Source: Candidatus Levyibacteriota bacterium (GTDB lineage Bacteria > Patescibacteriota > Microgenomatia > Levybacterales > GWA1-39-11). Taken from it: DNA of 64,000 bases. Below, one piece after another: positions 1 to 64,000 of the stretch. A program made the translations under genes and the position numbers. Numbering within the stretch: the stretch's first letter is position 1; every line of letters starts with the position of its first letter. The stretch is from assembly GCA_039738415.1 (NCBI GenBank), contig JBCLLY010000006.1, positions 1,814-65,813 on the forward strand, written 5' to 3'. The notes under the pieces are model-generated. The model was not told where the DNA came from. It saw only the letters and a program-made list of their open reading frames with translations, and made no database searches.

Positions 1-630
1 TCTATTACGGTAAAAGAGGCTCCAGTTACTACTTCGTATCTTTTAGTGCCACGGACTAACCAGGATGTTATAGATGCTCTTGCTACGCTTAGACCATTAT
101 TTAATAAACCTGCTGATAAAAGCCTCACTCTAACACTACAAATGGGTTCATCTAATGACAACTCAATGGGTGGACACATGATGGGTAATGACCAGATGAT
201 GGGAAATAGTCAGATGTCCATGGGAGATGTGCAAAAAATTGAGTGGGAAGACGATATGGAGATGATGAATGCTGCCTCAAATACCAAAACGCTCAAATGG
301 AAGCTTGTTGATCAAGATACAAACAAAGAGAATATGGATATTAACTGGCAGTTCAAAAAAGGTGACGTTATTAAGATCAAAATCTTTAATGATGATAAAT
401 CTATGCATCCCATGCAGCATCCGATTCACATACACGGGCAACGTTTCCTAGTGCTTTCAAAAAACGGTCAAAAGAGCTCAAATCTGGTTTGGAAGGACAC
501 AGCCTTGATTCAGACTGGCGACACAGTTGAATTTCTGGTTCAGATGGATAATCCTGGTAATTGGATGATTCACTGCCATATCCCAGAGCACATGGAAGCA
601 GGCATGATGAGCGAATTTAAAGTAATTTAA
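1..630 (+). CDS. multicopper oxidase, C-terminal cupredoxin domain (5' end outside window)
   Basis: Frame is open from base 1 with no stop upstream of the GTG at 46. Copper-ligand motifs HPIHIHG and HCHIPEHMEAGMM. TAA stop at 628-630. Confidence 0.8.
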   Translation, partial: SITVKEAPVTTSYLLVPRTNQDVIDALATLRPLFNKPADKSLTLTLQMGSSNDNSMGGHMMGNDQMMGNSQMSMGDVQKIEWEDDMEMMNAASNTKTLKWKLVDQDTNKENMDINWQFKKGDVIKIKIFNDDKSMHPMQHPIHIHGQRFLVLSKNGQKSSNLVWKDTALIQTGDTVEFLVQMDNPGNWMIHCHIPEHMEAGMMSEFKVI

Positions 631-831
631 ATGAAAACGGAAGCAATTTTGACTTGCCCCAAATGTGGTGAGGAACAGAAAGTAACAATACCGACTGACG
701 TATGACAACATTTTTACAAATGTCAAAAATGTGGTGAGATGTTGAAACCAAAAGATGATGATTGTTGTGTTTTCTGTTCCTACGCTGATATTAAATGTCC
801 GCCAAAACAAACTGAAGAACAAAATAAATAA
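631..831 (+). CDS. GDCCVxC-type small Cys-rich metal-binding protein, selenoprotein candidate (in-frame TGA at 703-705) or disrupted gene
   Basis: ATG at 631 directly abuts the oxidase stop. Translation MKTEAILTCPKCGEEQKVTIPTDV[TGA]QHFYKCQKCGEMLKPKDDDCCVFCSYADIKCPPKQTEEQNK. Contains CxxC, CxxC and a DDCCVFC...CPP motif. TAA at 829-831. Missed by the ORF track because of the TGA. Confidence 0.55.
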
Positions 832-910
832 TATGCAAAGAATATGGCTTCAAATCTTTTAATTCCCTATATCGTGTGGGTAGCTTTGCCAGTCTTTTAA
901 GCCTTGCGAT

Positions 911-930
911 AGTAATTTTAAATAGATAAG
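911..930. repeat. 20-nt direct repeat, copy 1 (AGTAATTTTAAATAGATAAG)
   Basis: Matches 1241-1260 at 19 of 20 positions. Copy 2 covers the last codons and stop of typA. Confidence 0.85.
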
Positions 931-931
931 A

Positions 932-1177
932 CTATTTCTTCTTAGTTATTTTATATTTTTGAAAGGCAAGTGTAAGCCAAAGCGATGCTACGATAAATGT
1001 TAAAACAGCACTTCCCCATAGTGATAATGTAGCAAAAGAGAATGCAAATGTATAAAGAGTAATTGACGTTAGAATACTTGTAGCAATAGCGGGTTTGTTT
1101 TTGCCAACGATGGATGGGATTAAAGCCACTATAAAGACTAAATTTCCCACAACGAAGACATAGTCTTGCCAAATCAT
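932..1177 (-). CDS. small hydrophobic membrane protein (about 3 TM segments), function unknown
   Basis: 81-aa ORF made almost entirely of hydrophobic helices, with a lysine-rich C-terminus. Lies inside a segment flanked by 20-nt direct repeats. Confidence 0.5.
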   Translation of the reverse strand: MIWQDYVFVVGNLVFIVALIPSIVGKNKPAIATSILTSITLYTFAFSFATLSLWGSAVLTFIVASLWLTLAFQKYKITKKK

Positions 1178-1240
1178 TCTTTAATAATAGTTTAACAGCG
1201 TACCAGACGCAACTATATAGTAAGTCTTTGAATGTACAGG

Positions 1241-1260
1241 AGTAATTCTAAATAGATAAG
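1241..1260. repeat. 20-nt direct repeat, copy 2 (AGTAATTCTAAATAGATAAG), overlapping the typA 3' end
   Basis: See copy 1. The two copies are 330 bp apart and bracket the 81-aa ORF. Confidence 0.85.
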
Positions 1261-3101
1261 GCTTGTCTTGTCTGAGAGCGGTCGCGGCGTGCTGCAGCTT
1301 CGTCAAGAATAATTTTTCTAATCCTTATATTTTTTGGAGTTACTTCAACTAGCTCATCATCCGCGATATATTCCAGCGCGTCTTCAAGTCCCATAATCTT
1401 TGGTGTTCTAAAATATTCAGTGACTCCATCTCCTTTAGAGCGCATATTTGTTAAATGCTTTGTTTTGCATACATTTATACCCAAATCATCACTTCTCGCA
1501 TTTTTCCCTACAACCTGACCTTTATATACAGGAGTTTGAGGTCCTATAAAAAGCAGTCCTCTGTCCTGAATATTTGCCAGTCCGTATTGGTTAGAAATAC
1601 CTGTCTCGTGTGCTACCAGCGACCCTTGTTCGCGCTCGTGAGTATATCCATTGTCCGGTGCGTATTCGTGAAAAAGAGTATTAATTATTCCCAAACCTTT
1701 TGTGTCGGTCACAAGTTCTCCGCGGTAACCAAATAATCCCTTTGAAGATACGATAAAATCCAGTGACGCAATTCCATTATCAGAGCGCATATCCCTCAGC
1801 TCACCCCTACGCTCTCCCATTTTCTGGATTACTGTTCCCAAATACTCTTCAGGTACTTCGATAAATACTTGCTCGTATGGTGTTAGTTTTTTACCATCGA
1901 TCATTTTGTCAATTACTTGTGGTCGTCCGACTTGAAATTCAAAACCCTCCCTGCGCATTCTTTCAATTAAAATTGCCAAGTGCAGTTCCCCACGTCCCGA
2001 TACTATCCACCCGCCTTGACTACCAATAGGCGAGGCAGGCCCACCGACAGAATTATTTTCAACGCGTAGTGCCATATCGGTCTCAGTCTCTTTGTAAAGT
2101 CTTTGTTCAATTTGACGTGAAGTCTTGAATTCTCCTTCATGTCCTGCAAAAGGTGAGTTATTTACCATAAATTGTGCGCGGATAGTTGGCTCTTCAATTT
2201 TAAGTAGGGGTAGTGCTATCGGATTATTAATATCTGCTAGCGTTTCTCCTATTACAGGTTCCGGTATTCCGGCAATAGCGACTATATCTCCAGCTTGAGC
2301 TTCTTTTACTTCTACTTTATCAAGACCCAAAAATGTCATAAGAGAGCTAATCTTTTCTTTTTTTACTTGCCCACTTCTGTTAATGTGAGCGATTTCCTGT
2401 CCAGAGGTAATTGTTCCGTTATATATCCGGCCTATTGCAATGCGTCCCTTGTGTTGGTCGTTGGCAAGAGTTGTTATAAGCATTTGAAGAGGCGCGTTAG
2501 GATCAACAACCGGTGCCGGAATTTCTTTAAGTATGGTTTCAAATACCGGCGTTATGTCAGTCATGTCCGCCAATGATTCAGTAAGTCCTGCTTTACCATT
2601 TTTTGCGCTAGCATAGATTATAGGAAAGTCGGCAGTAATATCATCTGCGCCTAATTCTAAAAAGAGATCTAGGGTTTTGTCCAATACATAGTGTACTCTG
2701 GCATCGGATTTGTCAATTTTATTTACAACTACAATTATTTTATGTCCCATCTCAAGCGCCTTTTTCAAAACAAATCTTGTTTGGGGCATAGGACCTTCTT
2801 TTGCGTCAACTAAAAGCAGACATCCGTCTGCCATCCCTAAAACTCTTTCGACTTCTCCTCCAAAATCAGCGTGACCCGGCGTATCGATAATGTTTATTTT
2901 AACGCCCCCCCACATGACAGATGCATTTTTAGAAAAGATAGTAATTCCGCGTTCGCGCTCCAATTCATTACTATCCATGATAAGAGTTTGCGCAGTATCC
3001 TTGTGCATCTGCGTTCTAGACTGAGTTAATAGAGCGTCGACCAGGGTTGTTTTACCATGGTCAACGTGTGCAATTATTGCTATGTTTCGAATGTCATTCA
3101 T
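1248..3101 (-). CDS. typA: translational GTPase TypA/BipA
   Basis: N-terminus [22 protein letters not shown] with [14 protein letters not shown] and NKID G-motifs. Length 617 aa. SD AAGGAGGA lies upstream of the ATG. Confidence 0.9.
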
Positions 3102-3140
3102 ATTTGAAATATCCTCCTTAGCTTACTTTTCGCCTTTTCA

Positions 3141-3156
3141 TCCGCCAGCTGGCGGA
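3141..3156. repeat. 16-nt perfect GC-rich palindrome TCCGCCAGCTGGCGGA in the typA leader
   Basis: Self-complementary. 15 nt (TCCGCCAGCTGGCGG) recur inside gatB at 30843-30857. Confidence 0.9.
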
Positions 3157-3219
3157 ACGGCTTAAAGAGCGCAATCGGAGGATTGTGTACTATTTACAAA
3201 AAATACTTGTACACAAAAA

Positions 3220-3238
3220 AACCGCCTCTTTTGCGGTT
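3220..3238 (-). terminator. terminator-like hairpin (AACCGC/GCGGTT) followed by T7 on the minus strand, upstream of typA
   Basis: The minus strand reads AACCGC-aaaagag-GCGGTT-TTTTTTT. No minus-strand gene lies upstream of it, so it is a possible attenuator or the end of a small RNA. Confidence 0.4.
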
Positions 3239-3298
3239 GCCTATATTATAACAGAAATACTATAAGAATAAAAAATTAAAAGTGTACCAATTTAGCGT

Positions 3299-3327
3299 TT
3301 GAACTAATAGCCTCATTTAACTATAAT
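3299..3327 (+). promoter_or_regulatory. sigma70-type promoter of ileS (TTGAAC-N17-TATAAT), implying a leaderless mRNA
   Basis: -35 TTGAAC at 3299-3304, 17-nt spacer, -10 TATAAT at 3322-3327. The ATG at 3334 is only 6 nt after the -10 and has no SD. Confidence 0.6.
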
Positions 3328-3333
3328 AACAGT

Positions 3334-6180
3334 ATGTTTAAATCTGTTGAGCCACAAGTATCCTTTCCTCAGGTTGAAGAAGGGATTATTAAGTTCTGGA
3401 AAGAAAATAAAATCTTTGAAAAATCAGTGGATAAAGACTACGGAGGGCGAAAGTGGACATTTCTTGACGGTCCTCCGTTTGTGACGGGAATGCCTCACTA
3501 TGGCTCTCTTCTATCTTCTTTACCTAAAGATGTATTTGGCCGCTACTTTACTATGAAAGGATACAAAGTCCGTCGTGTATGGGGTTGGGATGGTCACGGT
3601 TTGCCGATAGAAAATAAAGTAGAGGGAATTTTGAATATAAAGCGCAAACGTGACATCGAAGATGTTGTAGGAGTTGCTAAATTTATTGAGGAGTGTAGAA
3701 GGTATGTAGAGGATGTATCAGGGGAGTGGGAATGGTACATAGATCACATAGGACGTTGGGTAGATTTTAAAAATGCATATAAGACTTGGGATACAGATTA
3801 TATGGAATCTGTTATGTGGGTATTTAAAAATCTATACGAAAAAGGTCATATTTATAAGGGACTTCGCGTTTCGCTTTATTGTCCGCATTGTTCAACTCCA
3901 ATTTCTAACTTTGAAGTTGCTATGGATAGTGATAACTACAAAGATGTTGTAGATATGGGAACGACTTATAAATACAAGTTGGAAGGTGAGAAAGACACTT
4001 ATATCCTTGCTTGGTCGACTACTCCATGGAATAAAATTGTAACTTCTGCTTTGGCGGTAAATCCAGATTTAATTTATGTAAAAGTTAAGCCCCACTCCGC
4101 TGAAGCTTTGAGGGACAAGCAGAATGAAGAATTTTATATCCTTGCAAAATCTACAACTAAGGTACTGGGGGATGAAAATTCATTTGAAATAATCGAGGAA
4201 TTTAAAGGTAGCGAGTTGGTTGGAAAAAAATACGAATCGCATTACGATTACTATAAGGATAAAGTAAAAGAAGGGGAGAGGGTATTTGAGATAGCAGGAG
4301 GGGATTTTGTAGCAGCTGAGGAAGGAACGGGAGTAGTTACAATAGCTGCTTACGGGGAGGAAGATTTGAAGCTTATGAAGGAAGAAAACATCCACATAGA
4401 GCTTCACGTTGATGAGGAGGGCATAATATTACCTGAAGTTCCTAAGTTTGGAGGAATGTATTATCTCAAAGCAAGCAAGGCAGTAAATGAGGATTTAGCC
4501 TCTCGAGGGCTAATATATAAGGACGAAGAATTGGTTCATAGTGTTCCTTTGTGCTGGAGATGTCATACCAGACTTTATTATGCACCTCTTGACGCCTGGT
4601 TTGTAGATGTACAAAGTCTTAAAAATAGGCTTAAGAAAACCAATGAAGAAGTTAACTGGTTCCCCAAACATTTTAAAACAGGGAGATTTTTAAAAAGCCT
4701 CGAAAATGCTCCGGACTGGAATATTTCAAGAAACAGGTATTGGGGTTCTCCTGTTCCTGTCTGGGAATGTGCATGCGGGAATAAAATCGTGACTGGTTCC
4801 ATAGCGGAAATAGAGGAACTTTCGGGTGTTCGAGTAACAGATTTGCACAAACCTGAAATAGACCATATTCAAATAATGTGCAAAAAATGTGGACAGATGG
4901 CAAAAAGAGTACCAGAAGTACTCGATAGCTGGATAGAATCAGGAAGCGCTTCATTTGCTGAGAGGCATTATCCCTTTAGCGATGACAGGTTAGAAGATTT
5001 TTACCCCCCGGATTTCATCGCTGAATATACAGGACAGATTAGAGCATGGTTTTATGTGCTTCACGTAATAGGCGGAGGTTTGTTTGACTCTAAAGCATTC
5101 AAAAACGTACTAGTTGAGGGTGTAATTTTGGGTACTGATGGGCGCAAGATGAGCAAAAATTATGGAAATTACCCCGATCCTAAAGAGATGTTAGAAAAAT
5201 ACGGAGGAGATGCTTTAAGGCTGTATCTATTGGGAAGTAACGTGATGCACGGTGAGGATATAAAAATTTCTGAGGAAGATTATCGCGACCAGGTCAAAGG
5301 AAGTATGCTTATTTTATGGAATGTTTATAACTTTTTCATATCAAATGCAATTCTTCAGAAGTGGGAATACTCCAATTCAAGTACAAATTCTGAAAATATT
5401 TTGGACAAATGGATACTCAGTAAATCAGAGGGATTAAGAAATGATGTAACTAAAGCGCTGGACGGGTATGACACTGTTGTTGCGATAAGCGCACTAAAGG
5501 CATTTATTACCGACTTTTCGACATGGTACATACGGCGTAGTAGGGAGAGGCTTTATGGGGAGGAAAAAGAGGATATAGACGCGTTTTTTGCGACTACAAG
5601 CCATATTCTTATTAAATTATCGAAGTTAATTGCACCAATTGCCCCCTTTGTCTCTGAGGAAATATATAAAAATATAACCGGTGAGGAATCGGTTCATCTA
5701 TCTTTATGGCCGGAAGAGGACAATGGTTTGTTAAATTTAGATCTTGAAAACGAAATGGAGATTGCCCGTCAGATTGTTGAGTTAGTACATTTTGAGAGAA
5801 AAAAAGCTCAAATTAAAGTAAGACAACCACTTGAAAAAATAACAGTAGTATTAGAATCGGAGCTGTCTGAACCAATAAAAGAAGTTATAAAACTAGAGGT
5901 AAATGTTAAAAATATCGAAGTTGTAAAAGGTGAAAAGCTGAGAGTTGTGCTTTATACCGAAATTACTGAGGATTTAAGGCAAGAGGGGGAGGCAAGGGAG
6001 ATAATTAGAAAAATACAACAGGAGAGAAAAAAACTTGGAACAAAAAGAGACGAATTGGTTAATGTTTATTTAAATTCATGGCCTGAAAGCTTTGTGGAAG
6101 AAATAAAAAGACGAGCTTTGGTTTCTGAAATGAAAAAGTCGGTGAATTTTGAGTTAAAACGCGTTAATGAAGACAAATAG
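3334..6180 (+). CDS. ileS: isoleucine--tRNA ligase (type 2-like)
   Basis: PPFVTGMPHYGS (HIGH-like), WNISRNRYWGSPVPVW and KMSKN motifs. Length 948 aa. Confidence 0.9.
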   Translation: MFKSVEPQVSFPQVEEGIIKFWKENKIFEKSVDKDYGGRKWTFLDGPPFVTGMPHYGSLLSSLPKDVFGRYFTMKGYKVRRVWGWDGHGLPIENKVEGILNIKRKRDIEDVVGVAKFIEECRRYVEDVSGEWEWYIDHIGRWVDFKNAYKTWDTDYMESVMWVFKNLYEKGHIYKGLRVSLYCPHCSTPISNFEVAMDSDNYKDVVDMGTTYKYKLEGEKDTYILAWSTTPWNKIVTSALAVNPDLIYVKVKPHSAEALRDKQNEEFYILAKSTTKVLGDENSFEIIEEFKGSELVGKKYESHYDYYKDKVKEGERVFEIAGGDFVAAEEGTGVVTIAAYGEEDLKLMKEENIHIELHVDEEGIILPEVPKFGGMYYLKASKAVNEDLASRGLIYKDEELVHSVPLCWRCHTRLYYAPLDAWFVDVQSLKNRLKKTNEEVNWFPKHFKTGRFLKSLENAPDWNISRNRYWGSPVPVWECACGNKIVTGSIAEIEELSGVRVTDLHKPEIDHIQIMCKKCGQMAKRVPEVLDSWIESGSASFAERHYPFSDDRLEDFYPPDFIAEYTGQIRAWFYVLHVIGGGLFDSKAFKNVLVEGVILGTDGRKMSKNYGNYPDPKEMLEKYGGDALRLYLLGSNVMHGEDIKISEEDYRDQVKGSMLILWNVYNFFISNAILQKWEYSNSSTNSENILDKWILSKSEGLRNDVTKALDGYDTVVAISALKAFITDFSTWYIRRSRERLYGEEKEDIDAFFATTSHILIKLSKLIAPIAPFVSEEIYKNITGEESVHLSLWPEEDNGLLNLDLENEMEIARQIVELVHFERKKAQIKVRQPLEKITVVLESELSEPIKEVIKLEVNVKNIEVVKGEKLRVVLYTEITEDLRQEGEAREIIRKIQQERKKLGTKRDELVNVYLNSWPESFVEEIKRRALVSEMKKSVNFELKRVNEDK

Positions 6181-7264
6181 GGGGGAAGTACAAAATATTT
6201 TAAGGCGAATTGACTTGTATTTGTTACTTCCTGCTCTGTTTTTGGTTCTCATAAGCCTTTCTTCACTTTTTTCAATAAATATAGTATTTTTTAGACAGCA
6301 ACTAGTTTCCTTTGCTTTAGGACTCCTTTTTTTCATATTTTTCCTGAATATTGATCTTTATATGCTAAAAAGCTTATCGAAATTAATTTATATTTTAATT
6401 ATCGTAGTGTTTGTTTTACTGATTTTGCTTGGAGTAGAAGTTAGCGGTGAGAGGAATTGGTTTGATTTGTTTGGCTTAAGAATTCAGGTTGCAGAAATTG
6501 CAAAGCCTTTTTTTCTCATAGTTCTCGCTTCTTACTTATTCACCGAAGTAAAACAAAAAATGGTTAAGTTTTTTGGGGCAGTTCTGCTAATCCTACCTAT
6601 AATTTTTTTGATTACCCGATCTGATTTTGGGACCGGGATTATTTATGCAATGTCGTCCTTTATGGTATTTACGCTTGCAAAATTTCAAAAGAGATATATT
6701 TTAGGTTCAATTCTTGTCTTTGTTGCAACCTTTCCTATAGCTTTTAATTTTCTTGCAGAGTATCAAAAACAGAGAATAACGACCTTTTTAGACGTAACAA
6801 GCGACCCTACCGGAGCGTCATATAATGCTATCCAGTCGCTGATATCAATTGGGAGCGGAGGGGTCACTGGAAAAGGTTTTGGTCAAGGAACCCAGTCTCT
6901 ACTTAGGTTTCTTCCGGAACAGCATACAGACTTTATATTTGCAACAATCTCCGAAGATCTTGGTTTCGTAGGCTCATTTGTAGTTTTAATCTTATTCGTA
7001 GCGCTTCTTTATAGAATCTACAAAGTAGCTCAATGGTCTGGTAGTCAATACGAGTATCTTATATGTATGGGAGTCTTTGGCATATTCTTCTTTCAAATAT
7101 TATTCAATATCGGAATGAATTTAGGACTAATGCCTATAATTGGGATTACTTTACCTTTTGTTTCTTATGGAGGTAACTCTTTGGTAGCAAGTTTTATAAG
7201 CCTTTCATTGGTATCAATTATTTCTACAAATAACAAAAAGCAACAATCTATGGAAATAAGTTAA
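6167..7264 (+). CDS. FtsW/RodA/SpoVE family peptidoglycan polymerase
   Basis: Polytopic membrane protein with family-typical PEQHTDFIFATISEDLGFVG and a LPFVSYGGNS C-terminal motif. Confidence 0.85.
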   Translation: MKTNRGEVQNILRRIDLYLLLPALFLVLISLSSLFSINIVFFRQQLVSFALGLLFFIFFLNIDLYMLKSLSKLIYILIIVVFVLLILLGVEVSGERNWFDLFGLRIQVAEIAKPFFLIVLASYLFTEVKQKMVKFFGAVLLILPIIFLITRSDFGTGIIYAMSSFMVFTLAKFQKRYILGSILVFVATFPIAFNFLAEYQKQRITTFLDVTSDPTGASYNAIQSLISIGSGGVTGKGFGQGTQSLLRFLPEQHTDFIFATISEDLGFVGSFVVLILFVALLYRIYKVAQWSGSQYEYLICMGVFGIFFFQILFNIGMNLGLMPIIGITLPFVSYGGNSLVASFISLSLVSIISTNNKKQQSMEIS

Positions 7265-7287
7265 TTTTTTTGCTACAATATGTCACT

Positions 7288-7623
7288 ATGAACTACGCAG
7301 TCATTAAATCAGGCGGAAAACAATACGTTGTACGCCCGAATGAAAGCTTTATAACCGATAAGATAGAAGGAAATTCAGGAGACAAGGTTGCATTTGATGA
7401 AGTACTTTTAGTTGTTGATGGAGAAAATGCAACAGTTGGAACCCCTTTTGTGTCTGGTGTAAAAGTTGCGGGAAGAATTGTAGAACAGAAATTAGGAGAT
7501 AAAGTAAGAGTTGCAAAATATAAGGCAAAATCAAGATATCGAAAAGTTAGAGGATTTAGAGCAAAATTAACAGAAATTATGATAGAATCCATAAAAGAGG
7601 AAAAAAGCAAAGGAGACAAATAA
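7288..7623 (+). CDS. rplU: 50S ribosomal protein L21
   Basis: MNYAVIKSGGKQYVV start. The ATG at 7288 is preferred over the upstream TTG at 7270. Confidence 0.9.
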   Translation: MNYAVIKSGGKQYVVRPNESFITDKIEGNSGDKVAFDEVLLVVDGENATVGTPFVSGVKVAGRIVEQKLGDKVRVAKYKAKSRYRKVRGFRAKLTEIMIESIKEEKSKGDK

Positions 7624-7869
7624 ATGGCACATACAAAAACACAAGGAGCGGTTAAGGGAAACCGCGATTCGATATCGAAAAGACTTGGTGTTAAGATCTA
7701 TGGAGGCTCAAAAGTTAATGTAGGTAATATTATTATTAGGCAGAAAGGTAGTCATTTTGCAGCAGGAAATGGTGCTGCTTTAGGAAATGACTACACGCTT
7801 TTTGCTTTAAAAAGCGGAATAGTAAATTTTTTTAAAAAACGTGGAAAAAAAATTGTGGAGGTAGTATAA
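7624..7869 (+). CDS. rpmA: 50S ribosomal protein L27
   Basis: MAHTKTQGAVKGNRDSISKRLGVK. Immediately follows rplU. Confidence 0.9.
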   Translation: MAHTKTQGAVKGNRDSISKRLGVKIYGGSKVNVGNIIIRQKGSHFAAGNGAALGNDYTLFALKSGIVNFFKKRGKKIVEVV

Positions 7870-7870
7870 A

Positions 7871-8680
7871 ATGGCAGAGACAAGAGTTATAGATTTGGAG
7901 CTAATGATGCTTCAGCCAAATCCCCTTCAGCCCAGGGGACTTATTTCTCCCGAGTCTTTAACGGATTTAGTTAATTCCATCCGTGAACAAGGCATACTTG
8001 AACCTATTGTTGTAGCAGATACTCCAGCTGGATATCAAATTATTGCCGGGGAGAGACGATGGAGGGCGGCAAGAATTTTAGGACTTGAGTTTATTCCCGT
8101 TATTATAAAACAAACATCTCCTCAACAGATGCTTGAAATGTCTATCGTAGAAAACGTTCAGAGAGAGGACTTGAATCCACTTGAACGTGCGCAAGCATAT
8201 AAAAGACTAATTGACGAATTTAATCTTTCCGTAACAGAGGTTGCAAAAAGAGTTGGTAAGAGTCTTCCTTATATTTCAAATAGTGTTCGTCTTCTTACAT
8301 TGCCTGATGCTATAAAAGACGCACTTGCTGCCGGAGTCATTTCAGAGGGGCATGTAAGGCCACTTATTTCTATTGGTGATCCTAAATTAATGCTTCAGGC
8401 GTTTAGAAAAATTTTAGTGGAGGGAATAAGTGTTAGAGGGGCTGAGGATGTTGCTAGGCAAGTTAAAGCAGAAGTACAGAAAAAAGAGCCTCAAAAAAGA
8501 GCTGATAGGATATATATTCCAGAGCAGGAGGAAATGGCAAAAAGTCTTTCGCAAAGACACGGTTGGAATGTAAAATTTGACCAATCCAGAATAAACGGGA
8601 AAATTACCATAGTTATTAAGGGAGATCAGGAAAAAACAACTGAGGAATTAAAGAGAATTTACGATAAGCTGCTTGGCTAA
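7871..8680 (+). CDS. parB: ParB/Spo0J family partition protein
   Basis: ParB-box motifs PNPLQPR, EPIVV and IIAGERRWRAA. No adjacent parA. Confidence 0.85.
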   Translation: MAETRVIDLELMMLQPNPLQPRGLISPESLTDLVNSIREQGILEPIVVADTPAGYQIIAGERRWRAARILGLEFIPVIIKQTSPQQMLEMSIVENVQREDLNPLERAQAYKRLIDEFNLSVTEVAKRVGKSLPYISNSVRLLTLPDAIKDALAAGVISEGHVRPLISIGDPKLMLQAFRKILVEGISVRGAEDVARQVKAEVQKKEPQKRADRIYIPEQEEMAKSLSQRHGWNVKFDQSRINGKITIVIKGDQEKTTEELKRIYDKLLG

Positions 8681-9237
8681 TTAATTTCTGTGTGCTCAAC
8701 CACCCTCATTTTATTCAATGGCCAATAAACAAAGAAAGACTTGCCAATAATTTCACCTTCAGACACAAATCCCCATTCTCTAGAATCAGAACTGTTTGAC
8801 CTATTATCTCCAACCATAAAAAATTGTCCTTCCGGAACTTGGATTTGTGTTCCCTCATATAGAAAACTCCCTCCGGTAGTAACGTAATTTGAGGGTAAAT
8901 ACTCCTCTTTGAGCATGTTTCCATTAAGATAAAGATTTCCGTTACTTACGGACATAGTGTCGCCTTCGGTTGCAATAATTCTTTTTATAAAATCCTTATT
9001 TTTTTCAGTTGGTGAGTGAAATACGACAATATCACCCCTTTCATAACTTGTGAAGCGTTTGGAAATTAAATTTGTAAGAACATATTCTCCGTTATCAAAA
9101 TTCGGATACATAGAAAGACCGTTTACTTGATAAGGGCGGAAAAAGAATGCATAGATTACAACAAATATTGCACCAGCTATAACTAGTGTTTGGATTAAAT
9201 CAAAAAGGATGTTGTATATTTTTCTTAGGATAAACAT
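8677..9237 (-). CDS. lepB: signal peptidase I
   Basis: GLSMYPN (catalytic Ser), the FIKRIIA box and GDNRSNSSDSR. The ATG at 9235-9237 is preferred over the longer TTG-initiated ORF. Confidence 0.85.
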   Translation of the reverse strand: MFILRKIYNILFDLIQTLVIAGAIFVVIYAFFFRPYQVNGLSMYPNFDNGEYVLTNLISKRFTSYERGDIVVFHSPTEKNKDFIKRIIATEGDTMSVSNGNLYLNGNMLKEEYLPSNYVTTGGSFLYEGTQIQVPEGQFFMVGDNRSNSSDSREWGFVSEGEIIGKSFFVYWPLNKMRVVEHTEIN

Positions 9238-9531
9238 TTGTATATTTTCTCGAGTATGGTTTGCTTTGTCAACAGCAAATAGTAATAATGCATTTAATTT
9301 GTTAAAATTGGCTTTAAACAACAAGGAAATTGAAAATTACCAAATTCTAGTTGTTGTTAAAAAGTGAAAAAATCATCAGGAAGGAAACAAATTAGCAGAG
9401 TATGGTGCAAAGTGCTAATGAGCTATAAAATTCAATTTTGTTTGATATATCAATCTAAAGTGAAATTATTTTAGTATATATAAATATAATTTAATGTATC
9501 AAAGAGTATCGGATTATCAATTTTTAACATT

Positions 9532-10566
9532 ATGACAAATGCCAAAAAAAGGCGCAGAATTCTTTTTTTCACAAGACTTTATTATCCGCATATAGGAGGA
9601 GTCGAGAAGCATATTTATAAAATTTCCCAGCAACTAATTAAAAAAGGTTTTGAGATTACTGTGGTTGCCGAACAACACGGAAAAAAATTAAAGGAGAGAG
9701 AAAATATAGATGGAATAAATATATTTAGGATTCCAATTAGAACTTCTGAGAGAAATAAGAAGTTTGAAGTATGGAAATGGATGGTTAAGAATAAAAACCT
9801 TGTAAAAGGCTTTGACATCATTCATATACATGATGTTTTTTTCTGGATAATTCCTCTTATTTTTAGTATTGATAGAAAAAGGGTTTTTATAACTTTTCAT
9901 GGGTATGAGGGTTATCCAGTCAAGCTCAAACACAAAATCCTAAGAAAAATAAGCGAGCTTTATTGTAACGGAAGTATATGTGTAGGTGATTTTATAAAAA
10001 AATGGTATTGGGCAAATCCGGATATAGTAATTTATGGTGCAGCCGAGAGAACAAAACTAGCCCCAACTAGAGTAGAGAGACAACACTCCGCTGTATTTTT
10101 TGGGAGATTGGATAGTCAAACAGGAATAAAGGAGTACTACGGGGCATTTTTGAGCCTAAAAAGAAGATATAAGGACTTTAAGCTTGAAGTTATCGGTGAG
10201 GGTGAGTTTGGAAATAAAATGAACGGTGTATCTATTTCACCATTTAAGTCCAATATCGCAAAATACGTTCAAAATAACCGTTTCGTTTTTGTCTCCGGAT
10301 ATCTTTCCATGCTTGAGGCAATGCTTTCAAAAAAGCTTGTTTTTGCTGTTTATACAGATCCGGTAAAAAAGGATTATTTAGTAAAGTCACCTTTTGTAAA
10401 GTATGTCGAAGTTTGCTCTTCGAGTAAGGAGATAGAAAAAAAAGTTAAGTTTTATATTGATAATCCGAAAGAAGAATCAATTAAGGTAGAAAAGGCTTAT
10501 AATTGGGCAGTAAATCAGACTTGGAGTAAAGTGACAGATGAGTATCTTAAATTATGGAAAATTTAA
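9532..10566 (+). CDS. glycosyltransferase, GT4 / group-1 type
   Basis: N-terminus ILFFTRLYYPHIGGVEKH and a GT-B-like layout. First gene of the glycan cluster. Confidence 0.7.
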   Translation: MTNAKKRRRILFFTRLYYPHIGGVEKHIYKISQQLIKKGFEITVVAEQHGKKLKERENIDGINIFRIPIRTSERNKKFEVWKWMVKNKNLVKGFDIIHIHDVFFWIIPLIFSIDRKRVFITFHGYEGYPVKLKHKILRKISELYCNGSICVGDFIKKWYWANPDIVIYGAAERTKLAPTRVERQHSAVFFGRLDSQTGIKEYYGAFLSLKRRYKDFKLEVIGEGEFGNKMNGVSISPFKSNIAKYVQNNRFVFVSGYLSMLEAMLSKKLVFAVYTDPVKKDYLVKSPFVKYVEVCSSSKEIEKKVKFYIDNPKEESIKVEKAYNWAVNQTWSKVTDEYLKLWKI

Positions 10567-11531
10567 AAGTGTCTCTTATCGTTACAGTTTTTAACGAGCA
10601 AGAATCGATTGAAAGGTTTTTAAATTCCGTTCTTCACCAAACAATATTTCCCAAAGAGTTAGTCATTGTCGACGGTGGATCAACTGATGAAACAGTTGAA
10701 AGAATTAAGAATTATGAATCACGAATTAAGAAAAAGGGTATAAGCCTTAATCTAATTATTAAAAAAGGCAATCGTTCTGTTGGAAGAAACGAAGCAGTTA
10801 GAAGATCATCAAACAATATAATTGCCTGTTCTGATGCAGGAAACATTTTAGAGAAAAACTGGTTAGAAAAAATAACGGAGCCGTTTAAAAACAAAAAAAT
10901 AGACGTTGTTGCCGGCTACTATAAGGGATTGCCAAAGAATAATTTTCAAAAAAGTTTAATTCCTTATGTTCTAGTGATGCCGGATAAAGTAAATCCGAAA
11001 GAATTTCTTCCGGCAACAAGGTCTATTGCATTTAGAAAGAAAATTTGGAAAAAAGTAAAAGGATTTGATGAGAAATATTCCCATAATGAAGATTATGTTT
11101 TTGGAAAAAAACTTAAGAAAATTAATGCAAACATATTTTTTGCAAAAAATGCGATAGTTAATTGGATTCCTAGAAAAAATATTAAAGAATCATTTATTAT
11201 GTTTTATAGATTTGCTTATGGTGATATCGAGGCAAAAATACTTAGACCGAAAGTAGTATTTATATTTTTTAGGTACCTATTTGTGCTTATGACAATATTA
11301 GCGGCGAAACTTATTTCAACTGAATTCCAAATTTTTGTGGGAGGATTTTATTTTTCTTTTTACTCTTTGTGGGCAGTTCAGAAAAACTTCAAATATATAA
11401 ATAACATAAGTGGATTTTACTATTTACCTCTAATCCAATACTTGTCTGATATTGCAGTTATGTCCGGCTCTTTATTGGCCTTTGCTCAAAAGTCAATAAG
11501 TATTTTGAATTCAAGAATTAAGGAAAACTAG
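10554..11531 (+). CDS. glycosyltransferase family 2 with C-terminal TM segments
   Basis: VSLIVTVFNEQESIERFL...VIVDGGSTDET, a GT2 signature. Confidence 0.8.
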   Translation: MENLKVSLIVTVFNEQESIERFLNSVLHQTIFPKELVIVDGGSTDETVERIKNYESRIKKKGISLNLIIKKGNRSVGRNEAVRRSSNNIIACSDAGNILEKNWLEKITEPFKNKKIDVVAGYYKGLPKNNFQKSLIPYVLVMPDKVNPKEFLPATRSIAFRKKIWKKVKGFDEKYSHNEDYVFGKKLKKINANIFFAKNAIVNWIPRKNIKESFIMFYRFAYGDIEAKILRPKVVFIFFRYLFVLMTILAAKLISTEFQIFVGGFYFSFYSLWAVQKNFKYINNISGFYYLPLIQYLSDIAVMSGSLLAFAQKSISILNSRIKEN

Positions 11532-11567
11532 CGTATAAAATAGTAAAGTAATAGATATAATTTAATT

Positions 11568-12794
11568 ATGGGATATTTAGGACAAACAGTGAGAGGAATT
11601 ACATGGATAGGTGGATTACGTGGAGTAACCCGCGGTCTTGCTTTTGTAAGGATATTAATTTTAGCAAGACTCTTATCGCCTTCACAGTTCGGATTGTTCG
11701 GCATTGCTTCACTAATGCTTGCTCTAGTTGAGGTTCTTACAGAAACAGGAATTAATATTTTCTTAGTTCAAAGAGAAGGAAAGATTGATAAATACCTGAG
11801 TTCTGCGTGGATAGTCTCAATTGCGCGTGGTTTTATAATTTTTCTCTTCATACTGATTAGTGCGCCTTTTGTTGCTAGCTTTTTTAATGCTCCAAACGCA
11901 CTGGGTTTATTACTTCTCATTTCTATAGTGCCGTTAGTACGGGGGTTTATAAACCCATCGTTAGTTTTATTTCAGAAAGAGCTGAATTTTAATAAAGAAT
12001 TTTATTTTAGATCGGTAGTGTTGTCTTTTGAAGTTATATTATCTGTAATCCTGGTTTATATTCTAAAATCGCCAGTGGGATTGGTTTTAGGACTTATTGC
12101 CAGCGCAGTTTTGGAAGTAATATTATCCTTTATATTAATTTCCCCAAGGCCTACTTTTAAATTTGAAAAAAGTAGATTTTTGGAAGTATTTCATACGGGT
12201 AAATGGGTCACGATGTCTACGATATTTAACTATTTATACCAAAATGTTGATGATATGGTGGTTGTAAAAGTCTTGAATACAACCAGCCTGGGACTTTATC
12301 AAATGGCTTATAAAATTGCAATGCTGCCTATTACAGAAGTCGCAGACGTAATAGCAAGGGTAACATTTCCTGTTTATGCAAAAATATCAGGAGACGCCAA
12401 AAGATTAAAAAAGGCATTTTATAAAACAATTGCCGCGACAACAATTTTTTCTTTACCGGTAATATTAGTATTTATCTTATTCCCAAATGAAATAGTAATT
12501 TTAATTTTAGGTGAGGAGTGGATTGGAGCAGTAGCAGCATTTCAAATTCTAGTCTTTTTTGGACTCGCAAGAGCAATTACCAGCCCTGCATTAATTCTTT
12601 TACTTGCCTTAAAAAGACAGGATCTAGTAGCAAAAATTTCCCTTTTTACATTTCTAATAATGGCAGTGACCATCGTACCATTTGTGGTTAATTGGGGAAT
12701 ATTTGGGGCAGGGTTGTCGTCTGTTATAGCGTCTGTTATTATGCTCCCATTTGCTTACTACTGCGCTTTAAGATATTTTTCAAATTCTAAATAG
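11568..12794 (+). CDS. oligosaccharide/polysaccharide flippase (Wzx/MOP-like)
   Basis: About 12 hydrophobic helices, a MOP-type profile, and a glycan-cluster context. Confidence 0.65.
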   Translation: MGYLGQTVRGITWIGGLRGVTRGLAFVRILILARLLSPSQFGLFGIASLMLALVEVLTETGINIFLVQREGKIDKYLSSAWIVSIARGFIIFLFILISAPFVASFFNAPNALGLLLLISIVPLVRGFINPSLVLFQKELNFNKEFYFRSVVLSFEVILSVILVYILKSPVGLVLGLIASAVLEVILSFILISPRPTFKFEKSRFLEVFHTGKWVTMSTIFNYLYQNVDDMVVVKVLNTTSLGLYQMAYKIAMLPITEVADVIARVTFPVYAKISGDAKRLKKAFYKTIAATTIFSLPVILVFILFPNEIVILILGEEWIGAVAAFQILVFFGLARAITSPALILLLALKRQDLVAKISLFTFLIMAVTIVPFVVNWGIFGAGLSSVIASVIMLPFAYYCALRYFSNSK

Positions 12795-12796
12795 TT

Positions 12797-13771
12797 ATGA
12801 AAAAAGTTAAAAATAATTGGGAAGAGCCGATATGTAATTTATGCGAAGGACGAAGCTTTGAAGTTATTTATAAAGACTTAACCTATTGGGAGTATCCCGG
12901 TAAATTTACAGTTGTTAAATGCAAAAACTGTAGATTGATTTTTACTAATCCGAGACCAATTTTATCCGAAATGGAAAAATATTATGAGAGTGAAATGTAT
13001 TTTGGTCGCGATGTTAGAGGGAATGATGAGATAGAAGATAGTGAAAATCGCGAGATGCATTATGGTCCTATGTATGACTTAGTCTTAAGTAAAAAGAAAA
13101 AGGGCAAGATTTTTGATATAGGAGCGGGTACAGGTATGCTCTTAAGTAAATTTAAAGATAAGGGTTGGGACGTTAGCGGAGTTGAATTAACCCACACCGC
13201 AGCAAGTTATGCAAAAAGAAAATATGGAATAAAGCTTATGACGGGCGATTTTTTAGAAAAAAAGTTTGACAGTAAGTTATTTGATGTAATTATCCTAAAT
13301 GGGTCACTTGAACATTTGCATAGGCCATTTGAAACTTTAGAAAAAGCACATAGCTTACTGCAAAAAAAAGGATTTGTGCTAATTAGTATTCCAAATAATG
13401 ATAGTTTGGGTAGAAAAATATTTGGAAGAAATTGGTTTGCCTGGCAGACCCCACGTCATTTGTATCATTTTTCTCCAATCACAGTTAATAAAATGCTAAA
13501 AAAGGCTGGATATAAAAATATTAAAATCTCTCATTCTTTTGCTATCCAAAATTACTATATTTTATTTCAAAGTGCTAGATATATGATGTCTCCTAAATTT
13601 AAAAAGAAAAAAGCGGGAGGCTTAGTTAATCAAAAAGAAGCATTTATTCCAATAATTTCAATTAAAAAGGAAATCGGTAAAATTATTTTTAAAGTGGTAG
13701 CATTTTTAATTAGTAAAATAGAGCCAATTATAAGAAAGGGTGAGGTAATAATTGTCTATGCAGAAAAATAA
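12797..13771 (+). CDS. class I SAM-dependent methyltransferase with N-terminal Cys4 ribbon
   Basis: CNLCEG...CKNC ribbon and the SAM motif I IFDIGAGTGML. Confidence 0.75.
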   Translation: MKKVKNNWEEPICNLCEGRSFEVIYKDLTYWEYPGKFTVVKCKNCRLIFTNPRPILSEMEKYYESEMYFGRDVRGNDEIEDSENREMHYGPMYDLVLSKKKKGKIFDIGAGTGMLLSKFKDKGWDVSGVELTHTAASYAKRKYGIKLMTGDFLEKKFDSKLFDVIILNGSLEHLHRPFETLEKAHSLLQKKGFVLISIPNNDSLGRKIFGRNWFAWQTPRHLYHFSPITVNKMLKKAGYKNIKISHSFAIQNYYILFQSARYMMSPKFKKKKAGGLVNQKEAFIPIISIKKEIGKIIFKVVAFLISKIEPIIRKGEVIIVYAEK

Positions 13772-15965
13772 TATAGAAATATCTATCATCATAGTTCACT
13801 ACAATGTTAAAAAAGAACTGTTTGAATGCCTTTATTCGATATACAAATCAGAGCCAAGAGTTAGTTTTGAAATAATTGTTGTTGATAATGATGAAGAAAA
13901 AGTAATTGAAACAGACCTAAAAAATAAATTCCCAAAAGTAGTATATGTAAAAAACAAGAATACCGGGTGGGGCGGGGGGGTAAATAAAGGTCTTGGTTAC
14001 GCAAGGGGTAAATATATTTATCTTTTGAATCCGGATACTTTATTTATTAATAATGCACTAGATAAAATATATGAATTTGGCAAAGATGAGCCAGATATAG
14101 GAATAGCTTCATCTTTACTTTTTGATACAAATAAAAAAGTCTATCCCCTTCAAGGGACAAAACTTTTAAATCCAGTTAGTGCAATATTTTCACTATCTTT
14201 TATAAATAAATTTTTTCCTAATAATCCTGTCGCCAGAAAATTTTGGATGAGGGGGCGGGATAAAAAAACTGTTCAGCAGGTCGAGTCAGCGACGCTTAGC
14301 GCAGCGCTTATTAGAAAAGATGTATTAATTAAAGCAGGTAAGTTTGATGAAAACTATTTTCTATATTATGAAGAATATGACTTGAGTAAGAGATTAAAAA
14401 AATTGGAGTATAAGAATTTTATCGTTTCCGAGTCAAAGGTAGTTCACATTTGGGAGGCGAGTGCTATTAAGACCGGTAGAACAAATGAATTTATCCAAGA
14501 GAGCAGAAAATATTATTTTAAAAAACACTATGGAAATTTAACCGCAAGTTTTGTTGAGTTGATATTAGGACTAAACAAAAGAAATCTATTCACTTACTCA
14601 GCTATTTTAGGAATTATTCTAATTGGTACTTTTCTTAGATTTGATAAATTAAACCTCTATGCGCCTTTTATAGGCGATCAGGCTTGGTTTTATCTTAGTG
14701 CAAGAGACGTGATAATTAGTGGGCAAATTCCACTACTTGGAATAACTTCTAGTCATACTTGGATTCATCAAGGTCCACTTTGGACTTATATGTTGGTACC
14801 AGTTTTTACCCTATTTAATTTTAATCCATTATCAGGCGTTTATCTAACAGCTATTTTGGGAGTAATAAGTATTATTGCTGCATATAAATTTGGTGCAACA
14901 TTTATTTCTACTAAATTTGGAATACTGTTTGCGTTTCTATTTGCCCTTTCTCCATTAGTAGTCTATCATTCAAGATTTGCATATCACACAAGTCCTATTC
15001 CTCTTTTTATTTTAATTTTGTTCTTCGCAATCTCAAAATGGATTAAGGGAAATGTGAATTATTTCCCCTTGGTTTTGTTTATCATGTCAATTCTATACAA
15101 TTTTGAGCTTGCAACAGTAATATTTTGGGTAGTGATTATATTTTACTTAATATATGGCGCATATAAGAAAAAAGGGTACATAAAAAATATATTGTCCAAA
15201 CAAATATTGTCTTTTTCTATCCTTGCACTTTTAATTCCGATGATTCCTATTTTAATATACGATATTCAGAATGGTCTTCCTCAGACAATTGTATTTGCAG
15301 GGTGGTTTTTTTATAAATTATTACAAGTCATTGGATTTGTAGAAAAAAGTATGATAGATACCAGTTCTTTTAGCTCTGCATTTAATTTCTTTTTTGTTAA
15401 GTATCAATCATTGGTTTTTCCGATAAATCAGTATGTATCTTATGCGGTATTTTTTGCCTCTGTTACTTTTTCGTTTATCCTCTTACAGAGAAAAGGGTTG
15501 GTCTCCCCATTCGGGTCAGTGATATTTTTAACAGCAGTGGGACTTATGGCTTATTTTATATCCGGAGTTTCTTCAGAGGCATATCTTGTGATGTTATTTC
15601 CGGGATTATTATTTATGGTTACTTATTTAATCTATGGGATTAAAAGTAAATATCTTATAGCGTCTGTTTCATTAGTTATTTTAGTAATAAGCGTTTATTA
15701 TTCAGTTTCATCAAATTATCTGACATTAAATACTGTAACCTTGAGAGACAAAATTATTGCCTCTTATGAGGTTTATACCCTAGTAGGGGATAATGACTAT
15801 ATTTTAAAATATAGGGGTCCAGGACAGCAATTTGAGAGCTCTGTGATGCCATATGAGTACTTGGTCTGGTGGGTCAATCAGAGGTATCCTTACAGAAGTA
15901 GTTATTTTTCTGAGATTTTGATAACAGAGCAAGAAAACGAAATAATAGTTGAAAAGATTAATTAG
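13758..15965 (+). CDS. GT2 glycosyltransferase fused to a large polytopic (GT-C/ArnT-like) membrane domain
   Basis: N-terminus ISIIIVHYNVKKEL...VVDNDEE (GT2), followed by about 450 aa of TM helices. Confidence 0.7.
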   Translation: MQKNNIEISIIIVHYNVKKELFECLYSIYKSEPRVSFEIIVVDNDEEKVIETDLKNKFPKVVYVKNKNTGWGGGVNKGLGYARGKYIYLLNPDTLFINNALDKIYEFGKDEPDIGIASSLLFDTNKKVYPLQGTKLLNPVSAIFSLSFINKFFPNNPVARKFWMRGRDKKTVQQVESATLSAALIRKDVLIKAGKFDENYFLYYEEYDLSKRLKKLEYKNFIVSESKVVHIWEASAIKTGRTNEFIQESRKYYFKKHYGNLTASFVELILGLNKRNLFTYSAILGIILIGTFLRFDKLNLYAPFIGDQAWFYLSARDVIISGQIPLLGITSSHTWIHQGPLWTYMLVPVFTLFNFNPLSGVYLTAILGVISIIAAYKFGATFISTKFGILFAFLFALSPLVVYHSRFAYHTSPIPLFILILFFAISKWIKGNVNYFPLVLFIMSILYNFELATVIFWVVIIFYLIYGAYKKKGYIKNILSKQILSFSILALLIPMIPILIYDIQNGLPQTIVFAGWFFYKLLQVIGFVEKSMIDTSSFSSAFNFFFVKYQSLVFPINQYVSYAVFFASVTFSFILLQRKGLVSPFGSVIFLTAVGLMAYFISGVSSEAYLVMLFPGLLFMVTYLIYGIKSKYLIASVSLVILVISVYYSVSSNYLTLNTVTLRDKIIASYEVYTLVGDNDYILKYRGPGQQFESSVMPYEYLVWWVNQRYPYRSSYFSEILITEQENEIIVEKIN

Positions 15966-15982
15966 TGTTAAAATTTATTTGT

Positions 15983-16720
15983 ATGGTAACGGCTATTATA
16001 ATTACAAAAAACGAAGAAAAAAACATTGAAACCTGCTTGAGAGCATTGGGTTTTGCAGACGAGATTTTAATTGTTGATGATTATTCAACAGATAAAACGA
16101 TAGTACTTGCAGAAAAATATGGTGCAAGGGTAGTTAAAAATAAATTGAATTCATTTTCAGAACAAAGAAACTTTGGATTGGAGAGAGTTTCAAACGAGTG
16201 GGTGTTGTTTGTAGATGCGGATGAGATGGTCAGTAAAAACTTGGGTCTTGAGATTAAAGAAAAAATAGATGAAGAAAAATTTGATGGTTATTATATTAAG
16301 AGAGAGGACGTTTTTCTAGGTAGAAAAATGTATTATGGGGACCTTTCAAACGTATGGCTGCTAAGGCTTGGGAGGAAAAGTAAGGGGAAGTGGAAAGGTG
16401 ACGTGCACGAAGAATGGGAAATAAAAGGAGATACTTCAAGATTAAGTAACCCATTGACGCATACATCGCATGAAAATTTAAAAGACTTTATAGGAAAAAT
16501 AAATGTCTATTCTACATTGAGGGCAAAAGAGCTAAAAAAAGAGGGTATTAAGTCATCTCTTTTGACAATAATCCTATATCCGAAAATAAAGTTTATTTAT
16601 TTATATATTTTAAAATTTGGATTTGCTGATGGTCTGCACGGATTTGTACACGCAGTGCTAATGTCTATTTATTCCTTTTTAGTTAGAGCAAAGCTTTACC
16701 AATTAAGCAATGAAAATTAA
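15983..16720 (+). CDS. glycosyltransferase family 2
   Basis: VTAIIITKNEEKNIETCL...VDDYSTDKT...VDADE. The start could instead be the GTG at 15965. Confidence 0.75.
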   Translation: MVTAIIITKNEEKNIETCLRALGFADEILIVDDYSTDKTIVLAEKYGARVVKNKLNSFSEQRNFGLERVSNEWVLFVDADEMVSKNLGLEIKEKIDEEKFDGYYIKREDVFLGRKMYYGDLSNVWLLRLGRKSKGKWKGDVHEEWEIKGDTSRLSNPLTHTSHENLKDFIGKINVYSTLRAKELKKEGIKSSLLTIILYPKIKFIYLYILKFGFADGLHGFVHAVLMSIYSFLVRAKLYQLSNEN

Positions 16721-16780
16721 AAGAATAATTTATAGTGTTTATGCCGGATTAATTTTTTCAATTTACATATTTCATTTATT

Positions 16781-18343
16781 ATGCAGGGTAGATTATTGTT
16801 TTTAACCGCTATTTTAATTGGCTTTTATTCGTACTCTATTTTTTTTCTCGGAATTTTTAGTTTGATTAATGGTATCTCTATTGGTTTAGTCTCATTTACA
16901 ATATTTATAATAGTTTTTTATTCCGTATTGCACCATCCTGATTCCGTAAAGAGTCTGTACGTTCAAGCAAGAAAGAATTTTTTTTATTTCTTTATTTTTT
17001 TAATCCTTGCAGTGATAAATATTATTGGTGCATTAGGTCCGGAATTAGGCTTTGATGCTTTATGGTATCACTTAGTAATTCCAAAACTTTATATTGAGAG
17101 TGGAGTCATAGAATTTATTCCAGGAGGTCTGTTGTACTATTCGGTGATGCCAAAGCTTATTGATCTTTTGTATGTTCCAGCTCTAATGTTCTCCAATGAA
17201 ACTGCTGCAAAACTTATTCATTTTATGTTTGGAGTACTTTGTTCTATAGTTACATATAAAATTGCAAATCTTTTTGTAAGTAAAAAACTTTCTTATTTAG
17301 CAGCAATAATATTTTATTCGAATTTGGTAGTAGGGTGGATGTCGATAACTGCCTATATAGATTTAGGAAGAGCTTTTTATGCAAGTCTCTCTATATATTT
17401 TTTCATTTTATATTTAAAGCTAAGAAATATTAAGTATTTACTATTTTCTGCAATATTGGTAGGTCTTGAGATGTCAACAAAGTTACTGGGAATATCGACT
17501 TTGCTTTCATTTATATTTGTTATCCTTTTTATTAATAATCAAAATAATACCCTAAAAATTAGAAGCGCATTCCTACTTGGATTTATTCCATTTTTGATAG
17601 TATTACCATGGTTAATTTTCTCTTGGGTAAATACCGGAAACATAGTATATCCATTCTTTACAAATATTTATCCATCCGGTTTTTCCTTCGGAAGCTTTAA
17701 TCCATTAATTATATTAAAGGATACAGTTAGTCTGTTTTTGTTATCGGCAGATCCAATTTCTCCAATATATATAATTGTCCTACCTTCGATTGTAGTACTT
17801 TTTAGAAAAATGCCAAAAGAGTTAAAGGTATTGTCTATGATTTTACTTATTAACATTCTCATTTGGAATTTTATTCCACAAAAGAACTCGAGATTTATTC
17901 TTCCCTACCTACCTATTTTTTCAGTTCTTGTCGTTTGGGTTATAAGTAAATCTAATAAATCAATAAAAACAATTTTGTACATATTTACCTACTTGATAAT
18001 TTTAGTAAATATTTTTTATAGAGGAGCAGCTAATGCTAAATACGTGCCGGTAATTTTAGGATTTCAGTCTAAAGAGGAATTTCTTGTAGAAAATCTTAAC
18101 TTTGAGTTTGGAGATTATGTTGATAGAGAAAATAGAGTAAAAAATATTGTTGGGAATAATAAAGTGCTAGTTTATGGAATTCATAATTTATTCTACGTTG
18201 ATTTTCCATACGAACATGAGTCTTGGTCTAATAATAAAGAGTATAAATATGTACTTACTAAAAACGATTCTAATATGGAAAAGGGGTATAATTTAATTTA
18301 CAAAGATTTAGTTACAAGTACTTACCTTTATGAAAAAAATTAG
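16781..18343 (+). CDS. polytopic membrane protein, GT-C-like glycosyltransferase candidate
   Basis: 520 aa and more than 10 TM helices, in the glycan cluster. Family assignment rests on architecture only. Confidence 0.45.
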   Translation: MQGRLLFLTAILIGFYSYSIFFLGIFSLINGISIGLVSFTIFIIVFYSVLHHPDSVKSLYVQARKNFFYFFIFLILAVINIIGALGPELGFDALWYHLVIPKLYIESGVIEFIPGGLLYYSVMPKLIDLLYVPALMFSNETAAKLIHFMFGVLCSIVTYKIANLFVSKKLSYLAAIIFYSNLVVGWMSITAYIDLGRAFYASLSIYFFILYLKLRNIKYLLFSAILVGLEMSTKLLGISTLLSFIFVILFINNQNNTLKIRSAFLLGFIPFLIVLPWLIFSWVNTGNIVYPFFTNIYPSGFSFGSFNPLIILKDTVSLFLLSADPISPIYIIVLPSIVVLFRKMPKELKVLSMILLINILIWNFIPQKNSRFILPYLPIFSVLVVWVISKSNKSIKTILYIFTYLIILVNIFYRGAANAKYVPVILGFQSKEEFLVENLNFEFGDYVDRENRVKNIVGNNKVLVYGIHNLFYVDFPYEHESWSNNKEYKYVLTKNDSNMEKGYNLIYKDLVTSTYLYEKN

Positions 18344-18518
18344 AAATATTGCTTTTATCCTTTGCTTGTCACTTTTAGCGGTTTTCCCGTTGGGGGTTTT
18401 AGTTAGAATTAACCTTATTCCAAATGTAAATATCTATCCGCAGGATATAGTTGCCGGGCTGTTATTTATCTTACTCGCTATTGCCCTTTTTGTAGAAAAA
18501 AAAAGGCAATATGTATAA
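18330..18518 (+). CDS. N-terminal fragment (2 TM) probably belonging to the downstream O-antigen ligase
   Basis: 62-aa hydrophobic ORF ending just after an A9 run at 18496-18504. The downstream frame is open from 18496. Confidence 0.45.
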   Translation: MKKIRNIAFILCLSLLAVFPLGVLVRINLIPNVNIYPQDIVAGLLFILLAIALFVEKKRQYV

Positions 18519-19551
18519 ACAGATATTTATAGGACTTTTATTATTTAATTTAGTTGCAAGTATTTCATTACTTATAAATATTAACCAGTTAAAAAGTAAC
18601 GAATTATTTGTTGCTTTTTTGTATTTAATTAGATTTGACGTATATGTTTCATTAATCTTTTTAGGTATGTTTGAATTTAATAAATTTCAATCAATGGTCA
18701 TTAAAAGAGTTTTTTATCTAGCAACACTTCTAACTGTTGCAATAGGGTTTGTTCAGTATTTTCTATACAATAATTTAAGAAATCTATACTATCTCGGGTG
18801 GGACGAGCACCTCTATAGGCTTTTTTCCTCATATCTCGATCCTAACTATGCAGGACTCGTCTTTGCTTTATTTTCAATATTGTTAATAGGAAATCTTATT
18901 CAGAAACATGAAGGATGGAATGGTGTAAGAATTATTTATTTAATTTCTTTAGCGCTTACTTTTGTTGCAATGCTTCTAACTTTCTCACGGACTGCACTTT
19001 TGGCTTTTGTACTAGGAGTAGGGATTATTTTATTGAGCTTAAAAAAAATAAAACTTGCGTTTGTGTCTTTAGTAATACTTGCAATAGGAGTACTATTTGT
19101 TTCTGATTTTTCGGTAGAAGGGTTGAATCCATTGAGGATTGCTTCAAGCGAGGCGAGAGTTGAGTCTATGCGAAACGCTTTAGTTATTATATCCGAAAAC
19201 ATGATATTTGGTGTAGGTTTTAACGCGTATAGGTACGCGCAAATTAATAAAGGATTTCGAATTGATAATCCGGAAATTTTAAGTAACGCTGACGCGGGGA
19301 CGGACAATAGTTTGCTATTTGTTTTAGCAACCACTGGAATAGTTGGTTTTGCAGCATACGTTTTTTTCTGGTTTCAAATCGTAAGAAAAATTGCAGGCTT
19401 GAATGATAAATTCAAAAGAGTAGTATTTTTTGCCTTGATTGCGTCATTATTTTTAGGCAGCCAGTTTATAAATGCTTTGTTTTATATGCCTCTTATGCTC
19501 TGGATATTCTTTTATCTTGGAATGTTTGGTATAGAAAACGGCAAGAGCTAA
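18511..19551 (+). CDS. O-antigen ligase / Wzy_C family membrane protein
   Basis: Polytopic protein with the LTFSRTALLAFVLG motif typical of O-antigen ligase-like proteins. Confidence 0.7.
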   Translation: MYKQIFIGLLLFNLVASISLLININQLKSNELFVAFLYLIRFDVYVSLIFLGMFEFNKFQSMVIKRVFYLATLLTVAIGFVQYFLYNNLRNLYYLGWDEHLYRLFSSYLDPNYAGLVFALFSILLIGNLIQKHEGWNGVRIIYLISLALTFVAMLLTFSRTALLAFVLGVGIILLSLKKIKLAFVSLVILAIGVLFVSDFSVEGLNPLRIASSEARVESMRNALVIISENMIFGVGFNAYRYAQINKGFRIDNPEILSNADAGTDNSLLFVLATTGIVGFAAYVFFWFQIVRKIAGLNDKFKRVVFFALIASLFLGSQFINALFYMPLMLWIFFYLGMFGIENGKS

Positions 19552-20283
19552 TTATTCGCGGTAAATTAAATTTATTTCCTGAGAAGTGCTAACACCAGAT
19601 TCGCTTATTGCTTCAATAGTTATTTTGTTGTCTCCTTCTTTTAATCCGAACAAATAAGAGAACTCTCCATCGTTATTTACTATTGCCCTAAATCCATTAA
19701 CCGTAACAGAACTATTTGGGTCAGTTTGCCCTGTGATAGATACATTCCTGTCTGCTTTTGTGAATGTAGAATTATCAGCAGGGTTTTTTATTTCTAATTT
19801 TGGTTTTGAAGAAGAGCTGACAATTTTATAGTCTTGTGAAGGAACGCTTTTTTTACCATTTAATTTATAAATTGCATATATTGTATTTTCACCCTCCCTG
19901 AGTCTTATACTTTTGAACTCAAATGTTTGAGCTTTATCAAGTTCTTTACTTTCCTCCTCGCGGCCATTCACATACAGGATAATTTCACCTTCTGAGTAGT
20001 TTGAATCTCCCCGGACATTAATTTCAGCACTTGCTGTAGAGCTAGGGATGTTAGATAAGTTCGGTGCAAGCAAGACGTCGTCTAGTCGGATATTGCTACT
20101 GCTTTGTTGCTCATCTCCCCTAATTCCAAATACTAGATCTCCAAATAAGTTAAGAAATACGCCCCCGAATTGAATTAAAAGAAAAATTATTAAAAGAGTA
20201 CCTATGCCAAAAAAAATAAATTGTCTTCTGCTCTGTTTTTCAGCATATCTGGAAAGCCTTGAGGCGTGTGCTCGTCTTGCCAT
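19552..20283 (-). CDS. membrane-anchored extracytoplasmic protein of unknown function
   Basis: N-terminal TM anchor followed by a region that looks beta-rich by composition. No motif recognised. Confidence 0.4.
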   Translation of the reverse strand: MARRAHASRLSRYAEKQSRRQFIFFGIGTLLIIFLLIQFGGVFLNLFGDLVFGIRGDEQQSSSNIRLDDVLLAPNLSNIPSSTASAEINVRGDSNYSEGEIILYVNGREEESKELDKAQTFEFKSIRLREGENTIYAIYKLNGKKSVPSQDYKIVSSSSKPKLEIKNPADNSTFTKADRNVSITGQTDPNSSVTVNGFRAIVNNDGEFSYLFGLKEGDNKITIEAISESGVSTSQEINLIYRE

Positions 20284-20291
20284 ATTAAAAA

Positions 20292-20702
20292 TTAATATTT
20301 TTGCCTTTGTTTTATTTTATGAGCAACATGAAGTTCCATAATCGCCTTTTGCAGTTCTTTTTCTGCCATTACAAAATCTATTTCGCTTTCTTTCTTTTTC
20401 ATTCTCTCTTCTGCTCGTTTTTTAGCTTCTTGAGCTTTTGCTACTTGGATATTTTCAGCTTTAACTAAATGATCTGAAAGTATGTTTACATCTCCATCAA
20501 TTATCTCCACAAAGCCTCCGATGGTTGCAATTATACTATCTCTATTTCCTTTTTTAATATTAATTATTCCATCGGACATTTTGGTAAAAAGTGAAACGTG
20601 ATGGGGGAGGATGGTAATTTCTCCATCGGGAGTAGGTAGTGAGATCTCATCTACTGTGTCCTTGTATATAGTTCCTTCTGGGGAAATGACACTAAGATTC
20701 AT
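20292..20702 (-). CDS. atpC: F1 ATP synthase epsilon subunit
   Basis: Position after atpD, size, and N-terminal beta-sandwich plus C-terminal helical region. Confidence 0.85.
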   Translation of the reverse strand: MNLSVISPEGTIYKDTVDEISLPTPDGEITILPHHVSLFTKMSDGIINIKKGNRDSIIATIGGFVEIIDGDVNILSDHLVKAENIQVAKAQEAKKRAEERMKKKESEIDFVMAEKELQKAIMELHVAHKIKQRQKY

Positions 20703-20704
20703 AA

Positions 20705-22977
<2,273 letters not shown>

Positions 22978-22978
22978 A

Positions 22979-24496
22979 TTATTTTATAAATGTTTTTTTA
23001 AAGCTTCTAATTGATTCGTCCAGTTCCTTTTGTGTTTGTTCGTCAATTTTATTTCCTGTTCTAAGTTTTTCAATAGTTTTTTTACTTTTAACTTTTAGAA
23101 AATCCTTAAATTTCTCCTCAAACTCAAGAACTCTTTCGACCGGAATATCGTCGAGTCCTCCAGAGGTTGCTGCATAAATAGAAATGATTTCCGAAACTTC
23201 ATCTTGAGGAGAGTATTGCGGTTGTTTCATAATCTCAGTAACTCTTTTACCGCGCTCAATCTTCTTTTGGGTTTCTTCATCCAAGTCGCTTCCAAATTGT
23301 ACAAAAGCAGCAAGAGACCTGTATTGCGCGAGCTCAATACGGAGTGGAGCACCGACCTGCTTCATTCCTTTAGTCTGGGCTGCTCCTCCCACACGTGAGA
23401 CAGACAGACCTGCGTTAATTGCCGGTCTAATTCCGCTATTAAACAAGTCGTTTTCCAGGTATATTTGACCGTCAGTAATTGAAATGATATTAGTTGGAAT
23501 ATATGCTGAGCTATCTCCTGCCTGAGTTTCAATAATTGGAAGAGAGGTAAGTGACCCTCCGCCATTTTTTTCAGACATTCTTGAGGATCTTTCTAAGAGA
23601 CGGGAATGGAGATAAAAAATATCTCCGGGGTAAGCTTCACGCCCGGCAGGGCGTCTTAGTAAAAGGGAAAGCTGTCTGTATGCCCAAGCATGTTTTGAAA
23701 GATCATCATATACAACAAGTACATCTTGACCTTTATCCATAAAATACTCCCCGATCGCAGTTGCGGTAAATGGAGCTAGAAATTGAAGGGCAGCAGGGTC
23801 TGAAGCGCCGGATGCGACCACAATTGTATAGTCCATTGCACCTTCCTCCTCGAGTTTTCCTATAATTCTTGCGATACTACTTCTTTTCTGACCTATTGCG
23901 CAGTAAATACAAATTACTTGTTTTAATCCTAAGTCTCTTTTCTTTTGGTTGATAATCGTATCAATTGCAATTGCAGTCTTTCCGGTATTCCTATCTCCGA
24001 TAATAAGTTCTCTTTGTCCGCGTCCGATTGGAATCATAGCATCAATTGCCTTAATTCCGGTTTTTATGGGGGTATCAACAGGTTCGCGCTCTATGATTCC
24101 CGGAGCTATTTTTTCGAGTAGATAGTCCTTTCCCTCCAGAGTAAGCTTCTTTCCATCCAGTGGACTTTGAAGAGGATCTATTACCCTTCCAATTAAATCG
24201 TCAGATCCTATTGCTGCTAAAATTTTTCCTGTTGACCTTACCTTGTCTCCTTCTTTTATAGTTAGTGTGTCAGATAGAAGTATTATGGATGCGAAGTCCT
24301 CATCCAGATTAAATGCAAGACCAGTTGCTTTTCCTTCAAATTCTACAATTTCTCCAAATCCTACTTTTGAAAGACCGCTCACTTGAACTATTCCGTCTCC
24401 TATGGACTCAACCACTCCGACATTTTCAAATTTCGGATCAGACTTTACTGTAGTAAGTCTTTGTTCTATTTGTTTGATTAAATCCTCAGCCTTCAT
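22979..24496 (-). CDS. atpA: F1 ATP synthase alpha subunit
   Basis: Walker A GDRNTGKT and alpha-type conservation throughout. Confidence 0.95.
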   Translation of the reverse strand: MKAEDLIKQIEQRLTTVKSDPKFENVGVVESIGDGIVQVSGLSKVGFGEIVEFEGKATGLAFNLDEDFASIILLSDTLTIKEGDKVRSTGKILAAIGSDDLIGRVIDPLQSPLDGKKLTLEGKDYLLEKIAPGIIEREPVDTPIKTGIKAIDAMIPIGRGQRELIIGDRNTGKTAIAIDTIINQKKRDLGLKQVICIYCAIGQKRSSIARIIGKLEEEGAMDYTIVVASGASDPAALQFLAPFTATAIGEYFMDKGQDVLVVYDDLSKHAWAYRQLSLLLRRPAGREAYPGDIFYLHSRLLERSSRMSEKNGGGSLTSLPIIETQAGDSSAYIPTNIISITDGQIYLENDLFNSGIRPAINAGLSVSRVGGAAQTKGMKQVGAPLRIELAQYRSLAAFVQFGSDLDEETQKKIERGKRVTEIMKQPQYSPQDEVSEIISIYAATSGGLDDIPVERVLEFEEKFKDFLKVKSKKTIEKLRTGNKIDEQTQKELDESIRSFKKTFIK

Positions 24497-24499
24497 ACC

Positions 24500-24847
24500 T
24501 TAAATCGCTTTCATTTTATTTGTTATTAAACCTGCTATTGTATAGTTGATAATCATATCATTTGCTATTATCATTATTCCACCGCCTATTTTTCTATCTT
24601 TTTCGTAATTTATTTTTTTGTTTTTATAGTTTAACTGTATTTCACTTTTAATCCGATCTGTTAAATTACCCTCATATTTTACTATAATTGTTTGCTCCAT
24701 GTGGCTTTTCTTTAGCCTTCTTAAGAAAATTTTTAGTTCTTTTTTAGCTAACTTGTTTAAAACATAATCCGCAATTTTATTGTTTATATTCCCATTTGCA
24801 TCAATGGCTTCTTGAGCCAATTTTTTTATAATCTGTGTACTTCTCAT
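24500..24847 (-). CDS. atpH: F1 ATP synthase delta (OSCP) subunit, unusually short (115 aa)
   Basis: Operon position between atpF and atpA. The C-terminus IGGGIMIIANDMIINYTIAGL resembles the OSCP C-terminal motif. Confidence 0.7.
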   Translation of the reverse strand: MRSTQIIKKLAQEAIDANGNINNKIADYVLNKLAKKELKIFLRRLKKSHMEQTIIVKYEGNLTDRIKSEIQLNYKNKKINYEKDRKIGGGIMIIANDMIINYTIAGLITNKMKAI

Positions 24848-25344
24848 AAAGACTTAATTCTCTTAAGACTTCTTTGCAAAATTTCATTTTTCTCTTTTTC
24901 AGTAAACGGTTCTGAAATGACACTGTCCAGTATTTTTTGAGATACTGCAATTGCTATACCCGAAATTTGTTTCTCCATCGCTTGCCTTTCCAAAGATGCT
25001 TGTTCTTTAGCAATTCTAATAATTCTCTCCGACTCCTTTTTAGTTTCTGTAATTATCAATTCGCCCTCAGACCGGGCACTCTTTTTTGCCTCGTTTATAA
25101 TTCTTTCGGCCTCAGCTGCTGCTTTATTAATAATTTCATCCTTTTTTTCCTCAGCACTAAATAAAGCTTTTTCAGCTTTTTCTGCATTGTCTAATCCTCT
25201 ATTTATTTCTTCTTCCCGTTTTTTTACTGCACCAAGTAGTGGTTTGTATAAAAACTTTTTAAATAGAAAGGCAAGTATTAGAAAATTTAGAATTTGAGCT
25301 ATAAAAAGCTTTAGGTCGAATCCAAATTCTGATAGTATTTCCAT
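24844..25344 (-). CDS. atpF: Fo ATP synthase b subunit
   Basis: Single N-terminal TM followed by a long charged coiled coil. Operon position. Confidence 0.85.
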   Translation of the reverse strand: MEILSEFGFDLKLFIAQILNFLILAFLFKKFLYKPLLGAVKKREEEINRGLDNAEKAEKALFSAEEKKDEIINKAAAEAERIINEAKKSARSEGELIITETKKESERIIRIAKEQASLERQAMEKQISGIAIAVSQKILDSVISEPFTEKEKNEILQRSLKRIKSL

Positions 25345-25354
25345 AAATTTCTTT

Positions 25355-25561
25355 CTATCCTATAAAAGCTAATATTAAAGAGTAAATTGCGATAGCCTCA
25401 GCAAAAGCCATACCTAAAAGCATCGGAGGAAGAATTTTGGTAGCAGCTTCCGGATTTCTTCCGATTGCTTCCATAGCCTTAAAACCGATTAAGCCAACTG
25501 CAATTGCCGGGAACATTCCTCCAAAAGCAATAGCAGCTCCGCCTGTTAATGTAAATTCCAT
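25355..25561 (-). CDS. atpE: Fo ATP synthase c subunit
   Basis: 68-aa two-helix proteolipid with the conserved carboxylate context MAFAEAIAIY. Confidence 0.9.
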   Translation of the reverse strand: MEFTLTGGAAIAFGGMFPAIAVGLIGFKAMEAIGRNPEAATKILPPMLLGMAFAEAIAIYSLILAFIG

Positions 25562-25655
25562 AATTTAGTGCCCACCTCCCTTCGCCCTACGAAGCTTTAT
25601 GCGAAGTAGGGTTCCGTTAATTATTTTGTTAATTGTTCTATTCATAAATATTATT

Positions 25656-26414
25656 TCATGTTGCTTTTGAATGGAGAGCCTCCTGGTGATCCAGGTGCGG
25701 TGTGCTAAGCACAGCCATAAATACCATAGTTAACATTGCAAATACAAGAGCTTGTACTAAGGAGACTATAGTCTCAAGCATTATAAAAGGTAAAGGTGCT
25801 AAGAAAGCAAACATACCAGTAACTGTAACCAGCACTATTTTTCCTGCAAATATATTACCAAATAGTCTAAAAGAAAGGGAAATTATTTTTACAAATTCCA
25901 GTACAAATTCTAAAAGTCCAATTAATAAGTTAATGGGATTAAGGGAAAGGAATTTTTTTAAGTAACCAAAAATTCCCAGAACGTTTATAGTAAGTAAGTG
26001 CGTGGCAACTACGGATACAGTTCCTAATGCAAGAGTCATATTAAAGTCTGTTGTAGCAGTTCTGAATAATGGTACAAGTTCTGTTTTGCCTTGATGCTCC
26101 TCGAGGATTCCAACAGCTGTAATTCCCGGAAGAAGACCAAATAGATTATTTACTAAAATTACTATAAAAAATGACGCAAACCATGGAAAAATTTTCGTCA
26201 CCCTGCTTCCTGCAATTTGCTCAGTCAAATCATAAAAATAAGTAATAACTGGTTCAACATAAGACTGAATTCCTGCCGGTCTAAGTCGTATACTTTTTGC
26301 AACTATAAAAAGTAAAAAAAGAAGTATTGCGTCTACCGCAATTGTTGCGACAATTGTGTTTGTTACTGGAAAACCAGCAACTTGAATTATTAATTCAGGT
26401 TGTAATGAAGCCAT
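25656..26414 (-). CDS. atpB: Fo ATP synthase a subunit
   Basis: Polytopic protein with the LSFRLFGNIFAG motif. Ends in TGA. Confidence 0.9.
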   Translation of the reverse strand: MASLQPELIIQVAGFPVTNTIVATIAVDAILLFLLFIVAKSIRLRPAGIQSYVEPVITYFYDLTEQIAGSRVTKIFPWFASFFIVILVNNLFGLLPGITAVGILEEHQGKTELVPLFRTATTDFNMTLALGTVSVVATHLLTINVLGIFGYLKKFLSLNPINLLIGLLEFVLEFVKIISLSFRLFGNIFAGKIVLVTVTGMFAFLAPLPFIMLETIVSLVQALVFAMLTMVFMAVLSTPHLDHQEALHSKAT

Positions 26415-26487
26415 AAAAACTATTCACCCAATCTTACTAAGGGAATGAGATTATTTTAACTAACGGGAATTTAATAGTCAAGGGAAT

Positions 26488-29400
26488 TTAGTTAATTAGT
26501 CTTACGCTATCAACAAGTATTACAGGGACGCCGTCTTTATTGTCAATTTTTCCCTGTATAAACACTATCGCGTCTTTATTTAATAAAGACTTGTCACGGG
26601 CAAAAACTTTAGGGAATATAACACATTCAACACTCCTGCCAGCATGGTCCTCTACGGATAAAAATGCCATTTCATCATTTTTTTTCTTTGTAAATATTTT
26701 TTTAACTAATGTAATTAGTCCCCCTATGCGGACGTTTGTGCCTTCCTTAACTTCACTCAACTCGTTAATTTTATGAGTAGAGAGAGAGAACAAATTCCCC
26801 AATTTTTGATTTAGGGGATGATCTGTTAAGAAAAATCCTAATAGCTCCCTTTCAAAAACCAGTTTTTCATTTTGCGAAAAATCTTCAATATCCTTATATG
26901 CCGTCATGTCAAAATGCAGAGTGCTTTCATCGGGAAGATCTCCGAATAAACTCTCTTGGTTAAGATTAACGTTTTTATTTTTTTTACTTACGGTGTCTAC
27001 TATTTCATTCATCGCAGTAAGCATCATGGCGCGGTTCCCAAACTCGTCAAACGCGCCTGCCTTAATAAGACTTTCTAAAGTTTTTCTATTTACTTTAGAT
27101 AAATCAACACGACTTACAAAGTCCATAAGACTGTTAAATACTTTCCCCTTTCTTGCTGTAAGAATTGTAGAAATAGCAGCCTCCCCAACATTTTTTATTG
27201 CACTCAGTCCGAACCGGATATTTTCGTGATTTTCAATTATAAATTCCGAATCGGATTTATTCACTGAGGGAGTAAGTACATTTAATTTTAGCCTTTTACA
27301 CTCTGCAATAGCCTCTGCCATTTTTTCGTTTTTAGATGGCCCTGTTGAACCACGTGATTCAGCGGTAAGAAGTGCAGTCATAAATTCTACGCTATAATTT
27401 GCCTTAAGATAGGCGGTTCTATATGCAATTGTTGCATAGCAGGCTGCGTGTGCTTTGTTAAATCCGTACCCTGCAAATGGTGCGATGAGATCAAAAAGCT
27501 CCTCGCTTTTTTTTCTTGTTAGCCCATTTTTTACAGCTCCCGCTATAAACAAGTCTCTCTGTTTTTTCATTTCGGCAGGAATTTTTTTTCCTACCGCTTT
27601 TCTCAATTTGTCAGCATCTAGCCATGAAAATCCCGCAACTTTAATTGCTGTTAAGAGTACGTCGTCCTGGTAAGTTAGGATGCCGTATGAAGGTTTTAAA
27701 ATCTCCTCGAGTCTTGGGTCTGGATAGGTAATTTTTTTTGGATTGTGTTTTCTTTCAATAAAATCAGGGATGTTTTGCATAGGACCGGGACGATAGAGTG
27801 CTACCATCGCCATTAGATCGAAAATTGAAGTAGGTTTTAGTTCCTTAATATAGCGTCTCATTCCCGCCGATTCAAGCTGAAATATGCCGGTGTTCTCCCC
27901 TGAAGATAAGAGAGCGTAGGTTTTTTTATCATCTAGCGGTACGTTAGAAAAGTCTACCTTCTCTCCTTTGTTAACTTTAATAAATCCTAATGCTTCCTGA
28001 ATAATCGTTAAATTTCTAAGCCCTAGAAGATCCATTTTCAAAAGACCGACACCGTCTTCTCCGACAGTATACATATCGTACTGTGTAATAATTTTCCCTC
28101 CGCGAGTTTCCCTTTGCAGTGGAGTATATTCTGTTATATCTCTGTCTGCAATAACCACTCCGGCAGCATGTACTGAAGCGTGTCTTGCGACCCCCTCAAG
28201 CTTTTTAGAAAGGTCGATAAGCCTTTTCGTGTCCTCCTCTTCGTTATATGCTTTTTTCAAATCCGGACTTTGAGAAAGGGCATTGCTCAATGTCATGGAA
28301 TGTCCTTGCCAGCCCGGTGGAATCATTTTAGAAATTCTATCAGTAGCTGAGTAGGGCATCCCCAAAGCACGACCAACGTCACGAATAGATCCTCGTGCCT
28401 CCATTCTTCCAAAAGTTATAATTTGTGCAACTTTGTCATGTCCATATTTTTCAGTTACGTAATTTATAACTTCATCCCTTTTTGTATCAGCAAAATCAAG
28501 ATCTATATCTGGTGCTGAGGGTCTTTCCGGATTTAAAAATCTTTCGAAAGGGAGTTTAAAATAAAAGGGATCAACGTCAGTAATTGCTAATATGTAAGAG
28601 ACTACAGAGCCCGCAGCAGATCCTCTTCCGGGACCAACGGAGATGTCATTATCCTTTGCCCAATTTACAAAATCAGCGACAACTAAAAAATAAGTTGCAT
28701 AACCTTTGTCGTTGATAACAGAAAGCTCGTAATCAATTCTTTCGTTTATTTGCGCAGTTATTTCTTTGTAGCGCTTTCCAACGTTCTCACCGATAAGTTT
28801 TTTTAGGTATTTCTGTGGGGTTATATCATTTGGGACTTCAAAATTTGGCATTATCCATTTTCCTAATTGGATTTCAACGTTACATCTCTGGGCAATTTTA
28901 GAGGTGTTTTCGTAAGCATCCGGTACGTCTAAAAATAAATTTTTCATTTCTTCTGAGGATTTAATATACATGTCTGGGGAGTCTATCATTGACAACTTTC
29001 TATTTGGAGTATCAATTGTAGTTTGTGTTCCAATACAAAGTAGTATCTCCTGTGCTGCCGCGTCATCTTTATTTATGTAGTGATTATCATTTGTAGCAAC
29101 AAGCGGAAGGCCTTCTTTTTTTGAAAGCTCTATTAACTTATCATTCAATTCATCCTGTTGTGGGATTTTCAAGTGTCTTTGGATTTCCAAATAAAGTCTA
29201 TCATTGTCAAAAATCTCACGGAGTTTTTTCAAACGGACAGCCGTCTCTTTCTCGTTTCCATTTAAAAGTGGTTTTGAGATATAACCGTTTAAGCATGCGG
29301 TCAAACAGATTAGCCCCTCGTTATATTTTTTCAATAGCTCTATGTCGCATCTAGGTTTGTAGTAAAATCCTTCAAGATGAGCAATTGAAACAATTTTCAT

Positions 29401-29706
29401 TAAATTTTTGTATCCGGTGATGTTTTCCGCAAGTAATATTAAGTGATTGTAATCTTTATCGACACCCGCTTCTTTATCTTGTAAGGATCTTTGTGCCATA
29501 TAAATTTCACATCCTATGATGGGTTTTATTTCATACTTCTTGCAGGTTTGGAAAAATTTAATTGCTCCGTATAAATTTCCATGGTCGGTTATAGCAATCG
29601 AGCTCATCCCTAACTCTTTTGCTCTTATTACCATTGGCTCTATTCTTGAAAGCCCGTCAAGCAAAGAAAATTCTGAATGATTGTGAAGGTGCGTAAAATC
29701 TGCCAT
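26488..29706 (-). CDS. dnaE: DNA polymerase III alpha subunit
   Basis: N-terminal PHP domain (FTHLHNHSEFSLLDG). Length 1072 aa, with a C-terminal OB-fold region. Confidence 0.95.
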   Translation of the reverse strand: MADFTHLHNHSEFSLLDGLSRIEPMVIRAKELGMSSIAITDHGNLYGAIKFFQTCKKYEIKPIIGCEIYMAQRSLQDKEAGVDKDYNHLILLAENITGYKNLMKIVSIAHLEGFYYKPRCDIELLKKYNEGLICLTACLNGYISKPLLNGNEKETAVRLKKLREIFDNDRLYLEIQRHLKIPQQDELNDKLIELSKKEGLPLVATNDNHYINKDDAAAQEILLCIGTQTTIDTPNRKLSMIDSPDMYIKSSEEMKNLFLDVPDAYENTSKIAQRCNVEIQLGKWIMPNFEVPNDITPQKYLKKLIGENVGKRYKEITAQINERIDYELSVINDKGYATYFLVVADFVNWAKDNDISVGPGRGSAAGSVVSYILAITDVDPFYFKLPFERFLNPERPSAPDIDLDFADTKRDEVINYVTEKYGHDKVAQIITFGRMEARGSIRDVGRALGMPYSATDRISKMIPPGWQGHSMTLSNALSQSPDLKKAYNEEEDTKRLIDLSKKLEGVARHASVHAAGVVIADRDITEYTPLQRETRGGKIITQYDMYTVGEDGVGLLKMDLLGLRNLTIIQEALGFIKVNKGEKVDFSNVPLDDKKTYALLSSGENTGIFQLESAGMRRYIKELKPTSIFDLMAMVALYRPGPMQNIPDFIERKHNPKKITYPDPRLEEILKPSYGILTYQDDVLLTAIKVAGFSWLDADKLRKAVGKKIPAEMKKQRDLFIAGAVKNGLTRKKSEELFDLIAPFAGYGFNKAHAACYATIAYRTAYLKANYSVEFMTALLTAESRGSTGPSKNEKMAEAIAECKRLKLNVLTPSVNKSDSEFIIENHENIRFGLSAIKNVGEAAISTILTARKGKVFNSLMDFVSRVDLSKVNRKTLESLIKAGAFDEFGNRAMMLTAMNEIVDTVSKKNKNVNLNQESLFGDLPDESTLHFDMTAYKDIEDFSQNEKLVFERELLGFFLTDHPLNQKLGNLFSLSTHKINELSEVKEGTNVRIGGLITLVKKIFTKKKNDEMAFLSVEDHAGRSVECVIFPKVFARDKSLLNKDAIVFIQGKIDNKDGVPVILVDSVRLIN

Positions 29707-29770
29707 AAGTTGTTATTGTGTTTTGTCTGCAGGTTGTTTTTCTATTACTCCTAATCCGTCTTCCATGCAA

Positions 29771-31219
29771 TCATTCTAGCATTTCGATAACCTTTTCTCT
29801 AATTTGGTCGTTGTTTTTTGCCTCGGGTAGAGTTCTTTTTACCATACCCATTAAAAATCCTACCACTTGCGTTTTGCCTAATTTATAATCTGTAACAGCT
29901 TGTGAGTTTTCTCTTAAGACCTGTTTGATAGCATTTTGGAGCTTGTCTTCGTTTATTGATTCCATACTTGATGCTTCAAGAATTTCTTTAATTAGAGTAG
30001 CAGGAAGAACTTGATCTATGTTTATTTTTTTATTTATTATAAATCCTGCTATTTTTTGAGGATTTACTTTATGTTCTTTACCAATTTCTACTGCCTGCTC
30101 AAAATAGTCAGCAAGGCTTTTTTCCTTTGTTAAGATTTGCGCGTCGTATTGTTTTATTCCATAATCCACTTCAAATCTTTGTACTCTTATAGATGGAAGT
30201 TCAGGGATTGATTCTTTAATTTTTTTAATCTGCTCATCGCTAAATTCAATAGGTGGTATATCAGGTTCCGGAAAATATCTATAGTCATGAGCTTCTTCTT
30301 TGCTTCTTTGGCTAACTGTTTTATTTTTAAATTCGTTCCATCCGCGCGTTTCCTGAACAGGTATTTCTCCCTTATCTAATAATTCTTTGTGACGCTTCTC
30401 TTCAAATTGGATAGCCTTATCAACAAATTTGAATGAGTTGATGTTTTTCACTTCAACTTTGTACTTCGCAAGAGTTGTCTGTCCAGGTGGACGCAATGAA
30501 ATATTTGGTTCAAGTCTCATGTGCCCCTTCTCCATGTCAGCGTCAGAGACTCCTAAATAGCGGATGATTTTTTGAAGTTCTGTTAGAAATATTTTTGCCT
30601 CTTCACCTGACCGGATGTCGGGCTCGGTAACAATTTCAACAAGGGGAACTCCCGAGCGATTAAAATCAATTAAACTTACTTCTTTCCCATCAACTGTGGA
30701 GTGCATTAATTTCCCTGTGTCCTCTTCCATGTGGACACGGGTGATGCCAACTCGTTTATTAATCATCTTTGTCATCCGAGCCCGCTTCGCCGAAGCCTCA
30801 TTGATGCGAGCTTGTCCAGGATCATTTTTTGATTCCGGTGTCTCCGCCAGCTGGCGGGTCCCCAGAATGACGGGAACCTGTATATCCAAATATCCTTTTT
30901 CTCCGAAGGGGTGAAGGTATTGGCTGGTTTGAAAACCTTTTGCTAAATCCGGGTAGAAATAATTTTTTCTCTCAAAAAATGAACTATTGTTTATTTCACA
31001 ATTTAGCGCAAGTGCTATTTTTACACAGCATTCAATTGCTTGTTGGTTAGTGTAGGGTAGAGCGCCTGGAAGTCCCAGACAGACTGGGCAAGTGTTCGTG
31101 TTTGGCTTGTCTGTTAGTGTTGGATTTTTGCAACGACAAAACATTTTGCTAAATGTTCCTAGCTCAACGTGTATTTCAAGTCCAACTATCGTTTCGTAAG
31201 CATTTGGTTTAATATTCAT
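29771..31219 (-). CDS. gatB: Asp/Glu-tRNA amidotransferase subunit B (carries an extra internal segment of about 34 aa)
   Basis: YETIVGLEIHVEL and GITRVHMEEDTGK motifs. The extra GC-rich block encodes ILGTRQLAETPESKNDPGQARINEASAKRARMT. Ends in TGA. Confidence 0.9.
   Translation of the reverse strand: MNIKPNAYETIVGLEIHVELGTFSKMFCRCKNPTLTDKPNTNTCPVCLGLPGALPYTNQQAIECCVKIALALNCEINNSSFFERKNYFYPDLAKGFQTSQYLHPFGEKGYLDIQVPVILGTRQLAETPESKNDPGQARINEASAKRARMTKMINKRVGITRVHMEEDTGKLMHSTVDGKEVSLIDFNRSGVPLVEIVTEPDIRSGEEAKIFLTELQKIIRYLGVSDADMEKGHMRLEPNISLRPPGQTTLAKYKVEVKNINSFKFVDKAIQFEEKRHKELLDKGEIPVQETRGWNEFKNKTVSQRSKEEAHDYRYFPEPDIPPIEFSDEQIKKIKESIPELPSIRVQRFEVDYGIKQYDAQILTKEKSLADYFEQAVEIGKEHKVNPQKIAGFIINKKINIDQVLPATLIKEILEASSMESINEDKLQNAIKQVLRENSQAVTDYKLGKTQVVGFLMGMVKRTLPEAKNNDQIREKVIEMLE
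30771..30871. repeat. GC-rich palindromic block inside gatB (candidate in-frame mini-insertion)
   Basis: Ends GTCAT...ATGAC are inverted. Contains the palindromes GCTTCGCCGAAGC and CCGCCAGCTGGCGG (30844-30857). Composition is far more GC-rich than the flanking gatB sequence. Boundaries are approximate. Confidence 0.5.
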
Positions 31220-31242
31220 ATATTTGTTTGCCCCCTAAAGCT

Positions 31243-32658
31243 TTAGCGTAAGAGGGGTGTTTGTTTGTAATGTTCGGTTTTCTTTTCAAAGCTTGAACCA
31301 ATTTGGAATAAAAGTTTTTCTGAAAAGTGAGGTCCTATAAATTGAATTCCAATGGGAAGTTTGTTCTCGGAAAAGCCTGCAGGGACTGAAATTGCCGGAA
31401 TTCCGGCAAGGTTTACGGGGACTGTTAAGGCGTCAGATAGATACATCTGCAATGGGTCATTTTTACTGCCGAATTTCCAAGCCGGAGTAGGGGATACTGG
31501 TGCAACAAGTGCATCTACTTTAGAAAAGGCATCTGTAAAGTCTTTAACTATAAGAGTTCTTACCTGCATAGCTTTTTTATAGTACGCGTCATAATAACCT
31601 GACGAAAGTGTAAAAGTTCCTAGCATTATGCGTCGTTTTGCTTCTTTCCCGAAATAACTTCTATCGTTTCCAAATCTTATTCCATCGTATCTAGCTAAAT
31701 TCGAACTAACCTCTGAGGGTTGAATAATATAGTAAGTAGCAATTGCATAATCTGTGTTTGGAAGAGAAACTTCAATAACTTCAGCGCCCAAGTCCTCCAA
31801 TGTCTTAATAGACTTTTCAAATACTTGCTTAGTATCTTTATCTAGTGCGTTTGTTACGTATTCTTTTGGTACACCAATTTTAAGACCTTTGATATCTTTG
31901 TTTAAGTCTTTTAAGTAATTTTCCTTCTCTCGTTTGGCAACCGTACTATCATATCCATCAGCGCCTGCTGTAACATTTAAAATCGTTGCACTATCTTCAA
32001 CTGTTTTTGTGAAATGACCGATACTATCCAGGGAGGATGCCATAGCGATAACTCCATAGCGACTCACTAATCCATACGTAGGTTTTAGTCCTACGGTGTT
32101 TGTAAAAGACGCAGGGAGTCTAATTGACCCTCCGGTATCAGTTCCCGTTGCAAAAGGCACAAGAGATGCTGCAACCGATACGGCGGAACCGCTACTCGAG
32201 CCTCCCGGCACATAATCTTTATTCCATGGATTTAGGGTATTTCCAAAATCCGAATTTTCTCCTGAGGAGCCATGTGCCCAAGCGTCACAATTTAATTTTC
32301 CTAGAGAAATTGCACCTGCATCAATTAGTTTGGTAACAGCAGTTGCAGAGTAGGGAGGAATATAATTTTCCAGTACTTTAGAGCCTGCTGTGGTTCTGAC
32401 ATCCTTGGTCAAAAACATATCTTTAATTCCAAGTGGAATTCCGAAAAGGGGTTGCGAGTTAAAACGTTTACGGGCTAAAGAGTTATCTAGGTCTTTTGCA
32501 TTTTTTATTGCATTTTCATCAATTGTAACAAACGCGTTAAGCTCTGGGTTTAGTTTGTCAATTCGTTCTAAGTAAAATTTAATTATCTCACCTACGGAAA
32601 ACTTTTTTTCCTTATATCCGTTTAGAATGTCTGAAATTGTAAAGTTAGTTATATCCAC
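31243..32658 (-). CDS. gatA: Asp/Glu-tRNA amidotransferase subunit A
   Basis: Amidase signature GGSSSGSAVSVAA. GTG start overlaps the gatC stop. Confidence 0.95.
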   Translation of the reverse strand: MDITNFTISDILNGYKEKKFSVGEIIKFYLERIDKLNPELNAFVTIDENAIKNAKDLDNSLARKRFNSQPLFGIPLGIKDMFLTKDVRTTAGSKVLENYIPPYSATAVTKLIDAGAISLGKLNCDAWAHGSSGENSDFGNTLNPWNKDYVPGGSSSGSAVSVAASLVPFATGTDTGGSIRLPASFTNTVGLKPTYGLVSRYGVIAMASSLDSIGHFTKTVEDSATILNVTAGADGYDSTVAKREKENYLKDLNKDIKGLKIGVPKEYVTNALDKDTKQVFEKSIKTLEDLGAEVIEVSLPNTDYAIATYYIIQPSEVSSNLARYDGIRFGNDRSYFGKEAKRRIMLGTFTLSSGYYDAYYKKAMQVRTLIVKDFTDAFSKVDALVAPVSPTPAWKFGSKNDPLQMYLSDALTVPVNLAGIPAISVPAGFSENKLPIGIQFIGPHFSEKLLFQIGSSFEKKTEHYKQTPLLR

Positions 32659-32948
32659 TATTTGTTTGTATCGACTAATTTATCCACTACGAAAAGTCCG
32701 TTATGTACGTTTTTATCACCTGAAAGAGCCTGTTCTTGGGTGAGCATGTCATCAGTATAGTTATCATTCCTAGTAACATTTTTAAGTCCTGTTACCTGTG
32801 CTGTTGGTTCAATGCCTTTCGTATCTATTGCGTTAAGCTTTTCAATATATTCAACAATGTTATTTAATTGACCGCCGAATTCTTTTTCTTCAGAGGCAGT
32901 TAGCGTAAGCTTTGAAAGCTTAGCAATTTTTTTAACATCAATTTTCAT
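32658..32948 (-). CDS. gatC: Asp/Glu-tRNA amidotransferase subunit C
   Basis: 96 aa, with a LSKLTLTASEEKEF-type N-terminus. Located upstream of gatA and gatB. Confidence 0.85.
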   Translation of the reverse strand: MKIDVKKIAKLSKLTLTASEEKEFGGQLNNIVEYIEKLNAIDTKGIEPTAQVTGLKNVTRNDNYTDDMLTQEQALSGDKNVHNGLFVVDKLVDTNK

Positions 32949-32987
32949 TTAATTAATTATATAATTTTGAGGCTGTATTAACAATAC

Positions 32988-33779
32988 TTAATATGAAGCC
33001 TTTAGTTTTTTTAAAATATTACCCTTTGCCTTTTTCGAAAAAGTGTCATCAGTTTTATTACTTGGAAGTTTTATCCCGTATTTTCTTACAAAAGTTTTTT
33101 CCAGAAGAGTGTCTGCGAGTTCCGGATTTGCCGGTAATATAGGACCATGCAGATATGTGCCAATCGCATTTTTGTAAACTGCTCCCTCTGTTTTGTCATT
33201 TCCATTATTTCCATATCCCGATATTACTTGTGCAAATGCCTGAGATTTATTGGAAAGATAAGTTCTTCCTCCGTGATTTTCAAAACCCGTTAGGTAAGGA
33301 ATAGGGAGTAGGGAATGGGGAATAGATTTTGGTTGAATAACGATATTTCCAATAAGTCTCTCTCCTGTTTGTGGTGCTTGTGTATACATATCAAAAAGTC
33401 CTAGTCCATTTATTTTTACTCCATTGGAGTCTAAATAGTAATTCCCCATGAGTTGATATGCCCCGCAGATAAAAAGAGCTGGCGTGTCGTCTTCTATCAT
33501 CTCAGAAATTTTATTCCCTTTGTTTGTGAGCAAATCTTCATTGACTATTTCTTGCTGAATGTCCTGTGCACCTCCCATAAATAACAAATCGCATGTAGTA
33601 AGTAGCTTGTAATTAGTGTTTTGGTTAATCCGCTCAATCTTTATATTAATTCCCCGCCACTGCGCGCGCTTTTGCAAAACAATAACATTTCCGCGGTCTC
33701 CATATGTAGACATTAATTCCGGATAAAGCCAACCGAGAGTAAGTGAATGGTGAATGGTAGGCGTATGGTTATTTTTCAT
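32988..33779 (-). CDS. gatD: lipid II isoglutaminyl synthase, glutaminase subunit (CobQ/GATase-like)
   Basis: Type-1 glutamine amidotransferase-like protein overlapping murT by 4 nt. Contains the FICGAYQLMG nucleophile elbow. Confidence 0.75.
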   Translation of the reverse strand: MKNNHTPTIHHSLTLGWLYPELMSTYGDRGNVIVLQKRAQWRGINIKIERINQNTNYKLLTTCDLLFMGGAQDIQQEIVNEDLLTNKGNKISEMIEDDTPALFICGAYQLMGNYYLDSNGVKINGLGLFDMYTQAPQTGERLIGNIVIQPKSIPHSLLPIPYLTGFENHGGRTYLSNKSQAFAQVISGYGNNGNDKTEGAVYKNAIGTYLHGPILPANPELADTLLEKTFVRKYGIKLPSNKTDDTFSKKAKGNILKKLKASY

Positions 33780-35065
33780 AATATGTTTCTTCCTGTTAAT
33801 ATTTTTCTAATCTCAAGCATGGCGGAGTAGGTTGGGAGAATGCATAATGTTTGCTTATCTGATAGTTTTGCAAGTGAATTTTCTATTGCCAACTCTAATT
33901 TTTCCTCAGCTCTAATTTTATTAATTTCTGCGTATTGTAGTCTATTTGCCAAATCATAAATCCTGTCTCCCGCAACTGTAATGTTTAAGTCCTTATTCTT
34001 AAGCATTTCAAAATCGACATCCCAGATCCAGCTGATATCCCGACCATCAGGTATTCTGTCGTTAAGAACTAGCAAAAGGTTCGAATATTTGCTTTTTAAA
34101 GCCACTTTTAAGCTTTCATTAAACCCTGTAGGATTTTTTGAGAGGAAGATAATTATTTTTTTACCTTTATAAAATATTTCTTCCTGTCTTCCAAAGGCAG
34201 GCTTAAAACTTTCTATATCAAGAACTGCTTTTTCAACAGGAATATCAAATGCTTTGTTGGCCGTTACAACTGCTGCAGTTAAATTATAAACATTAAAAGA
34301 TCCCCTAAGATTTGTTTTCAAATCAAAAAAAATAGATTTAGGATTTTTGAAACCGCAATTCTCGCATTTATAATTTCCCAAGTGTGAATATGAAATTTCT
34401 GAATAAGTTAACAAGTTAAAGCACGTAGGGCAAGTTGTTGAGTCAACGGCGTGTGAAAGAGTTTTCTCTAGTTTTAGTTTATCCGGAATGGAAAAATATA
34501 TTTTTTCTCCCTTTGCCTCTTTTGTTATGTTTGCTATCTGAGGGTCGTCACTATTTGCAATTATTTTGGTTTGTTTGTTAATTTTGCCCAGCACCTCTTT
34601 CCATTTTTGGGCAGTTGTATTTATTTCTCCATAACGGTCAAGCTGGTCGCGGAAGAGATTTAAAAGAATCAATGCCCAAGGATTTGGAATTTCTCCAAGA
34701 ACTAAAGGCAAAGAATTTTCATCAACCTCAAAAATAAGTGCATCCTTTTTAACCTTTCCCAATACATTTGTCTCCTTAATTAACAAGGATGCAAAACCAT
34801 TGAGAAGGTTTGCACCGGAGGCATTTCGGATTGTTGAAATATCGTTTGATTTTAGAATATAATCAAGTGCCTTTGTGGTAGTTGTCTTACCATTTGTGCC
34901 TGCTATCAAAACGACTTTAAGTTTTGGATTTTTATTTAAGATTTGCCTTATAAACTTTTGGTTTGCCTCTAAAACTAAATGTCCCGGCCAAGTTGAAGCA
35001 TTTCTGCCCAGAAAATTTTTTATTAAAAAAGATGTAAATTTACCAGCTAAAATTTGGAAGAGCAT
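33776..35065 (-). CDS. murT: lipid II isoglutaminyl synthase, MurT (Mur-ligase-like) subunit
   Basis: Mur ligase P-loop IAGTNGKTTT, and a Cys4 ribbon CPTC...CENCGF typical of MurT. Confidence 0.8.
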   Translation of the reverse strand: MLFQILAGKFTSFLIKNFLGRNASTWPGHLVLEANQKFIRQILNKNPKLKVVLIAGTNGKTTTTKALDYILKSNDISTIRNASGANLLNGFASLLIKETNVLGKVKKDALIFEVDENSLPLVLGEIPNPWALILLNLFRDQLDRYGEINTTAQKWKEVLGKINKQTKIIANSDDPQIANITKEAKGEKIYFSIPDKLKLEKTLSHAVDSTTCPTCFNLLTYSEISYSHLGNYKCENCGFKNPKSIFFDLKTNLRGSFNVYNLTAAVVTANKAFDIPVEKAVLDIESFKPAFGRQEEIFYKGKKIIIFLSKNPTGFNESLKVALKSKYSNLLLVLNDRIPDGRDISWIWDVDFEMLKNKDLNITVAGDRIYDLANRLQYAEINKIRAEEKLELAIENSLAKLSDKQTLCILPTYSAMLEIRKILTGRNIL

Positions 35066-35123
35066 TTATTTATTATACATCGAGATCCTTCTACTACGCT
35101 CAGGATGATTTTTGTTCCAAAAA

Positions 35124-36005
35124 TCACATTTCCCTTAGTCTTTTAATTCGTTCTTGTGCCGGAGGATGAGTACTATAAAGATTTGAGAAAAAATTTCTTG
35201 TTTCTTTACCGCTAAAAGGACTCTCAATGAACATATGCGCAGTTGCGTGAGACGCATTTTTAATATTTGAATGCTTGCTTATTTTTTCAAGCGCACTGGC
35301 AAGTCCGTCAGGGTAGCGTGTTAAAAGCGCTCCACTCGCGTCTGCCAAATATTCACGGTTTCTGGAAACTGAAAGTTTGATAAGTACTGCTGCAATTGGT
35401 GCGAGTACTGCAGCTACGAGTGCGATTACTATTAAGATTCCATTGCTATTTTTTCTGTCTCCGCCTCCCCAAATAAGACTTCGTAGAAAAAAATCCGAAA
35501 TTATGGCAATACTTCCTGCAAGAATTACAACCAAACTCATTAGCCTTATATCGTAATTTCTTACATGTGATAGTTCGTGTGCCATAACTCCTTCAAGTTC
35601 CGGTTTGGTGAGTGCTTGAAGAAGGCCAGTTGTGGCGGCCACAGCGCTGTGCTTTGGGTCGCGTCCTGTTGCAAACGCATTCATTGCGGGATCTTCAATT
35701 ACATAAATTTTTGGTACTGGTTGTCCAAGTCCAATAGATAAATTTTCTACTATGCTATAGAGTTGAGGATAATTTTCTTTTGTAGCAGGTTTTGCGTGAG
35801 ATAGAGCAAGTGCTACCTTGTCAGAATTATAATATGAGATATACGTTATTACTCCGAAAATAATTAAAAATACTCCAAGACCCAAAAGTCCAAAATCGAA
35901 GAACAAGGAAATAATATAACCGAATATAATTACAAAGACCACAAATAATGCTATAAGAATTAATGTTTTCCTCTTGTTTGAGGCTATCTGTTGATAGATA
36001 TTCAT
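35124..36005 (-). CDS. htpX: M48 family zinc protease HtpX
   Basis: HELSH zinc motif, N-terminal TM helices, and a lemA neighbour. Confidence 0.9.
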   Translation of the reverse strand: MNIYQQIASNKRKTLILIALFVVFVIIFGYIISLFFDFGLLGLGVFLIIFGVITYISYYNSDKVALALSHAKPATKENYPQLYSIVENLSIGLGQPVPKIYVIEDPAMNAFATGRDPKHSAVAATTGLLQALTKPELEGVMAHELSHVRNYDIRLMSLVVILAGSIAIISDFFLRSLIWGGGDRKNSNGILIVIALVAAVLAPIAAVLIKLSVSRNREYLADASGALLTRYPDGLASALEKISKHSNIKNASHATAHMFIESPFSGKETRNFFSNLYSTHPPAQERIKRLREM

Positions 36006-36010
36006 AATTA

Positions 36011-36562
36011 CTAGAAGGAGACTTTAACAGGGTCTTTTGCTGCAGGTTCTGCTTCAAAGAATTCTTGTTCTTTAAAGTTGAATTGTCCTACAATTAAGTT
36101 AGTTGGGAACATTTTAATTTTTGTGTTATAAGACAGTACATTTGAATTATAAAATTGTCTGGAGTAGGAAATTTTATCTTCAGTATCAGTAAGTTCATCC
36201 TGAAGTTTCGAAAAATTTGCGCTAGCTTTAAGGTCCGGATAGCTTTCTGATACAGCAAAAAGACTTTTTAGAGTGTCAGTAAGCATGTTATTCGCGACCG
36301 CTTTTTGTTCGGGAGTCTTTGCGTGCATTAGAGATGCTCTGGCATTTGTAACATTTTCAAGAAGCTGTTTTTCGTGCTTTGCATATCCTCTTACTGTTTC
36401 AATAAGGTTTGGGATAAGGTCTATCCGACGTTTTAGCTGAACATCAATGCTACTTAGTGCTTCTTTTATGCGTTCACGAAGCGTTACAAGCTGGTTATAT
36501 GTTAACCAAATGAATGCAACTAGTATTAAGGCAATTACTGCAATTCCAATTAAAATTTCCAT
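36011..36562 (-). CDS. lemA: LemA family protein
   Basis: N-terminal TM plus the LemA-typical [14 protein letters not shown]...[15 protein letters not shown]. Confidence 0.85.
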
Positions 36563-36601
36563 AACTTATTTTTACATAGCAGGGGTCAAATGTCAATTAG
36601 A

Positions 36602-38371
36602 TTAACTTTTAATCCAGCTTAATAAGTCATCATAGGGCAGTGTGTTGATGATGTCTTCTTTTCCACACCAACCTCGTCTCGCAACAGCTACCCCGTATTT
36701 CATATTATCCATATGTTTGGCTGCGTGACTGTCTGTGTTAATAACAAATTTACATCCTTTTCTCTGTGCCTCCAGTACAAGATCATCTCTCAAGTCAAGG
36801 CGAGTTGGCCATGAGTTTATTTCAAGTGCTTTATTATTTTTCCTCACAAAATCAAATATCATATTCCAGTCTGCATCGTATCCATTTCTTTGATTAATAA
36901 GTCTACCTGTAGGATGCGCAAATATTTTTGCTTTAGGGTGGGAAAGGCCGTTTAGTATTCTTTTTGTCATTTTCTCCCCGCCGGTTTTAAATGAACTGTG
37001 AACAGATACTATCGCCATATCAAGAAGTTCTAGGCATCTATCGCTGAGAGCAAGCTCTCCTGAGGTCAAAATGTCTATTTCGAGTAAATTAATTATTCGT
37101 ATATTTTTATTACTCTTTCTAAGTTGTTCAATTTTGTTATTCCTTTTATCAAGTATTTTATAAATTTCCTCCTCACTGTGATTGCCTATACTGGGATTAT
37201 GCTCAGAAAATCCAAAATATTCGTATCCCAAATCTCTTGCCTTATCGATCATTGCCTGCATCGAATCACTACCCAAATCATGGCTTGGTTTAATGGGGTA
37301 GTCAGAATGTATATGAAAATCTCCCTTTATGTCTTTTTCTTCAATAAGTTTTGGTAGCGACTTTTTAATACTGGCCTCAATTTCTCCATTATTTTCCCTC
37401 ATTTCAGGCGGAATCCACTCTAGACCAAGGAAATTGTAAAGTGCCTTTTCTTCTTTGAATTTTTTTAAAGTTCCATTTTTAAGCTTAATTCCCTTCTCGG
37501 AAAGCGAATAGCCTTTTTTTAATGCATATTCACGTAATTTCACATTGTGTTCCTTGCTCCCCGTAAAATGCTGTAGAAGAGAGCCTATTTGGTCAGGATT
37601 TAGAACCATAAGGTCAATTTGCTTATTTCCTGATAAGATTATTGACGCTGTTGCGCCACCTTTTTCAATAACTCGGTCTTTATTCGGATAATTTACAAAA
37701 TGTTCGATAACCTTTGCCGGTTTGTTAGAAGTTACTCCGATATCGACGTCTCCAATTGTCGATTTTTTACGCCTCAGGCTGCCTAGTGGATATACTTCAA
37801 TGGTCTCTTTTTCTTTTTTCAGGTACAAAACCATATTATCAGCAATTTCCTGCGCAAGCGGGAGAACCATTCTTGAGGATTTTGTTTTACCCAGCTTATA
37901 TTCATCGATTGCTTGAATGATGTCGGCTTGGGATTTTTCTCCAAAAGTGTCAAGTGAAGCTATCTTATTATCATGTGCCAATTTATAAATTTGACTGATA
38001 ACTTTGTTGGGTTCATCTAGGTCAAATGCCTCGACCAGTTTGAATGCTTTTTTGGGTCCAAAGGAGGGTATATCTAAAAGAGGAAAAATTGCCGGTGAGA
38101 CTTCTTTCAAAATATCATCGAAGTGTTTTACTTCTCCCTTTTCAAATAATTCAATCAGATATGTCTTAATGCCTTGCCCAACACCTTCGAGCTTGTCTAA
38201 TTGTCCTTCTGATATTAAATCTTTTACTTGCCTACTAGAGCCTTCTATGGAATTGGCTGCTTTTTGATAGGCAAGTATTTGAAACCTATATTTTGCTTCA
38301 TTTTTAATAGTATAAGCGCTGGCTACATTACGCAATAGTTTTGCTATGTCCTCATTTGTAAAAGACTTCAT
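36602..38371 (-). CDS. polX: DNA polymerase X family protein with C-terminal PHP domain
   Basis: The ATG at 38369-38371 (MKSFTNEDIAKLLRNVA) is preferred. The longer track ORF would overlap tRNA-Asp. Contains GSLRRKKSTIGDVDI and a C-terminal PHP domain (HIHSDY). Confidence 0.85.
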   Translation of the reverse strand: MKSFTNEDIAKLLRNVASAYTIKNEAKYRFQILAYQKAANSIEGSSRQVKDLISEGQLDKLEGVGQGIKTYLIELFEKGEVKHFDDILKEVSPAIFPLLDIPSFGPKKAFKLVEAFDLDEPNKVISQIYKLAHDNKIASLDTFGEKSQADIIQAIDEYKLGKTKSSRMVLPLAQEIADNMVLYLKKEKETIEVYPLGSLRRKKSTIGDVDIGVTSNKPAKVIEHFVNYPNKDRVIEKGGATASIILSGNKQIDLMVLNPDQIGSLLQHFTGSKEHNVKLREYALKKGYSLSEKGIKLKNGTLKKFKEEKALYNFLGLEWIPPEMRENNGEIEASIKKSLPKLIEEKDIKGDFHIHSDYPIKPSHDLGSDSMQAMIDKARDLGYEYFGFSEHNPSIGNHSEEEIYKILDKRNNKIEQLRKSNKNIRIINLLEIDILTSGELALSDRCLELLDMAIVSVHSSFKTGGEKMTKRILNGLSHPKAKIFAHPTGRLINQRNGYDADWNMIFDFVRKNNKALEINSWPTRLDLRDDLVLEAQRKGCKFVINTDSHAAKHMDNMKYGVAVARRGWCGKEDIINTLPYDDLLSWIKS

Positions 38372-38443
38372 AAGTAGTATGATACCACACGCACAAATCA
38401 CATTGACGTTGGACAACTTATTTGATAGTATAATGTGAATTGT

Positions 38444-38517
38444 GGGGTGGTAGCTCAGTTGGCTAGAGCGCTTCCCTGTCACGGAAGAGGTCGCGGGTCC
38501 GAGTCCCGTCCATCCCG
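38444..38517 (+). tRNA. tRNA-Asp (GTC)
   Basis: Acceptor GGGGTGG/CCATCCC, anticodon arm CTTCC-CTGTCAC-GGAAG, T arm GCGGG-TCCGAGT-CCCGT. No encoded CCA. Confidence 0.9.
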
Positions 38518-38528
38518 CAACGTCGTCG

Positions 38529-38589
38529 CAACGGAACTAGTGCTTTCGCATTTTAGTAAAACTAAAATGCTTCAGCTTCTAGTTCGTTG
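38529..38589 (+). other. long imperfect hairpin immediately 3' of tRNA-Asp
   Basis: Outer stem CAACGGAACTAG/CTAGTTCGTTG with a 1-nt bulge. Inner perfect 10-bp stem GCATTTTAGT-AAA-ACTAAAATGC. Confidence 0.6.
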
Positions 38590-38597
38590 TTCCTCTT

Positions 38598-38619
38598 TAA
38601 AAATGCTAATGCATTTTTA
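38598..38619. terminator. symmetric hairpin TAAAAATGC-TAAT-GCATTTTTA
   Basis: 9-bp stem with A/T runs on both sides, so it resembles a bidirectional terminator. Confidence 0.45.
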
Positions 38620-38623
38620 CTGT

Positions 38624-38641
38624 AAATTTCAGCTGAAATTT
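38624..38641. other. 18-nt perfect palindrome AAATTTCAGCTGAAATTT
   Basis: Self-complementary. Third hairpin in a row after tRNA-Asp. Confidence 0.6.
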
Positions 38642-38764
38642 ATAAAGGATGAGCGGCGAATATTATAATAATTTTGATTTGTTCAAAATTATCTTTCCTA
38701 CTTGCCCTAAGTTTAAATATATGTATCCTCTGCCCAGAAAGGAGGCGAAATAAACTCTAAAAAA

Positions 38765-39376
38765 ATGGCAAAAAAATCGACAAATAAAAATTTTGATATA
38801 AAGCACCTGCTAGATACATCCGGTTCTTATAAAAATCTTATTTACGGAGCTGTAACTGTATTAATACTTGCAGTTATAGTTTTTTTGGGCATAAGAACTA
38901 TTTCTCAAAATAAGGGAGATATAAATGGAGACGCTGTTGTGGTTAAAGAAGAAGAGTCAATATATGAGGTTTCCAAAGGAGATACTCTCTGGAGTATATC
39001 TGAAAAAGTATATGGCACGGGATTTAATTGGCAGCTCATAGCTGATACAAATAAATTGGAGGATCCAAATAATATTGAGGCTGGTACTAAGCTGTCAATT
39101 CCTAAATTAACTCCTACAGTAACAGAGGAAGTTGAAGTGGGTGAATCTGAACAAGAAGCGAAAATCGAACCGGTGCAGGACAAAGACACTGAAACCGAAA
39201 TATCTAAGGACGATAAAAAAGCTACTGAGTACGTTGCTAAGTCTGGAGATAACCTTTGGAAAATAGCAGTAGAGCAGTATGGAGATGGTTATAAATGGGT
39301 AGAAATTGCAAAGGCAAACAGTTTGGTAAATCCAGACATTATTCATGCAGGTAACAGCTTTGCAATTCCAAGATAA
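38765..39376 (+). CDS. LysM-domain protein (two LysM repeats, N-terminal TM anchor)
   Basis: Two copies of the LysM pattern (YEVSKGDTLWSISEKVYG...IEAGTKLSIP and YVAKSGDNLWKIAVEQYG...IHAGNSFAIP). Confidence 0.85.
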   Translation: MAKKSTNKNFDIKHLLDTSGSYKNLIYGAVTVLILAVIVFLGIRTISQNKGDINGDAVVVKEEESIYEVSKGDTLWSISEKVYGTGFNWQLIADTNKLEDPNNIEAGTKLSIPKLTPTVTEEVEVGESEQEAKIEPVQDKDTETEISKDDKKATEYVAKSGDNLWKIAVEQYGDGYKWVEIAKANSLVNPDIIHAGNSFAIPR

Positions 39377-39594
39377 AGAGGTATATTTAGTAAATATAAT
39401 TCTTTTAGTTCGGTATTGATTGTAAAAATACCGCTCTTATGGATTGTGTCAAGGCGAATTTAAAAACGTCTCTTTAATATAATCACTTGCGAGGTTAGTA
39501 CACCGTCCGTCAGAAACGCAAGCTTGCTTTGTGGGCAGGGCAGTATGTCACATCCCCCGCCTGCAATCGCCTGTGCGGTGGTAGTTCAGTGGTA

Positions 39595-39692
39595 TCCCGT
39601 TAAGCAGATGTAGTGTAGTGGTAACACGCCTCCTTCCCAAGGAGGAAACCGCGGGTTCGAATCCCGTCATCTGCTCACATTGCTTAACGGGA
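39595..39692 (+). mobile_element. 98-bp unit: 11-nt perfect inverted repeats (TCCCGTTAAGC / GCTTAACGGGA) enclosing tRNA-Gly(CCC)
   Basis: Left arm 39595-39605, right arm 39682-39692. The unit sits exactly where the outer tRNA is interrupted. Mobility is inferred, not shown. Confidence 0.4.
39604..39675 (+). tRNA. tRNA-Gly (CCC)
   Basis: Acceptor GCAGATG/CATCTGC, D arm GTGT-AGTGGTA-ACAC, anticodon arm CCTCC-TTCCCAA-GGAGG, T arm GCGGG-TTCGAAT-CCCGT, discriminator T. Length 72 nt, no encoded CCA. Confidence 0.9.
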
Positions 39693-39851
39693 CCAAGGAA
39701 GAGGTCGCCAGTTCAAATCTGGTCCACCGTTCTAGCATTGGCGGGCAGGCCAAGGTGTACCCTCCTTCGTATCGTTTTGACGAGACTACTGAAGGGCAAG
39801 GAAGTGAGTTGGATTCCCGCACTCGCTCTGATTACAGTTTTATAAGCAGGA

Positions 39852-39897
39852 AATCTCACAGTCAGACTTTCAAAATCAAAAGCCTGACTGTGAGATT
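39852..39897 (+). other. 14-bp perfect-stem hairpin (AATCTCACAGTCAG / CTGACTGTGAGATT) with an 18-nt loop
   Basis: Lies at the 3' end of the GC-rich tRNA-Gly region, upstream of the pyrG promoter. Possible terminator or processing site. Confidence 0.55.
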
Positions 39898-39952
39898 GGG
39901 ATAAGAAAATTTTTCTCATTGACACGTTTTGGTCTATTTGGTAGTATAAATC

Positions 39953-41623
39953 GTGCCGCTCAAGAAAAACAAAACAAAATATATTTTTGTTTCCGGAGGA
40001 GTAATCTCGGGAATTGGAAAAGGACTTACCGCATCTTCAATAGCATTTCTTCTCAAATCAGCAGGTTACAAAGTAGCCCCCATTAAATTTGAAAATTATC
40101 TCAACTTGGATGCCGGGACAATAAATCCAATAGAGCATGGCGATCCATTTCTATGCGAAGACGGAACAGAGGCGGACATGGATATAGGATCATACGAAAA
40201 ATTCCTAAATGAAGATATGGGAAAAGAGAATTTCGTGACAATGGGATGCATCTATCAAACAGTAATTGACCGTGAACGCCGTTTTGAATATAACGGTGAG
40301 GACGTTGAAGCAATTCCCCACATAACTGATGAAATAACCTCCAGAATCAATCATCTGGCAAAAGTAAAGGGGGCAGATATCGTTATTATCGAGCTTGGGG
40401 GAACGGCAGGCGAGTATCAGAACATTTTTTACTATGAGGCATCCAGAATCATGACTCTGAGAAATCCCGGAGACGTTATTCACGTTCATGTAAGTTATGT
40501 TCCAACCCCTTCACATCTTGGAGAACCTAAAACGAAACCCACACAGCTATCAGTAAGAACCCTTAATTCAATGGGAATTCAGCCTGATTTTATTATTGCT
40601 CGCTCTGCACGATACCTTGATCAAAGAAGAAGAGATAGATTTGCGCTTTTCTGTAATATGCATCCTGAAGATATCATTTCAAATCCGGATTTAAAAAGTG
40701 TCTACGAAATTCCACTGATTTTACATAAGCAGGGGCTTGAAAAAAGAATTTTTAAAAAACTTGGACTTACTCCAAAGGCTCCAGTTCTTGCGCCTTGGGA
40801 AAAATTAATAGAAAAAGTGAAAAGTAAAAAAGGAAAAAGCATAGAGATTGCAATTGTAGGAAAGTATTTTGGGACGGGAGAATATCAGCTGAGAGATTCG
40901 TATGCTGCGCTTTTAGACGCAATAGAGCATGCTTCGTGGAGTGCTGACGTTACGGTCATAACGCGCTGGGTGAATGCGGAGAAAGTCGAGAAAAATGGGG
41001 CTGAAAAAACAATCGGAAAACCTGACGGAATCATCGTGCCAATCGGATGGGGGGAAAGAGGTTCCGAAGGCATGATACTGGCAGTAGAGCATGCACTGGA
41101 GAATAAAATTCCGTATCTTGGGCTATGCTACGGTATGCAGCTTGCAGCAGTTGCTTTTGCCAGAAGCGCTATGGGTTGGAAAGACGCGAATACGACTGAA
41201 AATGATAAGAAGACGAAGCATCCGGTAGTGCATATGATAGAAAATCAAAAAGAATTGATGGAAAGGCGTGCTTATGGAGGCACTATGAGGCTGGGTACAT
41301 GGGATGCTCTTGTTAAAAAGGGGACACGGGCATATGAAATTTATAAAAAAGCTAATGCTTTCATCCGTGGGAAAGACGGGTTAACTTCTGAAAGACACAG
41401 ACACAGATATGAATTTAATAATAAATTTGCTCCGGAATTTGAAAAAGCAGGGTTGGTAATTTCTGCCCGCTCTGTCGTTGAAAATTTAGTTGAAATTATC
41501 GAGCTGCCGAAAGAAAAACACCCCTTCTTTATGGGAACACAGGGACATCCTGAGTATAAAAGCAGACCGTTGAGCCCCCACCCCCTATTCGTTGAGTTTA
41601 TAAAGGCAGCTTCAGCTCAATAG
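39953..41623 (+). CDS. pyrG: CTP synthase
   Basis: KYIFVSGGVISGIGKG N-terminus and the GATase domain motif GLCYGMQ. GTG start. A TTGACA hexamer lies at 39920-39925. Confidence 0.95.
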   Translation: MPLKKNKTKYIFVSGGVISGIGKGLTASSIAFLLKSAGYKVAPIKFENYLNLDAGTINPIEHGDPFLCEDGTEADMDIGSYEKFLNEDMGKENFVTMGCIYQTVIDRERRFEYNGEDVEAIPHITDEITSRINHLAKVKGADIVIIELGGTAGEYQNIFYYEASRIMTLRNPGDVIHVHVSYVPTPSHLGEPKTKPTQLSVRTLNSMGIQPDFIIARSARYLDQRRRDRFALFCNMHPEDIISNPDLKSVYEIPLILHKQGLEKRIFKKLGLTPKAPVLAPWEKLIEKVKSKKGKSIEIAIVGKYFGTGEYQLRDSYAALLDAIEHASWSADVTVITRWVNAEKVEKNGAEKTIGKPDGIIVPIGWGERGSEGMILAVEHALENKIPYLGLCYGMQLAAVAFARSAMGWKDANTTENDKKTKHPVVHMIENQKELMERRAYGGTMRLGTWDALVKKGTRAYEIYKKANAFIRGKDGLTSERHRHRYEFNNKFAPEFEKAGLVISARSVVENLVEIIELPKEKHPFFMGTQGHPEYKSRPLSPHPLFVEFIKAASAQ

Positions 41624-41664
41624 TCTATGGAAATAGATTTAAATTTATTGTATAATTGCCTTTT

Positions 41665-41910
41665 ATGGAAGTAATTGATGTAAGACGTAAAAATATTGTT
41701 AAAGTCTCTCAAAAAATTAAAGAGGGAAAGCGCGAGCGCGTGGTTTCTTTTATCGGAGAGGTAATTAAATCCAGGGGAATTGGTGATAATAAGATGGTCA
41801 CAATAAGACAAAGCATAGATGGAGTAGGCGTTGATAGAATTTTGCCTATGATGCACCCTTCTTTAATTAGCATTGAAATTATTCAGAAAAAAGCAAAGAG
41901 AAAGAAATAA
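41665..41910 (+). CDS. rplS: 50S ribosomal protein L19 (short form)
   Basis: EGKRERVVSFIGEVIKSRGIGDNKMVTIRQSIDGVGVDRILPMMHP matches the L19 core. TATAAT at 41651-41656 lies 8 nt upstream of the ATG. Confidence 0.7.
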   Translation: MEVIDVRRKNIVKVSQKIKEGKRERVVSFIGEVIKSRGIGDNKMVTIRQSIDGVGVDRILPMMHPSLISIEIIQKKAKRKK

Positions 41911-41945
41911 TATCTTTAAATCCTCTAATTTAGTATTCTATTCTT

Positions 41946-42296
41946 GTGAGACAAAAAGGACTTGATGGTGAAGCTTTGGCTGCAGAGTATCTTAAGGGTA
42001 TTGGTTATAAATTAGTTTCAAAAAACTTTCACTCTAGATTTGGCGAAATTGATTTAATTGTGTTAGATAAGACGACAATAGTTTTTGTTGAGGTGAAGTT
42101 AAGGACAAATAGGCTTTTTGGAACTCCTTTAGAAGCAATTACTTATTCGAAGCTTGAGAAAATTAAAAAAACCGCACTTTATTTTTTAACTGTCAATAAT
42201 CTGGCAAATAAGCCTTACAGACTTGATGCGATTGAAATTGAAAGAAATAATTTAGGAGAAAATTCTATAAATCATGTGAAAAATATTACTTTATAG
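41946..42296 (+). CDS. yraN: YraN family (UPF0102) endonuclease-like protein
   Basis: GEALAAEYLKGIGYKLVSKNFHSRFGEIDLIV...FVEVK pattern. Confidence 0.85.
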   Translation: MRQKGLDGEALAAEYLKGIGYKLVSKNFHSRFGEIDLIVLDKTTIVFVEVKLRTNRLFGTPLEAITYSKLEKIKKTALYFLTVNNLANKPYRLDAIEIERNNLGENSINHVKNITL

Positions 42297-42297
42297 C

Positions 42298-43596
42298 TTA
42301 CTCTTCTAGCATTTCTTCAGTTTCAGAGTCATAGACAGGTTTTATAAGAAACTCTTTCATGTCTGTGTATCCGACAAGCATAGGAAATGAAAGGTGAGAA
42401 CGGTCAGCAACGGTTGCAACAACTGTTTTTTTAATTCCTCCTATTTGAATAGTAACGTTTGCAGTTGGCCTATAACTGGAACCGTTAGCAGATATTATAT
42501 GAGCCAGCTCACCGGTAAGAGGAATTTGTAGTTTTTCAAGAAGTCCTTTGTCAATAGATGAGCGCTTTGCGCCGGTATCCATTTTTGCCTTTGTTTCATA
42601 CATATTGCCTTTGTAGTGGATTATTACATTTTGATTTATGGAAAGTATGGATGGAGAAATTTTTATTTTATCTGAAAAAGCCGCTGTAAAAAGATTTTTA
42701 CCAATTTCAACACCTCTGTCAGGACTACTTACAAGCATATTCTCTACCCTTTCAAGCCTGTTTCTCAAAGATGTCTTATTAGCATTTTGAATAGAAAGAC
42801 CTGGTCTTGCGTTAACTTCAAGAATTAATGGTCCTCTATCGCGGTCCAGAGCAATATCTACTCCGGCATATCCCAGCCCAATTTTAAACTGCGTATTTGA
42901 GGCAAGTTTTAGCATATCATCCCAGAAGGGAAGACGAATTCCGCGTGTTTTAATTTTTGTATCGGGGATAAAGTCTACGTGCTGATCATAAAGAATTGCA
43001 CCCGTTGTAATCCCTGTTCTAATATCTATTCCAAATCCAAGTGCACCCTGATGGAGATTCGCTTTCCCATTTGATATTGTAGTTGGCAATCTTAGCATAG
43101 CCATAATTGGTACGGAGTTAAACGAAATTATTCTAGTATCAGGAATTCCCCTATCGCGGTACTTTTTAAAAAAGGGGTGTAAGATTATTCTTTCCTCGAT
43201 AAATGCAACGTCGGGTAAGAATTTTAAAGAATAAGCACCCTCAAATATATCCAGAATGTGCGACTCCAGCTGGTGAATAGAATAGGATAAATTTTCATTT
43301 ATATAAGCACTGTCGTTCTCAAATTTCCTTACAACTAAAATTCCCAATCCGCCATATCCCCTAGCGGGCTTTACAACAAATCCTTGTTTTGGTAGGCAAG
43401 ACCAGTCAAAAGACCGGAGTTCCTCTCTACTATAAAAAGCCTGAATTAAGTTTGGCGTAGGAATATTATTTTCAGCAAGTATTCTTTTTGTCTCCAATTT
43501 ATCATCAGCGATTTTTTTCGCATCATGGGAATTATATTTGTTTACAAATAGGAAATTCCGGGCGTTCATACCCAATATGTTTTTACTTACCGACAT
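42298..43596 (-). CDS. ATP-grasp peptide/amino-acid ligase (alpha-L-glutamate-ligase-like) fused to a C-terminal retropepsin-like (DUF785-type) domain
   Basis: N-terminus GMNARNFLFVNKYN...ADDKLETKRIL...VVKPARGYGG (ATP-grasp). C-terminus AKMDTGAKRSSID...VADRSHLSFPMLVG (aspartyl-protease-like). Confidence 0.65.
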   Translation of the reverse strand: MSVSKNILGMNARNFLFVNKYNSHDAKKIADDKLETKRILAENNIPTPNLIQAFYSREELRSFDWSCLPKQGFVVKPARGYGGLGILVVRKFENDSAYINENLSYSIHQLESHILDIFEGAYSLKFLPDVAFIEERIILHPFFKKYRDRGIPDTRIISFNSVPIMAMLRLPTTISNGKANLHQGALGFGIDIRTGITTGAILYDQHVDFIPDTKIKTRGIRLPFWDDMLKLASNTQFKIGLGYAGVDIALDRDRGPLILEVNARPGLSIQNANKTSLRNRLERVENMLVSSPDRGVEIGKNLFTAAFSDKIKISPSILSINQNVIIHYKGNMYETKAKMDTGAKRSSIDKGLLEKLQIPLTGELAHIISANGSSYRPTANVTIQIGGIKKTVVATVADRSHLSFPMLVGYTDMKEFLIKPVYDSETEEMLEE

Positions 43597-44539
43597 GGCG
43601 AGATATTGAAGAAAATCTAAAAAACTCCAGAAGTCTTAGACCAAAATACCTTCCTATTAAAATATTAATAGGAACAAGCAGAAATATTAGCTCGGGATAT
43701 AAAAGAAAAGTATTTCTGACTAGCTCAGAGGACAGTACTACAAATCCTACTACACCCAGGGCAAAAGTAACAAGCGTTATTACAAGCATTTCCTGAAAAC
43801 TTCTCTCAATCTGAACCGAAATTATCTGTTCACTAAGAAGAATTAGTAAGAGTACCGGGAATATAGAAAGTTGTCGTACTACTAGAATTCCTGCCATAGC
43901 ACTCAGCGTAATTACTGTAAAAATTATAATCGATACTATAAACATAGAAAGAGCCATTTTAGGTAGTTGCATTATTCTAAGTTTTTTTAATATAACCCTG
44001 GCAAATGTTGACCCTAAAATAATTGAGGCAAGTAAAATAAGTCCCGCCGTAATACCGGTTGAAAGAAGCGTTATTGATAGCGCAATGGGTACTAATAAAC
44101 CTATACTGGGAAGTCCCACAACGTGTCTTATAAAAGCAATAATTGTTGCAAGCATTGGTAGAAGTAAAATAAGAATTATAGTTCTAGATGGAACACCGGC
44201 TTTGACCGATTCCTGGATAGAATAGGCAGCGAAGTTAAATGGGGTTAATTTTTCCGCAGGTCTTCTTTCAAAAAGAGTCAGAATTTCATCTATTGACGCC
44301 GGTTCTTCAGGCCTTGTGACATCATCTTCCGCAATTTTTTTTAAAGCTTCCAGCTCTTGCGCAGAAGGTGAGGATGTGGCAGAGTCTGTTGCGAGCTTAT
44401 CGGCCAGTTCCTTGTTTACAGGAGTTGCCGTTGGATTAAGTCTTATCTGCGCAAAAGTGCTGTTTGCAAATAAAATCGATACAAACAATATTGCCGAAAA
44501 GAATACAAAAAATTTGCCTAAAAACAAAAGTTTTACCAT
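43583..44539 (-). CDS. signal peptide plus 7-TM membrane protein (resembles the 7TM module associated with inactive transglutaminases)
   Basis: N-terminal signal or anchor, an acidic/Ser-rich linker, then about 7 TM helices. Overlaps the ATP-grasp gene by 14 nt. Confidence 0.5.
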   Translation of the reverse strand: MVKLLFLGKFFVFFSAILFVSILFANSTFAQIRLNPTATPVNKELADKLATDSATSSPSAQELEALKKIAEDDVTRPEEPASIDEILTLFERRPAEKLTPFNFAAYSIQESVKAGVPSRTIILILLLPMLATIIAFIRHVVGLPSIGLLVPIALSITLLSTGITAGLILLASIILGSTFARVILKKLRIMQLPKMALSMFIVSIIIFTVITLSAMAGILVVRQLSIFPVLLLILLSEQIISVQIERSFQEMLVITLVTFALGVVGFVVLSSELVRNTFLLYPELIFLLVPINILIGRYFGLRLLEFFRFSSISRHVGK

Positions 44540-44569
44540 ATTGAATAATTATAGTATATTATAACATCA

Positions 44570-45055
44570 ATGAGGATACTTGGAGTAGATCCTGGACTTG
44601 GAAGAACCGGGTGGGCAATAGTCAATGAACAACAGGGAAAGGTTGTTGCAAAGGCATTTGGCTGTATTGAAACAAGCAAAGATAAAAAGGAGGTAAATAG
44701 AATAAAAGAAATTTATTCAGAGCTTATCAAAATAATAGAAAAATATGCTCCTGAGGTTCTAGCAGTTGAAAAACTTTTTTTTAATAAAAATGTGGCAACA
44801 GCTTTAAGCGTAGGTCAGGCTCGGGGAGTAATTATTCTTGCCGCAGTAAATAAGGAACTAATAGTAGAAGAATATACACCGCTTCAAGTAAAAATAGCAG
44901 TTACGGGTTATGGTCGGGCAGATAAAAATCAAGTTGGCCAAATGGTTAAAAGCAGTTTCAACCTCTCTTGCGTTCCCAAGCCGGACGATACTGCTGATGC
45001 ACTGGCAATCGCCCTAACTCATGCTGTCTCATATAAAATTAGAAATTTGGCTTAA
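44570..45055 (+). CDS. ruvC: Holliday junction resolvase RuvC
   Basis: MRILGVDPGLGRTGWA...DTADALAIALTHA. Confidence 0.95.
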   Translation: MRILGVDPGLGRTGWAIVNEQQGKVVAKAFGCIETSKDKKEVNRIKEIYSELIKIIEKYAPEVLAVEKLFFNKNVATALSVGQARGVIILAAVNKELIVEEYTPLQVKIAVTGYGRADKNQVGQMVKSSFNLSCVPKPDDTADALAIALTHAVSYKIRNLA

Positions 45056-45077
45056 TGTAGCGTAGTATAATAGGATT

Positions 45078-45650
45078 ATGATTGGTTATTTAACAGGAGA
45101 AGCTTTTGAGGTTTTTGAGAATAATTTAATAATCCTTGTAAGTGGGATTGGGTATAAAGTTTCCTCCACAGGCCGCGCCTTAGAAAAAATAAAAAAAGGG
45201 GATAGTGTAGCTTTTTATATTACGAGCGTTATCAAAGAGGATGCTTTTGATCTTTATGGATTTGAAAGTATTAACGAAAAAAATCTTTTTGAGCTTATGA
45301 TTAGTATCTCCGGTATTGGACCAAGGACAGGGCTTGCCATTCTTTCAAAGCATAAAATTGATGATATCATGAATGCGATTAGTAGGGGAGATGTAGCTTT
45401 TTTCACAGGAATTCCTCGTCTTGGAAAGAAGAATGCGCAAAAACTTATTATTGAGCTTGGGAGCAAGATGGGGGATGTTACTCCTCTAAGTCTTGAGCAA
45501 AATCAGGAAAGGGACGAATTGTTTATGGCTTTAAAGGGGTTTGGTTATCAGGAGCGGGAAATTGCAGACATAATGCCTGATATAGAAAAAAATGGCGGTA
45601 CAATTGAAAAGAAAATTACTTTTGCAATAAAGCACTTAGGAAAAAAATAA
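45078..45650 (+). CDS. ruvA: Holliday junction branch migration protein RuvA
   Basis: MIGYLTGE N-terminus, HhH motifs ([13 protein letters not shown]) and ruvCAB synteny. TATAAT at 45066-45071 lies 6 nt upstream of the ATG. Confidence 0.9.
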
Positions 45651-45651
45651 T

Positions 45652-46668
45652 ATGAGCGATGTATTGGACCCAAAAGATGAAGTAGATGAAATAGTTATCC
45701 AGAGTTTGAGGGCTTCATCCTGGCCTGAGTTTATAGGTCAAGAAGGTGTAAAAAGAACCCTTTTTATTTCGATGAAGGCAGCGAAAAAAAGGGCTGAGAG
45801 TTTGGAGCATTTATTATTTTACGGTCCTCCAGGACTTGGCAAGACAACTATTTCACACATTATAGCAAAAGAAATGGGTGCAAATATCAAAATTACATCA
45901 GGTCCGGCGTTAGAGCGTTCGGGAGACTTGGCGTCAATACTTACAAATTTATCAGATGGGGACATTTTATTTATTGACGAAATTCATAGGCTGAATAAGG
46001 TAGTTGAGGAAACACTTTATCCTGCTATGGAGGAATTTGCACTCGATATAGTAATTGGCAAAGGACCTTCTGCAAGAATTCTTAGGATGGATTTACCGCG
46101 CTTTACTATCATCGGTGCAACTACCAAGGCAGGAATGCTTTCGGGGCCTTTAAGAGACCGTTTTGGACTTATTAATAGGCTTACTTTTTATAACGCTAGG
46201 GAATTATCTGAAATTATAAAAAACGCTGCAAAAAAACTAAATGTAGAGATTAGTGATGAAGCATGTGATGAGCTTGCTACTCGTGGCAGAGGTACGCCAC
46301 GAATTGCTTTAAGATTACTTAAAAGGGCAAGAGACTTTGCCGCATTTTATGACTCAAAAGTTATATCAAAAGAAGTTGTAGAGAAAACGCTTTTAGTTTT
46401 AGAGATTGATAAAAAGGGATTGGACGGTTCAGATAAAAGATATCTTTTGGCAATTATAGAAAAGTATGACGGCGGACCTGTGGGTCTTGAGACTTTGGCT
46501 GCAAGCCTTTCTGAGGATAGAGTAACTTTAGAAGAGGTAGTTGAGCCATATCTTATGCAAATAGGTTTTGTAAAAAGAACTAATAGAGGTCGGATGATAA
46601 CTGAAAACGCCCTAAAGCATTTAAATTTAAAAATTCAAATACTCTCTGATCAAAAAAAACTTCTGTAA
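45652..46668 (+). CDS. ruvB: Holliday junction DNA helicase RuvB
   Basis: Walker [10 protein letters not shown], Walker B FIDEIHRL and sensor motifs. Confidence 0.95.
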
Positions 46669-46692
46669 GTTAATTTATTCTCCCAGAAACTA

Positions 46693-49341
46693 TTACTCGG
46701 AAAGTGAGTTAATAAATGACTTTGTTATTTTAAATGGAACAGATTTTACTAAGTCCTGAAGACAGAGAATAATAAAAGATGCAGTAATAGGCAATATCCA
46801 AATACGCGGATCAAGCGGCGCTGTTGAGAAAACATTTCGTACAGGCGTGTAAAGAATTATGAGTGTTGCAGATATGGATAGAATTGTTGCCATAACAAGG
46901 TATTTATTTACAAAGGGAGAGCGGGTCAAAACATTTTTTCTAAAAGAACGGAAAGTGTAGACATTTACTATTTCAAGTAGAATTATAGTAACGAGTGCTG
47001 CAGTTCTTGCAACCTCAACGCTTTGACCCAGAACATTGAATACAACATAATATATGATAAGCGTTGCTGTGGCTATCAAACTTCCCAGCACGATAATTAC
47101 CCCTAAGTGAGTTTTGCTTAAAATTGAAGATTTTCTCCTGGGTGGATAATTCATAATATCTTTTGAGGTGGGGTTTAGGCCAAGTGTCATTGCGGGTATA
47201 TTGTCAGTTACCAGATTTAGAAATAGAATCTGAAGCGCTAAAAGAATCGGAGCTTCCCAGCCCAGAACCGGAGACAAAAGAACGCCTACGAAAATTATAG
47301 TAAGCTCTGCGAAGTTATCACACAGTTGATAGGTTACAAATTTTCTGATGTTATTAAATATAGTTCTTCCTTCCCTTATAGCGTTAACAATAGTGGCAAA
47401 GTTATCGTCTTTAAGGGTTAAATCCGATACCGAGCGCGAGACATCTGTTCCATTTTTTCCCATTGCTACACCAATGTGTGCTTCTTTTAGCGCCGGCGCG
47501 TCATTTACTCCATCTCCCGTCATGGTTACAATTTCGCCTTGTTCTTTAAGAGCCCTTACAATTCTGAGTTTATGCTCCGGATCTACTCTCGCAAAAATCG
47601 CGGTTTCCATTACTGCAGTTCTAAGCTCCTCATCTGACATATCATTCATTTCTTTTCCCATAAGAACATTGCCTGTTATTCCTACCTGCTTACCAATTGC
47701 AACGGCTGTTTCGCTATTATCACCAGTTATCATTTTTACTTTAATTTGAGCTTTTCTGCAGGTTTCAATTGCTTCTTTTACCTCTTCGCGGGGTGGATCT
47801 TCCAATGCGACAATTCCCAAAAATATAAGATTATCCTCAGTATAATTTTTATCACCGGAGTTTTTCTTAAAGGCCATAGAAAGAGTTCGAAAAGCTTTGG
47901 CTGCAAGATGTTTGTTTATTTCGATAAGCTGTTCCCTTCTTTCCCTTGTAAGCTTTATTGCTTTTCCATTCTCAAAGATTTCAGAACAGTTTTCGAGAAT
48001 TATTTCAAAGGCGCCTTTTGCGTAGACATATTCACCGCGTTCTTCCTTGACCAAAATTGACATCATCTTGCGCTCTGAGCTAAAAGGGGTTTCATTTAAC
48101 CGTTCGGCTTTGTAATCTTCAGTAAATAATTTAGACTTTGCACCGAGAATTAAAAGCGCACCCTCCGTTTGGTTGCCTATAACATCATACTCGTGGTTCT
48201 CTCTTAATTTTTCAATCCTTGAATCATTGCATAGTATTCCGGTTTTGATAATTAGCCCGAGCGCCTCATTGCTTGCTACGTCAATTGGCTTTTTATTTTG
48301 ATAAATTCCTCCTTCTCCTTTGTGCCCGGTTCCTGTGACAGAATATACCTCATCTCCCGATAGAATACCCCTTACAGTCATTTCTCCTACGGTAAGAGTT
48401 CCTGTTTTATCTGTACAAATAACGGTTGTTTCGCCGAGCGTTTCTATAATAGACATACGATTTACTATCGCGTTTTGCTTTGCCATACGAGACGCACCGA
48501 CTGCAAGAGTAGTTGTCAGAACAACAGGAAAACCCTCAGGAAATGCCGATACGGAAAGAGCAATCACCAGAATTAAAATCTCAGTCATGTAACCGGTAGA
48601 AATTTCCGTAGCCCGGGAAAGCATTATCGCGCCGGTTGCAACGGATGTAACCAGTGCAATTCCAACCATAACTTTTGAAATACTATTTACTTTGTCCTGA
48701 AGAGGCAGATCTTTTTCAACGGTAGAAATTAATGCAGCTATTTTTCCAAATTTAGTATTCATTCCTGTATGTATAACTTTTGCATAGCATTTACCCCTTA
48801 CTACAAAAGAACCCATATAAAGAGTATTTTTCTCATCATACTTTTCCTCAGAGGTTACTTGAATCTTTGGAAGGTCATCTGATTCTCCGGTAAGAATTGC
48901 CTCACTTACTTCCACATCCTCACCATCAATTAAAATACAGTCAGCAGGAACCCTTTCGCCGCTTCGAAGCACCAATACATCTCCAGTTACTATTTCACCC
49001 GAGGCAATCTCTTTCTCTTTTCCACCCCGGACTGCCATGCTTAACGGGAGAATCATATTTTTCAGGGCGCTGATTGCTTTTTCAGCGCGATATTCTTGTA
49101 TAAATCCGGTCGCAATAACCAGTACAATTACCCCGATAATTGCGTATCCTGTTACATCTTTTCCAACAAAAAAGGAAACAATTGCTGCCGCAAGTAACAA
49201 ATAGAGTATAAGATTTTTTCTAACTTGACGGAAAAGTATTTTATATGGTGATGTCTTTGAGATATCTGTTATTTCGTTTGGTCCAAATTCCCTTAGTCTC
49301 CTTAACGCTTCAATATCTGAAAGACCGACTATTTTACTCAT
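46693..49341 (-). CDS. cation-transporting P-type ATPase (type II, Ca2+-ATPase-like)
   Basis: DKTGTLT phosphorylation site and the TGDGVNDAPAL hinge. The ATG at 49339-49341 (MSKIVGLSDIEALRRL) is preferred over the longer ORF. Confidence 0.85.
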   Translation of the reverse strand: MSKIVGLSDIEALRRLREFGPNEITDISKTSPYKILFRQVRKNLILYLLLAAAIVSFFVGKDVTGYAIIGVIVLVIATGFIQEYRAEKAISALKNMILPLSMAVRGGKEKEIASGEIVTGDVLVLRSGERVPADCILIDGEDVEVSEAILTGESDDLPKIQVTSEEKYDEKNTLYMGSFVVRGKCYAKVIHTGMNTKFGKIAALISTVEKDLPLQDKVNSISKVMVGIALVTSVATGAIMLSRATEISTGYMTEILILVIALSVSAFPEGFPVVLTTTLAVGASRMAKQNAIVNRMSIIETLGETTVICTDKTGTLTVGEMTVRGILSGDEVYSVTGTGHKGEGGIYQNKKPIDVASNEALGLIIKTGILCNDSRIEKLRENHEYDVIGNQTEGALLILGAKSKLFTEDYKAERLNETPFSSERKMMSILVKEERGEYVYAKGAFEIILENCSEIFENGKAIKLTRERREQLIEINKHLAAKAFRTLSMAFKKNSGDKNYTEDNLIFLGIVALEDPPREEVKEAIETCRKAQIKVKMITGDNSETAVAIGKQVGITGNVLMGKEMNDMSDEELRTAVMETAIFARVDPEHKLRIVRALKEQGEIVTMTGDGVNDAPALKEAHIGVAMGKNGTDVSRSVSDLTLKDDNFATIVNAIREGRTIFNNIRKFVTYQLCDNFAELTIIFVGVLLSPVLGWEAPILLALQILFLNLVTDNIPAMTLGLNPTSKDIMNYPPRRKSSILSKTHLGVIIVLGSLIATATLIIYYVVFNVLGQSVEVARTAALVTIILLEIVNVYTFRSFRKNVLTRSPFVNKYLVMATILSISATLIILYTPVRNVFSTAPLDPRIWILPITASFIILCLQDLVKSVPFKITKSFINSLSE

Positions 49342-49432
49342 TATTATATAGTACCTGAATTCAATGAAAGTATTCAAGGTTTTATACCTAAGAAAATATA
49401 ATTTAAGTTTATTATTTCGTATAATAGGGGAG

Positions 49433-49894
49433 ATGAGAAAAATTAAAAGAATTCCCGTGACCCGAGAAGGGTACGAAAAATTAGTAAAAGATTTGGTAAG
49501 TTTAAAATCTTCCCGTCCTGAGGCAGTAAATACTTTGTCAGAGGCTCGCAAAATGGGGGATTTATCGGAAAATGGACTTTATTCTGCAGCAAAGATGCGT
49601 TTGCGTGGTATTGACTCCCAAATATTAAGACTGAATATCCAAATAAAACTTGCAGACATTATAGAGGAAAATAAGAGTGGTTTTGTTTCTATTAATTCAA
49701 AAGTTCTTATTTCAGACGGAAAGAAAGAGAGAGTACTGCATATAGTTGGACAATTTGAAGCAGATCCGCTGAATAACAAAATTTCTAGCTCGTCTCCGAT
49801 AGGACGTGGCTTAATCGGAAAAAAGACAGGAGACAGAGTGGGGGTAAATATTCCTTCGGGGAGAATTACATTTGAAATCCTAAAAGTGTTTTAA
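49433..49894 (+). CDS. greA: transcription elongation factor GreA
   Basis: IPVTREGYEKLVKDL...DLSENGLYSAAK. The ATG at 49433 is preferred over the upstream in-frame start. Confidence 0.9.
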   Translation: MRKIKRIPVTREGYEKLVKDLVSLKSSRPEAVNTLSEARKMGDLSENGLYSAAKMRLRGIDSQILRLNIQIKLADIIEENKSGFVSINSKVLISDGKKERVLHIVGQFEADPLNNKISSSSPIGRGLIGKKTGDRVGVNIPSGRITFEILKVF

Positions 49895-49909
49895 TCCTAA
49901 TCACCGTCA
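49889..49909. repeat. 21-nt perfect direct repeat, copy 1 (TTTTAATCCTAATCACCGTCA), overlapping the greA stop
   Basis: Identical to 49990-50010. Confidence 0.9.
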
Positions 49910-49942
49910 AAAATTCATAATGTTTGCATTTAAGGTTAATTT

Positions 49943-49982
49943 AAGGTTCAACCTTCAATAGCCTCAAGCAAGGTTGAACCTT
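49943..49982. terminator. 13-bp-stem hairpin (AAGGTTCAACCTT / AAGGTTGAACCTT) between convergent greA and PBP1A
   Basis: Perfect complementarity with a 14-nt loop. Lies between the two 21-nt repeat copies. Confidence 0.6.
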
Positions 49983-49989
49983 AGCTATC

Positions 49990-50010
49990 TTTTAATCCTA
50001 ATCACCGTCA
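49990..50010. repeat. 21-nt perfect direct repeat, copy 2, overlapping the PBP1A stop and last codons
   Basis: Identical to 49889-49909, 101 bp away. Confidence 0.9.
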
Positions 50011-52262
50011 CCAATTCCTAAGGTAGGAGTTAGCGTGGGAGTAGGAGTTGGGGTGGGAGTCAGGATTGGAGTACTTGTAATTCCAGTTGTGGGAGTTGGT
50101 GTTTGAGGAATTTGTGTTGGACTAGGAGTATTTGTCGGTTGATTGTTGTTATCTTTTTCTTTTTCTTCAGTTTCACTTGGCGTTGGAGTAGGGGTGGGGA
50201 TATTGCAGAGTTTTTTAGGTACCGTCCCTCTTATGAAAAATTCAGTATATGCAGATGAAGTTGCAAATTCTATTTTTAACCCGTCCTCAAAACAAACTTC
50301 TTGCGCAACTACTCCGGGAGGTTGTCTGAAGTTTTCAGTAGGTTTGCCCGCAAGATACGCCTCCATTATTTGCCTCCAGATAGGAGCTGCGCCTAATGCT
50401 CCCGCGACACTTGTCATGGGAGTATTATCATTGTTTCCTATCCAGACGCCGACTGCAATTTGAGGTGTATAGCCAAGAGTAAGTGCATCGCGGTAATTTT
50501 CAGTAGTACCTGTTTTAACAGCCGCGGTTCTTGAAATATTTAGAGCTGTTCCAAATATCTCAGAGCGTATTTTATTATCAGAAAGAATTGAGCTAATAAG
50601 AAATGCCACAGTTGCTGCTATGGCTTGTTTGTTTTTAGTTTTATTACTTAAAATTGTTCTTCCATTCTTATCCATAACTTTTGTAAATAGAGAATAAGTG
50701 TTCCATTCTCCCTCATTCGCAAATGTTGCGTATACATTCGTCATCTCAATTAGAGGAACCTCCGCAGACCCCAAAACAAGCGGAAGACCATAATCTATAT
50801 CATCTTTAAGAGTTGTAATACCAAGATCTTTTGCAACCTCTATGCCTTTTTTAACTCCCAGCATATTCATAACGTGAACCGCCGGGATATTAAGAGAATT
50901 TGCTAAAGCAAAACGTACAAGAACTTTACCTCTGAAATTATTGTCATAATTTGCAGGAGTATAGTTGCCAAATGAAATTTTTTCGTCCTCAAGTTGAGTA
51001 GATGGAGTTATTAGTCTTTGCTCAAGAGCACCTGCATAAATAATAGGTTTAAAAGAAGAGCCGGGCTGGCGGGGGGCAACTGCCATATTGATTCTGCCCG
51101 TAATTTCATCATTCCAGTCATAGCTTCCAACGAGTGCGAGTACTTCGCCGGTTTTTGGGTCTATTGCGACTGCAGCACCGTTGCCTACCTTTGAACCTTT
51201 AAGTCTTTTAACTTGTGCTTTAACAGCGCTTTGAGCTGATTTTTGTAAGCTGAGGTTAAGTGTAGTTTTGACCACTAATCCGCTTCGTGCGACGTGCTGC
51301 TCTCCAAACTCCTTAATCAAAAGGTCTTGAATCATCAAGGCAAAATGTACAGCATCCTCATTTATGTCAACTGTAGTTGGGTCTAGTACTATTTCCTCCT
51401 CTTGTGCCACAATTTTTTCCTCCTCAGTTATAAAACCTTGCTCTTCCATTAATTTTAATATTAGATCCTTTCTCCCTAGCGCTGCTTCAAAATCCCCTGA
51501 AATTGGAGAGTAAAATGAAGGGGCTCTGATAATCCCCGCAAAAAGCGCGCTTTGGGCAAGAGTTAAATCCTTTGCGTCTTTAGAAAAGTATCTTTGGGAA
51601 GCATCCTGAATTCCAAAAGCCCCTTGCCCATAATAGTTTGTGTTTATATATAATTCCAAAATATCGTCTTTTGAATAACGCCTTTCAAGCTCGAGTGCGA
51701 GTACTAGCTCCTGATATTTTCTCAAAAGCCTTCTGTCCGGGGATAGAATCGCATTCTTCATGAGCTGTTGTGAGATAGTAGACCCACCCTGAATTGAGGA
51801 TTGAGAAAGAAAATTTTCACGAATCGCACGGCCAATTCCTCTTATAGAAAAACCCGGGTGGTTGTAAAAATCCCTATCTTCAACTGCAACAAAAGCTTTC
51901 CCGGCGTATTCCGGCAAGTCGTTAAGAGAAATTGAGTTTTTGCTACTACCACCAAATAGTGTAAAGAAAGGTTTATCATTTCTATCAAGTAAAACTACTC
52001 CCTGATTTTTTTTATTTAATATTCTTTCTTTTGAGGACAAATCTCTGACAAAGTAAAGATATGTAGCAATAGGAATTAAAATTATAATTACTAGAGAAAT
52101 AATTATCGCGTATTTTAGAGGCTTCCGCCCTTTTATGATAATGAGCTTTATGTCCTCCCGATTAAGATTGCGCAGCCGCAAGTACTTCTGCTTTATGTAG
52201 GGTTTGTCTATTTTCCGGATGAATTTAACTATTTCCCCAAGTTTATTTTTTATCTTATTCAT
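49998..52262 (-). CDS. bifunctional penicillin-binding protein 1A (GT51 transglycosylase plus transpeptidase) with a Pro/Thr-rich C-terminal tail
   Basis: EDRDFYNHPGF (GT51) and the SSFKP active site. The tail is PTPTPTPSETEEKEKDNNNQPTNTPSPTQIPQTPTPTTG.... Confidence 0.9.
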   Translation of the reverse strand: MNKIKNKLGEIVKFIRKIDKPYIKQKYLRLRNLNREDIKLIIIKGRKPLKYAIIISLVIIILIPIATYLYFVRDLSSKERILNKKNQGVVLLDRNDKPFFTLFGGSSKNSISLNDLPEYAGKAFVAVEDRDFYNHPGFSIRGIGRAIRENFLSQSSIQGGSTISQQLMKNAILSPDRRLLRKYQELVLALELERRYSKDDILELYINTNYYGQGAFGIQDASQRYFSKDAKDLTLAQSALFAGIIRAPSFYSPISGDFEAALGRKDLILKLMEEQGFITEEEKIVAQEEEIVLDPTTVDINEDAVHFALMIQDLLIKEFGEQHVARSGLVVKTTLNLSLQKSAQSAVKAQVKRLKGSKVGNGAAVAIDPKTGEVLALVGSYDWNDEITGRINMAVAPRQPGSSFKPIIYAGALEQRLITPSTQLEDEKISFGNYTPANYDNNFRGKVLVRFALANSLNIPAVHVMNMLGVKKGIEVAKDLGITTLKDDIDYGLPLVLGSAEVPLIEMTNVYATFANEGEWNTYSLFTKVMDKNGRTILSNKTKNKQAIAATVAFLISSILSDNKIRSEIFGTALNISRTAAVKTGTTENYRDALTLGYTPQIAVGVWIGNNDNTPMTSVAGALGAAPIWRQIMEAYLAGKPTENFRQPPGVVAQEVCFEDGLKIEFATSSAYTEFFIRGTVPKKLCNIPTPTPTPSETEEKEKDNNNQPTNTPSPTQIPQTPTPTTGITSTPILTPTPTPTPTLTPTLGIGDGD

Positions 52263-52466
52263 GAGAATGTATATTTTAACATTTTGAGCCTATTCTAGCC
52301 AAAAGTCAAATAAATTTGAATTTATTTGCAATGCTACGATTTGGCACAAAATCCTAAAGTCGGGTTGGAATGAGTTAAAAAAGAAGCCTTTTTCTATAAG
52401 TACCTATTGTCAATCTCAGCTTGCACTGAGCTTGCTCGCCTCGCTGAGTCGAAGCGGGCCAAAGTG

Positions 52467-52540
52467 TGAGCCGACTGGGACTCGAACCCAGAACCAAAAG
52501 CTTAAAAGGCTTTTGCTCTACCAAATTGAGCTATCGGCCC
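52467..52540 (-). tRNA. tRNA-Lys (TTT)
   Basis: Sense strand GGGCCGA-TA-GCTC...GAGC-A-AAAGC-CTTTTAA-GCTTT-TGGTT-CTGGG-TTCGAGT-CCCAG-TCGGCTC-A. No encoded CCA. Confidence 0.9.
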
Positions 52541-52688
52541 GCTCGCAATCGTATTAATATTGAAAATATTAGAAGAGCGTAACTGTAATTTTATCAAAAT
52601 TAGACCTCACACGCAATGAAGTTATTTGACAAAACATTTTATTTTTTTAATACTGTTTATAGTATATAACTGAAAGGAGGTGAATTAC

Positions 52689-53345
52689 ATGCAGGATATA
52701 AATAATACATTAATAACAACACTTAACAGTAGTATCGAGACAATTGTCACTTTTGCTCCTAAATTTGTCCTCGGCTTAATCTTTCTTTTAGTCGGTATTA
52801 TAATTGCCGCTTTCCTAAAACAAATTCTAAATGAACTATTTAGGTTTTTTAAGGTCGAGACTTATTTGGCAAAATATGGAGTCCCTGAATCAAAAGACGG
52901 GGCTCAGTGGAGTACGATAATTGCAGAAATAGCCAGATGGTTTGTGATTGTAGCCTTTCTTATTCCTACCGCAGATGTATGGGGGTTAGGGCGCTTTGCG
53001 TCAGTTCTAGACGGGTTGCTTTCATATTTACCAAATGTATTCGTGGCGGTGTTATTACTGCTTGTTGGTTTTGTAGTTTCTAGACTTGTTCACGATTTGG
53101 TTCTCGCTTCGGTACGTGGACTTTCGAAAGAATCTGCAAAATCTGTTGCACTTGTTGCCAGATATGCAGTAATAATATTTGTGTTGCTAGTAGTTTTAAA
53201 TCAGCTAGGAATAGCAACTGATTTAATAAGAATTTTATTTAGCGGGATAATTGCCATGCTAGCAATAGCAGGAGGACTCGCTTTCGGACTTGGTGGAAAA
53301 GATGCGGCAAAGGAAACAATAGAAAAACTCAGGAAAAGACTTTAA
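52689..53345 (+). CDS. membrane protein with repeated conserved TM-helix units (mechanosensitive-channel-associated TM_helix type)
   Basis: SD GGAGGTG lies 7 nt upstream of the ATG at 52689. Four hydrophobic helices with a repeating pattern. Family call is tentative. Confidence 0.5.
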   Translation: MQDINNTLITTLNSSIETIVTFAPKFVLGLIFLLVGIIIAAFLKQILNELFRFFKVETYLAKYGVPESKDGAQWSTIIAEIARWFVIVAFLIPTADVWGLGRFASVLDGLLSYLPNVFVAVLLLLVGFVVSRLVHDLVLASVRGLSKESAKSVALVARYAVIIFVLLVVLNQLGIATDLIRILFSGIIAMLAIAGGLAFGLGGKDAAKETIEKLRKRL

Positions 53346-53360
53346 AAATTCTTATTTTGG

Positions 53361-53400
53361 AAAACACACCTGGAATAATTTTGGGTGTGTTTTCTTTTTT
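53361..53400 (+). terminator. rho-independent terminator
   Basis: AAAACACACC-13 nt-GGTGTGTTTT followed by CTTTTTT. Confidence 0.8.
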
Positions 53401-53483
53401 AAGCTGTGGGATTGTAGAAAAGAGCTAATTTTAATATAATTGGCTAGATTTAATACTTGGATCTTAGGTCTTAAGTCTTTTTT

Positions 53484-53555
53484 GGCCCGTTCGTCTATCG
53501 GTTAGGACGCTAGACTTTCACTCTGGCAAGGGGGGTTCGACTCCCCCACGGGTCA
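53484..53555 (+). tRNA. tRNA-Glu (TTC)
   Basis: Acceptor GGCCCGT/ACGGGTC, anticodon arm CTAGA-CTTTCAC-TCTGG, T arm GGGGG-TTCGACT-CCCCC. No encoded CCA. Confidence 0.9.
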
Positions 53556-53621
53556 CATTTTAATCAAGGGGAGAAGAAGTTTACCCTGCTGTGCCCGCCT
53601 CTGCAGGGAGCTTGTGCAAGG

Positions 53622-53640
53622 GAGTCCCAGTCGGCTCACA
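53622..53640 (+). repeat. 19-nt copy of the tRNA-Lys 3' end (GAGTCCCAGTCGGCTCACA), att-like and inverted relative to the gene
   Basis: Exact reverse complement of 52465-52483 (T-loop to 3' end of tRNA-Lys plus 2 nt). Marks the left edge of the accessory region. Confidence 0.8.
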
Positions 53641-53711
53641 AATAGGGTTTTGGAGGTTGGATTTCAGAAGCAGATATACAAACTGACTGGCAGGAATGTA
53701 AAAAATGGAAT

Positions 53712-53891
53712 ATGGAAACAGAATCTTTACTTTTAACTGGGATTCCCGGTAAAGAGGGTATAAAAATGACGGAGGAGCAGATGGGCTATTTGAATGATTG
53801 GGATGTATGGCTTGAGGAAATGTGTATTCAGTTAGAGAAAGATAAGTCTCATATTGTAAATGAGTTTGATAGAAGGCAATTTGAAAAATAG
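53712..53891 (+). CDS. small hypothetical protein (59 aa)
   Basis: ORF METESLLLTGIPGKEG...RRQFEK, just below the track cutoff. Followed by a same-length ORF that also starts ME.ES. No SD. Confidence 0.3.
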   Translation: METESLLLTGIPGKEGIKMTEEQMGYLNDWDVWLEEMCIQLEKDKSHIVNEFDRRQFEK

Positions 53892-53897
53892 AGAAAT

Positions 53898-54077
53898 ATG
53901 GAAAGAGAATCTAAAATAACATACGAACAAATAAGTGATAGTGTGCCTATGCTTGCAGAACAAGCCTATCATTTGCATGAAGAAATTGACCTAGACGTTG
54001 AACTTAAAAGAAGGAAAGAACAAGAGGCTTGGGAACGTAGACAATATGGAAATGATATATGTGACTTCCTAATTTAA
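53898..54077 (+). CDS. small hypothetical protein (59 aa)
   Basis: ORF MERESKITYEQISDS...DICDFLI. Its last ~45 bp are duplicated in degenerate form at about 54071-54118. Confidence 0.3.
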   Translation: MERESKITYEQISDSVPMLAEQAYHLHEEIDLDVELKRRKEQEAWERRQYGNDICDFLI

Positions 54078-54434
54078 AAGAAGGAAAGATTATGCGATTT
54101 GGGAGCGTAGACAGTATTAAAAGTGATGCTTTGACTGTACTGTAGGTTCTTTAAAGCCGTCGGAAATCCCGACAAACTGAATTTTCATCCAATTCTCCCT
54201 CCAAAGGCGGGTAGACAAGAACCTTGGAATGAACCATAAATTTGCAAGTTGGCTGTAGATTAATTACTTAAATCCCAATTAATCAAGGTATTTTAAAAGA
54301 CTTAGAGAACAGCGGTGGGCTCAAATACCGCGCCGCATCTAGACATGCTTGGCTTATACGCGAGGGAATATGCCCAGTCTGATTAATTCTTCTTTTCTGA
54401 ATCCTTCCGTGAAATTTGGAGTTACTAAGGATTG

Positions 54435-55073
54435 ATGCATTCTGGCACGGTTTGTATTGCTTTTGGTTCAAATGAGGGTATAATTTCACTTATGGTCGAA
54501 AATTCTATTCATGAAAAAGCAATGCTCCTTATAAATGGGGAGCAAAGTGAGTTTGTAAGTAAAATTGAGGAAATTATTGCAATTTCTAACCTTGTTGGCA
54601 AACAAACTGAAATGGGAAATTGCGTAATGCAATCATTTCTATTAGGTGAACTTTGCTTAAAGCCTGATGTTGCAAAACAGCTCTATCCCGATCTTGGCTT
54701 AGACCAAGCATTGAAAAATACAGGATCCGTGCGTACTAACTTTAACAGTAGAGTTAAGCCACATGGACTTAAAATTGGTCAAGAACATTCTCCGACTACA
54801 TATTTTTATGAACTAATTGAACCAGCGGATAAAGTTAAAAAGAAAATTAGAGAAAAGCCTACGGAACATATACTTTCAATGCAAATGATCGCAGGAGTAA
54901 GTGTTCCACTAATTAGGGACCATAACCATCATTGGGTAATAGCCGAAGCAAACGGGCCAGTTTCTGATGGTAGATGTAAGGGTTGTGGAGAACACCGTGT
55001 ATACCGAAATTCGCTATCTGAGGAACAAATAAATCCCAACAGGAATTTCAATAGGCATTCCCGTCGAGACTAA
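54435..55073 (+). CDS. hypothetical protein with a C-terminal CxxC motif
   Basis: Long ORF. Start is uncertain (ATG at 54435 or 54492). The C-terminus DGRCKGCGEHRVY carries a single CxxC. No family recognised. Confidence 0.45.
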   Translation: MHSGTVCIAFGSNEGIISLMVENSIHEKAMLLINGEQSEFVSKIEEIIAISNLVGKQTEMGNCVMQSFLLGELCLKPDVAKQLYPDLGLDQALKNTGSVRTNFNSRVKPHGLKIGQEHSPTTYFYELIEPADKVKKKIREKPTEHILSMQMIAGVSVPLIRDHNHHWVIAEANGPVSDGRCKGCGEHRVYRNSLSEEQINPNRNFNRHSRRD

Positions 55074-55080
55074 AGGATTT

Positions 55081-55140
55081 TACCTTAAATAGTGCACCTT
55101 ACCCTTGTCAAAAGAGGGGAACAGTCCCCTTATTTGAGTA
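55081..55140 (+). repeat. intergenic repeat family T, copy 1 (27-nt core TACCTTAAATAGTGCACCTTACCCTTG plus hairpin AGGGGA-ACAG-TCCCCT and a T-rich tail)
   Basis: The core is identical to 56972-56998. The second half is similar to 57024-57053. Terminator-like hairpin at 55115-55130. Confidence 0.8.
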
Positions 55141-55286
55141 GCATATCGACTCCATCTTCATTCCTCGCTTAAGGAAATGAATTTAGTGATAAAATTGCAG
55201 ATGTGAGGACTTATCAATCCTCTGGTGAAATTTACCCATTCGGTATTCTAAATATTCAAGATTATTGAATATAAACTAACATACGT

Positions 55287-55796
55287 ATGCAAATAAAATT
55301 AAAAAGACCAACTCTTCCGACTCTATTATTAATTCTAGTTGTCTGTGTCCTTGCGATAATTTCCATATTTCTTTTTGCTGCTAATAAAAAAAATGGGGAT
55401 TGGAAGACTTACATCAATTACCGTTTCAATTATTCAATTAGCTACCCAAAAGATTGGAAAGAAGGCAGAGTAGCAACAAATGGCGACGGTAGAGCATTAT
55501 ATAAAGACAATTCTAATGAAATCTTAGTTTACGCAAGCTATATGCTTTGGTCCTTTTCTCAGCAAGATGCTCCAATTGAACGTAATATATTTACTACAAC
55601 TAGTGGAATAAGAGCAACATCTCTTAAAGAAACGAAGAATGGAAAAGTTAAATATATTGTATTTTTTACACTGAAAAATAAAAAGGATAATAACTTAGAA
55701 ACTCAATACGTTTTTAATGTAAATGTAACTGAAAAGTTTTTTAAAGCTAATGAACAAATTATTATTAAAGTTGCTAAAAGTCTCTCGCTTAATTAA
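55287..55796 (+). CDS. membrane-anchored hypothetical protein
   Basis: N-terminal TM (LPTLLLILVVCVLAIISIFLF) followed by a soluble domain beginning WKTYINYRFNYSISYPKDW. Confidence 0.5.
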   Translation: MQIKLKRPTLPTLLLILVVCVLAIISIFLFAANKKNGDWKTYINYRFNYSISYPKDWKEGRVATNGDGRALYKDNSNEILVYASYMLWSFSQQDAPIERNIFTTTSGIRATSLKETKNGKVKYIVFFTLKNKKDNNLETQYVFNVNVTEKFFKANEQIIIKVAKSLSLN

Positions 55797-55918
55797 TGGA
55801 AATAGATTGTAAACCTGCTTTGACTTAAATAAATAAAATTATAGAAAAAATTATTAAGAGAGTTAAACATGCATATTGCTTTATATATCAAGTGGATTTA
55901 TATATATAATAAAGCTAA

Positions 55919-56824
55919 ATGAGATCAAAAAAACATATTCTTATTATTGTACTGCTTGGACTATTAGTTGTTGCCGGATACCTTATTATTTCAAGAAACA
56001 AACCCTCCAAAATAGTTAAAACTACTCCCCCAATTACTGAAAGTAAATTTGAAGATGTTAAAGCCGATCTGAATGGTGATGGAAATCAGGAGACGCTTCG
56101 CTTGTCGTATACCAACTCAGAAAGGGAACCTGTTGTATCCCTAATTGCTTTAGATAAAAATGGAAAGGAAATAGGCAAGCTTCCAACAAGTATGCCAATT
56201 AAGGTACCTATGCCTAAAAGTGGAAAAGTACACACCCCTGTTAAAAAAGACAAAAATCAATTTGTAAGTTTTGATTTTTCCGTAGGTCCCCATTCTTCTG
56301 AAACAATGTTTTTTGGTCTTTTTCAACTTAAGACTGGTGGTATGGGAGTTTTACCTATATGTCTTACCGACAATGTAAATGGAGCCTCAGATTGCCTATT
56401 TTGGTCAGGAGAGGTTGGAGAACTAGCTGCTAAAGACTTAGACAATGATGGAAACTTAGAAGTTATAGAAATAGTTGATGAATATCCTAAAGATGGTCAA
56501 ATAACTACTGACACAGAAAAGATAATTAATGATGAATTTAAAGATATGGGTCAAGATGCGGTAAGTGGAATGACTAGAATTGCTAAACGCGAGCAGGGCG
56601 ATAGGGGCAATAAGGTTGTTTGGGGAATATATAAATTTAATGGAGAATATTTCAAAGAGCAGACAGGTAAAAATTACGATAGATACTATGACTTGGTAAG
56701 TAAGCACTTGAAGGCAACATATCCCAACTACCCGACAATAATGAAAAGGAATAGTATGAGCAAAGATTCTTTAGACTACAACTTGTCTATGCGACAGTTT
56801 TGGACCCATAGCGGCGGAAATTAG
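55919..56824 (+). CDS. membrane-anchored or secreted hypothetical protein with DxDxDG-type Ca-binding-like motifs
   Basis: N-terminal TM, then DLNGDGNQE and DLDNDGNLEV motifs (FG-GAP/EF-hand-like). Confidence 0.5.
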   Translation: MRSKKHILIIVLLGLLVVAGYLIISRNKPSKIVKTTPPITESKFEDVKADLNGDGNQETLRLSYTNSEREPVVSLIALDKNGKEIGKLPTSMPIKVPMPKSGKVHTPVKKDKNQFVSFDFSVGPHSSETMFFGLFQLKTGGMGVLPICLTDNVNGASDCLFWSGEVGELAAKDLDNDGNLEVIEIVDEYPKDGQITTDTEKIINDEFKDMGQDAVSGMTRIAKREQGDRGNKVVWGIYKFNGEYFKEQTGKNYDRYYDLVSKHLKATYPNYPTIMKRNSMSKDSLDYNLSMRQFWTHSGGN

Positions 56825-56971
56825 ACAACAATCGTAATAACTCAAGAATACCTGATAGCTTCACTTTTTTACTCACAAAAATTACTGCTTTAATTTTCAC
56901 TAGAAGCTCAAATGATTCGCAGAATCTTAAACTTTACCCCAAATACTCCTTGACTTACCTCAAACACTCCT

Positions 56972-57053
56972 TACCTTAAATAGTGCACCTTACCCTTGCA
57001 CTTCGGAGATCTCAGTGTAAACAAAAAGAGGGGCGCAGTCCTTTATGTGAGTA
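56972..57053 (+). repeat. intergenic repeat family T, copy 2 (with a 24-nt internal insertion)
   Basis: 27-nt core identical to copy 1. The tail AAAAGAGGGGCGCAGTCCTTTATGTGAGTA is a degenerate version. Confidence 0.8.
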
Positions 57054-57166
57054 CTTTTGTTCGTTTATTCGAACAATTGGTATAGAAAAGCTATTAATCT
57101 AATGGTTCGATATATTAGAACAATTGTTTTAGGTTTCTAGTTTTAAGTTTTACGTTTATTCTCCAG

Positions 57167-57341
57167 CCTCAGGAGAATACATTTTATTCTATCGTTTGAA
57201 TGGATGGTTTTGTTTAGTCTAATGTTTCGATACATTAGACTGGGTGTTTGAATTTATTTGGGAGTAGAGGTGAGGCCTCTATTCAGTTTATCTCAGGATT
57301 TGGGTTTCATTGGTGAAAAGGTCTCACCTCTACACGGTAAT
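57167..57341 (+). repeat. 175-bp direct repeat R, copy 1 (two internal hairpins)
   Basis: 169 of 175 positions identical to 60428-60602. Hairpin 1 at 57216-57241 (10-bp perfect stem AGTCTAATGT/ACATTAGACT, loop TTCGAT). Hairpin 2 at 57264-57333 (14-bp stem GTAGAGGTGAGGCC/GGTCTCACCTCTAC). Confidence 0.9.
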
Positions 57342-57359
57342 TTGTATTATAATTTTTAT

Positions 57360-57581
57360 ATGCCGATTATATTTTCTGATCACGCAAAACAGCAGTTGAG
57401 AAGAAGGAAAATACCCCAAAAATTAGTAATTGAAACAATTAAAAACTTTGAGGGTAAAGGCGCAAGTTTTAAGGAGCGTAAGTTGCGGCAAAAGACGTTT
57501 GGTGATAAAATATTGGAGGTGGTAACAAAGACCGAAGGATCAAAAGTAACGGTTATTACAGGTTACTATATTAATAAATAA
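57360..57581 (+). CDS. DUF4258-like protein (putative toxin of a two-gene TA-like pair)
   Basis: MPIIFSDHAKQQLRRRKIP... The ATG at 57360 sits 6 nt after TATAAT (57348-57353). The longer track ORF reads through repeat R. Confidence 0.6.
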   Translation: MPIIFSDHAKQQLRRRKIPQKLVIETIKNFEGKGASFKERKLRQKTFGDKILEVVTKTEGSKVTVITGYYINK

Positions 57582-57583
57582 TT

Positions 57584-57784
57584 ATGAAAATGAGATACGA
57601 TAAAAAAGTAGATGCAGTCTACATTGAATTGGCAAAAGGCTTATATGATAGTTCGCGCAAAGTGTCTGATGTGATTGTGGTGGATGAAGATAAAAAGGGA
57701 AAAGTTTTGGGAATAGAAATTTTGGATGCCTCTAAAAATATTAATGCATTTGACCCAAAATCTATATCTGTAGCTACCTCCTAG
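57584..57784 (+). CDS. DUF2283-like protein (putative antitoxin partner)
   Basis: YDKKVDAVYIELAKG...GKVLGIEILDASKNI pattern. Starts 2 nt after the upstream stop. Confidence 0.6.
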   Translation: MKMRYDKKVDAVYIELAKGLYDSSRKVSDVIVVDEDKKGKVLGIEILDASKNINAFDPKSISVATS

Positions 57785-57827
57785 TTTTTTTATTCAAGCC
57801 TTAATTTGTAACGAATACAATCTCAAC

Positions 57828-57887
57828 AAAATTCGCATCCCAGCCTTGACTAGACCGCCGAGTCTAGGCGGGCCAGCTACAGGAAAG
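57828..57887 (+). repeat. junction repeat J, copy 1
   Basis: AAAATTCGCATCCCAGCC-TTGACTAGACCGCCGAGTCTAGGCGGGCCAGCT-ACAGGAAAG. Confidence 0.85.
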
Positions 57888-57935
57888 TATATCTAGTATT
57901 CAATATGAGCGTGCGAGTGTAGTGGTTGCACAGAT

Positions 57936-57959
57936 GTATGATATATCGATATATCATAC
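57936..57959. promoter_or_regulatory. 24-nt perfect palindrome GTATGATATATCGATATATCATAC
   Basis: Exactly self-complementary. Intergenic, about 160 bp upstream of the KilA-N gene. Operator-like. Confidence 0.5.
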
Positions 57960-58067
57960 AGACAAGATGGGTAAATGGGGGGAAGTGAAACTCTTTTACG
58001 TAGAGGTTTTACTTTTATATAAACATAACACGCTGAGGGTTGATGACTAAATTCTAAAAATAGTAAT

Positions 58068-58204
58068 CCAGCCTCAGGAGTGATAATATAAATAAATCAG
58101 ACAAAGCCTTTTAAATTATGAAAAGTAAAAAAATAGAAGTGAAAGGAATTGTAATTGCCACATTTAGCAAAAACGAAAAAGACTATATTTCCCTGACTGA
58201 TATG
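58068..58204 (+). repeat. 137-nt exact duplication, copy 1 (KilA-N upstream region plus first 29 codons)
   Basis: Identical to 62098-62234. Confidence 0.9.
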
Positions 58205-58945
58205 GCAAAGTTTAAATCCTATGATAGTGGAATAGTCATTGCTAATTGGCTGTCAACAAAATACACAATTCAGTTTATGGGAGCTTGGGAACAATTACAT
58301 AATCCGAATTTTAATCTTATTGAATTCCATAAGATTAAAAGTGAAGCTGGATCAAATGGATTTATTGTTTCATCCTCATTTTGGATCAAACAAACTAAGG
58401 CAATTGGAATTATCTCAAGTGCAGGTAGATATGGGGGAACTTATGCCCATAAAGATATTGCTTTTGAGTTTGCAACCTGGCTTTCTCCAGAGTTCAAACT
58501 TTTTCTTATTAAAGAATTCCAAAGACTTAAGGCAGAAGAAAGTGAGCGGCTTGAATTGGGTTGGGATTTGAAAAGAACATTGGCAAAAATTAATTACCGT
58601 ATTCACACAGATGCGATTAAAGAGCATCTCATCCCACCAAAAATTTCTCAAAAATCAACTCAAATCATTTACGCCACTGAGGCAGATGTATTAAATGTAG
58701 CTTTGTTTGGAATAACAGCAAGAATATGGCGTGATCAAAATCCAAAAAGGGAGGGGAACATCCGAGACTATTCTACTGTAGAGCAACTGGTAGTACTCTC
58801 AAACCTTGAAGGAATGAATGCGGAATTTATCCGACAAGGACTATCTCAAAGCGCGCGACTAGTAAGACTTAATATAAATGCAATTTCTCAAATGAAGTCA
58901 CTTCTTGGAAACCCAGCGGTGAAAAAGTTAGAAAAACAAAAATAG
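58118..58945 (+). CDS. KilA-N domain-containing protein
   Basis: ISLTDMAKF...GRYGGTYAHKDIAFEFATWLSPEFKLFLIKEFQRLK, typical of the KilA-N family often found near restriction-modification loci. Confidence 0.8.
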   Translation: MKSKKIEVKGIVIATFSKNEKDYISLTDMAKFKSYDSGIVIANWLSTKYTIQFMGAWEQLHNPNFNLIEFHKIKSEAGSNGFIVSSSFWIKQTKAIGIISSAGRYGGTYAHKDIAFEFATWLSPEFKLFLIKEFQRLKAEESERLELGWDLKRTLAKINYRIHTDAIKEHLIPPKISQKSTQIIYATEADVLNVALFGITARIWRDQNPKREGNIRDYSTVEQLVVLSNLEGMNAEFIRQGLSQSARLVRLNINAISQMKSLLGNPAVKKLEKQK

Positions 58946-58948
58946 TAT

Positions 58949-58997
58949 CTCAGCCTCGACTAGACCGCCGAGTCTAGGCGGGCCAGCCACCGGAAAC
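58949..58997 (+). repeat. junction repeat J, copy 2
   Basis: CTCAGCC-TCGACTAGACCGCCGAGTCTAGGCGGGCCAGCC-ACCGGAAAC. Begins 4 nt after the KilA-N stop. Confidence 0.85.
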
Positions 58998-59006
58998 AGT
59001 TTTAAT

Positions 59007-59042
59007 ACGGAGAAGGTGTACCCCCAAATCACGGAGAAGGTG
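59007..59042 (+). promoter_or_regulatory. 12-nt perfect direct repeat ACGGAGAAGGTG x2 (24-nt period) upstream of a promoter
   Basis: Copies at 59007-59018 and 59031-59042. Possible regulator-binding sites. Confidence 0.4.
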
Positions 59043-59065
59043 AAATATCCGTCTTATACAAAGTG

Positions 59066-59093
59066 TTGAAATAATCTTAACTCATAGTATAAT
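59066..59093 (+). promoter_or_regulatory. sigma70-type promoter TTGAAA-N16-TATAAT driving a leaderless transcript of the 231-aa ORF
   Basis: -35 at 59066-59071, -10 at 59088-59093. The ATG at 59099 is 5 nt after the -10 hexamer. Confidence 0.6.
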
Positions 59094-59098
59094 GCGGT

Positions 59099-59794
59099 AT
59101 GAGTAATTTTAGAGAGGAAATGGACAAAGCAAGAAGGGCTGCTGAAGAAGCAAGTAGAAATAATCAAAAAAAAGTTGAAAAGTCAGAGTTGGATGTCAAT
59201 TCATGGGGATATCTCTGGAAAAAAAAGGAATTGCAAAAAGACTATCAGGGGATATATATAGAAAATGTTATAGTGCCAGTCATAGCAGAGGTGAGGCAAG
59301 TTTTAAACGAACAAAGAAAGGGAGATGAATGGTCAAGCAAAAGAGTGCAAGACCATGTTGACTTTAGAATCAACTGGCCAGGGGGTGACGGTGCTGAAGG
59401 GGCTGACCCACATACACAACACTATCATGAAATATTTGATGGCGTATTACTTACACAAGTACAAAAAACTGGACTGTTACGTAGACCAGTTGTACTACAA
59501 ATATTTTCCGGCTTTACTCAAGATGTACGGGAAGGCAGTGATATTTCACATACCGTTTTAATTAGGGCTGCATTAAGTTCTGATAGAAATAGATGTGCTG
59601 TTGAGCTAGGACAAAATCCAATTGATAGCAGTTATTATTGGATTCCGGGAAATAATGCTTGGATTCATCAAGTAGAACATAGTATTGAAAATATAATATC
59701 ACCATCCTCAGAAGTGGCTTCTAATGAGATGAGTAGACTACGTTCTCATCTTTCATCCATTGTTGTTTCTCTCCAAGGAAAAGGAAATATGTAG
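59099..59794 (+). CDS. hypothetical protein (231 aa), no recognised family
   Basis: Long ORF with a charged coiled-coil-like N-terminus. Locally more GC-rich than its surroundings. Confidence 0.5.
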   Translation: MSNFREEMDKARRAAEEASRNNQKKVEKSELDVNSWGYLWKKKELQKDYQGIYIENVIVPVIAEVRQVLNEQRKGDEWSSKRVQDHVDFRINWPGGDGAEGADPHTQHYHEIFDGVLLTQVQKTGLLRRPVVLQIFSGFTQDVREGSDISHTVLIRAALSSDRNRCAVELGQNPIDSSYYWIPGNNAWIHQVEHSIENIISPSSEVASNEMSRLRSHLSSIVVSLQGKGNM

Positions 59795-59812
59795 ATGGAG
59801 TATGTATAAATG

Positions 59813-59870
59813 AATTCGCATACCAGCCTCGACTAGACCGTCGAGTCTAGGCGGGCCAGCCACCGGAAAT
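59813..59870 (+). repeat. junction repeat J, copy 3
   Basis: AATTCGCATACCAGCC-TCGACTAGACCGTCGAGTCTAGGCGGGCCAGCC-ACCGGAAAT. Confidence 0.85.
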
Positions 59871-60061
59871 TTGTCCAGTTTGATCTAGTTGTTAATAGTT
59901 GACACTACAAATATAGTGGTTTAACATAATTTTGGATACTACATAGCAGCGGAATAGGAGAAGGAGATATGGGAAGAGTTTTTACATTTGAAATCACAGC
60001 ACCAAGGACGCACAAAAGCGACGGAGGTGTTTTTTTGTGGTTATTCTTATGAAAGGAGGTG

Positions 60062-60337
60062 ATGAAAATGAAAGAAAAAAAACAAAGTCAGGAAGTCCAA
60101 ATTAATTTCGATTTTGGTGCAGAACCAATTTTGTATACTGACTCAATTTTTATTACATCAAATGAAGATGGAATAATTATTAACTTCAGTCAACCTCAAG
60201 CCATTCCTACACAACAGAAAGTTGTAGCAAGAATAGGTATGAGTCGGGAACATGCCAAAAAGTTCATTCAAAAAATTAGCAATTTATTTGCTATTACTGA
60301 AAATAATAAGCAAATTGGTCAAAAGTCCCAGAATTAA
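60062..60337 (+). CDS. DUF3467-like protein
   Basis: ILYTDSIFITSNEDGIIINFSQ...KVVARIGMSREHAKKFIQKISNL resembles the DUF3467 pattern. SD AAAGGAGGTG upstream. Confidence 0.55.
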   Translation: MKMKEKKQSQEVQINFDFGAEPILYTDSIFITSNEDGIIINFSQPQAIPTQQKVVARIGMSREHAKKFIQKISNLFAITENNKQIGQKSQN

Positions 60338-60342
60338 CCTAG

Positions 60343-60370
60343 AGCCGGCTGGGAGAAATCCCACTCGGCT
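60343..60370 (+). other. hairpin AGCCG-gct-GGGA-GAAA-TCCC-act-CGGCT with a GNRA tetraloop
   Basis: Follows the DUF3467 stop. Its 5' arm contains GGCTGGGA, the reverse complement of the junction-motif core TCCCAGCC. Confidence 0.6.
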
Positions 60371-60427
60371 TGCTCCATTTCTGATCATAACAAAAAAATA
60401 AGGAAATTAAAATAATTAGGAAACTGA

Positions 60428-60602
60428 CCTCAAGAGAATACATTTTATTCAATCGTTTGAATGGATGGTTTTGTTTAGTCTAATGTTTCGATACATTAGA
60501 CTGGGTGTTTGAATTTATTTAGGAGTAGAGGCGAGACCACTATTCAGTTTATCTCAGGATTTGGGTTTCATTGGTGAAAAGGTCTCACCTCTACACGGTA
60601 AT
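60428..60602 (+). repeat. 175-bp direct repeat R, copy 2
   Basis: Six mismatches relative to 57167-57341. Same orientation, same length. Confidence 0.9.
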
Positions 60603-60644
60603 ATAGTGCTATGTGGATGGCCGAGGTTTTGGTTTCTTTAGATT

Positions 60645-61502
60645 TTAACTCCAGCTTTCCCCAAGATATTGAACAAGTAATTCGCGCAGTCGTTCTCCGC
60701 CAATAAGTTCAACATTGTTAACTTTCGCTAGCTGAATGGCTTCTGGAGTGAAATATGAGGTAGTAACAACCATAGCGCGCGTGCAATTATAAAGTTTTAA
60801 TGCAGTACTAGCTTCTTGCACCGCAGAATTACCAACGGATCCTGTATAGCACTTTGCTTGCACAACAACCCTTTCTGAGCCCATATTCACAACTAAATCA
60901 CAACCCTGATCACCAGTTTTACCTGTTTTCATAGCAGAGTATCCCATCGCTTCATATAATTTACATAAAAGAACTTCAAATTCAGTACCCGTTAATTGGC
61001 TAGTTGTATGAGGTATGCTTGCGATGCTGTCGCGGACAAATTTATCCTCTTTATTATAAATGTAATGCTTAAGTAGCAAGCTAATATCTTTATAGTCGTC
61101 CATAGAGAGTTTGACACCTTTGTCATGTAGCGCTTTTCTGAAGATTTCTAGCTGCTGCCATGTGAACGAGAACTCTCCGTCTTTCCATAAATCTTTTCCT
61201 GCCTTTTTTTGATAGCCAAGACTGTTTATAAAGTTTTTTATATTTTCATCAGCTCCAGCTTGTTTAACTGAATCAAGCAAATCTGATATTTTCTTCTTTT
61301 GTCTCTTTGATTGAAAATCATGCCATGCATAAATTCCAATCACTATGAGAACAAGTGCTATTGCGCCACCCCAAAGCAAGACAAAAAAAAGGGAGTTATT
61401 GGTTTTAAAAAGAGATACTAAATAAAAAGTAGCCAATACAAAAATAAAAAATATTATTTTTGCTAATGTGTAATCATTATTCCTATATCTCCCTCGAGCC
61501 AT
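60645..61502 (-). CDS. membrane-anchored restriction endonuclease-like protein (Mrr_cat-type PD-(D/E)xK domain)
   Basis: The ATG at 61500-61502 (MARGRYRNNDY) is preferred. Two N-terminal TM helices. C-terminus FEVLLCKLYEAMGY...GDQGCDLVV...VVQAKCY... Confidence 0.7.
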   Translation of the reverse strand: MARGRYRNNDYTLAKIIFFIFVLATFYLVSLFKTNNSLFFVLLWGGAIALVLIVIGIYAWHDFQSKRQKKKISDLLDSVKQAGADENIKNFINSLGYQKKAGKDLWKDGEFSFTWQQLEIFRKALHDKGVKLSMDDYKDISLLLKHYIYNKEDKFVRDSIASIPHTTSQLTGTEFEVLLCKLYEAMGYSAMKTGKTGDQGCDLVVNMGSERVVVQAKCYTGSVGNSAVQEASTALKLYNCTRAMVVTTSYFTPEAIQLAKVNNVELIGGERLRELLVQYLGESWS

Positions 61503-61646
61503 ATAATAATAGTAGCACATTTTTCTTAAGGACTGAAAGGAGCAATTAACAAAATTAAATGGGAATTCGCAAAATTCGCATCCCAGAATCAGGAGTGGTA
61601 GAATAGAGTTCATCGAATTAATGTTTAATAAGAAAATTAAAAATAT

Positions 61647-62090
61647 ATGGAAAAAATCAATCTATTCGACCTAAAAACACTACTCAAGGGAAGGGATTGG
61701 GCAGACTTGACGAAGCAGGAACGGTTGGAAATCTCCCAAAAAATATTAGACCTGATTTCACAGGATTAGCCAAGTTTGTAAACGAAAATCCTCAAGGATT
61801 TACTATCAACATAAATGGAGTACCAGCCACTAAGGGTTTTGTGGTATCACCTTACAAGGGTAGGGAAACTATTCTTGAAATAGTAGATGAGAATTCTATC
61901 AGAGATTTTATATCAAAAAACATAGATTTATTACAACAAGAAGGTAATTTTTTTGGAGGATGGAAAAATTCAAAGGGAAAATTCTAGATATTATGGAAGG
62001 GCAGGTAAAATATTATCCCAACGGGAAAATTTTTGATACCAATGACCCTAACCACAACAGAAGCTTGGAAATTTTAATTAGAAGCAAAAT
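61647..62090 (+). pseudogene. fragmented gene: three consecutive ORF pieces in different frames
   Basis: Pieces are MEKINLFDLKTLLKGRDWADLTKQERLEISQKILDLISQD*, then ...FVNENPQGFTININGVPATKGFVVSPYKGRE...FFGGWKNSKGKF*, then MEGQVKYYPNGKIFDTNDPNHN.... Consistent with frameshift and nonsense decay. Confidence 0.35.
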
Positions 62091-62097
62091 TCGCATC

Positions 62098-62234
62098 CCA
62101 GCCTCAGGAGTGATAATATAAATAAATCAGACAAAGCCTTTTAAATTATGAAAAGTAAAAAAATAGAAGTGAAAGGAATTGTAATTGCCACATTTAGCAA
62201 AAACGAAAAAGACTATATTTCCCTGACTGATATG
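62098..62234 (+). repeat. 137-nt exact duplication, copy 2
   Basis: Identical to 58068-58204. Confidence 0.9.
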
Positions 62235-62490
62235 CTGCGGGCTAAAGATGGTGATTTCTTTATTTCTGATTGGTTGAGAAATAGGAATACAGTTGAATTC
62301 ATTGGTATATGGGAAAAGTTGAATAATCCGAATTTTAATTATGGCGAATTTGCCATAATTAAAAGTCAGGTAGGATTAAACAGCTACAAGATTAGTGTTA
62401 AAGAGTGGGTCGTGTAATACTTAATCTTACACAATCTCTCAAATGAAGTCACTTATCGGGAACCCAGCAGTGAAAAAGTTAGAAAACCGG
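62148..62490 (+). pseudogene. KilA-N gene remnant (mosaic with an internal deletion)
   Basis: The first 29 codons are identical to the 58118 copy. These are followed by a divergent KilA-N N-domain (WLRNRNTVEFIGIWEKLNNPNF), a premature stop at 62415-62417, then the out-of-frame C-terminal tail (QMKSLIGNPAVKKLE). Confidence 0.7.
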
Positions 62491-62548
62491 AATTCGTAAT
62501 CCAGCCTCGACTAGACCGTCGAGTCTAGGCGGGCCAGCCTCAGGAAAG
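62491..62548 (+). repeat. junction repeat J, copy 4
   Basis: AATTCGTAATCCAGCC-TCGACTAGACCGTCGAGTCTAGGCGGGCCAGCC-TCAGGAAAG. Lies immediately upstream of hsdR. Confidence 0.85.
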
Positions 62549-62582
62549 TGGAATTTAAGTTCAAGAAGTGGTAGAATAAATC

Positions 62583-64000
62583 ATGATATTTAACGAAAAC
62601 ACTAGGGTAAAGATTCCTGCATTGATTCATTTGACACGACTTGGCTATCTTTATTTTTCATTGAAAGATCAAAATTACGAAGTCGATCCAGACACAAATA
62701 TTATTACGAACGTACTAACTAGAAAGATCAAAGAACTTAATCCTGATGCTACGGATGAATCTGTTATCCAAGAATTGCAGAATATTAAAGAAGAACTAAA
62801 TTATGATGATTTAGGAAGAGCGTTTTATAAGCGTTTAATTGGAGATGGGGATGGGAGCCTAAAACTTATAGAGTGGGATAAGTTTGGTAATAATTTGTTT
62901 CATGTGACTTCAGAGTTAACGTGCAAGAGTGGGGAAGATGAATTCCGGCCCGATATTACAATCTTTATTAATGGACTACCCCTCTCATTTATAGAGGTAA
63001 AGAAGCCCAATAACCCAGAAGGTATTAAGGCTGAGCGAGATCGTATAAATGTTCGTTTCAAAAATGACAAATTTCGACGATTTATCAATGCCACACAGCT
63101 GATTGTTTTCTCCAATAACATGGAATACGACGATACCGACACTAACAAACTTCAAGGTGCATTTTATGCAACCACTGCAAAAAACACGGATACAAAATTT
63201 AACAACTTACGTGAGCAAAAAAGGTCTGAATTTATAGATGAGATTAAAGCCATAGATGAGCGTATAGAGGATTTTATTCTCTTAGATAATAACTGCAGGA
63301 TTATTAAGCATTCTCCTGAATTCTTGTCTAACAAAGATATAGACACCCCGACCAATCGAATTTTATCGTCGTTGTTTAGTATGTTCAGGCTAAGAGATCT
63401 GCTTAAATATGGGATCTGTTATGTCGACGAAGTTGAGGAAAATACAGGCAAAGTAACTATAGAAAAACAAGTCATGAGGTATCCTCAGTTTTTTGCCACC
63501 AAAGCAATTAAGACTAAGCTTGACGAAGGTATGAAAAGGGGTGTGATTTGGCACACTCAGGGTTCAGGTAAAACAGCTTTATCCTTTTACAACGTTCATT
63601 CACTTAAAGATTATTTTGCCAAAAATGGAGTGATTCCTAAGTTCTATTTTGTAGTTGATCGTCTTGATCTTGCTACACAAGCAAAAGAAGAATTTAGCAA
63701 GCGTGGAATGACAACAAATACTATTGATAGCAAGGAAGCATTACTTGAAGACTTTAAAAATAATACCTCAACGGAAGGTATTACTGTTTTAAATATCCAC
63801 AAATTTCGAGAAGATACTATGGCACTTGATGACAGTGGATACAATATAAATTTACAACGCATATTCTTCATTGACGAAGCTCATCGTAGTTATGATCCAA
63901 AGGGTTCTTTCTTGGCAAATCTTTACAGCTCAGACAAAAATTCCATAAAAATAGCTCTTACAGGCACACCACTAATTATCTATAAAGATCATGATGATCG
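62583..64000 (+). CDS. hsdR: type I restriction enzyme R subunit (N-terminal part, continues beyond window)
   Basis: Not in the ORF track because there is no stop within the window. Nuclease motif FRPDITIFINGLPLSFIEVKKP, helicase Walker A WHTQGSGKT and DEAH box FIDEAHRS. Confidence 0.9.
   Translation, partial: MIFNENTRVKIPALIHLTRLGYLYFSLKDQNYEVDPDTNIITNVLTRKIKELNPDATDESVIQELQNIKEELNYDDLGRAFYKRLIGDGDGSLKLIEWDKFGNNLFHVTSELTCKSGEDEFRPDITIFINGLPLSFIEVKKPNNPEGIKAERDRINVRFKNDKFRRFINATQLIVFSNNMEYDDTDTNKLQGAFYATTAKNTDTKFNNLREQKRSEFIDEIKAIDERIEDFILLDNNCRIIKHSPEFLSNKDIDTPTNRILSSLFSMFRLRDLLKYGICYVDEVEENTGKVTIEKQVMRYPQFFATKAIKTKLDEGMKRGVIWHTQGSGKTALSFYNVHSLKDYFAKNGVIPKFYFVVDRLDLATQAKEEFSKRGMTTNTIDSKEALLEDFKNNTSTEGITVLNIHKFREDTMALDDSGYNINLQRIFFIDEAHRSYDPKGSFLANLYSSDKNSIKIALTGTPLIIYKDHDD

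Follow-up and report, generated by a model that had tools for sequence, protein, structure and literature searches.

A GDCCVxC-family mini-gene with an in-frame TGA at the Cys/Sec position in a Levybacteria-like genome: probably a nonsense allele of a Cys-type gene

The 64-kb stretch of DNA analysed here (the window; all coordinates are window positions) carries, directly behind a multicopper oxidase gene, a 66-codon reading frame of the GDCCVxC family that is interrupted by a TGA at the codon at which members of this family have Cys or, in a few cases, Sec. With a probability that we put at roughly 0.7, this is a real nonsense allele of a Cys-type GDCCVxC gene, in which the UGA is read as a stop and the copy is broken. 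The window gene appears to be a previously unrecorded and probably defective member of a known family.

Reading frame and family membership

The features at the left end of the window that bear on the gene are the following.

1–630, plus strand: 3' part of a multicopper oxidase gene, truncated at the window start; stop codon TAA at 628–630; Pfam Cu-oxidase_2, E = 9.9e-26
631–831, plus strand: GDCCVxC-family reading frame of 66 codons plus TAA, with one internal TGA; identified by its NF041374 match and by alignments with 37 and 120 homologues
703–705, plus strand: in-frame TGA, codon 25, next base C, on the Cys/Sec column of the family
739–831, plus strand: residual 30-codon ORF from an ATG (Met37), including DDCCVFC; gene-calling software would report this ORF 3' of the stop

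The TAA of the multicopper oxidase (628–630) abuts the ATG of the frame at 631, as an earlier note on this DNA, made from the sequence alone, had described. From there the frame runs through 24 codons, the TGA at 703–705, which is its sole in-frame stop, and 41 further codons to the TAA at 829–831. Its translation is MKTEAILTCPKCGEEQKVTIPTDV-TGA-QHFYKCQKCGEMLKPKDDDCCVFCSYADIKCPPKQTEEQNK; the peptide string in that note was correct in the residues it gave but lacked the final six, TEEQNK. Downstream of the TGA the frame is intact. All eight other conserved cysteines (C9, C12, C31, C34, C45, C46, C49 and C56) are kept, together with the CCVFC core, and the ninth conserved position, 25, is the TGA. 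Two nearly invariant positions are altered in this copy, by M20I and G43D; the latter gives DDCCVFC in place of GDCCVFC, a variant that occurs once among 120 homologues. Exact-product look-ups, of the 30-aa product of the residual ORF in public assemblies and of the BipA of the window, found neither on record.

With Cys placed at codon 25, the translation matches the profile HMM NF041374 of NCBIfam, 'GDCCVxC domain-containing (seleno)protein', at 92.6 bits (88.8 bits with X at this codon), well above the curated cutoff of 40 bits. The match covers positions 2–57 of the 58 in the profile, so that the family proposed in the earlier note is borne out over the full length. A search of 5.8 billion proteins yielded 256 relatives, the best 120 of which are 64–84% identical to the window protein, have 64–112 residues and come mostly from Patescibacteria MAGs (Curtissbacteria, Woesebacteria and the Microgenomates group). 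In the alignment with these homologues the TGA coincides with the Cys/Sec column of the family, which among the best 120 of the 256 holds C in 117, S in two and R in one. The closest homologue among them (P0001/L011, 84% identical) has TGT at codon 25; a look at the codon used by relatives, one of the checks that had been proposed for this gene, thus shows that a single T-to-A change is sufficient to explain the TGA at 703–705.

The nearest relatives of the window gene are Patescibacterial Cys forms of 72–84% identity, such as P0001 and P0011 (the latter from Candidatus Curtissbacteria, 74%). They resemble it in length, in their full-length match to the profile, in all conserved cysteines except codon 25, in the CCVFC core, in the C-terminal KCPPKQ and in the kind of genes that they adjoin, namely those for multicopper oxidase, HMBD, rhodanese and DsrE proteins. 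They differ from it in having TGT or TGC at codon 25, GDCCVFC and Met20, where the window gene has TGA, DDCCVFC and Ile.

Loss of a conserved cysteine is not peculiar to the window copy. Among the 120 closest of the 256 homologues, 12 (P0024, P0027, P0035, P0047, P0058, P0060, P0071, P0090, P0098, P0099, P0110 and P0117) have lost one of the nine conserved cysteines through a change of one base in its codon, the replacement being Tyr, Ser, Arg, Trp or Gly, and P0027 has two such changes. Altered Cys codons in 10% of these homologues suggest either that this accessory gene often decays in Patescibacteria or that the short contigs contain sequencing noise. TGA versions of GDCCVxC genes would be invisible in protein databases. 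Given this and the frequency of substituted Cys codons, one TGA at codon 25 per few hundred sequenced copies is unremarkable.

For one of the homologues, P0067 (70% identical), the stated source is a Candidatus Hodarchaeales (Asgard) archaeon, which may reflect transfer between domains or an error in binning.

Host, genetic code and Sec machinery

AtpD and BipA encoded in the window share 73–98% identity with proteins from MAGs of Candidatus Levybacteria and other Patescibacteria; judged by these proteins, the host is a Levybacteria-like CPR bacterium. Its genetic code is the ordinary one. The 45 ORFs of at least 120 aa in the window end in TAA (27), TAG (13) or TGA (5), and the TGA-terminated ones include atpB and gatB, which makes UGA an ordinary stop in this host and agrees with the view of the earlier note that the genome as a whole is not recoded. 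Genome-wide reassignment of UGA (code 4 or 25) was considered and rejected: all 45 ORFs, the longest of 1072 aa, are open with table 11. A survey of the window for other in-frame TGA read-through candidates gave only off-frame noise inside known genes.

Neither SelA nor SelB nor SelD is encoded among the 45 ORFs of at least 120 aa in the 64-kb window, and tRNA-Sec is not among its four tRNAs (Asp, Gly, Lys and Glu), so the earlier statement that this stretch shows no Sec machinery holds. The host as a whole probably lacks this machinery.

The hairpin downstream of the TGA

Two overlapping hairpins can be drawn immediately 3' of the TGA.

706–744, plus strand: minimum-free-energy hairpin with a 9-bp stem (706–714/736–744), a weak 2+2-bp top and the loop GUCAAAA (722–728); -9.4 kcal/mol
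708–732, plus strand: 8-bp A-U-rich hairpin of the earlier note (708–715/725–732) with the 9-nt loop ACAAAUGUC; -3.5 kcal/mol

Both pairings described in the earlier note are present at the positions given there, and the one that it offered as an alternative (706–711/739–744) extends to 9 bp and belongs to the minimum-free-energy fold. Their stability is at chance level. The minimum-free-energy fold has z = -1.07 relative to shuffled sequences, 32 of 200 shuffles being as good, and 20% of 92 Cys-codon contexts in the window's own genes, which served as a control, pass the loose SECIS rules, with 10% reaching -9.4 kcal/mol. Among low-GC Cys-form members of the family, 4 of 14 (29%) pass the loose rules as well, among them L065 with its homologous hairpin.

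We compared the two hairpins with the rules for bacterial SECIS elements, that is, the Zhang and Gladyshev model as summarised in a 2026 review (PMC13188914). [quoted passage not shown] The minimum-free-energy hairpin satisfies the loose consensus only at minimum values (a 7-nt loop starting with GU, 16 nt after the UGA, at -9.4 kcal/mol), and the best hairpin in the window under the strict rules reaches -3.3 kcal/mol. Like the bacterial SECIS consensus of the E. coli fdhF type, the window has a stem-loop that follows the UGA directly and lies inside the coding sequence, with a loop that starts with GU at a distance of 16 nt. Unlike that consensus, it attains each criterion only at the minimum, and its 4-bp upper stem contains a mismatch.

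Comparison with the family itself is more telling. A covariance model was built from three real SECIS elements of the family (see below); it scores the true Sec forms at 50–55 bits, several Cys forms at 11–18 bits and the window at 8.7 bits, with three of the six pairs broken. A search of 560–960 against Rfam with E values up to 10 returned no SECIS family, only four chance sRNA/snoRNA matches. These results, and the presence of the same hairpin in Cys forms, do not support the earlier suggestion that the hairpin is a SECIS element, for which a covariance model had been named as a check.

The origin of the stem is evident from the codons that form it. Its two arms, 706–714 and 736–744, are the codons of Q26-H27-F28 and E36-M37-L38, and the stem arises from the reverse complementarity of CAG-CAU (Gln-His) and AUG-CUG (Met-Leu). 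Cys forms have this stem too: it is more stable in the TGT-containing L065 (-15.5 kcal/mol) and L063 (-11.4 kcal/mol), and it is also found in L061 and L012. Since it is made of conserved codons and is present in TGT relatives, the hairpin is best regarded as a by-product of the conserved peptide, with no adaptation to UGA.

More generally, CAR-CAU-UUY is complementary to GAG-AUG-YUG, and a stem right after the Cys/Sec codon is found family-wide, which predisposes SECIS predictors to false positives in this family.

True Sec forms of the family and the search for further TGA forms

None of the best 120 of the 256 database homologues contains U, and Sec forms were therefore sought at the DNA level. 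A protein-guided scan of IMG/VR contigs gave 47 loci, and in three independent, distant members of the family, L055, L056 (identical to L060) and L059, a TGA lies exactly at the codon-25 column. (The same loci recur under other labels: L055 as L108, L056 as L060, L069 and L070, and L059 as L109.) Each of the three has a canonical SECIS element with a 6–7-bp stem, a GUUG or GUG apical loop 22–23 nt after the UGA and a free energy of -12 to -22 kcal/mol. Between the elements of L055 and L059 there is a compensatory change from G-C to A-U, and the stem of L056 is completely different in sequence. Together with the 117 Cys forms among the best 120 database homologues, these members bear out the statement of the earlier note that most of the family has Cys at this position and a part of it Sec. 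A second scan of viral contigs, seeded with the Sec forms, found no further ones.

The window gene shares with these Sec forms a TGA at the identical alignment column. In other respects they are unlike it: their proteins are 43–45% identical to that of the window, their loci have 56–65% GC, and they possess a clear, G-C-rich SECIS element of a type that is missing from the window.

The Sec forms are cargo of prophage-like contigs, flanked by phage terminase or recombinase genes on one side and by integrase genes on the other. In L070 (4001–4189; the same locus as L060, L056 and L069) the Sec gene is situated between the genes for the small terminase, TerL and portal proteins and that for a tyrosine integrase; in L108 (4001–4186; the same as L055) its neighbours are the genes for a serine recombinase and a tyrosine integrase, one on each side, and a siphovirus Gp37-like gene is close by. 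It is unusual for a phage to carry a selenoprotein gene together with its SECIS, and the case may deserve follow-up.

TGA forms of the subfamily to which the window gene belongs were searched for with two DNA patterns, P-x3-TGA-Q-[HY]-F-Y-K-C and TGA-Q-[HY]-F-Y-K-C-x2-C, which would match the window gene itself but miss the distant Sec forms that have no QHFYKC. Neither the 185,579 species genomes nor the 241 million metagenome records that were scanned yielded such a form; as the window gene was not retrieved either, its own genome is not part of these collections. The patterns matched four times in genomes and six times in metagenomes, and all of these matches were rejected as promoter-like sequences (TTGACA...TATAAT) or unrelated coding sequence with no GDCCVxC gene.

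Genomic setting

The oxidase and the GDCCVxC gene lie on one side of a sharp boundary in the window.

1–845, strand not assigned: accessory segment with the oxidase and GDCCVxC genes; right boundary at ~845, left end beyond the window
932–3101, minus strand: conserved flank with the genes for an 81-aa membrane protein (932–1177) and the translational GTPase TypA/BipA (1248–3101)

Contig JBCLLX010000009.1 of a near-identical strain (GCA_039731645.1; BipA 98% identical) is ~99% identical to the window from 846 onward, and the common stretch includes the genes for the 81-aa membrane protein, BipA, IleRS, RodA, L21/L27 and ParB. Before 846 the two are unrelated, the contig ending ~400 bp past the breakpoint, and the oxidase/GDCCVxC segment, absent from that strain, is evidently dispensable. 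The same site differs among other relatives. In the Levybacteria clade of the window, the position downstream of typA/bipA and the gene for an 80–84-aa membrane protein is a variable cargo slot, seen at ~845 in the window and at the following loci.

L066, 12140–12653
L113, 7850–13812
L114, 7848–9173
L067, 11846 onward

The cargo consists of two unrelated small ORFs in the nearest strain and of a copper cluster in L113 (a CopZ-like HMA protein, a DsbD_2/cupredoxin protein, a Cu P-type ATPase and DUF305); of two further, distant relatives, one has tspO followed by ftsZ/ftsA and the other unrelated genes with an integrase. The differing cargo at this site and the break at 846 indicate that the oxidase–GDCCVxC pair is accessory DNA peculiar to this strain and lies in a hot spot for cargo. 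As a place where metal-resistance cargo is swapped in Levybacteria, the site downstream of typA/bipA may also merit further study.

Relatives of the gene are also found on mobile DNA elsewhere, with 353 plasmid records containing one annotated under the NF041374 name. Some of them come after merT or, in an ars operon, after ACR3 arsB, the stop codon of the one gene overlapping the start codon of the next. Examples are the genes after merT in Methylobacterium (NZ_CP155007.1) and after ACR3 arsB on pSCD of Sulfuricella, which are similar to the window gene in being small, abutting or overlapping a metal-handling gene and lying on mobile DNA; they differ in that they are Cys forms of 50–60% identity, whereas the partner of the window gene is a multicopper oxidase and its host a CPR bacterium. 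GDCCVxC genes thus appear to be translationally coupled to genes for thiophilic metals and metalloids (merT, ACR3 arsB and multicopper oxidase).

Two further observations concern other parts of the window. The stretch 54432–61613 has ORFs with no Pfam match (54432–55073, 55287–55796, 55919–56824 and 59099–59794) along with genes for a KilA-N domain protein (58118–58945) and an Mrr-type restriction endonuclease (60645–61613), and may be another mobile or defence region. A PolX-like ORF on the minus strand (36602–38482; DNA_pol_B_thumb and HHH_8) overlaps, at its 5' end, tRNA-Asp on the plus strand (38444–38518), so that its true start is probably further downstream.

Interpretation of the TGA

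According to the reading that we prefer, the TGT codon for Cys25 would have been changed to TGA by a single base change in a Cys-type copy of the gene, which would travel with the multicopper oxidase on a strain-specific copper island of a Levybacteria-like genome. The UGA at 703–705 presumably terminates translation. A stop at codon 25 would yield a 24-residue peptide, to which re-initiation at Met37 could at best add a 30-residue fragment; as termination at this codon leaves only fragments, the copy is most likely non-functional. The earlier note had offered, as one of its two possibilities, an acquired selenoprotein gene that does not function in a Sec-less host. Its idea of a non-functional gene is closer to the evidence, but the origin of the gene as an imported Sec form is disfavoured by the 72–84% identity of its nearest relatives, which are Cys forms, as against 43–45% for the true Sec forms.

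A different explanation, which we consider unlikely, is that the TGA came about by an error in assembly or consensus calling, or represents an allele from a minority of the population captured in the MAG, and that the true gene has TGT or TGC and is an ordinary Cys form. The TGA is one base away from the TGT of the closest homologue, the remainder of the gene is intact, and the locus is strain-variable, a setting in which assemblies mix populations; the contig of the near-identical relative, moreover, stops shortly past the breakpoint. Against this, the window gives no sign of an assembly problem at the site, and substitution errors in consensus sequence are, as is generally known, rare.

Quite improbable, in our estimate, is the other possibility raised in the earlier note, a real selenoprotein. 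It would imply that selABCD are located elsewhere in the genome, that the UGA at 703–705 encodes Sec, that the Q-H-F/E-M-L hairpin has been co-opted as a lineage-specific SECIS and that a recent Cys-to-Sec conversion took place within Patescibacteria. Several points are in its favour. The TGA falls on a proven Sec column, one codon of 66, and a random single nonsense mutation would land on codon 25 with a chance of about 1 in 36; the frame 3' of it is undamaged; and the hairpin marginally conforms to the loose SECIS rules for bacteria. In addition, about 13% of catalogued bacterial selenoprotein genes have no canonical SECIS (PMC13326102), bacterial SECIS elements are plastic, and Cys-to-Sec is the common direction of conversion in bacteria (PMC13188914). 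Yet there is no SECIS of the type found in the family (8.7 bits versus 50–55), the identical hairpin is present in TGT forms, and the nearest homologue has TGT. The TGA form is a singleton, with no counterpart of its subfamily in the genome and metagenome scans, and it is situated on a segment that a near-identical strain does not have. No Sec genes are present within the 64-kb window, and it seems implausible that a reduced genome would keep four Sec genes for one dispensable protein of 66 residues. Our literature searches yielded neither an account of Sec being used in Patescibacteria or CPR nor a paper that contains the term 'GDCCVxC'; the family is likewise absent from the bioRxiv version of Haft and Gwadz.

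If the gene did encode a selenoprotein, it would be the first one in Patescibacteria and, by implication, would reveal the first Sec machinery there; Sec would be used in an ultra-small, metabolically reduced lineage, and a very recent Cys-to-Sec switch on a mobile copper-resistance island would have been caught almost in the act. If it is a nonsense allele, as we think, the case is a caution: a stop on a known Sec column followed by a suitable-looking hairpin, which here is forced by the conserved peptide, can be an ordinary broken gene, and pipelines that call selenoproteins by aligning a TGA to a Sec column could mis-annotate it.

Very unlikely, finally, is a leaky stop, at which a near-cognate tRNA (Trp or, less likely, Cys) would occasionally read through the UGA, so that a little full-length protein is made and the gene retains part of its use: in E. 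coli no context is leakier than UGA-C, the base after the TGA at 703–705 is C, in contrast to A, A, T, T and G at the five genuine TGA stops of the window, and the downstream frame is intact, but read-through normally amounts to a few per cent at most, a protein with Trp instead of this nearly invariant Cys, a putative metal ligand, would probably not be active, and the genome and metagenome scans found no relative in which this arrangement is conserved.

Predicted structure and putative role of the family

The family profile has a weak match to the TFIIS zinc ribbon 1qyp (E = 3.9e-4). In the AlphaFold model of a Cys-form homologue, which is of only moderate confidence (mean pLDDT 74.6), two beta-hairpins with C9/C12 and C31/C34 are followed by short helices with CCVFC and C56. 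A Foldseek comparison of the model with the PDB gave no significant structural match, its weak matches to zinc ribbons having E = 0.17 at best. The predicted fold would accordingly be a 4-Cys zinc ribbon (C9/C12 and C31/C34) with a second thiolate cluster formed by C25, C45, C46, C49 and C56. The family resembles known 4-Cys zinc ribbons (the C-terminal ribbon of TFIIS and RPB9, archaeal ribosomal zinc-ribbon proteins and the N-terminal finger of Trx2) in its CPxC...CxxC arrangement and predicted pair of beta-hairpins; unlike the family, however, those ribbons have no counterpart of the extra five-Cys cluster (C25, CC..C and C56).

The profile match, the model and the gene neighbourhoods together suggest a zinc-ribbon scaffold on which the second cluster, of thiolates (or a selenolate), would bind soft metals or metalloids. 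A heavy-metal-binding HMBD domain (PF19335) is encoded directly upstream of the GDCCVxC gene, or fused to it, in the Patescibacterial relatives P0004 (112 aa), L061 (1103–1225), L063 (225–362) and L064 (37–174), and this association supports a role in metal handling. Members of the family are likely to act as small cytoplasmic binders or hand-off proteins for Cu, Hg or As.

Follow-up and report, generated by a model that had tools for sequence, protein, structure and literature searches.

In a 64-kb stretch of DNA from a Levyibacteriota genome (hereafter the window, meaning the whole stretch analysed), the gatB gene carries a 101-nt GC-rich block. We consider this block likely to be an inverted dimer, now decayed and without a gene, of CGTC-tagged hairpins of the NTS-like, Ssn-associated kind, lying in frame at a hairpin tip of GatB.

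An insertion in the cradle domain of GatB

The gene is found in the order gatC-gatA-gatB-dnaE, its reading frame is unbroken across the 101-nt block and its catalytic motifs are conserved. Alignment with the nearest homologues placed the extra residues at P116-T150, which makes 35 aa where a preliminary description of the sequence had counted about 34. In 117 of the 120 nearest GatB homologues these residues are replaced by a 3-residue turn, and homologues that do not have the segment include ones at 76% identity. The comparison with orthologues, which the preliminary description had called for, identified the segment as an insertion, a homologous loop of ordinary composition not being general. 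The S. aureus row in the alignment of the insert site serves for display only and supports no conclusion. The block was also as strikingly GC-rich as had been claimed, at 58.4%, whereas the remainder of gatB has 36.6% and the whole window 36.2%, and just 0.11% of 101-nt windows showed a GC content as high.

The insert was also mapped onto structure, as had been suggested at the outset. In solved structures it falls between residues 109 and 115 of T. maritima GatB, at the tip of a β-hairpin, and in the AlphaFold model it sits between strands 106-118 and 150-166. Its pLDDT in this model was about 57, as compared with 89-95 for the flanks, and the segment was of low confidence and mostly coil. 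On the model, the 35 residues probably form a floppy surface loop at the β-hairpin tip of the cradle domain.

Anatomy of the gatB block

The inverted ends GTCAT...ATGAC and the two internal palindromes were present just as first reported (Table 1). On the + strand, GTCAT occupies positions 30771-30775 and ATGAC positions 30867-30871. If the dinucleotides that flank it, CC and AA, are included (30769-30873), the block amounts to 105 nt, which corresponds to the 35 codons of P116-T150.

Table 1. Positions of the gatB block, its parts and the typA-leader hairpin in the window
Feature	Position	Strand	Description
gatB, host gene	29771-31219	-	482 aa; Pfam GatB_N and GatB_Yqey
Inverted dimer of hairpin units	30771-30871	-	GTCAT...ATGAC, 101 nt; inside gatB
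Unit A, 'long' type	30831-30871	-	C-GTC-ATTCTGG-GGAC-[CCGCCAGCTGGCGG]-AGACA-CCGGAAT-C
Inner hairpin of unit A	30844-30857		Perfect 14-nt palindrome CCGCCAGCTGGCGG
Spacer separating units A and B	30824-30830	-	A-rich, 7 nt; AAAAAAT on the coding strand
Unit B	30771-30823	+	Tag on the + strand; GTC-ATCC/GAGCCCGCTTCGCCGAAGCCTCATTGATGC/GAGCTTGT-CCAGGAT-C
Extra 30 nt within unit B	30778-30807		Palindrome GCTTCGCCGAAGC (30784-30796); GAGC direct repeat at the bounds
Solo hairpin ATCCGCCAGCTGGCGGAA	3140-3157		Divergent typA/ileS intergenic region, ~40 nt upstream of the typA start

Unit A, which encodes VILGTRQLAETPES, retains its outer stem with one T/G mismatch, and its fold scored z = -2.0. The same layout was observed in related loci (L097, L039, L098, L112, L062, L092, L061 and L001). 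The possibility that its inner palindrome was a nested foreign insertion was rejected, since long units with a variable inner hairpin are a type that recurs across loci. Unit B is a short unit with an interrupted stem, whose coding strand encodes DPGQARINEASAKRARMT; we compared it with the clean counterpart from the GatB protein P0026 (GATCCTGGACAAGCCAGGATGAC). It showed no significant fold, and positions 30810-30826 matched the repeat profile in nhmmer with E = 0.005. Its extra 30 nt may represent either the acquisition of a nested hairpin or an expansion of the loop (compare L125 and L127). Both units, A (C-GTC-ATTCTGG) and B (T-GTC-ATCC), keep the arrangement GTC/AT...AT/C. The entire block folded no better than shuffled sequence (z = -0.46), which counts against the reading as an inverted dimer; judged from its sequence, the gatB copy is a relic with one stem broken.

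The repeat family in related loci

The units belong to a family of the form YGTC-ATYCTGG-loop-CCAGRAT-C, arranged as inverted dimers with the GTCAT tags outward. In 122 related loci, which were gathered through the short-unit pattern and therefore give copy statistics from a biased sample, the complementary arm followed 332 of 521 GTCATYC heptamers, as compared with 19 in reversed and complemented controls. Outward-facing tags were found in 98 of 108 neighbouring unit pairs, with a median dimer length of 70 nt. No target duplication accompanied 92 of the 98 dimers, the flanks following the pattern YY/GTCAT...ATGAC/RR, and the base preceding GTC was T or C in 290 of 316 family units. Short units have a loop of 5 nt (consensus GTCATTCTGGCTTGTCCAGAATC) and a 7 bp stem that begins AT...AT, while the loops of long units span 14-45 nt and hold an inner hairpin. 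At gathering thresholds, Rfam returned nothing beyond tRNAs in the window and in loci L001 and L002.

Seven other GatB genes carry the dimer in frame, at several junctions of one β-hairpin tip, and these distinct junctions therefore point to repeated insertion events. A clean dimer in P0026 occupies the same site as the insert in the window. Common descent of these two inserts was considered, and in a neighbour-joining tree of GatB their hosts were not sisters. A 63-aa query peptide across the P0026 insert gave a single match, the 43-aa fragment P0121, which is another insert-bearing GatB. In-frame dimers were also present in CysS, GuaA, Ddl, MurB, TrmD, DNA ligase, a MiaB-like protein, FemAB, a CCA-adding enzyme and MurT, and at least 11 protein families have in-frame copies. 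In one 13.5 kb locus (L002), eight units are spread over murT, gatB and spacers; between genes, dimers occur in Patescibacteria, Nitrospirota and further phyla. The encoded peptides (VILG...DPGQARMT) are shared by unrelated proteins, and the same DNA element is found in spacers too. Taken together with the absence of the segment from most orthologues, this distribution of one repeat family over many genes and genomes bears out the initial proposal of an in-frame palindromic insertion resembling those of Rickettsia.

These data also bear on whether GatB could have had the segment for a long time as a loop specific to its lineage, or gained it as an adaptive domain, kept for example for contacts with tRNA or a partner, with incidental palindromes. 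The frame is intact and the remaining protein fully conserved, as such a loop would predict, and the presence of inserts at one hairpin tip in eight GatB genes might reflect benefit rather than tolerance. We nevertheless regard this explanation as improbable, given that nearly all of the nearest homologues, some of them close, lack the segment, that identical DNA and peptides appear in unrelated proteins and in spacers, that the composition of the block is foreign to gatB and that the structure model is of low confidence and largely coil. For annotation, inverted dimers of this kind would account for many GC-rich 'extra loops' in metagenomic proteins and would explain the recurring peptides VILG...DSGQARMT, VIPAKAGIQ and RHSRESGNPE.

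A GIY-YIG nuclease gene between the units

In four loci, L043, L058, L092 and L098 (Levyibacteriota), a long and a short unit flank a gene for a GIY-YIG protein of 96-101 aa (Pfam PF01541), hereafter ssn. The protein showed 46% identity (E = 2e-24) to an SsnA homologue of Neisseria gonorrhoeae, which has 94 aa, carries Y6 and Y17 and is encoded with NTS hairpins on either side. The Levyibacteriota GIY-YIG protein gave no matches in NCBIfam, PDB sequences or the phage collection. L092 also has a gene-less dimer, whose long unit agrees with the one that flanks ssn at 39 of 42 positions. Because the same two units flank the SsnA-like gene in four loci, we read the gatB insert as a putative MITE-like, gene-less derivative of a hairpin-ssn-hairpin element. 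Within the 64-kb window, tblastn gave no match to ssn and a second intact unit was not found; both results count against this reading.

According to the sections of a 2025 study used here (PMC11893778), SsnA binds and cuts NTS DNA as a single strand only and cuts beside the NTS hairpins, in the layout NTS-ssnA-NTS, with the C located 3' of the palindrome required for binding and the three bases 5' of it for cleavage. Intact relatives of the gatB block are arranged as Y-GTCAT-hairpin ... hairpin-ATGAC-R. In the versions that we regard as autonomous, a gene for the ~100-aa Ssn lies between the hairpins, and we take the dimer to be this element minus the gene. Acting in trans, Ssn would recognize the single-stranded hairpins through the 5' GTC and the 3' C and cut just outside them, and the dimer would relocate without target-site duplication. 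Only copies that keep the frame in tolerant loops would persist, in-frame survival being aided because the units are stop-free in most frames. The gatB copy in the Levyibacteriota genome would then be a fossil, a passive passenger.

We tentatively suggest, as one possibility, that the hairpin-ssn-hairpin arrangements are true transposable elements driven by the GIY-YIG nuclease, and that gene-less dimers, including the gatB insert and those in other housekeeping genes of candidate-phyla-radiation bacteria (by extension also RPE-4, RPE-6 and dRS3), are their MITEs. If this were true, the orphan CGTC-tagged REPs would gain their missing enzyme, an undescribed mode of transposition would be defined, and the GatB hairpin tip would be a natural recurrent landing site, useful for study.

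Dimers of the same identity might instead not be moved by Ssn. They could have spread through another transposase, through recombination, or through replication slippage or a switch of template at hairpins. Ssn would then have been domesticated as a nuclease that does no more than target the dimers, for example against incoming single-stranded DNA as in Neisseria; we hold this to be possible, if doubtful. GIY-YIG enzymes are not known to have a strand-transfer chemistry, which counts against the re-insertion of dimers by Ssn, and the 64-kb window has a dimer and no ssn. In the sections used here, the 2025 study presents SsnA as a regulator that limits transformation, not as a transposase, and reports no transposition (PMC11893778), and for the CGTC-tagged REPs no dedicated transposase was found (PMC3733652). 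Movement by other means is harder to reconcile with gene-less dimers whose two ends are exactly those of the ssn-bearing element, with the same orientation and, inside a single genome, nearly the same sequence, or with the repeated insertions to which the varied GatB junctions point; in addition, the GatB dimers presumably came in as dimers, since the full element would disrupt an essential gene.

Relationship to known repeats

By its tag and hairpin form, the gatB dimer family fits within the superfamily of CGTC-tagged REPs. These are defined by an unpaired CGTC (or TGTC/CCTC) tag, a stem of 8-9 bp opening with A-T, a loop of 4-5 nt and a short tail; they are mostly inverted dimers, with intragenic copies, and form the families CGTC-1 to -4, which include Neisseria dRS3 and, in R. 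conorii, RPE-6 (a CGTC-1 repeat) and RPE-4 (a CGTC-4 repeat), the basis of the RPE link made here (Di Nocera et al. 2013, PMC3733652). The present family has in common with them the unpaired C/T-GTC tag, a stem that opens with A-T and T-A pairs, a short-unit loop in the 4-5 nt range, a tail that begins with C, the dominance of inverted dimers, and intragenic dimers that encode 20-30 residues. It departs from them in its stem of 7 bp (ATYCTGG) instead of 8-9 and in having a long unit, inside which lies a second hairpin that varies. It is also found in Patescibacteria and Nitrospirota, which PMC3733652 does not list, and it is tied to a flanked gene, whereas that study found none.

As described in the cited sections of PMC11893778, the NTS/SRM repeats resemble the family in having GTCATTC...GAATC around a hairpin, with GTC 5' and C 3' of the palindrome, and in the hairpin-ssn-hairpin arrangement with its related protein. 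The two are unlike in their inner stem and loop, and the CTGG-stem family is outside the SRM pattern published there, HGTCWYN(0-2)YYVSBRHN(0-5)WNVSBRGN(0-2)RNCYNB. This pattern had 0 matches in the window, which counts against an NTS-like identity of the block, and it fitted 11 of the 332 units in related loci, every one of the GTCATTCCC type. Patescibacteria and in-frame or intragenic insertions go unmentioned in the same sections, and gene-less dimers are not described there.

The likeness to RPE-1, taken from the portion of PMC10969869 that summarizes Ogata et al. 2000, lies in palindromic repeats that sit in frame in unrelated housekeeping genes, in a bacterium that has a small genome and depends on a host, and that encode surface peptides compatible with the fold. 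RPE-1, compared here by description, differs in its length of ~150 bp and its own conserved peptide, and is a different repeat from a different organism. The feature by which RPEs are recognized, a palindromic repeat in frame in unrelated genes at structurally tolerant sites, is found in the present family.

It is very unlikely that the block is a REPIN, a doublet of GTAG-type REPs moved by a RAYT tyrosine transposase of the IS200/IS605 kind. Two inverted hairpins, a conserved unpaired tag, a short spacer and the absence of target duplication agree with REPIN/RAYT biology (PMC3116915), and hairpin ends and presumed single-stranded intermediates are likewise shared with the 'peel and paste' of IS200/IS605. 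Those systems, however, have a GTAG tag and an HUH Y1 transposase, whereas here the tag is YGTC and the gene between the units encodes a GIY-YIG nuclease (PF01541); moreover, no RAYT was flanked by CGTC units (PMC3733652).

The related loci join the CGTC-tagged REPs, for which no enzyme is known, to the recently described Ssn nuclease and its hairpins: dimers and nuclease-bearing elements share their ends. To our knowledge, the two literatures do not cite each other. In-frame palindromic repeats, so far discussed mainly for Rickettsia, are now seen also in bacteria of the candidate phyla radiation, which have very small genomes and tolerate such passengers in indispensable enzymes, namely GatB, aminoacyl-tRNA synthetases and cell-wall enzymes.

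The typA leader and other segments

Extra segments had also been noted in TypA and IleS. Small inserts do exist relative to solved structures (9 aa in TypA and about 8 aa in IleS), and neither has the repeat signature. The TypA insert, common to the nearest representative only, amounts to a slight enlargement of a loop and was rejected as a repeat copy. The IleS segment PHSAEALRDKQ, considered by eye as a worn short unit (GGACAAGC.AGAATGA), was dropped because the nhmmer profile scan gave E = 40. The 10-mer GCCCGCTTCG does recur near tRNA-Lys, at 52450-52459, and the match is at chance level and without value as evidence, at least two matches appearing in 18 of 100 shuffles.

The 15-mer said to be shared with the typA leader, TCCGCCAGCTGGCGG, was confirmed as an exact copy at 3141-3155, within a perfect 16-nt palindrome. 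Allowing up to two mismatches, the 64-kb window held 4 matches compared with 0.02 expected, a number reached by 0 of 100 shuffles. The leader hairpin shares its 14-nt palindrome with the inner hairpin of unit A, carries near-miss tags, which read GTTCC...GGATGAA on the typA strand, and is probably a related solo hairpin unit. A link between gatB and the typA leader is plausible; hairpins of the ATCCGCCAGCTGGCGGAT type recur in two Gottesmanbacteria loci.

A GC-rich insertion in the GatB protein

The gatB block has a GC content of 58.4 %, as compared with 36.6 % in the remaining gatB sequence and 36.2 % in the window, a value attained by just 0.11 % of 101-nt windows, so that its description as strikingly GC-rich was confirmed. 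Its inverted ends and two palindromes also read as in the preliminary description, with matching coordinates (see table). The 15-mer TCCGCCAGCTGGCGG, reported to recur in the typA leader, has an exact second copy at 3141–3155, and allowing up to two mismatches gave four matches against 0.02 expected by chance. The 10-mer common to the block and the tRNA-Lys flank, which had also been put forward as evidence, showed no excess over chance and was discarded.

Alignment with the nearest 120 GatB proteins (at most 71 % full-length identity, mostly 442–445 aa, those with a named source being from Candidatus Levybacteria and Patescibacteria) bore out the proposal of a lineage-specific insertion. At the insert site 117 of the 120 homologues read 'DI.V-NGx-TKRIGITRVHMEED' and lack the 35 additional residues of the window GatB (P116–T150), and only two homologues, P0026 and P0106, have anything in common with it there. 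The window and P0026 inserts have an identical junction, yet the two proteins are not sisters in a neighbour-joining GatB tree. Comparison with solved structures placed the insert between residues 109 and 115 of Thermotoga maritima GatB, and an AlphaFold model built with 60 homologues (mean pLDDT 85) placed it at the tip of a long beta-hairpin (strands 106–118 and 150–166). The pLDDT was about 57 at residues 121–150 versus 89–95 on both flanks, which may be partly due to the scarcity of insert-bearing sequences in the alignment. Two other homologues carry small inserts of their own, TLQQAQGRQDE after the HMEEDTGK motif (P0080) and NSTKNEYI near the turn that holds the window insert (P0099).

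Coordinates of gatB, its insert and other hairpin repeats (window positions unless a contig is named)
Feature	Position	Strand or reading	Remarks
gatB	29771–31219	minus	482 aa; gatC and gatA before, dnaE after
GTCAT end of block	30771–30775	plus-strand reading	
ATGAC end of block	30867–30871	plus-strand reading	
Palindrome GCTTCGCCGAAGC	30784–30796		inside gatB block
Palindrome CCGCCAGCTGGCGG	30844–30857		inside gatB block
Unit A	30831–30871	minus	C-GTC-ATTCTGG-GGAC-CCGCCAGCTGGCGG-AGACA-CCGGAAT-C
Spacer between units	30824–30830		7 nt
Unit B	30771–30823	coding-strand reading	GATCCTGGACAAGC...GGATGAC
Short unit in gatB, L125	about 995–1049		JGI metagenome contig; additional inner hairpin in loop
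Short unit in gatB, L127	about 2563–2614		JGI metagenome contig; additional inner hairpin in loop
Second repeat, four copies	57825–57886, 58935–58996, 59808–59869, 62486–62547		GC-rich, about 62 nt

The insertion is a dimer of inverted hairpin units

The structure of the window block was made plain by the DNA encoding P0026 and P0106. The P0026 DNA reads GTCATTCTGG-GGAATGAAATGACT-CCAGAATC, then AAGTAAA, then GATCCTGG-ACAAG-CCAGGATGAC, that is, two inverted hairpin units with their GTCAT tags outward, and the window copy follows the same plan of unit A, spacer and unit B. The stem of unit B is broken by 30 additional nt containing the second palindrome, and the 101-nt element together with flanking CC and AA makes 105 nt, or 35 codons. 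Both units have retained the GTC and C positions. Read off the sequence, five of the six frames of a clean short unit are stop-free; the only open frames of the worn copy in the window are the one in use and a single antisense frame. Fold z-scores were −2.4 and −2.9 for clean dimers, −2.0 for unit A alone and −0.46 for the whole window copy, the weak fold of the latter being consistent with decay. We regard the copy in the window as a fossil.

A long type of unit, GTCATTCTGG-GGA-[inner hairpin]-GAC-N-CCAGAATC, recurs with an inner hairpin whose sequence varies between copies (L097, L039, L098, L112, L062, L092 and L061, loci in other genomes or metagenomes), indicating that CCGCCAGCTGGCGG is simply what such a long unit normally carries as its inner hairpin; this recurrent layout ruled out a foreign insertion at that position. 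Loop expansions resembling unit B were also observed in the short units of two further GatB inserts (L125 and L127), and short-unit loops seem prone to gaining more palindromes. Solo hairpins of the ATCCGCCAGCTGGCGGAT type, all with near-miss tags, were found in the typA leader and twice in Gottesmanbacteria, at separate loci; the typA hairpin is probably a relative.

Related dimers occur across genomes and in frame within other genes

In a simple scan, a unit was defined as GTCATYC together with, at most 60 nt on, the complement of the 7 nt that come after the heptamer. It gave eight units on P0106's 13.5-kb contig: murT holds one dimer and one lone unit, gatB one lone unit, and intergenic DNA two dimers. 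In the 64-kb window it detected nothing beyond the gatB copy. A collection scan with the short unit GATYCTGGNCAAGCCAGRATGAC returned at least 120 stretches, the matches listed including Levyi-, Davies-, Gottesman-, Roizman-, Shapiro-, Peri-, Berkel-, Howlett-, Sacchari- and Gracilibacteria, as well as Nitrospirota/Thermodesulfovibrionales, gammaproteobacterial MAGs and others. In the 122 loci analysed, a sample biased by having been gathered via the short-unit pattern, a hairpin was present at 332 of 521 GTCATYC heptamers, as compared with 19 in reversed/complemented controls. Partner units and orientations are independent of this seed pattern; 98 neighbouring pairs in these loci had their tags outward and 10 were otherwise arranged. 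The median dimer length was 70 nt, and 92 of the 98 dimers lacked a target-site duplication, the flanks being YY before GTCAT and RR after ATGAC.

Within the same loci, 24 of the 98 dimers lie in frames that stay open for 150 aa or more. Pfam confirmed the hosts of nine in-frame dimers (CysS, GuaA, Ddl, MurB, TrmD, ATP-dependent DNA ligase, a MiaB-like radical SAM enzyme, FemAB and a CCA-adding enzyme), MurT is another, and the encoded peptides recur (VILG..PES..D[SP]GQARMT, RHSG..., VIPAKAGIQ and others). The likeness to Rickettsia palindromic elements (RPE) first suspected from the window was essentially right. Metagenomes searched for a short unit directly upstream of the VHMEED codons yielded five additional GatB genes in which a dimer occupies this hairpin tip; the eight element-bearing GatB proteins show pairwise identities of 48–70 %. 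Besides the junction of the window and P0026, at least three others were found (after NGH/NGY, VEVNKS and VDINSLS), so that the hairpin tip is a repeated landing or survival site.

On a 636-kb contig (L018, 4863–5388), three same-orientation single units about 240 nt apart are each in frame (...DSGQARM) in a gene that looked UvrC-like by eye; REP inserts occur in excision-repair genes (PMC3733652). In Gottesmanbacteria (L097), a giant predicted protein with a 2227-aa stop-free frame contains at least two in-frame dimers, with more unit-derived peptides (RFWTSQNDG) near its N-terminus.

Units flank a GIY-YIG nuclease gene

At four loci, L043, L058 (Saccharibacteria), L092 (Patescibacteria) and L098 (Levyibacteriota), an ORF of 96–101 aa lies between a plus-strand and a minus-strand unit, which are about 300 nt from each other; a fifth copy is partial (L094). 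The ORFs match Pfam GIY-YIG (E = 1e-10 to 1e-12), and the element consists of a long (or short) unit, a short leader, the gene and an inverted short unit overlapping the gene end. A tblastn search of a plasmid collection gave matches in Neisseria gonorrhoeae records of 2.17 Mb, where a 94-aa ORF with Y6 and Y17, 46 % identical to the Levyibacteriota protein (E = 2e-24), has CCCGTCATTCCCGCTCAGGCGGGAATCC directly 3' and inverted copies before it. This ORF matches the description of SsnA in PMC11893778, namely a 94-aa single-domain GIY-YIG nuclease, mutated at Y6A, Y17A and E64A, with the gene layout NTS-ssnA-NTS. There, SsnA bound and cut DNA of its hairpin target, NTS (CGTCATTCCCGCGMAVGCGGGAATCYRG), only when single-stranded; binding required the C that follows the palindrome, and the three bases in front of the palindrome were needed for cleavage.

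In its ends and their orientation the gatB insert is like the hairpin-ssn-hairpin element, without the gene, and such dimers are present in many genes, without target duplications and at several GatB junctions. At L092, the long unit of a gene-less dimer agrees in 39 of 42 positions with the long unit that flanks ssn; the 64-kb window holds no ssn homologue. We propose that the dimers move as dimers, because the full element would put a stop codon into an essential gene, that Ssn acting in trans would define where the element ends, cutting single-stranded DNA immediately outward of each GTC tag, and that selection would retain only frame-preserving copies in tolerant loops. Since the only reaction demonstrated for SsnA is cutting (PMC11893778), the main rival to this proposal is that Ssn does no more than target hairpins whose spread has other causes.

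Relation to known repeats

The gatB feature is real, and is most likely a CGTC-tagged, Ssn-associated hairpin dimer in a bacterium of the candidate-phyla radiation (CPR) and in GatB. CGTC-tagged REPs have a CGTC or TGTC tag, stems of 8–9 bp beginning with A-T pairs, loops of 4–5 nt and short tails; inverted dimers predominate, intragenic copies encode 20–30 residues, and a transposase dedicated to them is not known (Di Nocera et al., PMC3733652). CGTC-1 was equated there with Neisseria dRS3, and CGTC-1 and CGTC-4 with RPE-6 and RPE-4 of R. conorii (PMC3733652). The present units agree with that description except for their 7-bp stem and the two-tier long unit, and their phyla are absent from the list in that work. 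They also lie outside the search pattern for Ssn-related motifs of the 2025 paper (PMC11893778), which matched nowhere in the window and in 11 of the 332 units in the related loci. The 2013 paper by Di Nocera et al. goes uncited in the 2025 one, which mentions neither Patescibacteria nor in-frame insertions, and among the results listed by our literature search no paper joined MITEs with CPR or RPE with GIY-YIG. The wider pattern comprises a stem family that is new, long units containing an inner hairpin, GatB as a hot spot, and ends common to dimers and nuclease-bearing elements.

Other features of the window

The extra segments noticed in TypA and IleS held up in part. TypA does contain a 9-aa GC-rich insert relative to E. 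coli BipA (GGPASPIGS; typA minus strand, about 2010–2040), present elsewhere only in P0122, the nearest of the 70 representatives aligned, but it lacks a hairpin-repeat signature. IleS has about eight more residues than solved IleS in the editing-domain region (PHSAEALRDKQ, 4090–4122), but the resemblance of their DNA (GGACAAGC.AGAATGA) to a short unit is faint, with a profile scan giving E = 40. The divergent typA/ileS spacer (3101–3334) contains a 16-nt palindrome and, on the typA strand, a hairpin plus T-run resembling a terminator (GGCAACCGCAAAAGAGGCGGTTTTTTT, about 3215–3241), which precedes the typA leader and could be a leader or attenuator.

The second GC-rich repeat is unrelated to that of gatB. 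Its copies are 84–89 % identical to the reference copy and form an 11-bp hairpin (GCC.CG.CTAGAC/GTCTAG.CG.GGC) without a GTCAT tag, and at least two lie directly 3' of ORFs. The region 57000–63000 is an accessory-looking island. Its direct repeats, at 57167/60428 and 58056/62086, are 175 and 149 nt long and 97 % identical, and its genes encode DUF4258, KilA-N and Mrr-type restriction endonuclease proteins, together with a weak DUF3467 match.

Follow-up and report, generated by a model that had tools for sequence, protein, structure and literature searches.

The intergenic region between the genes for a LysM protein and CTP synthase (pyrG) in the window (the whole stretch of 64,000 nucleotides analysed here, which belongs to a Levybacteria-like CPR genome) contains an intact tRNA-Gly(CCC) gene enclosed by inverted repeats and by fragments of further tRNA-Gly genes. 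We refer to this arrangement as the nest and to its parts as layers 1 to 3, counted from the outside. The features and their coordinates are collected in Table 1.

Table 1. Features of the nest and its flanks, in the order in which they lie in the window
Feature	Coordinates	Strand	Basis
TATAAT box, 5 nt ahead of the outermost 5' tRNA fragment	39478..39483	+	read from sequence
Layer 1, oldest recognisable: 5' fragment, positions 1-17, of a type-B tRNA-Gly(CCC)	39489..39505	+	blastn-short, 100% to intact L003
Insert of about 33 nt in the layer 1 D loop, palindrome AACGCAAGCTTGCTTT	39506..39538	+	repeat search
Degenerate continuation of layer 1, GGCAGTATGTCACATCC, about positions 19-35; type B has GGTAGTATGCTACCTTCC	39539..39555	+	by-eye alignment
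Hairpin Y left arm of the layer-2 cassette, CCCGCCTGCAAT	39556..39567	+	fits the Y 5' arm consensus of XY, CCCGCCTGAATG
Layer 2: 5' fragment, positions 1-20, of a type-A tRNA-Gly(CCC)	39575..39594	+	95% to L012
Inverted repeat, left arm TCCCGTTAAGC; overlaps G1-C2 of the inner tRNA	39595..39605	+	repeat search
Layer 3: intact tRNA-Gly(CCC), type C; no other gene of the nest looks functional	39604..39675	+	ARAGORN; RF00005
Inverted repeat, right arm GCTTAACGGGA; directly abuts the outer 3' half	39682..39692	+	repeat search
Layer 2: 3' half, positions 35-72, of a type-A tRNA-Gly(CCC)	39693..39730	+	94% to L006 positions 34-65
Hairpin Y right arm of the layer-2 cassette, CATTGGCGGGCAGG	39736..39749	+	MFE fold, paired to 39556-39567
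Beginning of an older, decayed 3' half, CCAAGGTGTACCCTCC, from anticodon position 35	39750..39765	+	by eye; weak
Further decayed tRNA-Gly 3' fragment, CAAGGAAG..GTGAGTTGGATTCCCGCACTCGCTC; type B has GCGAGTTCAATTCTCGTACCTCGCTC	39797..39828	+	by-eye alignment to type-B 3' ends
Hairpin of 19 bp between the nest and the pyrG promoter, no T run	39852..39897	+	repeat search; MFE fold

The inner tRNA and the layers around it

The intact tRNA-Gly(CCC) of the original prediction is confirmed both by ARAGORN, which calls Gly(ccc) at 39604-39676, and by Rfam, where the full length of the tRNA model RF00005 (positions 1-71) is matched with 73.3 bits against a threshold of 29 (E 4e-14). Its D, anticodon and T arms are all canonical. 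The identity elements of bacterial tRNA-Gly are U73, C35, C36, G1-C72 and C2-G71, and all can be read in the inner tRNA, which has G1-C72, C2-G71, the anticodon CCC and U73 as its discriminator. The 3-70 pair is A-U and not G-C, as is also the case in the sole tRNA-Gly(CCC) of L066. The inner tRNA sequence is the same in L081 and L111, which are described below. A phage source was considered and rejected, the type-C D arm and anticodon arm having no match in viral_contigs. ARAGORN called neither a tmRNA nor a two-piece tmRNA, and a search of the region for known RNA families in Rfam, at the gathering threshold and at E <= 10, returned only the inner tRNA and hairpin noise.

The perfect inverted repeat said to bracket this tRNA was recovered by the repeat search at a length of 11-12 bp, with 12-nt arms (39595-39606 and 39681-39692) that are 100% complementary and 74 nt apart. 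As a rough estimate, chance alone would place a perfect 11-mer repeat so close to a tRNA (within about 20 nt of each end) about 1e-4 times. The 11-mer has a third exact copy, on the minus strand at 49039-49049 within a P-type ATPase-like ORF, which is treated as chance. Neither the 11-mer nor GCRAAGCTT or AAGCTT is enriched in the 64-kb window, and a dispersed repeat family was rejected on this ground.

Outside the repeat, the two reported halves of a second tRNA-Gly proved to be 20 nt of the 5' part and 38 nt of the 3' part of a tRNA-Gly(CCC). By blastn-short, the 5' fragment GCGGTGGTAGTTCAGTGGTA (39575-39594) matches the intact tRNA-Gly(CCC) of L012 over its positions 1-20 with 95% identity, and the segment CCAAGGAAGAGGTCGCCAGTTCAAATCTGGTC (39693-39724) of the 3' half matches the intact L006 tRNA over positions 34-65 with 94% identity (E 1e-8). 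Intact versions of the outer tRNA were sought in relatives and found at the same syntenic site in L012, L006, L032 and L050. The T arm of the 3' half is intact, and its acceptor strand CCACCGT pairs with GCGGTGG (G1-U72); in the strain L111 the 5' fragment carries C2>T. Comparison with the intact relatives identifies the 13 nucleotides noted as missing as GAATGCTTCCTTC, about positions 21-33/34, and refines the outer anticodon, previously given as NCC, to CCC. The D-stem 3' strand, the anticodon-stem 5' strand and positions 32-34 are absent from the outer tRNA, so that its D stem, anticodon stem and anticodon are incomplete, and its halves give no Rfam tRNA match even at E <= 10.

A further layer lies outside these two halves. 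Its 5' fragment, GCGAGGTTAGTACACCG (39489-39505), has 100% identity to positions 1-17 of the tRNA of L003, and matching 3' pieces are seen by eye downstream at 39750-39765 and 39797-39828. The insert in its D loop is comparable to hairpin inserts that follow GGTA in the D loops of L005, L006, L009, L001, L002, L054 and L085. The degenerate continuation beyond the insert is identical to type B at about 14/19 positions and homologous to the upstream half in L032. Next comes the left arm of hairpin Y (one of the two hairpins of the XY palindrome described below), which is also present in L032; the corresponding right arm fits the Y 3' arm ..GGCGGGCAAG and recurs downstream of the tRNA in L032, L007 and L050. 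The decayed 3' half at 39750-39765 opens with CCAAGG, as other 3' halves do. The more distal fragment at 39797-39828 probably belongs, as the 3' partner, to layer 1 or to a layer older still; its initial part, CAAGGAAG, was found as a direct repeat by the repeat search, and L050 and L012 contain the homologous GGCAAGGAAGYGAGT.

The TATAAT box is the putative -10 element of an ancestral tRNA promoter, which would drive the whole nest. It was not called in the consensus scan because there is no good -35 element, it is mutated (A>G) in L111, and the promoter assignment is a weak one. The hairpin at 39852-39897 may form the 3' end of the nest transcript or serve in its processing, and the terminator scan made no intrinsic terminator call for it. 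One large conserved ncRNA over 39470-39900 was also considered, as the MFE fold nests nicely, but was rejected because the intergenic content differs in every relative.

tRNA debris and a GIY-YIG element in related genomes

The comparison set comprised 54 syntenic loci with the gene order LysM, tRNA-Gly, pyrG. The tRNA is bare in about two thirds of them, and similar tRNA debris, partly identified by eye, is found in about 17 of the 54, roughly a third. The break points of the debris cluster in the D loop (about positions 13-21) and at the anticodon (34-36). The fragments are true homologues of tRNA-Gly(CCC) types that stand intact at this locus in relatives. The architecture of the window recurs in L082, where both the outer allele and the inner tRNA are different, and L082 was the only match in a metagenome scan for an inner anticodon loop followed by a type-A 3' half. 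The debris at tRNA-Asp and tRNA-Glu loci has a pattern like that at tRNA-Gly. A tRNA-Asp is nested in a tRNA-Asp in both L022 and L032. Serial invasion is suggested by the inner tRNA of L032, with which the outer 5' half of L022 shares 100% identity.

Hairpins corresponding to those of the window are closed in L001 and L071, with no tRNA in them. The closed hairpin of L001, CTCGTTAAGCttcGCTTAACGTGAG, is homologous to the left repeat arm of the window (39595-39605) and occupies the same D-loop site, and that of L071 is the hairpin whose left arm is CCCGCCTGCAAT. The left repeat arm also resembles hairpin Y of L028 (CCCGCTTAAA..TTTAGCGGG). On the other side of the inner tRNA, the junction between the right arm and the outer 3' half (CGGGA joined to CCAAGG) matches the one at which the Y 3' arm meets the 3' half in L013, L082, L108, L028 and L054, with the common form CGGG(A/G) joined to C(C)AAGG.

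The type of tRNA-Gly does not follow the relatedness of the genomes as measured by pyrG. Pairwise tRNA-Gly identity and pyrG identity are uncorrelated (Spearman -0.06), L006 and L010 share 94% identity in pyrG compared with 72% in the tRNA, and syntenic tRNAs diverge by 25-40% between genomes of the clade with pyrG proteins about 90% identical. We therefore conclude that the gene has been replaced often.

At exactly the site of the nest, relatives carry a composite element that consists of the XY palindrome (two hairpins, about 65 nt), a GIY-YIG ORF of about 91 aa and an intact tRNA-Gly. The presence of the ORF at the syntenic site in relatives is shown by a Pfam PF01541 match (E 1e-13) and by the loci L028, L054, L083, L100, L103, L106 and L108; among eight further GIY-YIG protein clusters examined, it overlaps the tRNA-Gly start in all eight and directly follows the LysM gene, as at the locus of the window, in six. 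Its stop codon lies within the tRNA, being made by tRNA positions 8-10, so that RNase P cleavage would remove the stop codon. The 91-aa protein is the catalytic domain alone, for which a PDB sequence search returned no relative and NCBIfam only a sub-threshold match to TIGR01453 (group I intron endonucleases); we infer its nuclease activity and its target. The element lies within an older tRNA-Gly, either in its D loop or at position 35/36 of its anticodon loop; position 35/36 is unambiguous in L094, a tRNA-Gly(UCC) locus. The order of tRNA 5' fragment, two hairpins, GIY-YIG ORF and intact tRNA of the same identity is found for Gly (L028, L054), Glu (L079) and Asp (L013).

Of the 10 Gly-linked GIY-YIG loci or clusters examined, 9 have the XY palindrome ahead of the ORF, and the L088 group has only the remnant AGCGGG in its place. 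The structure of XY is constrained, with 94.7% of cells paired, and compensatory changes occur in 12 of 23 pairs, compared with 5.9 +/- 1.5 in shuffles (0 of 500 reach 12) and with at most 5 pairs in slid controls. XY-bearing loci match no known RNA family in Rfam. The possibility that XY is an intron was rejected after a search for an XY-bearing tRNA-Gly that lacks an intact copy, of which there was none among the loci without an ARAGORN tRNA-Gly. Identical nuclease proteins are accompanied by different copy numbers of XY or of the element in L088 and L093, and in L094 and L099; the repeats therefore still recombine.

Neither a GIY-YIG ORF or its remnant (tblastn) nor a full XY (model R1, E <= 10) was found in the window, where the Y-like arms are single and were recognised by eye (39556-39567/39736-39749 and 39595-39605/39682-39692). 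Since the ORF is absent here but present at the syntenic site in relatives, the window is a derivative and not a member of the element family. The short arms and junction of the nest resemble those of the element, and this similarity, together with synteny, suggests that the two may be linked.

Proposed serial replacement and its alternatives

We consider it probable that a single tRNA-Gly(CCC) locus has been overwritten at least twice without the old copies ever being fully removed, and that the nest is a multi-layer scar, now devoid of the nuclease, in which only the inner tRNA works. The original prediction had offered insertion and replacement by a 98-bp unit as one of two readings. Its general idea is supported by the comparative data, namely the intact outer types at the site, the recurrence in L082 and the tRNA-Asp loci L022 and L032, whereas a one-off 98-bp transposon is disfavoured because there is no target duplication, there are no other copies in the window and the arms resemble hairpin Y.

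Each layer could have come as a promoter-less member of the GIY-YIG/hairpin/tRNA element family, either through gene conversion triggered by the nuclease (homing) or through recombination at the hairpins. The spacing between the outer fragment and the inner tRNA, only 9 nt, leaves the cassette no room for a promoter of its own. The element would have carried a complete or completing tRNA copy, so that the cell would have kept a working tRNA-Gly(CCC). The nuclease gene may then have decayed and been deleted, as in the usual life cycle of homing endonucleases, and what remained would be the tRNA between two hairpin Y arms, represented by the 11-bp repeat and, one layer out, by CCCGCCTGCAAT and CATTGGCGGGCAGG. 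The promoter of the oldest tRNA would transcribe the whole nest, from which RNase P and 3' processing would free the inner tRNA, the outer pieces being by-products with no decoding role.

Some observations are at odds with parts of this scheme. In L028 and L106 the nested intact tRNA and the outer 5' half share 100% identity, which makes the immunity of a homing allele to its own nuclease hard to explain. The left junction in the window lies at the D loop and the right junction at the anticodon, a combination that requires a further loss of 13 nt or a recombination event involving two copies of a hairpin. The perfect 12/12 repeat and the nearly intact outer halves (one G-U) could reflect selection for RNA structure instead of recency.

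All sequences compared come from metagenome-assembled genomes and strains share tRNA segments, so that strain variants might have been joined into a chimera where tRNA k-mers are conserved. Such an assembly artefact, which would have voided the original prediction, is extremely improbable, as the same 576-nt intergenic region recurs with 100% identity in a second record (L081), and the strain L111 (96% LysM identity), from an independent sample, has the same nest with 3 substitutions in 331 nt. Analogous architectures occur in many independent assemblies (NCBI, JGI, ENA, Logan), and the junctions hold unique hairpin sequence, not shared k-mers alone. It is conceivable, if rather unlikely, that the outer halves and the 11-bp helix are kept for function, either as a natural 'tRNA scaffold' in the precursor, which would give the transcript stability and offer the inner tRNA to RNase P/Z, or, after its release, as a paired acceptor/T-arm mimic. 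The 154-nt unit folds into a nested, cloverleaf-like structure (-61.2 kcal/mol, z = -5.05) with a canonical outer T arm; the two outer acceptor strands can pair, with one G-U in the window and perfectly in L082 despite different sequences; the flanking arms of the two differ by an exchange of T-A to C-G; and the nest is the same in the two strains save one U-G-compatible change. However, the acceptors of the window and L082 match different circulating intact alleles, which indicates independent invasions and not compensatory evolution. The two-half arrangement of the window is conserved in no relative, and the functional split tRNA-like RNA that formed the second reading of the original prediction finds no support: L013 has only the 3' half, L001, L002, L024 and L028 have only the 5' half, and bare tRNAs predominate as described above. 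In addition, the universal C56 is lost from the outer tRNA-Asp of L032, the outer unit has no Rfam match, and one of the three substitutions in L111 falls in the outer acceptor. The neighbouring intergenic region is equally quiet between the two strains, that upstream of the LysM gene being at least as conserved as the nest.

Two further alternatives invoke known kinds of mobile DNA. A MITE-like transposon, in the form of a 98-bp unit with 11-bp terminal inverted repeats and a tRNA as cargo, moved in trans by a repeat-recognising transposase, would agree with the small size, with the perfect (12/12 complementary) repeats and with the existence of the hairpin with and without a tRNA inside (the window compared with L001, and layer 2 of the window with L071). 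We find it quite improbable: the flanks GGTA and CCAAGG show no target-site duplication, 13 target nucleotides being missing instead; the unit has no other copy in the 64 kb, the other 11-mer copy lying only inside an ORF; the arms vary between nests and belong to a normally closed hairpin beside the GIY-YIG gene; no transposase is encoded among the ORFs immediately adjacent to the nests; and the inner and outer tRNAs always have the same anticodon, which a sequence-blind transposon would not give. Fragments next to a restored tRNA gene also form the signature of tRNA-targeted integration that Williams reportedly described in 2002. Displaced 3' halves beginning in the anticodon loop, together with 5' copies that are identical to the restored gene, carry this classical signature (PMC9897764) and would fit the scar of a tyrosine integrase, left by an island or phage that entered the anticodon or D loop of tRNA-Gly, restored the gene with its own tRNA part and was later almost wholly deleted. 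A possible example is L041, where an intact tRNA-Gly is followed by 1.2 kb with a 308-aa ORF and then by 30 nt that repeat the 3' end. For the window this origin is very improbable, since no integrase or recombinase gene was seen at the nest-bearing loci inspected, the inserts measure tens of nucleotides (under 100) or about 400 nt with only the 91-aa nuclease, and a complete tRNA stands between both old halves, an arrangement that a single integrase crossover does not give because it yields a hybrid tRNA and one displaced part.

Returning to serial replacement, we raise tentatively, as possible and not yet probable, that it is the work of an undescribed class of CPR tRNA-gene parasites. Such a parasite would combine a minimal GIY-YIG nuclease, its frame ending within a tRNA, with a covarying two-hairpin module, invade the loops of cognate tRNAs (the D loop, position 35/36 and its own hairpin loops) and bring a replacement tRNA, thus acting as a gene-drive-like 'overwrite' cassette, and successive drives would have left the nest in the window as their fossil record. 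Extruded DNA hairpins, and not sequence, might be what the nuclease recognises.

If serial replacement is correct, tRNA genes in ultra-small CPR genomes would be repeatedly invaded sites rather than static housekeeping loci, and the invader would disarm selection by bringing a spare copy of its target. This would explain both the 25-40% tRNA divergence between genomes with about 90% identical pyrG proteins and the tRNA-like debris around many CPR tRNA genes, and tRNA finders and annotators may mis-call or miss genes at such loci. The nuclease/hairpin/tRNA module would be compact (about 450 bp) and unusual in its translational arrangement, with a stop codon within a tRNA. The nest would also add a bacterial case to the long-running debate on the origin of split and disrupted tRNA genes.

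Comparison with known systems

The view that the arrangement has no described bacterial precedent agrees with the literature searched, a limited collection, in which we found neither nested bacterial tRNA genes nor GIY-YIG/tRNA elements in CPR. Like MITEs, the nest has a short unit bounded by perfect inverted repeats; unlike them, it has no target duplication and no dispersed copies in the 64 kb, and its arms are the sides of a hairpin that is closed in relatives. Integrating elements leave partial tRNA copies beside an intact tRNA of the same identity, with breaks in the anticodon loop (PMC9897764), and the nests share both the partial copies and the anticodon-loop breaks. They differ in the lack of an integrase, in their tiny inserts, in that both halves of the old gene flank a complete new one, and in their several concentric layers.

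In archaeal split, permuted and disrupted tRNAs (Nanoarchaeum, Caldiarchaeum), the halves are parted by foreign DNA and have complementary flanks, and insertion of mobile elements has been proposed (PMC3293823, PMC3218864). The halves in the nest are likewise parted by foreign DNA with complementary sequences beside them. The archaeal halves, however, are functional and are joined at a bulge-helix-bulge by the splicing endonuclease, whereas the nest has a bacterial host, about 13 nt are missing, and an intact replacement tRNA-Gly(CCC) stands between the halves. No bulge-helix-bulge was seen by eye at the nest, where the flanking arms form, in the MFE fold, a plain uninterrupted helix that abuts unpaired tRNA remnants. 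A split tRNA of the archaeal type would have both halves conserved and no intact gene with that anticodon in their place, but relatives keep one, both or neither half.

Group I introns are found at position 35/36 of tRNA-Asn and tRNA-Asp in Patescibacteria (PMC13011429), in the same phylum and at the same unusual position as the element described here. Rfam Intron_gpI has no match in the region of the window (E <= 10) or in XY-bearing loci (E <= 1). The XY inserts are about 65-100 nt long, compared with more than about 200 nt for the introns, they are preceded by C and not U, and there is no need for splicing, as a separate intact tRNA always accompanies them. CPR rRNA genes are known to contain GIY-YIG-encoding insertions that belong to neither the group I nor the group II introns (PMC11270868). 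These insertions share with the element a GIY-YIG ORF in an insertion of no known intron class in a structural RNA gene, but are sparse, lie in rRNA genes and have not been described with a replacement copy or an XY palindrome.

SegB, a free-standing GIY-YIG homing endonuclease of phage T4, cleaves the tRNA region of a related genome and favours its own tRNA region together with flanking markers (PMC2330249). As in this intronless homing, a small GIY-YIG gene stands among tRNA genes in the CPR loci. A 2026 paper describes SegB-driven segmental amplification of tRNA loci (PMC13096335), which fits the turnover of tRNA types and the tandem copies in CPR loci. Unlike SegB, the CPR element lies on a cellular chromosome and not in a phage; its ORF of about 91 aa is the catalytic domain alone, with inferred activity, and ends within the tRNA; and in the window the nuclease gene has been lost. 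The CPR element is further distinguished from SegB by the conserved two-hairpin palindrome that accompanies it, and by its position inside an older copy of the same tRNA gene, for which it supplies the replacement.

Anatomy of the nest in the window

Both ARAGORN and Rfam returned the inner tRNA-Gly(CCC) as the sole tRNA of the flagged interval (73.3 bits), in agreement with the original prediction of a textbook gene. The perfect inverted repeat predicted around it was recovered by a repeat search, with 100% complementary arms of 12 nt rather than the 11 nt first given. The flanking halves, originally read as a second Gly tRNA, are genuine tRNA-Gly(CCC) sequence: the 5' half is 95% identical to positions 1–20 of the intact tRNA of L012 and the 3' half 94% identical to positions 34–65 of that of L006 (L numbers denote relatives' loci compared with the window). 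The gap of about 13 nt noted between them corresponds to 13 nt (GAATGCTTCCTTC) missing relative to these two intact tRNAs, and the fold originally drawn was recovered as the minimum free energy structure of the 154-nt unit (−61.2 kcal/mol, z = −5.05). The nesting of two tRNAs thus stands, but its description was incomplete, as a further outer layer was found, with a fragment 100% identical to positions 1–17 of the intact tRNA-Gly of L003. The nest comprises the intact inner gene (layer 3) inside halves of sequence type A (layer 2), inside older type-B remains (layer 1); layer-1 features other than this fragment were recognised by eye.

Features of the nest and of related loci
Feature	Locus	Positions	Remark
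LysM protein gene	window	38765–39376	nest neighbour
Layer-1 5' fragment GCGAGGTTAGTACACCG	window	39489–39505	
33-nt palindromic insert	window		directly after layer-1 5' fragment; by eye
Degenerate layer-1 tRNA continuation	window	39539–39555	to anticodon; by eye
CCCGCCTGCAAT	window		after layer-1 continuation, before type-A layer and inner tRNA; by eye
Outer 5' half	window	39575–39594	layer 2
Inverted-repeat arms	window	39595–39606 / 39681–39692	
Inner tRNA-Gly(CCC)	window	39604–39675/6	layer 3
Outer 3' half	window	39693–39724 (stretch matching L006)	layer 2
CATTGGCGGGCAGG	window		after type-A layer and inner tRNA; by eye
Another 3' half	window	39750	begins CCAAGG; by eye
Further decayed 3' fragment	window	39797–39828	by eye
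CTP synthase gene (pyrG)	window	39953–41623	nest neighbour
tRNA-Glu	window	53484–53556	
tRNA-Lys 3'-end fragment GAGTCCCAGTCGGCTCAC	window	53622–53639	
Upstream 20-nt tRNA 5' copies	L005	2111–2165	
	L006	2312–2454	
	L009	2076–2170	
About 91-aa GIY-YIG ORFs ending ~10 nt inside tRNA	L028	2097–2372	
	L083	1201–1479	
	L094	1201–1479	
	others		

Another public record (L081) has the 576-nt intergenic region without a single difference, and a strain from an independent sample (L111, LysM protein 96% identical) has the same nest with three substitutions in 331 nt, the inner tRNA and arms being unchanged; the arrangement is therefore real. An assembly error, originally named as something that would void the locus, is excluded by these three records and many independent assemblies. 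The 11-mer TCCCGTTAAGC has a third exact copy at 49039–49049 (minus strand), within a 952-aa P-type ATPase-like ORF, which we treat as a coincidence (about 0.03 copies expected by chance, by our own calculation).

The genes for DNA polymerase X and tRNA-Asp are located upstream of the nest. Since a TATAAT box stands 5 nt ahead of the outermost tRNA fragment and the inner cassettes have too little space for a promoter of their own, the whole nest may, tentatively, be placed on one transcript; the box was not called in a promoter scan and is mutated in L111. Between the nest and a promoter-like site of pyrG (TTGACA..TAGTAT, 39919–39947) is a 19-bp near-perfect hairpin (39852–39897), followed by no T run, at which the nest transcript could have its 3' end or be processed. 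Elsewhere in the window, a 58-nt element occurs three times (58939–58996, 59812–59869 and 62490–62547; 88–100% identical) and contains the hairpin CCTCGACTAGACCGnCGAGTCTAGG, then CGGGCCAGCC. Two copies belong to a longer 116-nt repeat, and the element is a candidate REP-like sequence, terminator or mobile element.

Debris and turnover of tRNA genes in relatives

Among 80 pyrG-anchored loci of GTDB species representatives, all Levybacteria/Microgenomates-type CPR genomes, the order tRNA-Asp, LysM, tRNA-Gly(CCC), pyrG is kept in 54. When the loci were searched by BLAST with every intact tRNA, and also inspected, about 17 of these 54 proved to have tRNA-Gly debris beside the intact gene. Across the loci compared, the fragments comprise upstream 5' copies of positions 1–20 (L005, L006 twice, L009), 5' halves reaching the anticodon (L001, L002, L024, L028, L032, L007), 3' halves beginning CCAAGG (L013, L082), a T-arm/acceptor 3' fragment (L061) and 3' ends (L012, L041, L050). 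Each upstream copy matches its own genome's tRNA at 100% identity (L006 has type A; L005 and L009 have type B), yet the spacers behind them (..CTTGAAATTGCnnnGCAAT..AAGCTTGCC..) are homologous between genomes, which suggests that fragment and gene changed in concert. L082, the single match in a metagenome scan for a pattern joining the inner anticodon loop to the outer 3' half, has the window's architecture with a different outer allele (GCGAGAG/CTCTCGC), a different inner tRNA and arms CCCCGC/GCGGGG. The anticodon is common to inner and outer tRNAs in all nests seen. At L041 (443–1708), about 1.2 kb with a 308-aa ORF separates an intact tRNA-Gly from a downstream, exact 30-nt copy of a tRNA-Gly 3' end; the arrangement resembles an att-type duplication by a different kind of integrating element.

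Pairwise over the 54 loci, tRNA-Gly identity is uncorrelated with pyrG identity (Spearman −0.06), and genomes with pyrG proteins 85–94% identical have tRNA-Gly just 61–76% identical. The tRNA gene at this fixed site has evidently been exchanged much faster than the genomes diverged.

The phenomenon extends beyond glycine, to tRNA-Asp nests in two relatives and a tRNA-Lys fragment in the window. A complete tRNA-Asp(GTC) lies between two halves of another tRNA-Asp, divided in the anticodon loop, in L022 (1898–2104) and L032 (1703–1910); both outer tRNAs have an additional conserved hairpin (GGAACGTnAAACGTTCC) at 26/27, and L032's inner tRNA-Asp matches the outer 5' half of L022 at 100% identity. 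The tRNA-Lys fragment, just past tRNA-Glu, is a 100% match to positions 58–75 of the tRNA-Lys at 52466–52540 (other strand) and is preceded by a GC-rich hairpin (CCCTGC..GCCCGCC..GCAGGG); the region 53560–53640 looks like the same kind of debris at another tRNA.

A nuclease gene and hairpin module beside the tRNA

In L028 and L054, the outer 5' half is separated from the intact tRNA by two hairpins and a 91–102-aa GIY-YIG ORF (Pfam E about 1e-13). Homologous ORFs occur in identical layout, that is, 5' tRNA fragment, two hairpins, ORF and intact tRNA, at tRNA-Glu(TTC) (L079, 6060–6497) and tRNA-Asp(GTC) (L013, 580–971), with hairpin sequences particular to each tRNA. A database search returned 289 GIY-YIG relatives from Patescibacteria, with lengths near 91 aa. 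Genomic contexts were inspected for eight protein clusters: the final ~10 nt of the ORF overlap the 5' start of the intact tRNA-Gly in 8/8, and the ORF is directly behind the LysM gene, the window's locus, in 6/8. Most of these tRNAs have the anticodon CCC, whereas those of a Giovannonibacteria group have UCC. The ORF's stop (TAG or TAA) coincides with tRNA positions 8–10 (U8-A9-G/A10), so that an RNase P cut at the tRNA 5' end would strip the mRNA of its stop. Searches for families and relatives gave no assignable specificity for the protein, which consists of a bare catalytic domain.

Upstream of the ORF is a module of about 65 nt, XY, formed by hairpins X (TCCGCCAAAAG...CATTTTGGCGGA) and Y (CCCGCCnnAATG...CTTTnGGCGGG), Y being roughly the reverse complement of X. 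It is flanked 5' by an outer tRNA half terminating at position 35 and 3' by CAAGG (tRNA positions 36–40), which also serves as the ribosome-binding site of the ORF. Across 11 distinct copies, 94.7% of cells are paired and 12/23 pairs have compensatory changes, compared with 5.9 ± 1.5 in shuffles (0/500 reached 12) and ≤5 in slid controls; this covariation supports the predicted two-hairpin fold, which matches no Rfam family. In L094, (28–35)-XY-(36–40) forms a direct repeat around the nuclease gene and intact tRNA, with the outer 3' half next; in L085, by contrast, the module occupies the D arm. XY or element copy number is unequal between strains whose nuclease proteins are identical: of the pairs L088 (1550–1699) and L093 (705–767), and L094 and L099 (~1549–1640), one has one versus two XY copies and the other a second nuclease copy behind a second XY. 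Such differences between contigs with identical proteins point to recent recombination between palindromic modules.

Origin of the nest and known systems

The window contains no GIY-YIG sequence and, by model search, no full XY. Three points link it to the element: the right arm together with its junction (GCTTAACGGGA followed by CCAAGG) corresponds to the junction of Y 3' arm and 3' half in L013, L082, L108, L028 and L054; the left arm corresponds to a hairpin that is closed in L001 and occupies the same position in the D loop of a type-A fragment; and the arms of layer 2 fit the Y consensus, L071 having that hairpin closed. A tRNA flanked by Y arms could arise by deletion of the nuclease gene and inner arms from XY-nuclease-tRNA-XY, or by insertion of cargo into the hairpin loop; the window would additionally require a 13-nt loss between the D-loop and anticodon junctions.

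To account for the anatomy, recurrence, constant nuclease/hairpin/tRNA association and tRNA-type turnover observed here, we propose that the predicted nuclease triggers breaks within or close to tRNA-gene loops, and that the element and a functional tRNA would be copied in by repair off an element-bearing allele, or by recombination at XY. The nuclease gene would decay afterwards, the oldest promoter would transcribe the nest, and RNase P and 3' processing would liberate the inner tRNA. The nested intact tRNA can equal the outer half (L028, L106), which is a problem for self-immunity of the element to its own nuclease. Alternatively, the almost intact outer halves and the perfect helix of the repeat arms could have been kept for a role as a functional split or scaffold RNA, which we consider improbable given that comparative support is lacking. 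A MITE fails on both target duplication and copy number. Integrase scars fail as well, with recombinases absent from the nest loci inspected and a whole tRNA sitting between both old halves. We rate the window's nest as a scar left by a mobile element in a tRNA gene, one that points to an element family meriting direct study.

The original prediction knew of no described bacterial precedent, and the literature searched likewise gave no report of concentric same-anticodon tRNA genes or of a nuclease/hairpin/tRNA unit. The closest known systems are SegB of T4, a free-standing GIY-YIG homing endonuclease in a tRNA region (PMC2330249), the pieces of tRNA genes that integrating elements leave behind (PMC9897764), insertions in the rRNA genes of CPR bacteria that bear GIY-YIG but are not introns (PMC11270868) and the group I introns found at 35/36 of tRNAs from Patescibacteria (PMC13011429). 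In contrast to these four systems, for which neither feature is described, the window and its relatives have concentric same-anticodon tRNA genes, and the relatives also have the nuclease/hairpin/tRNA unit.
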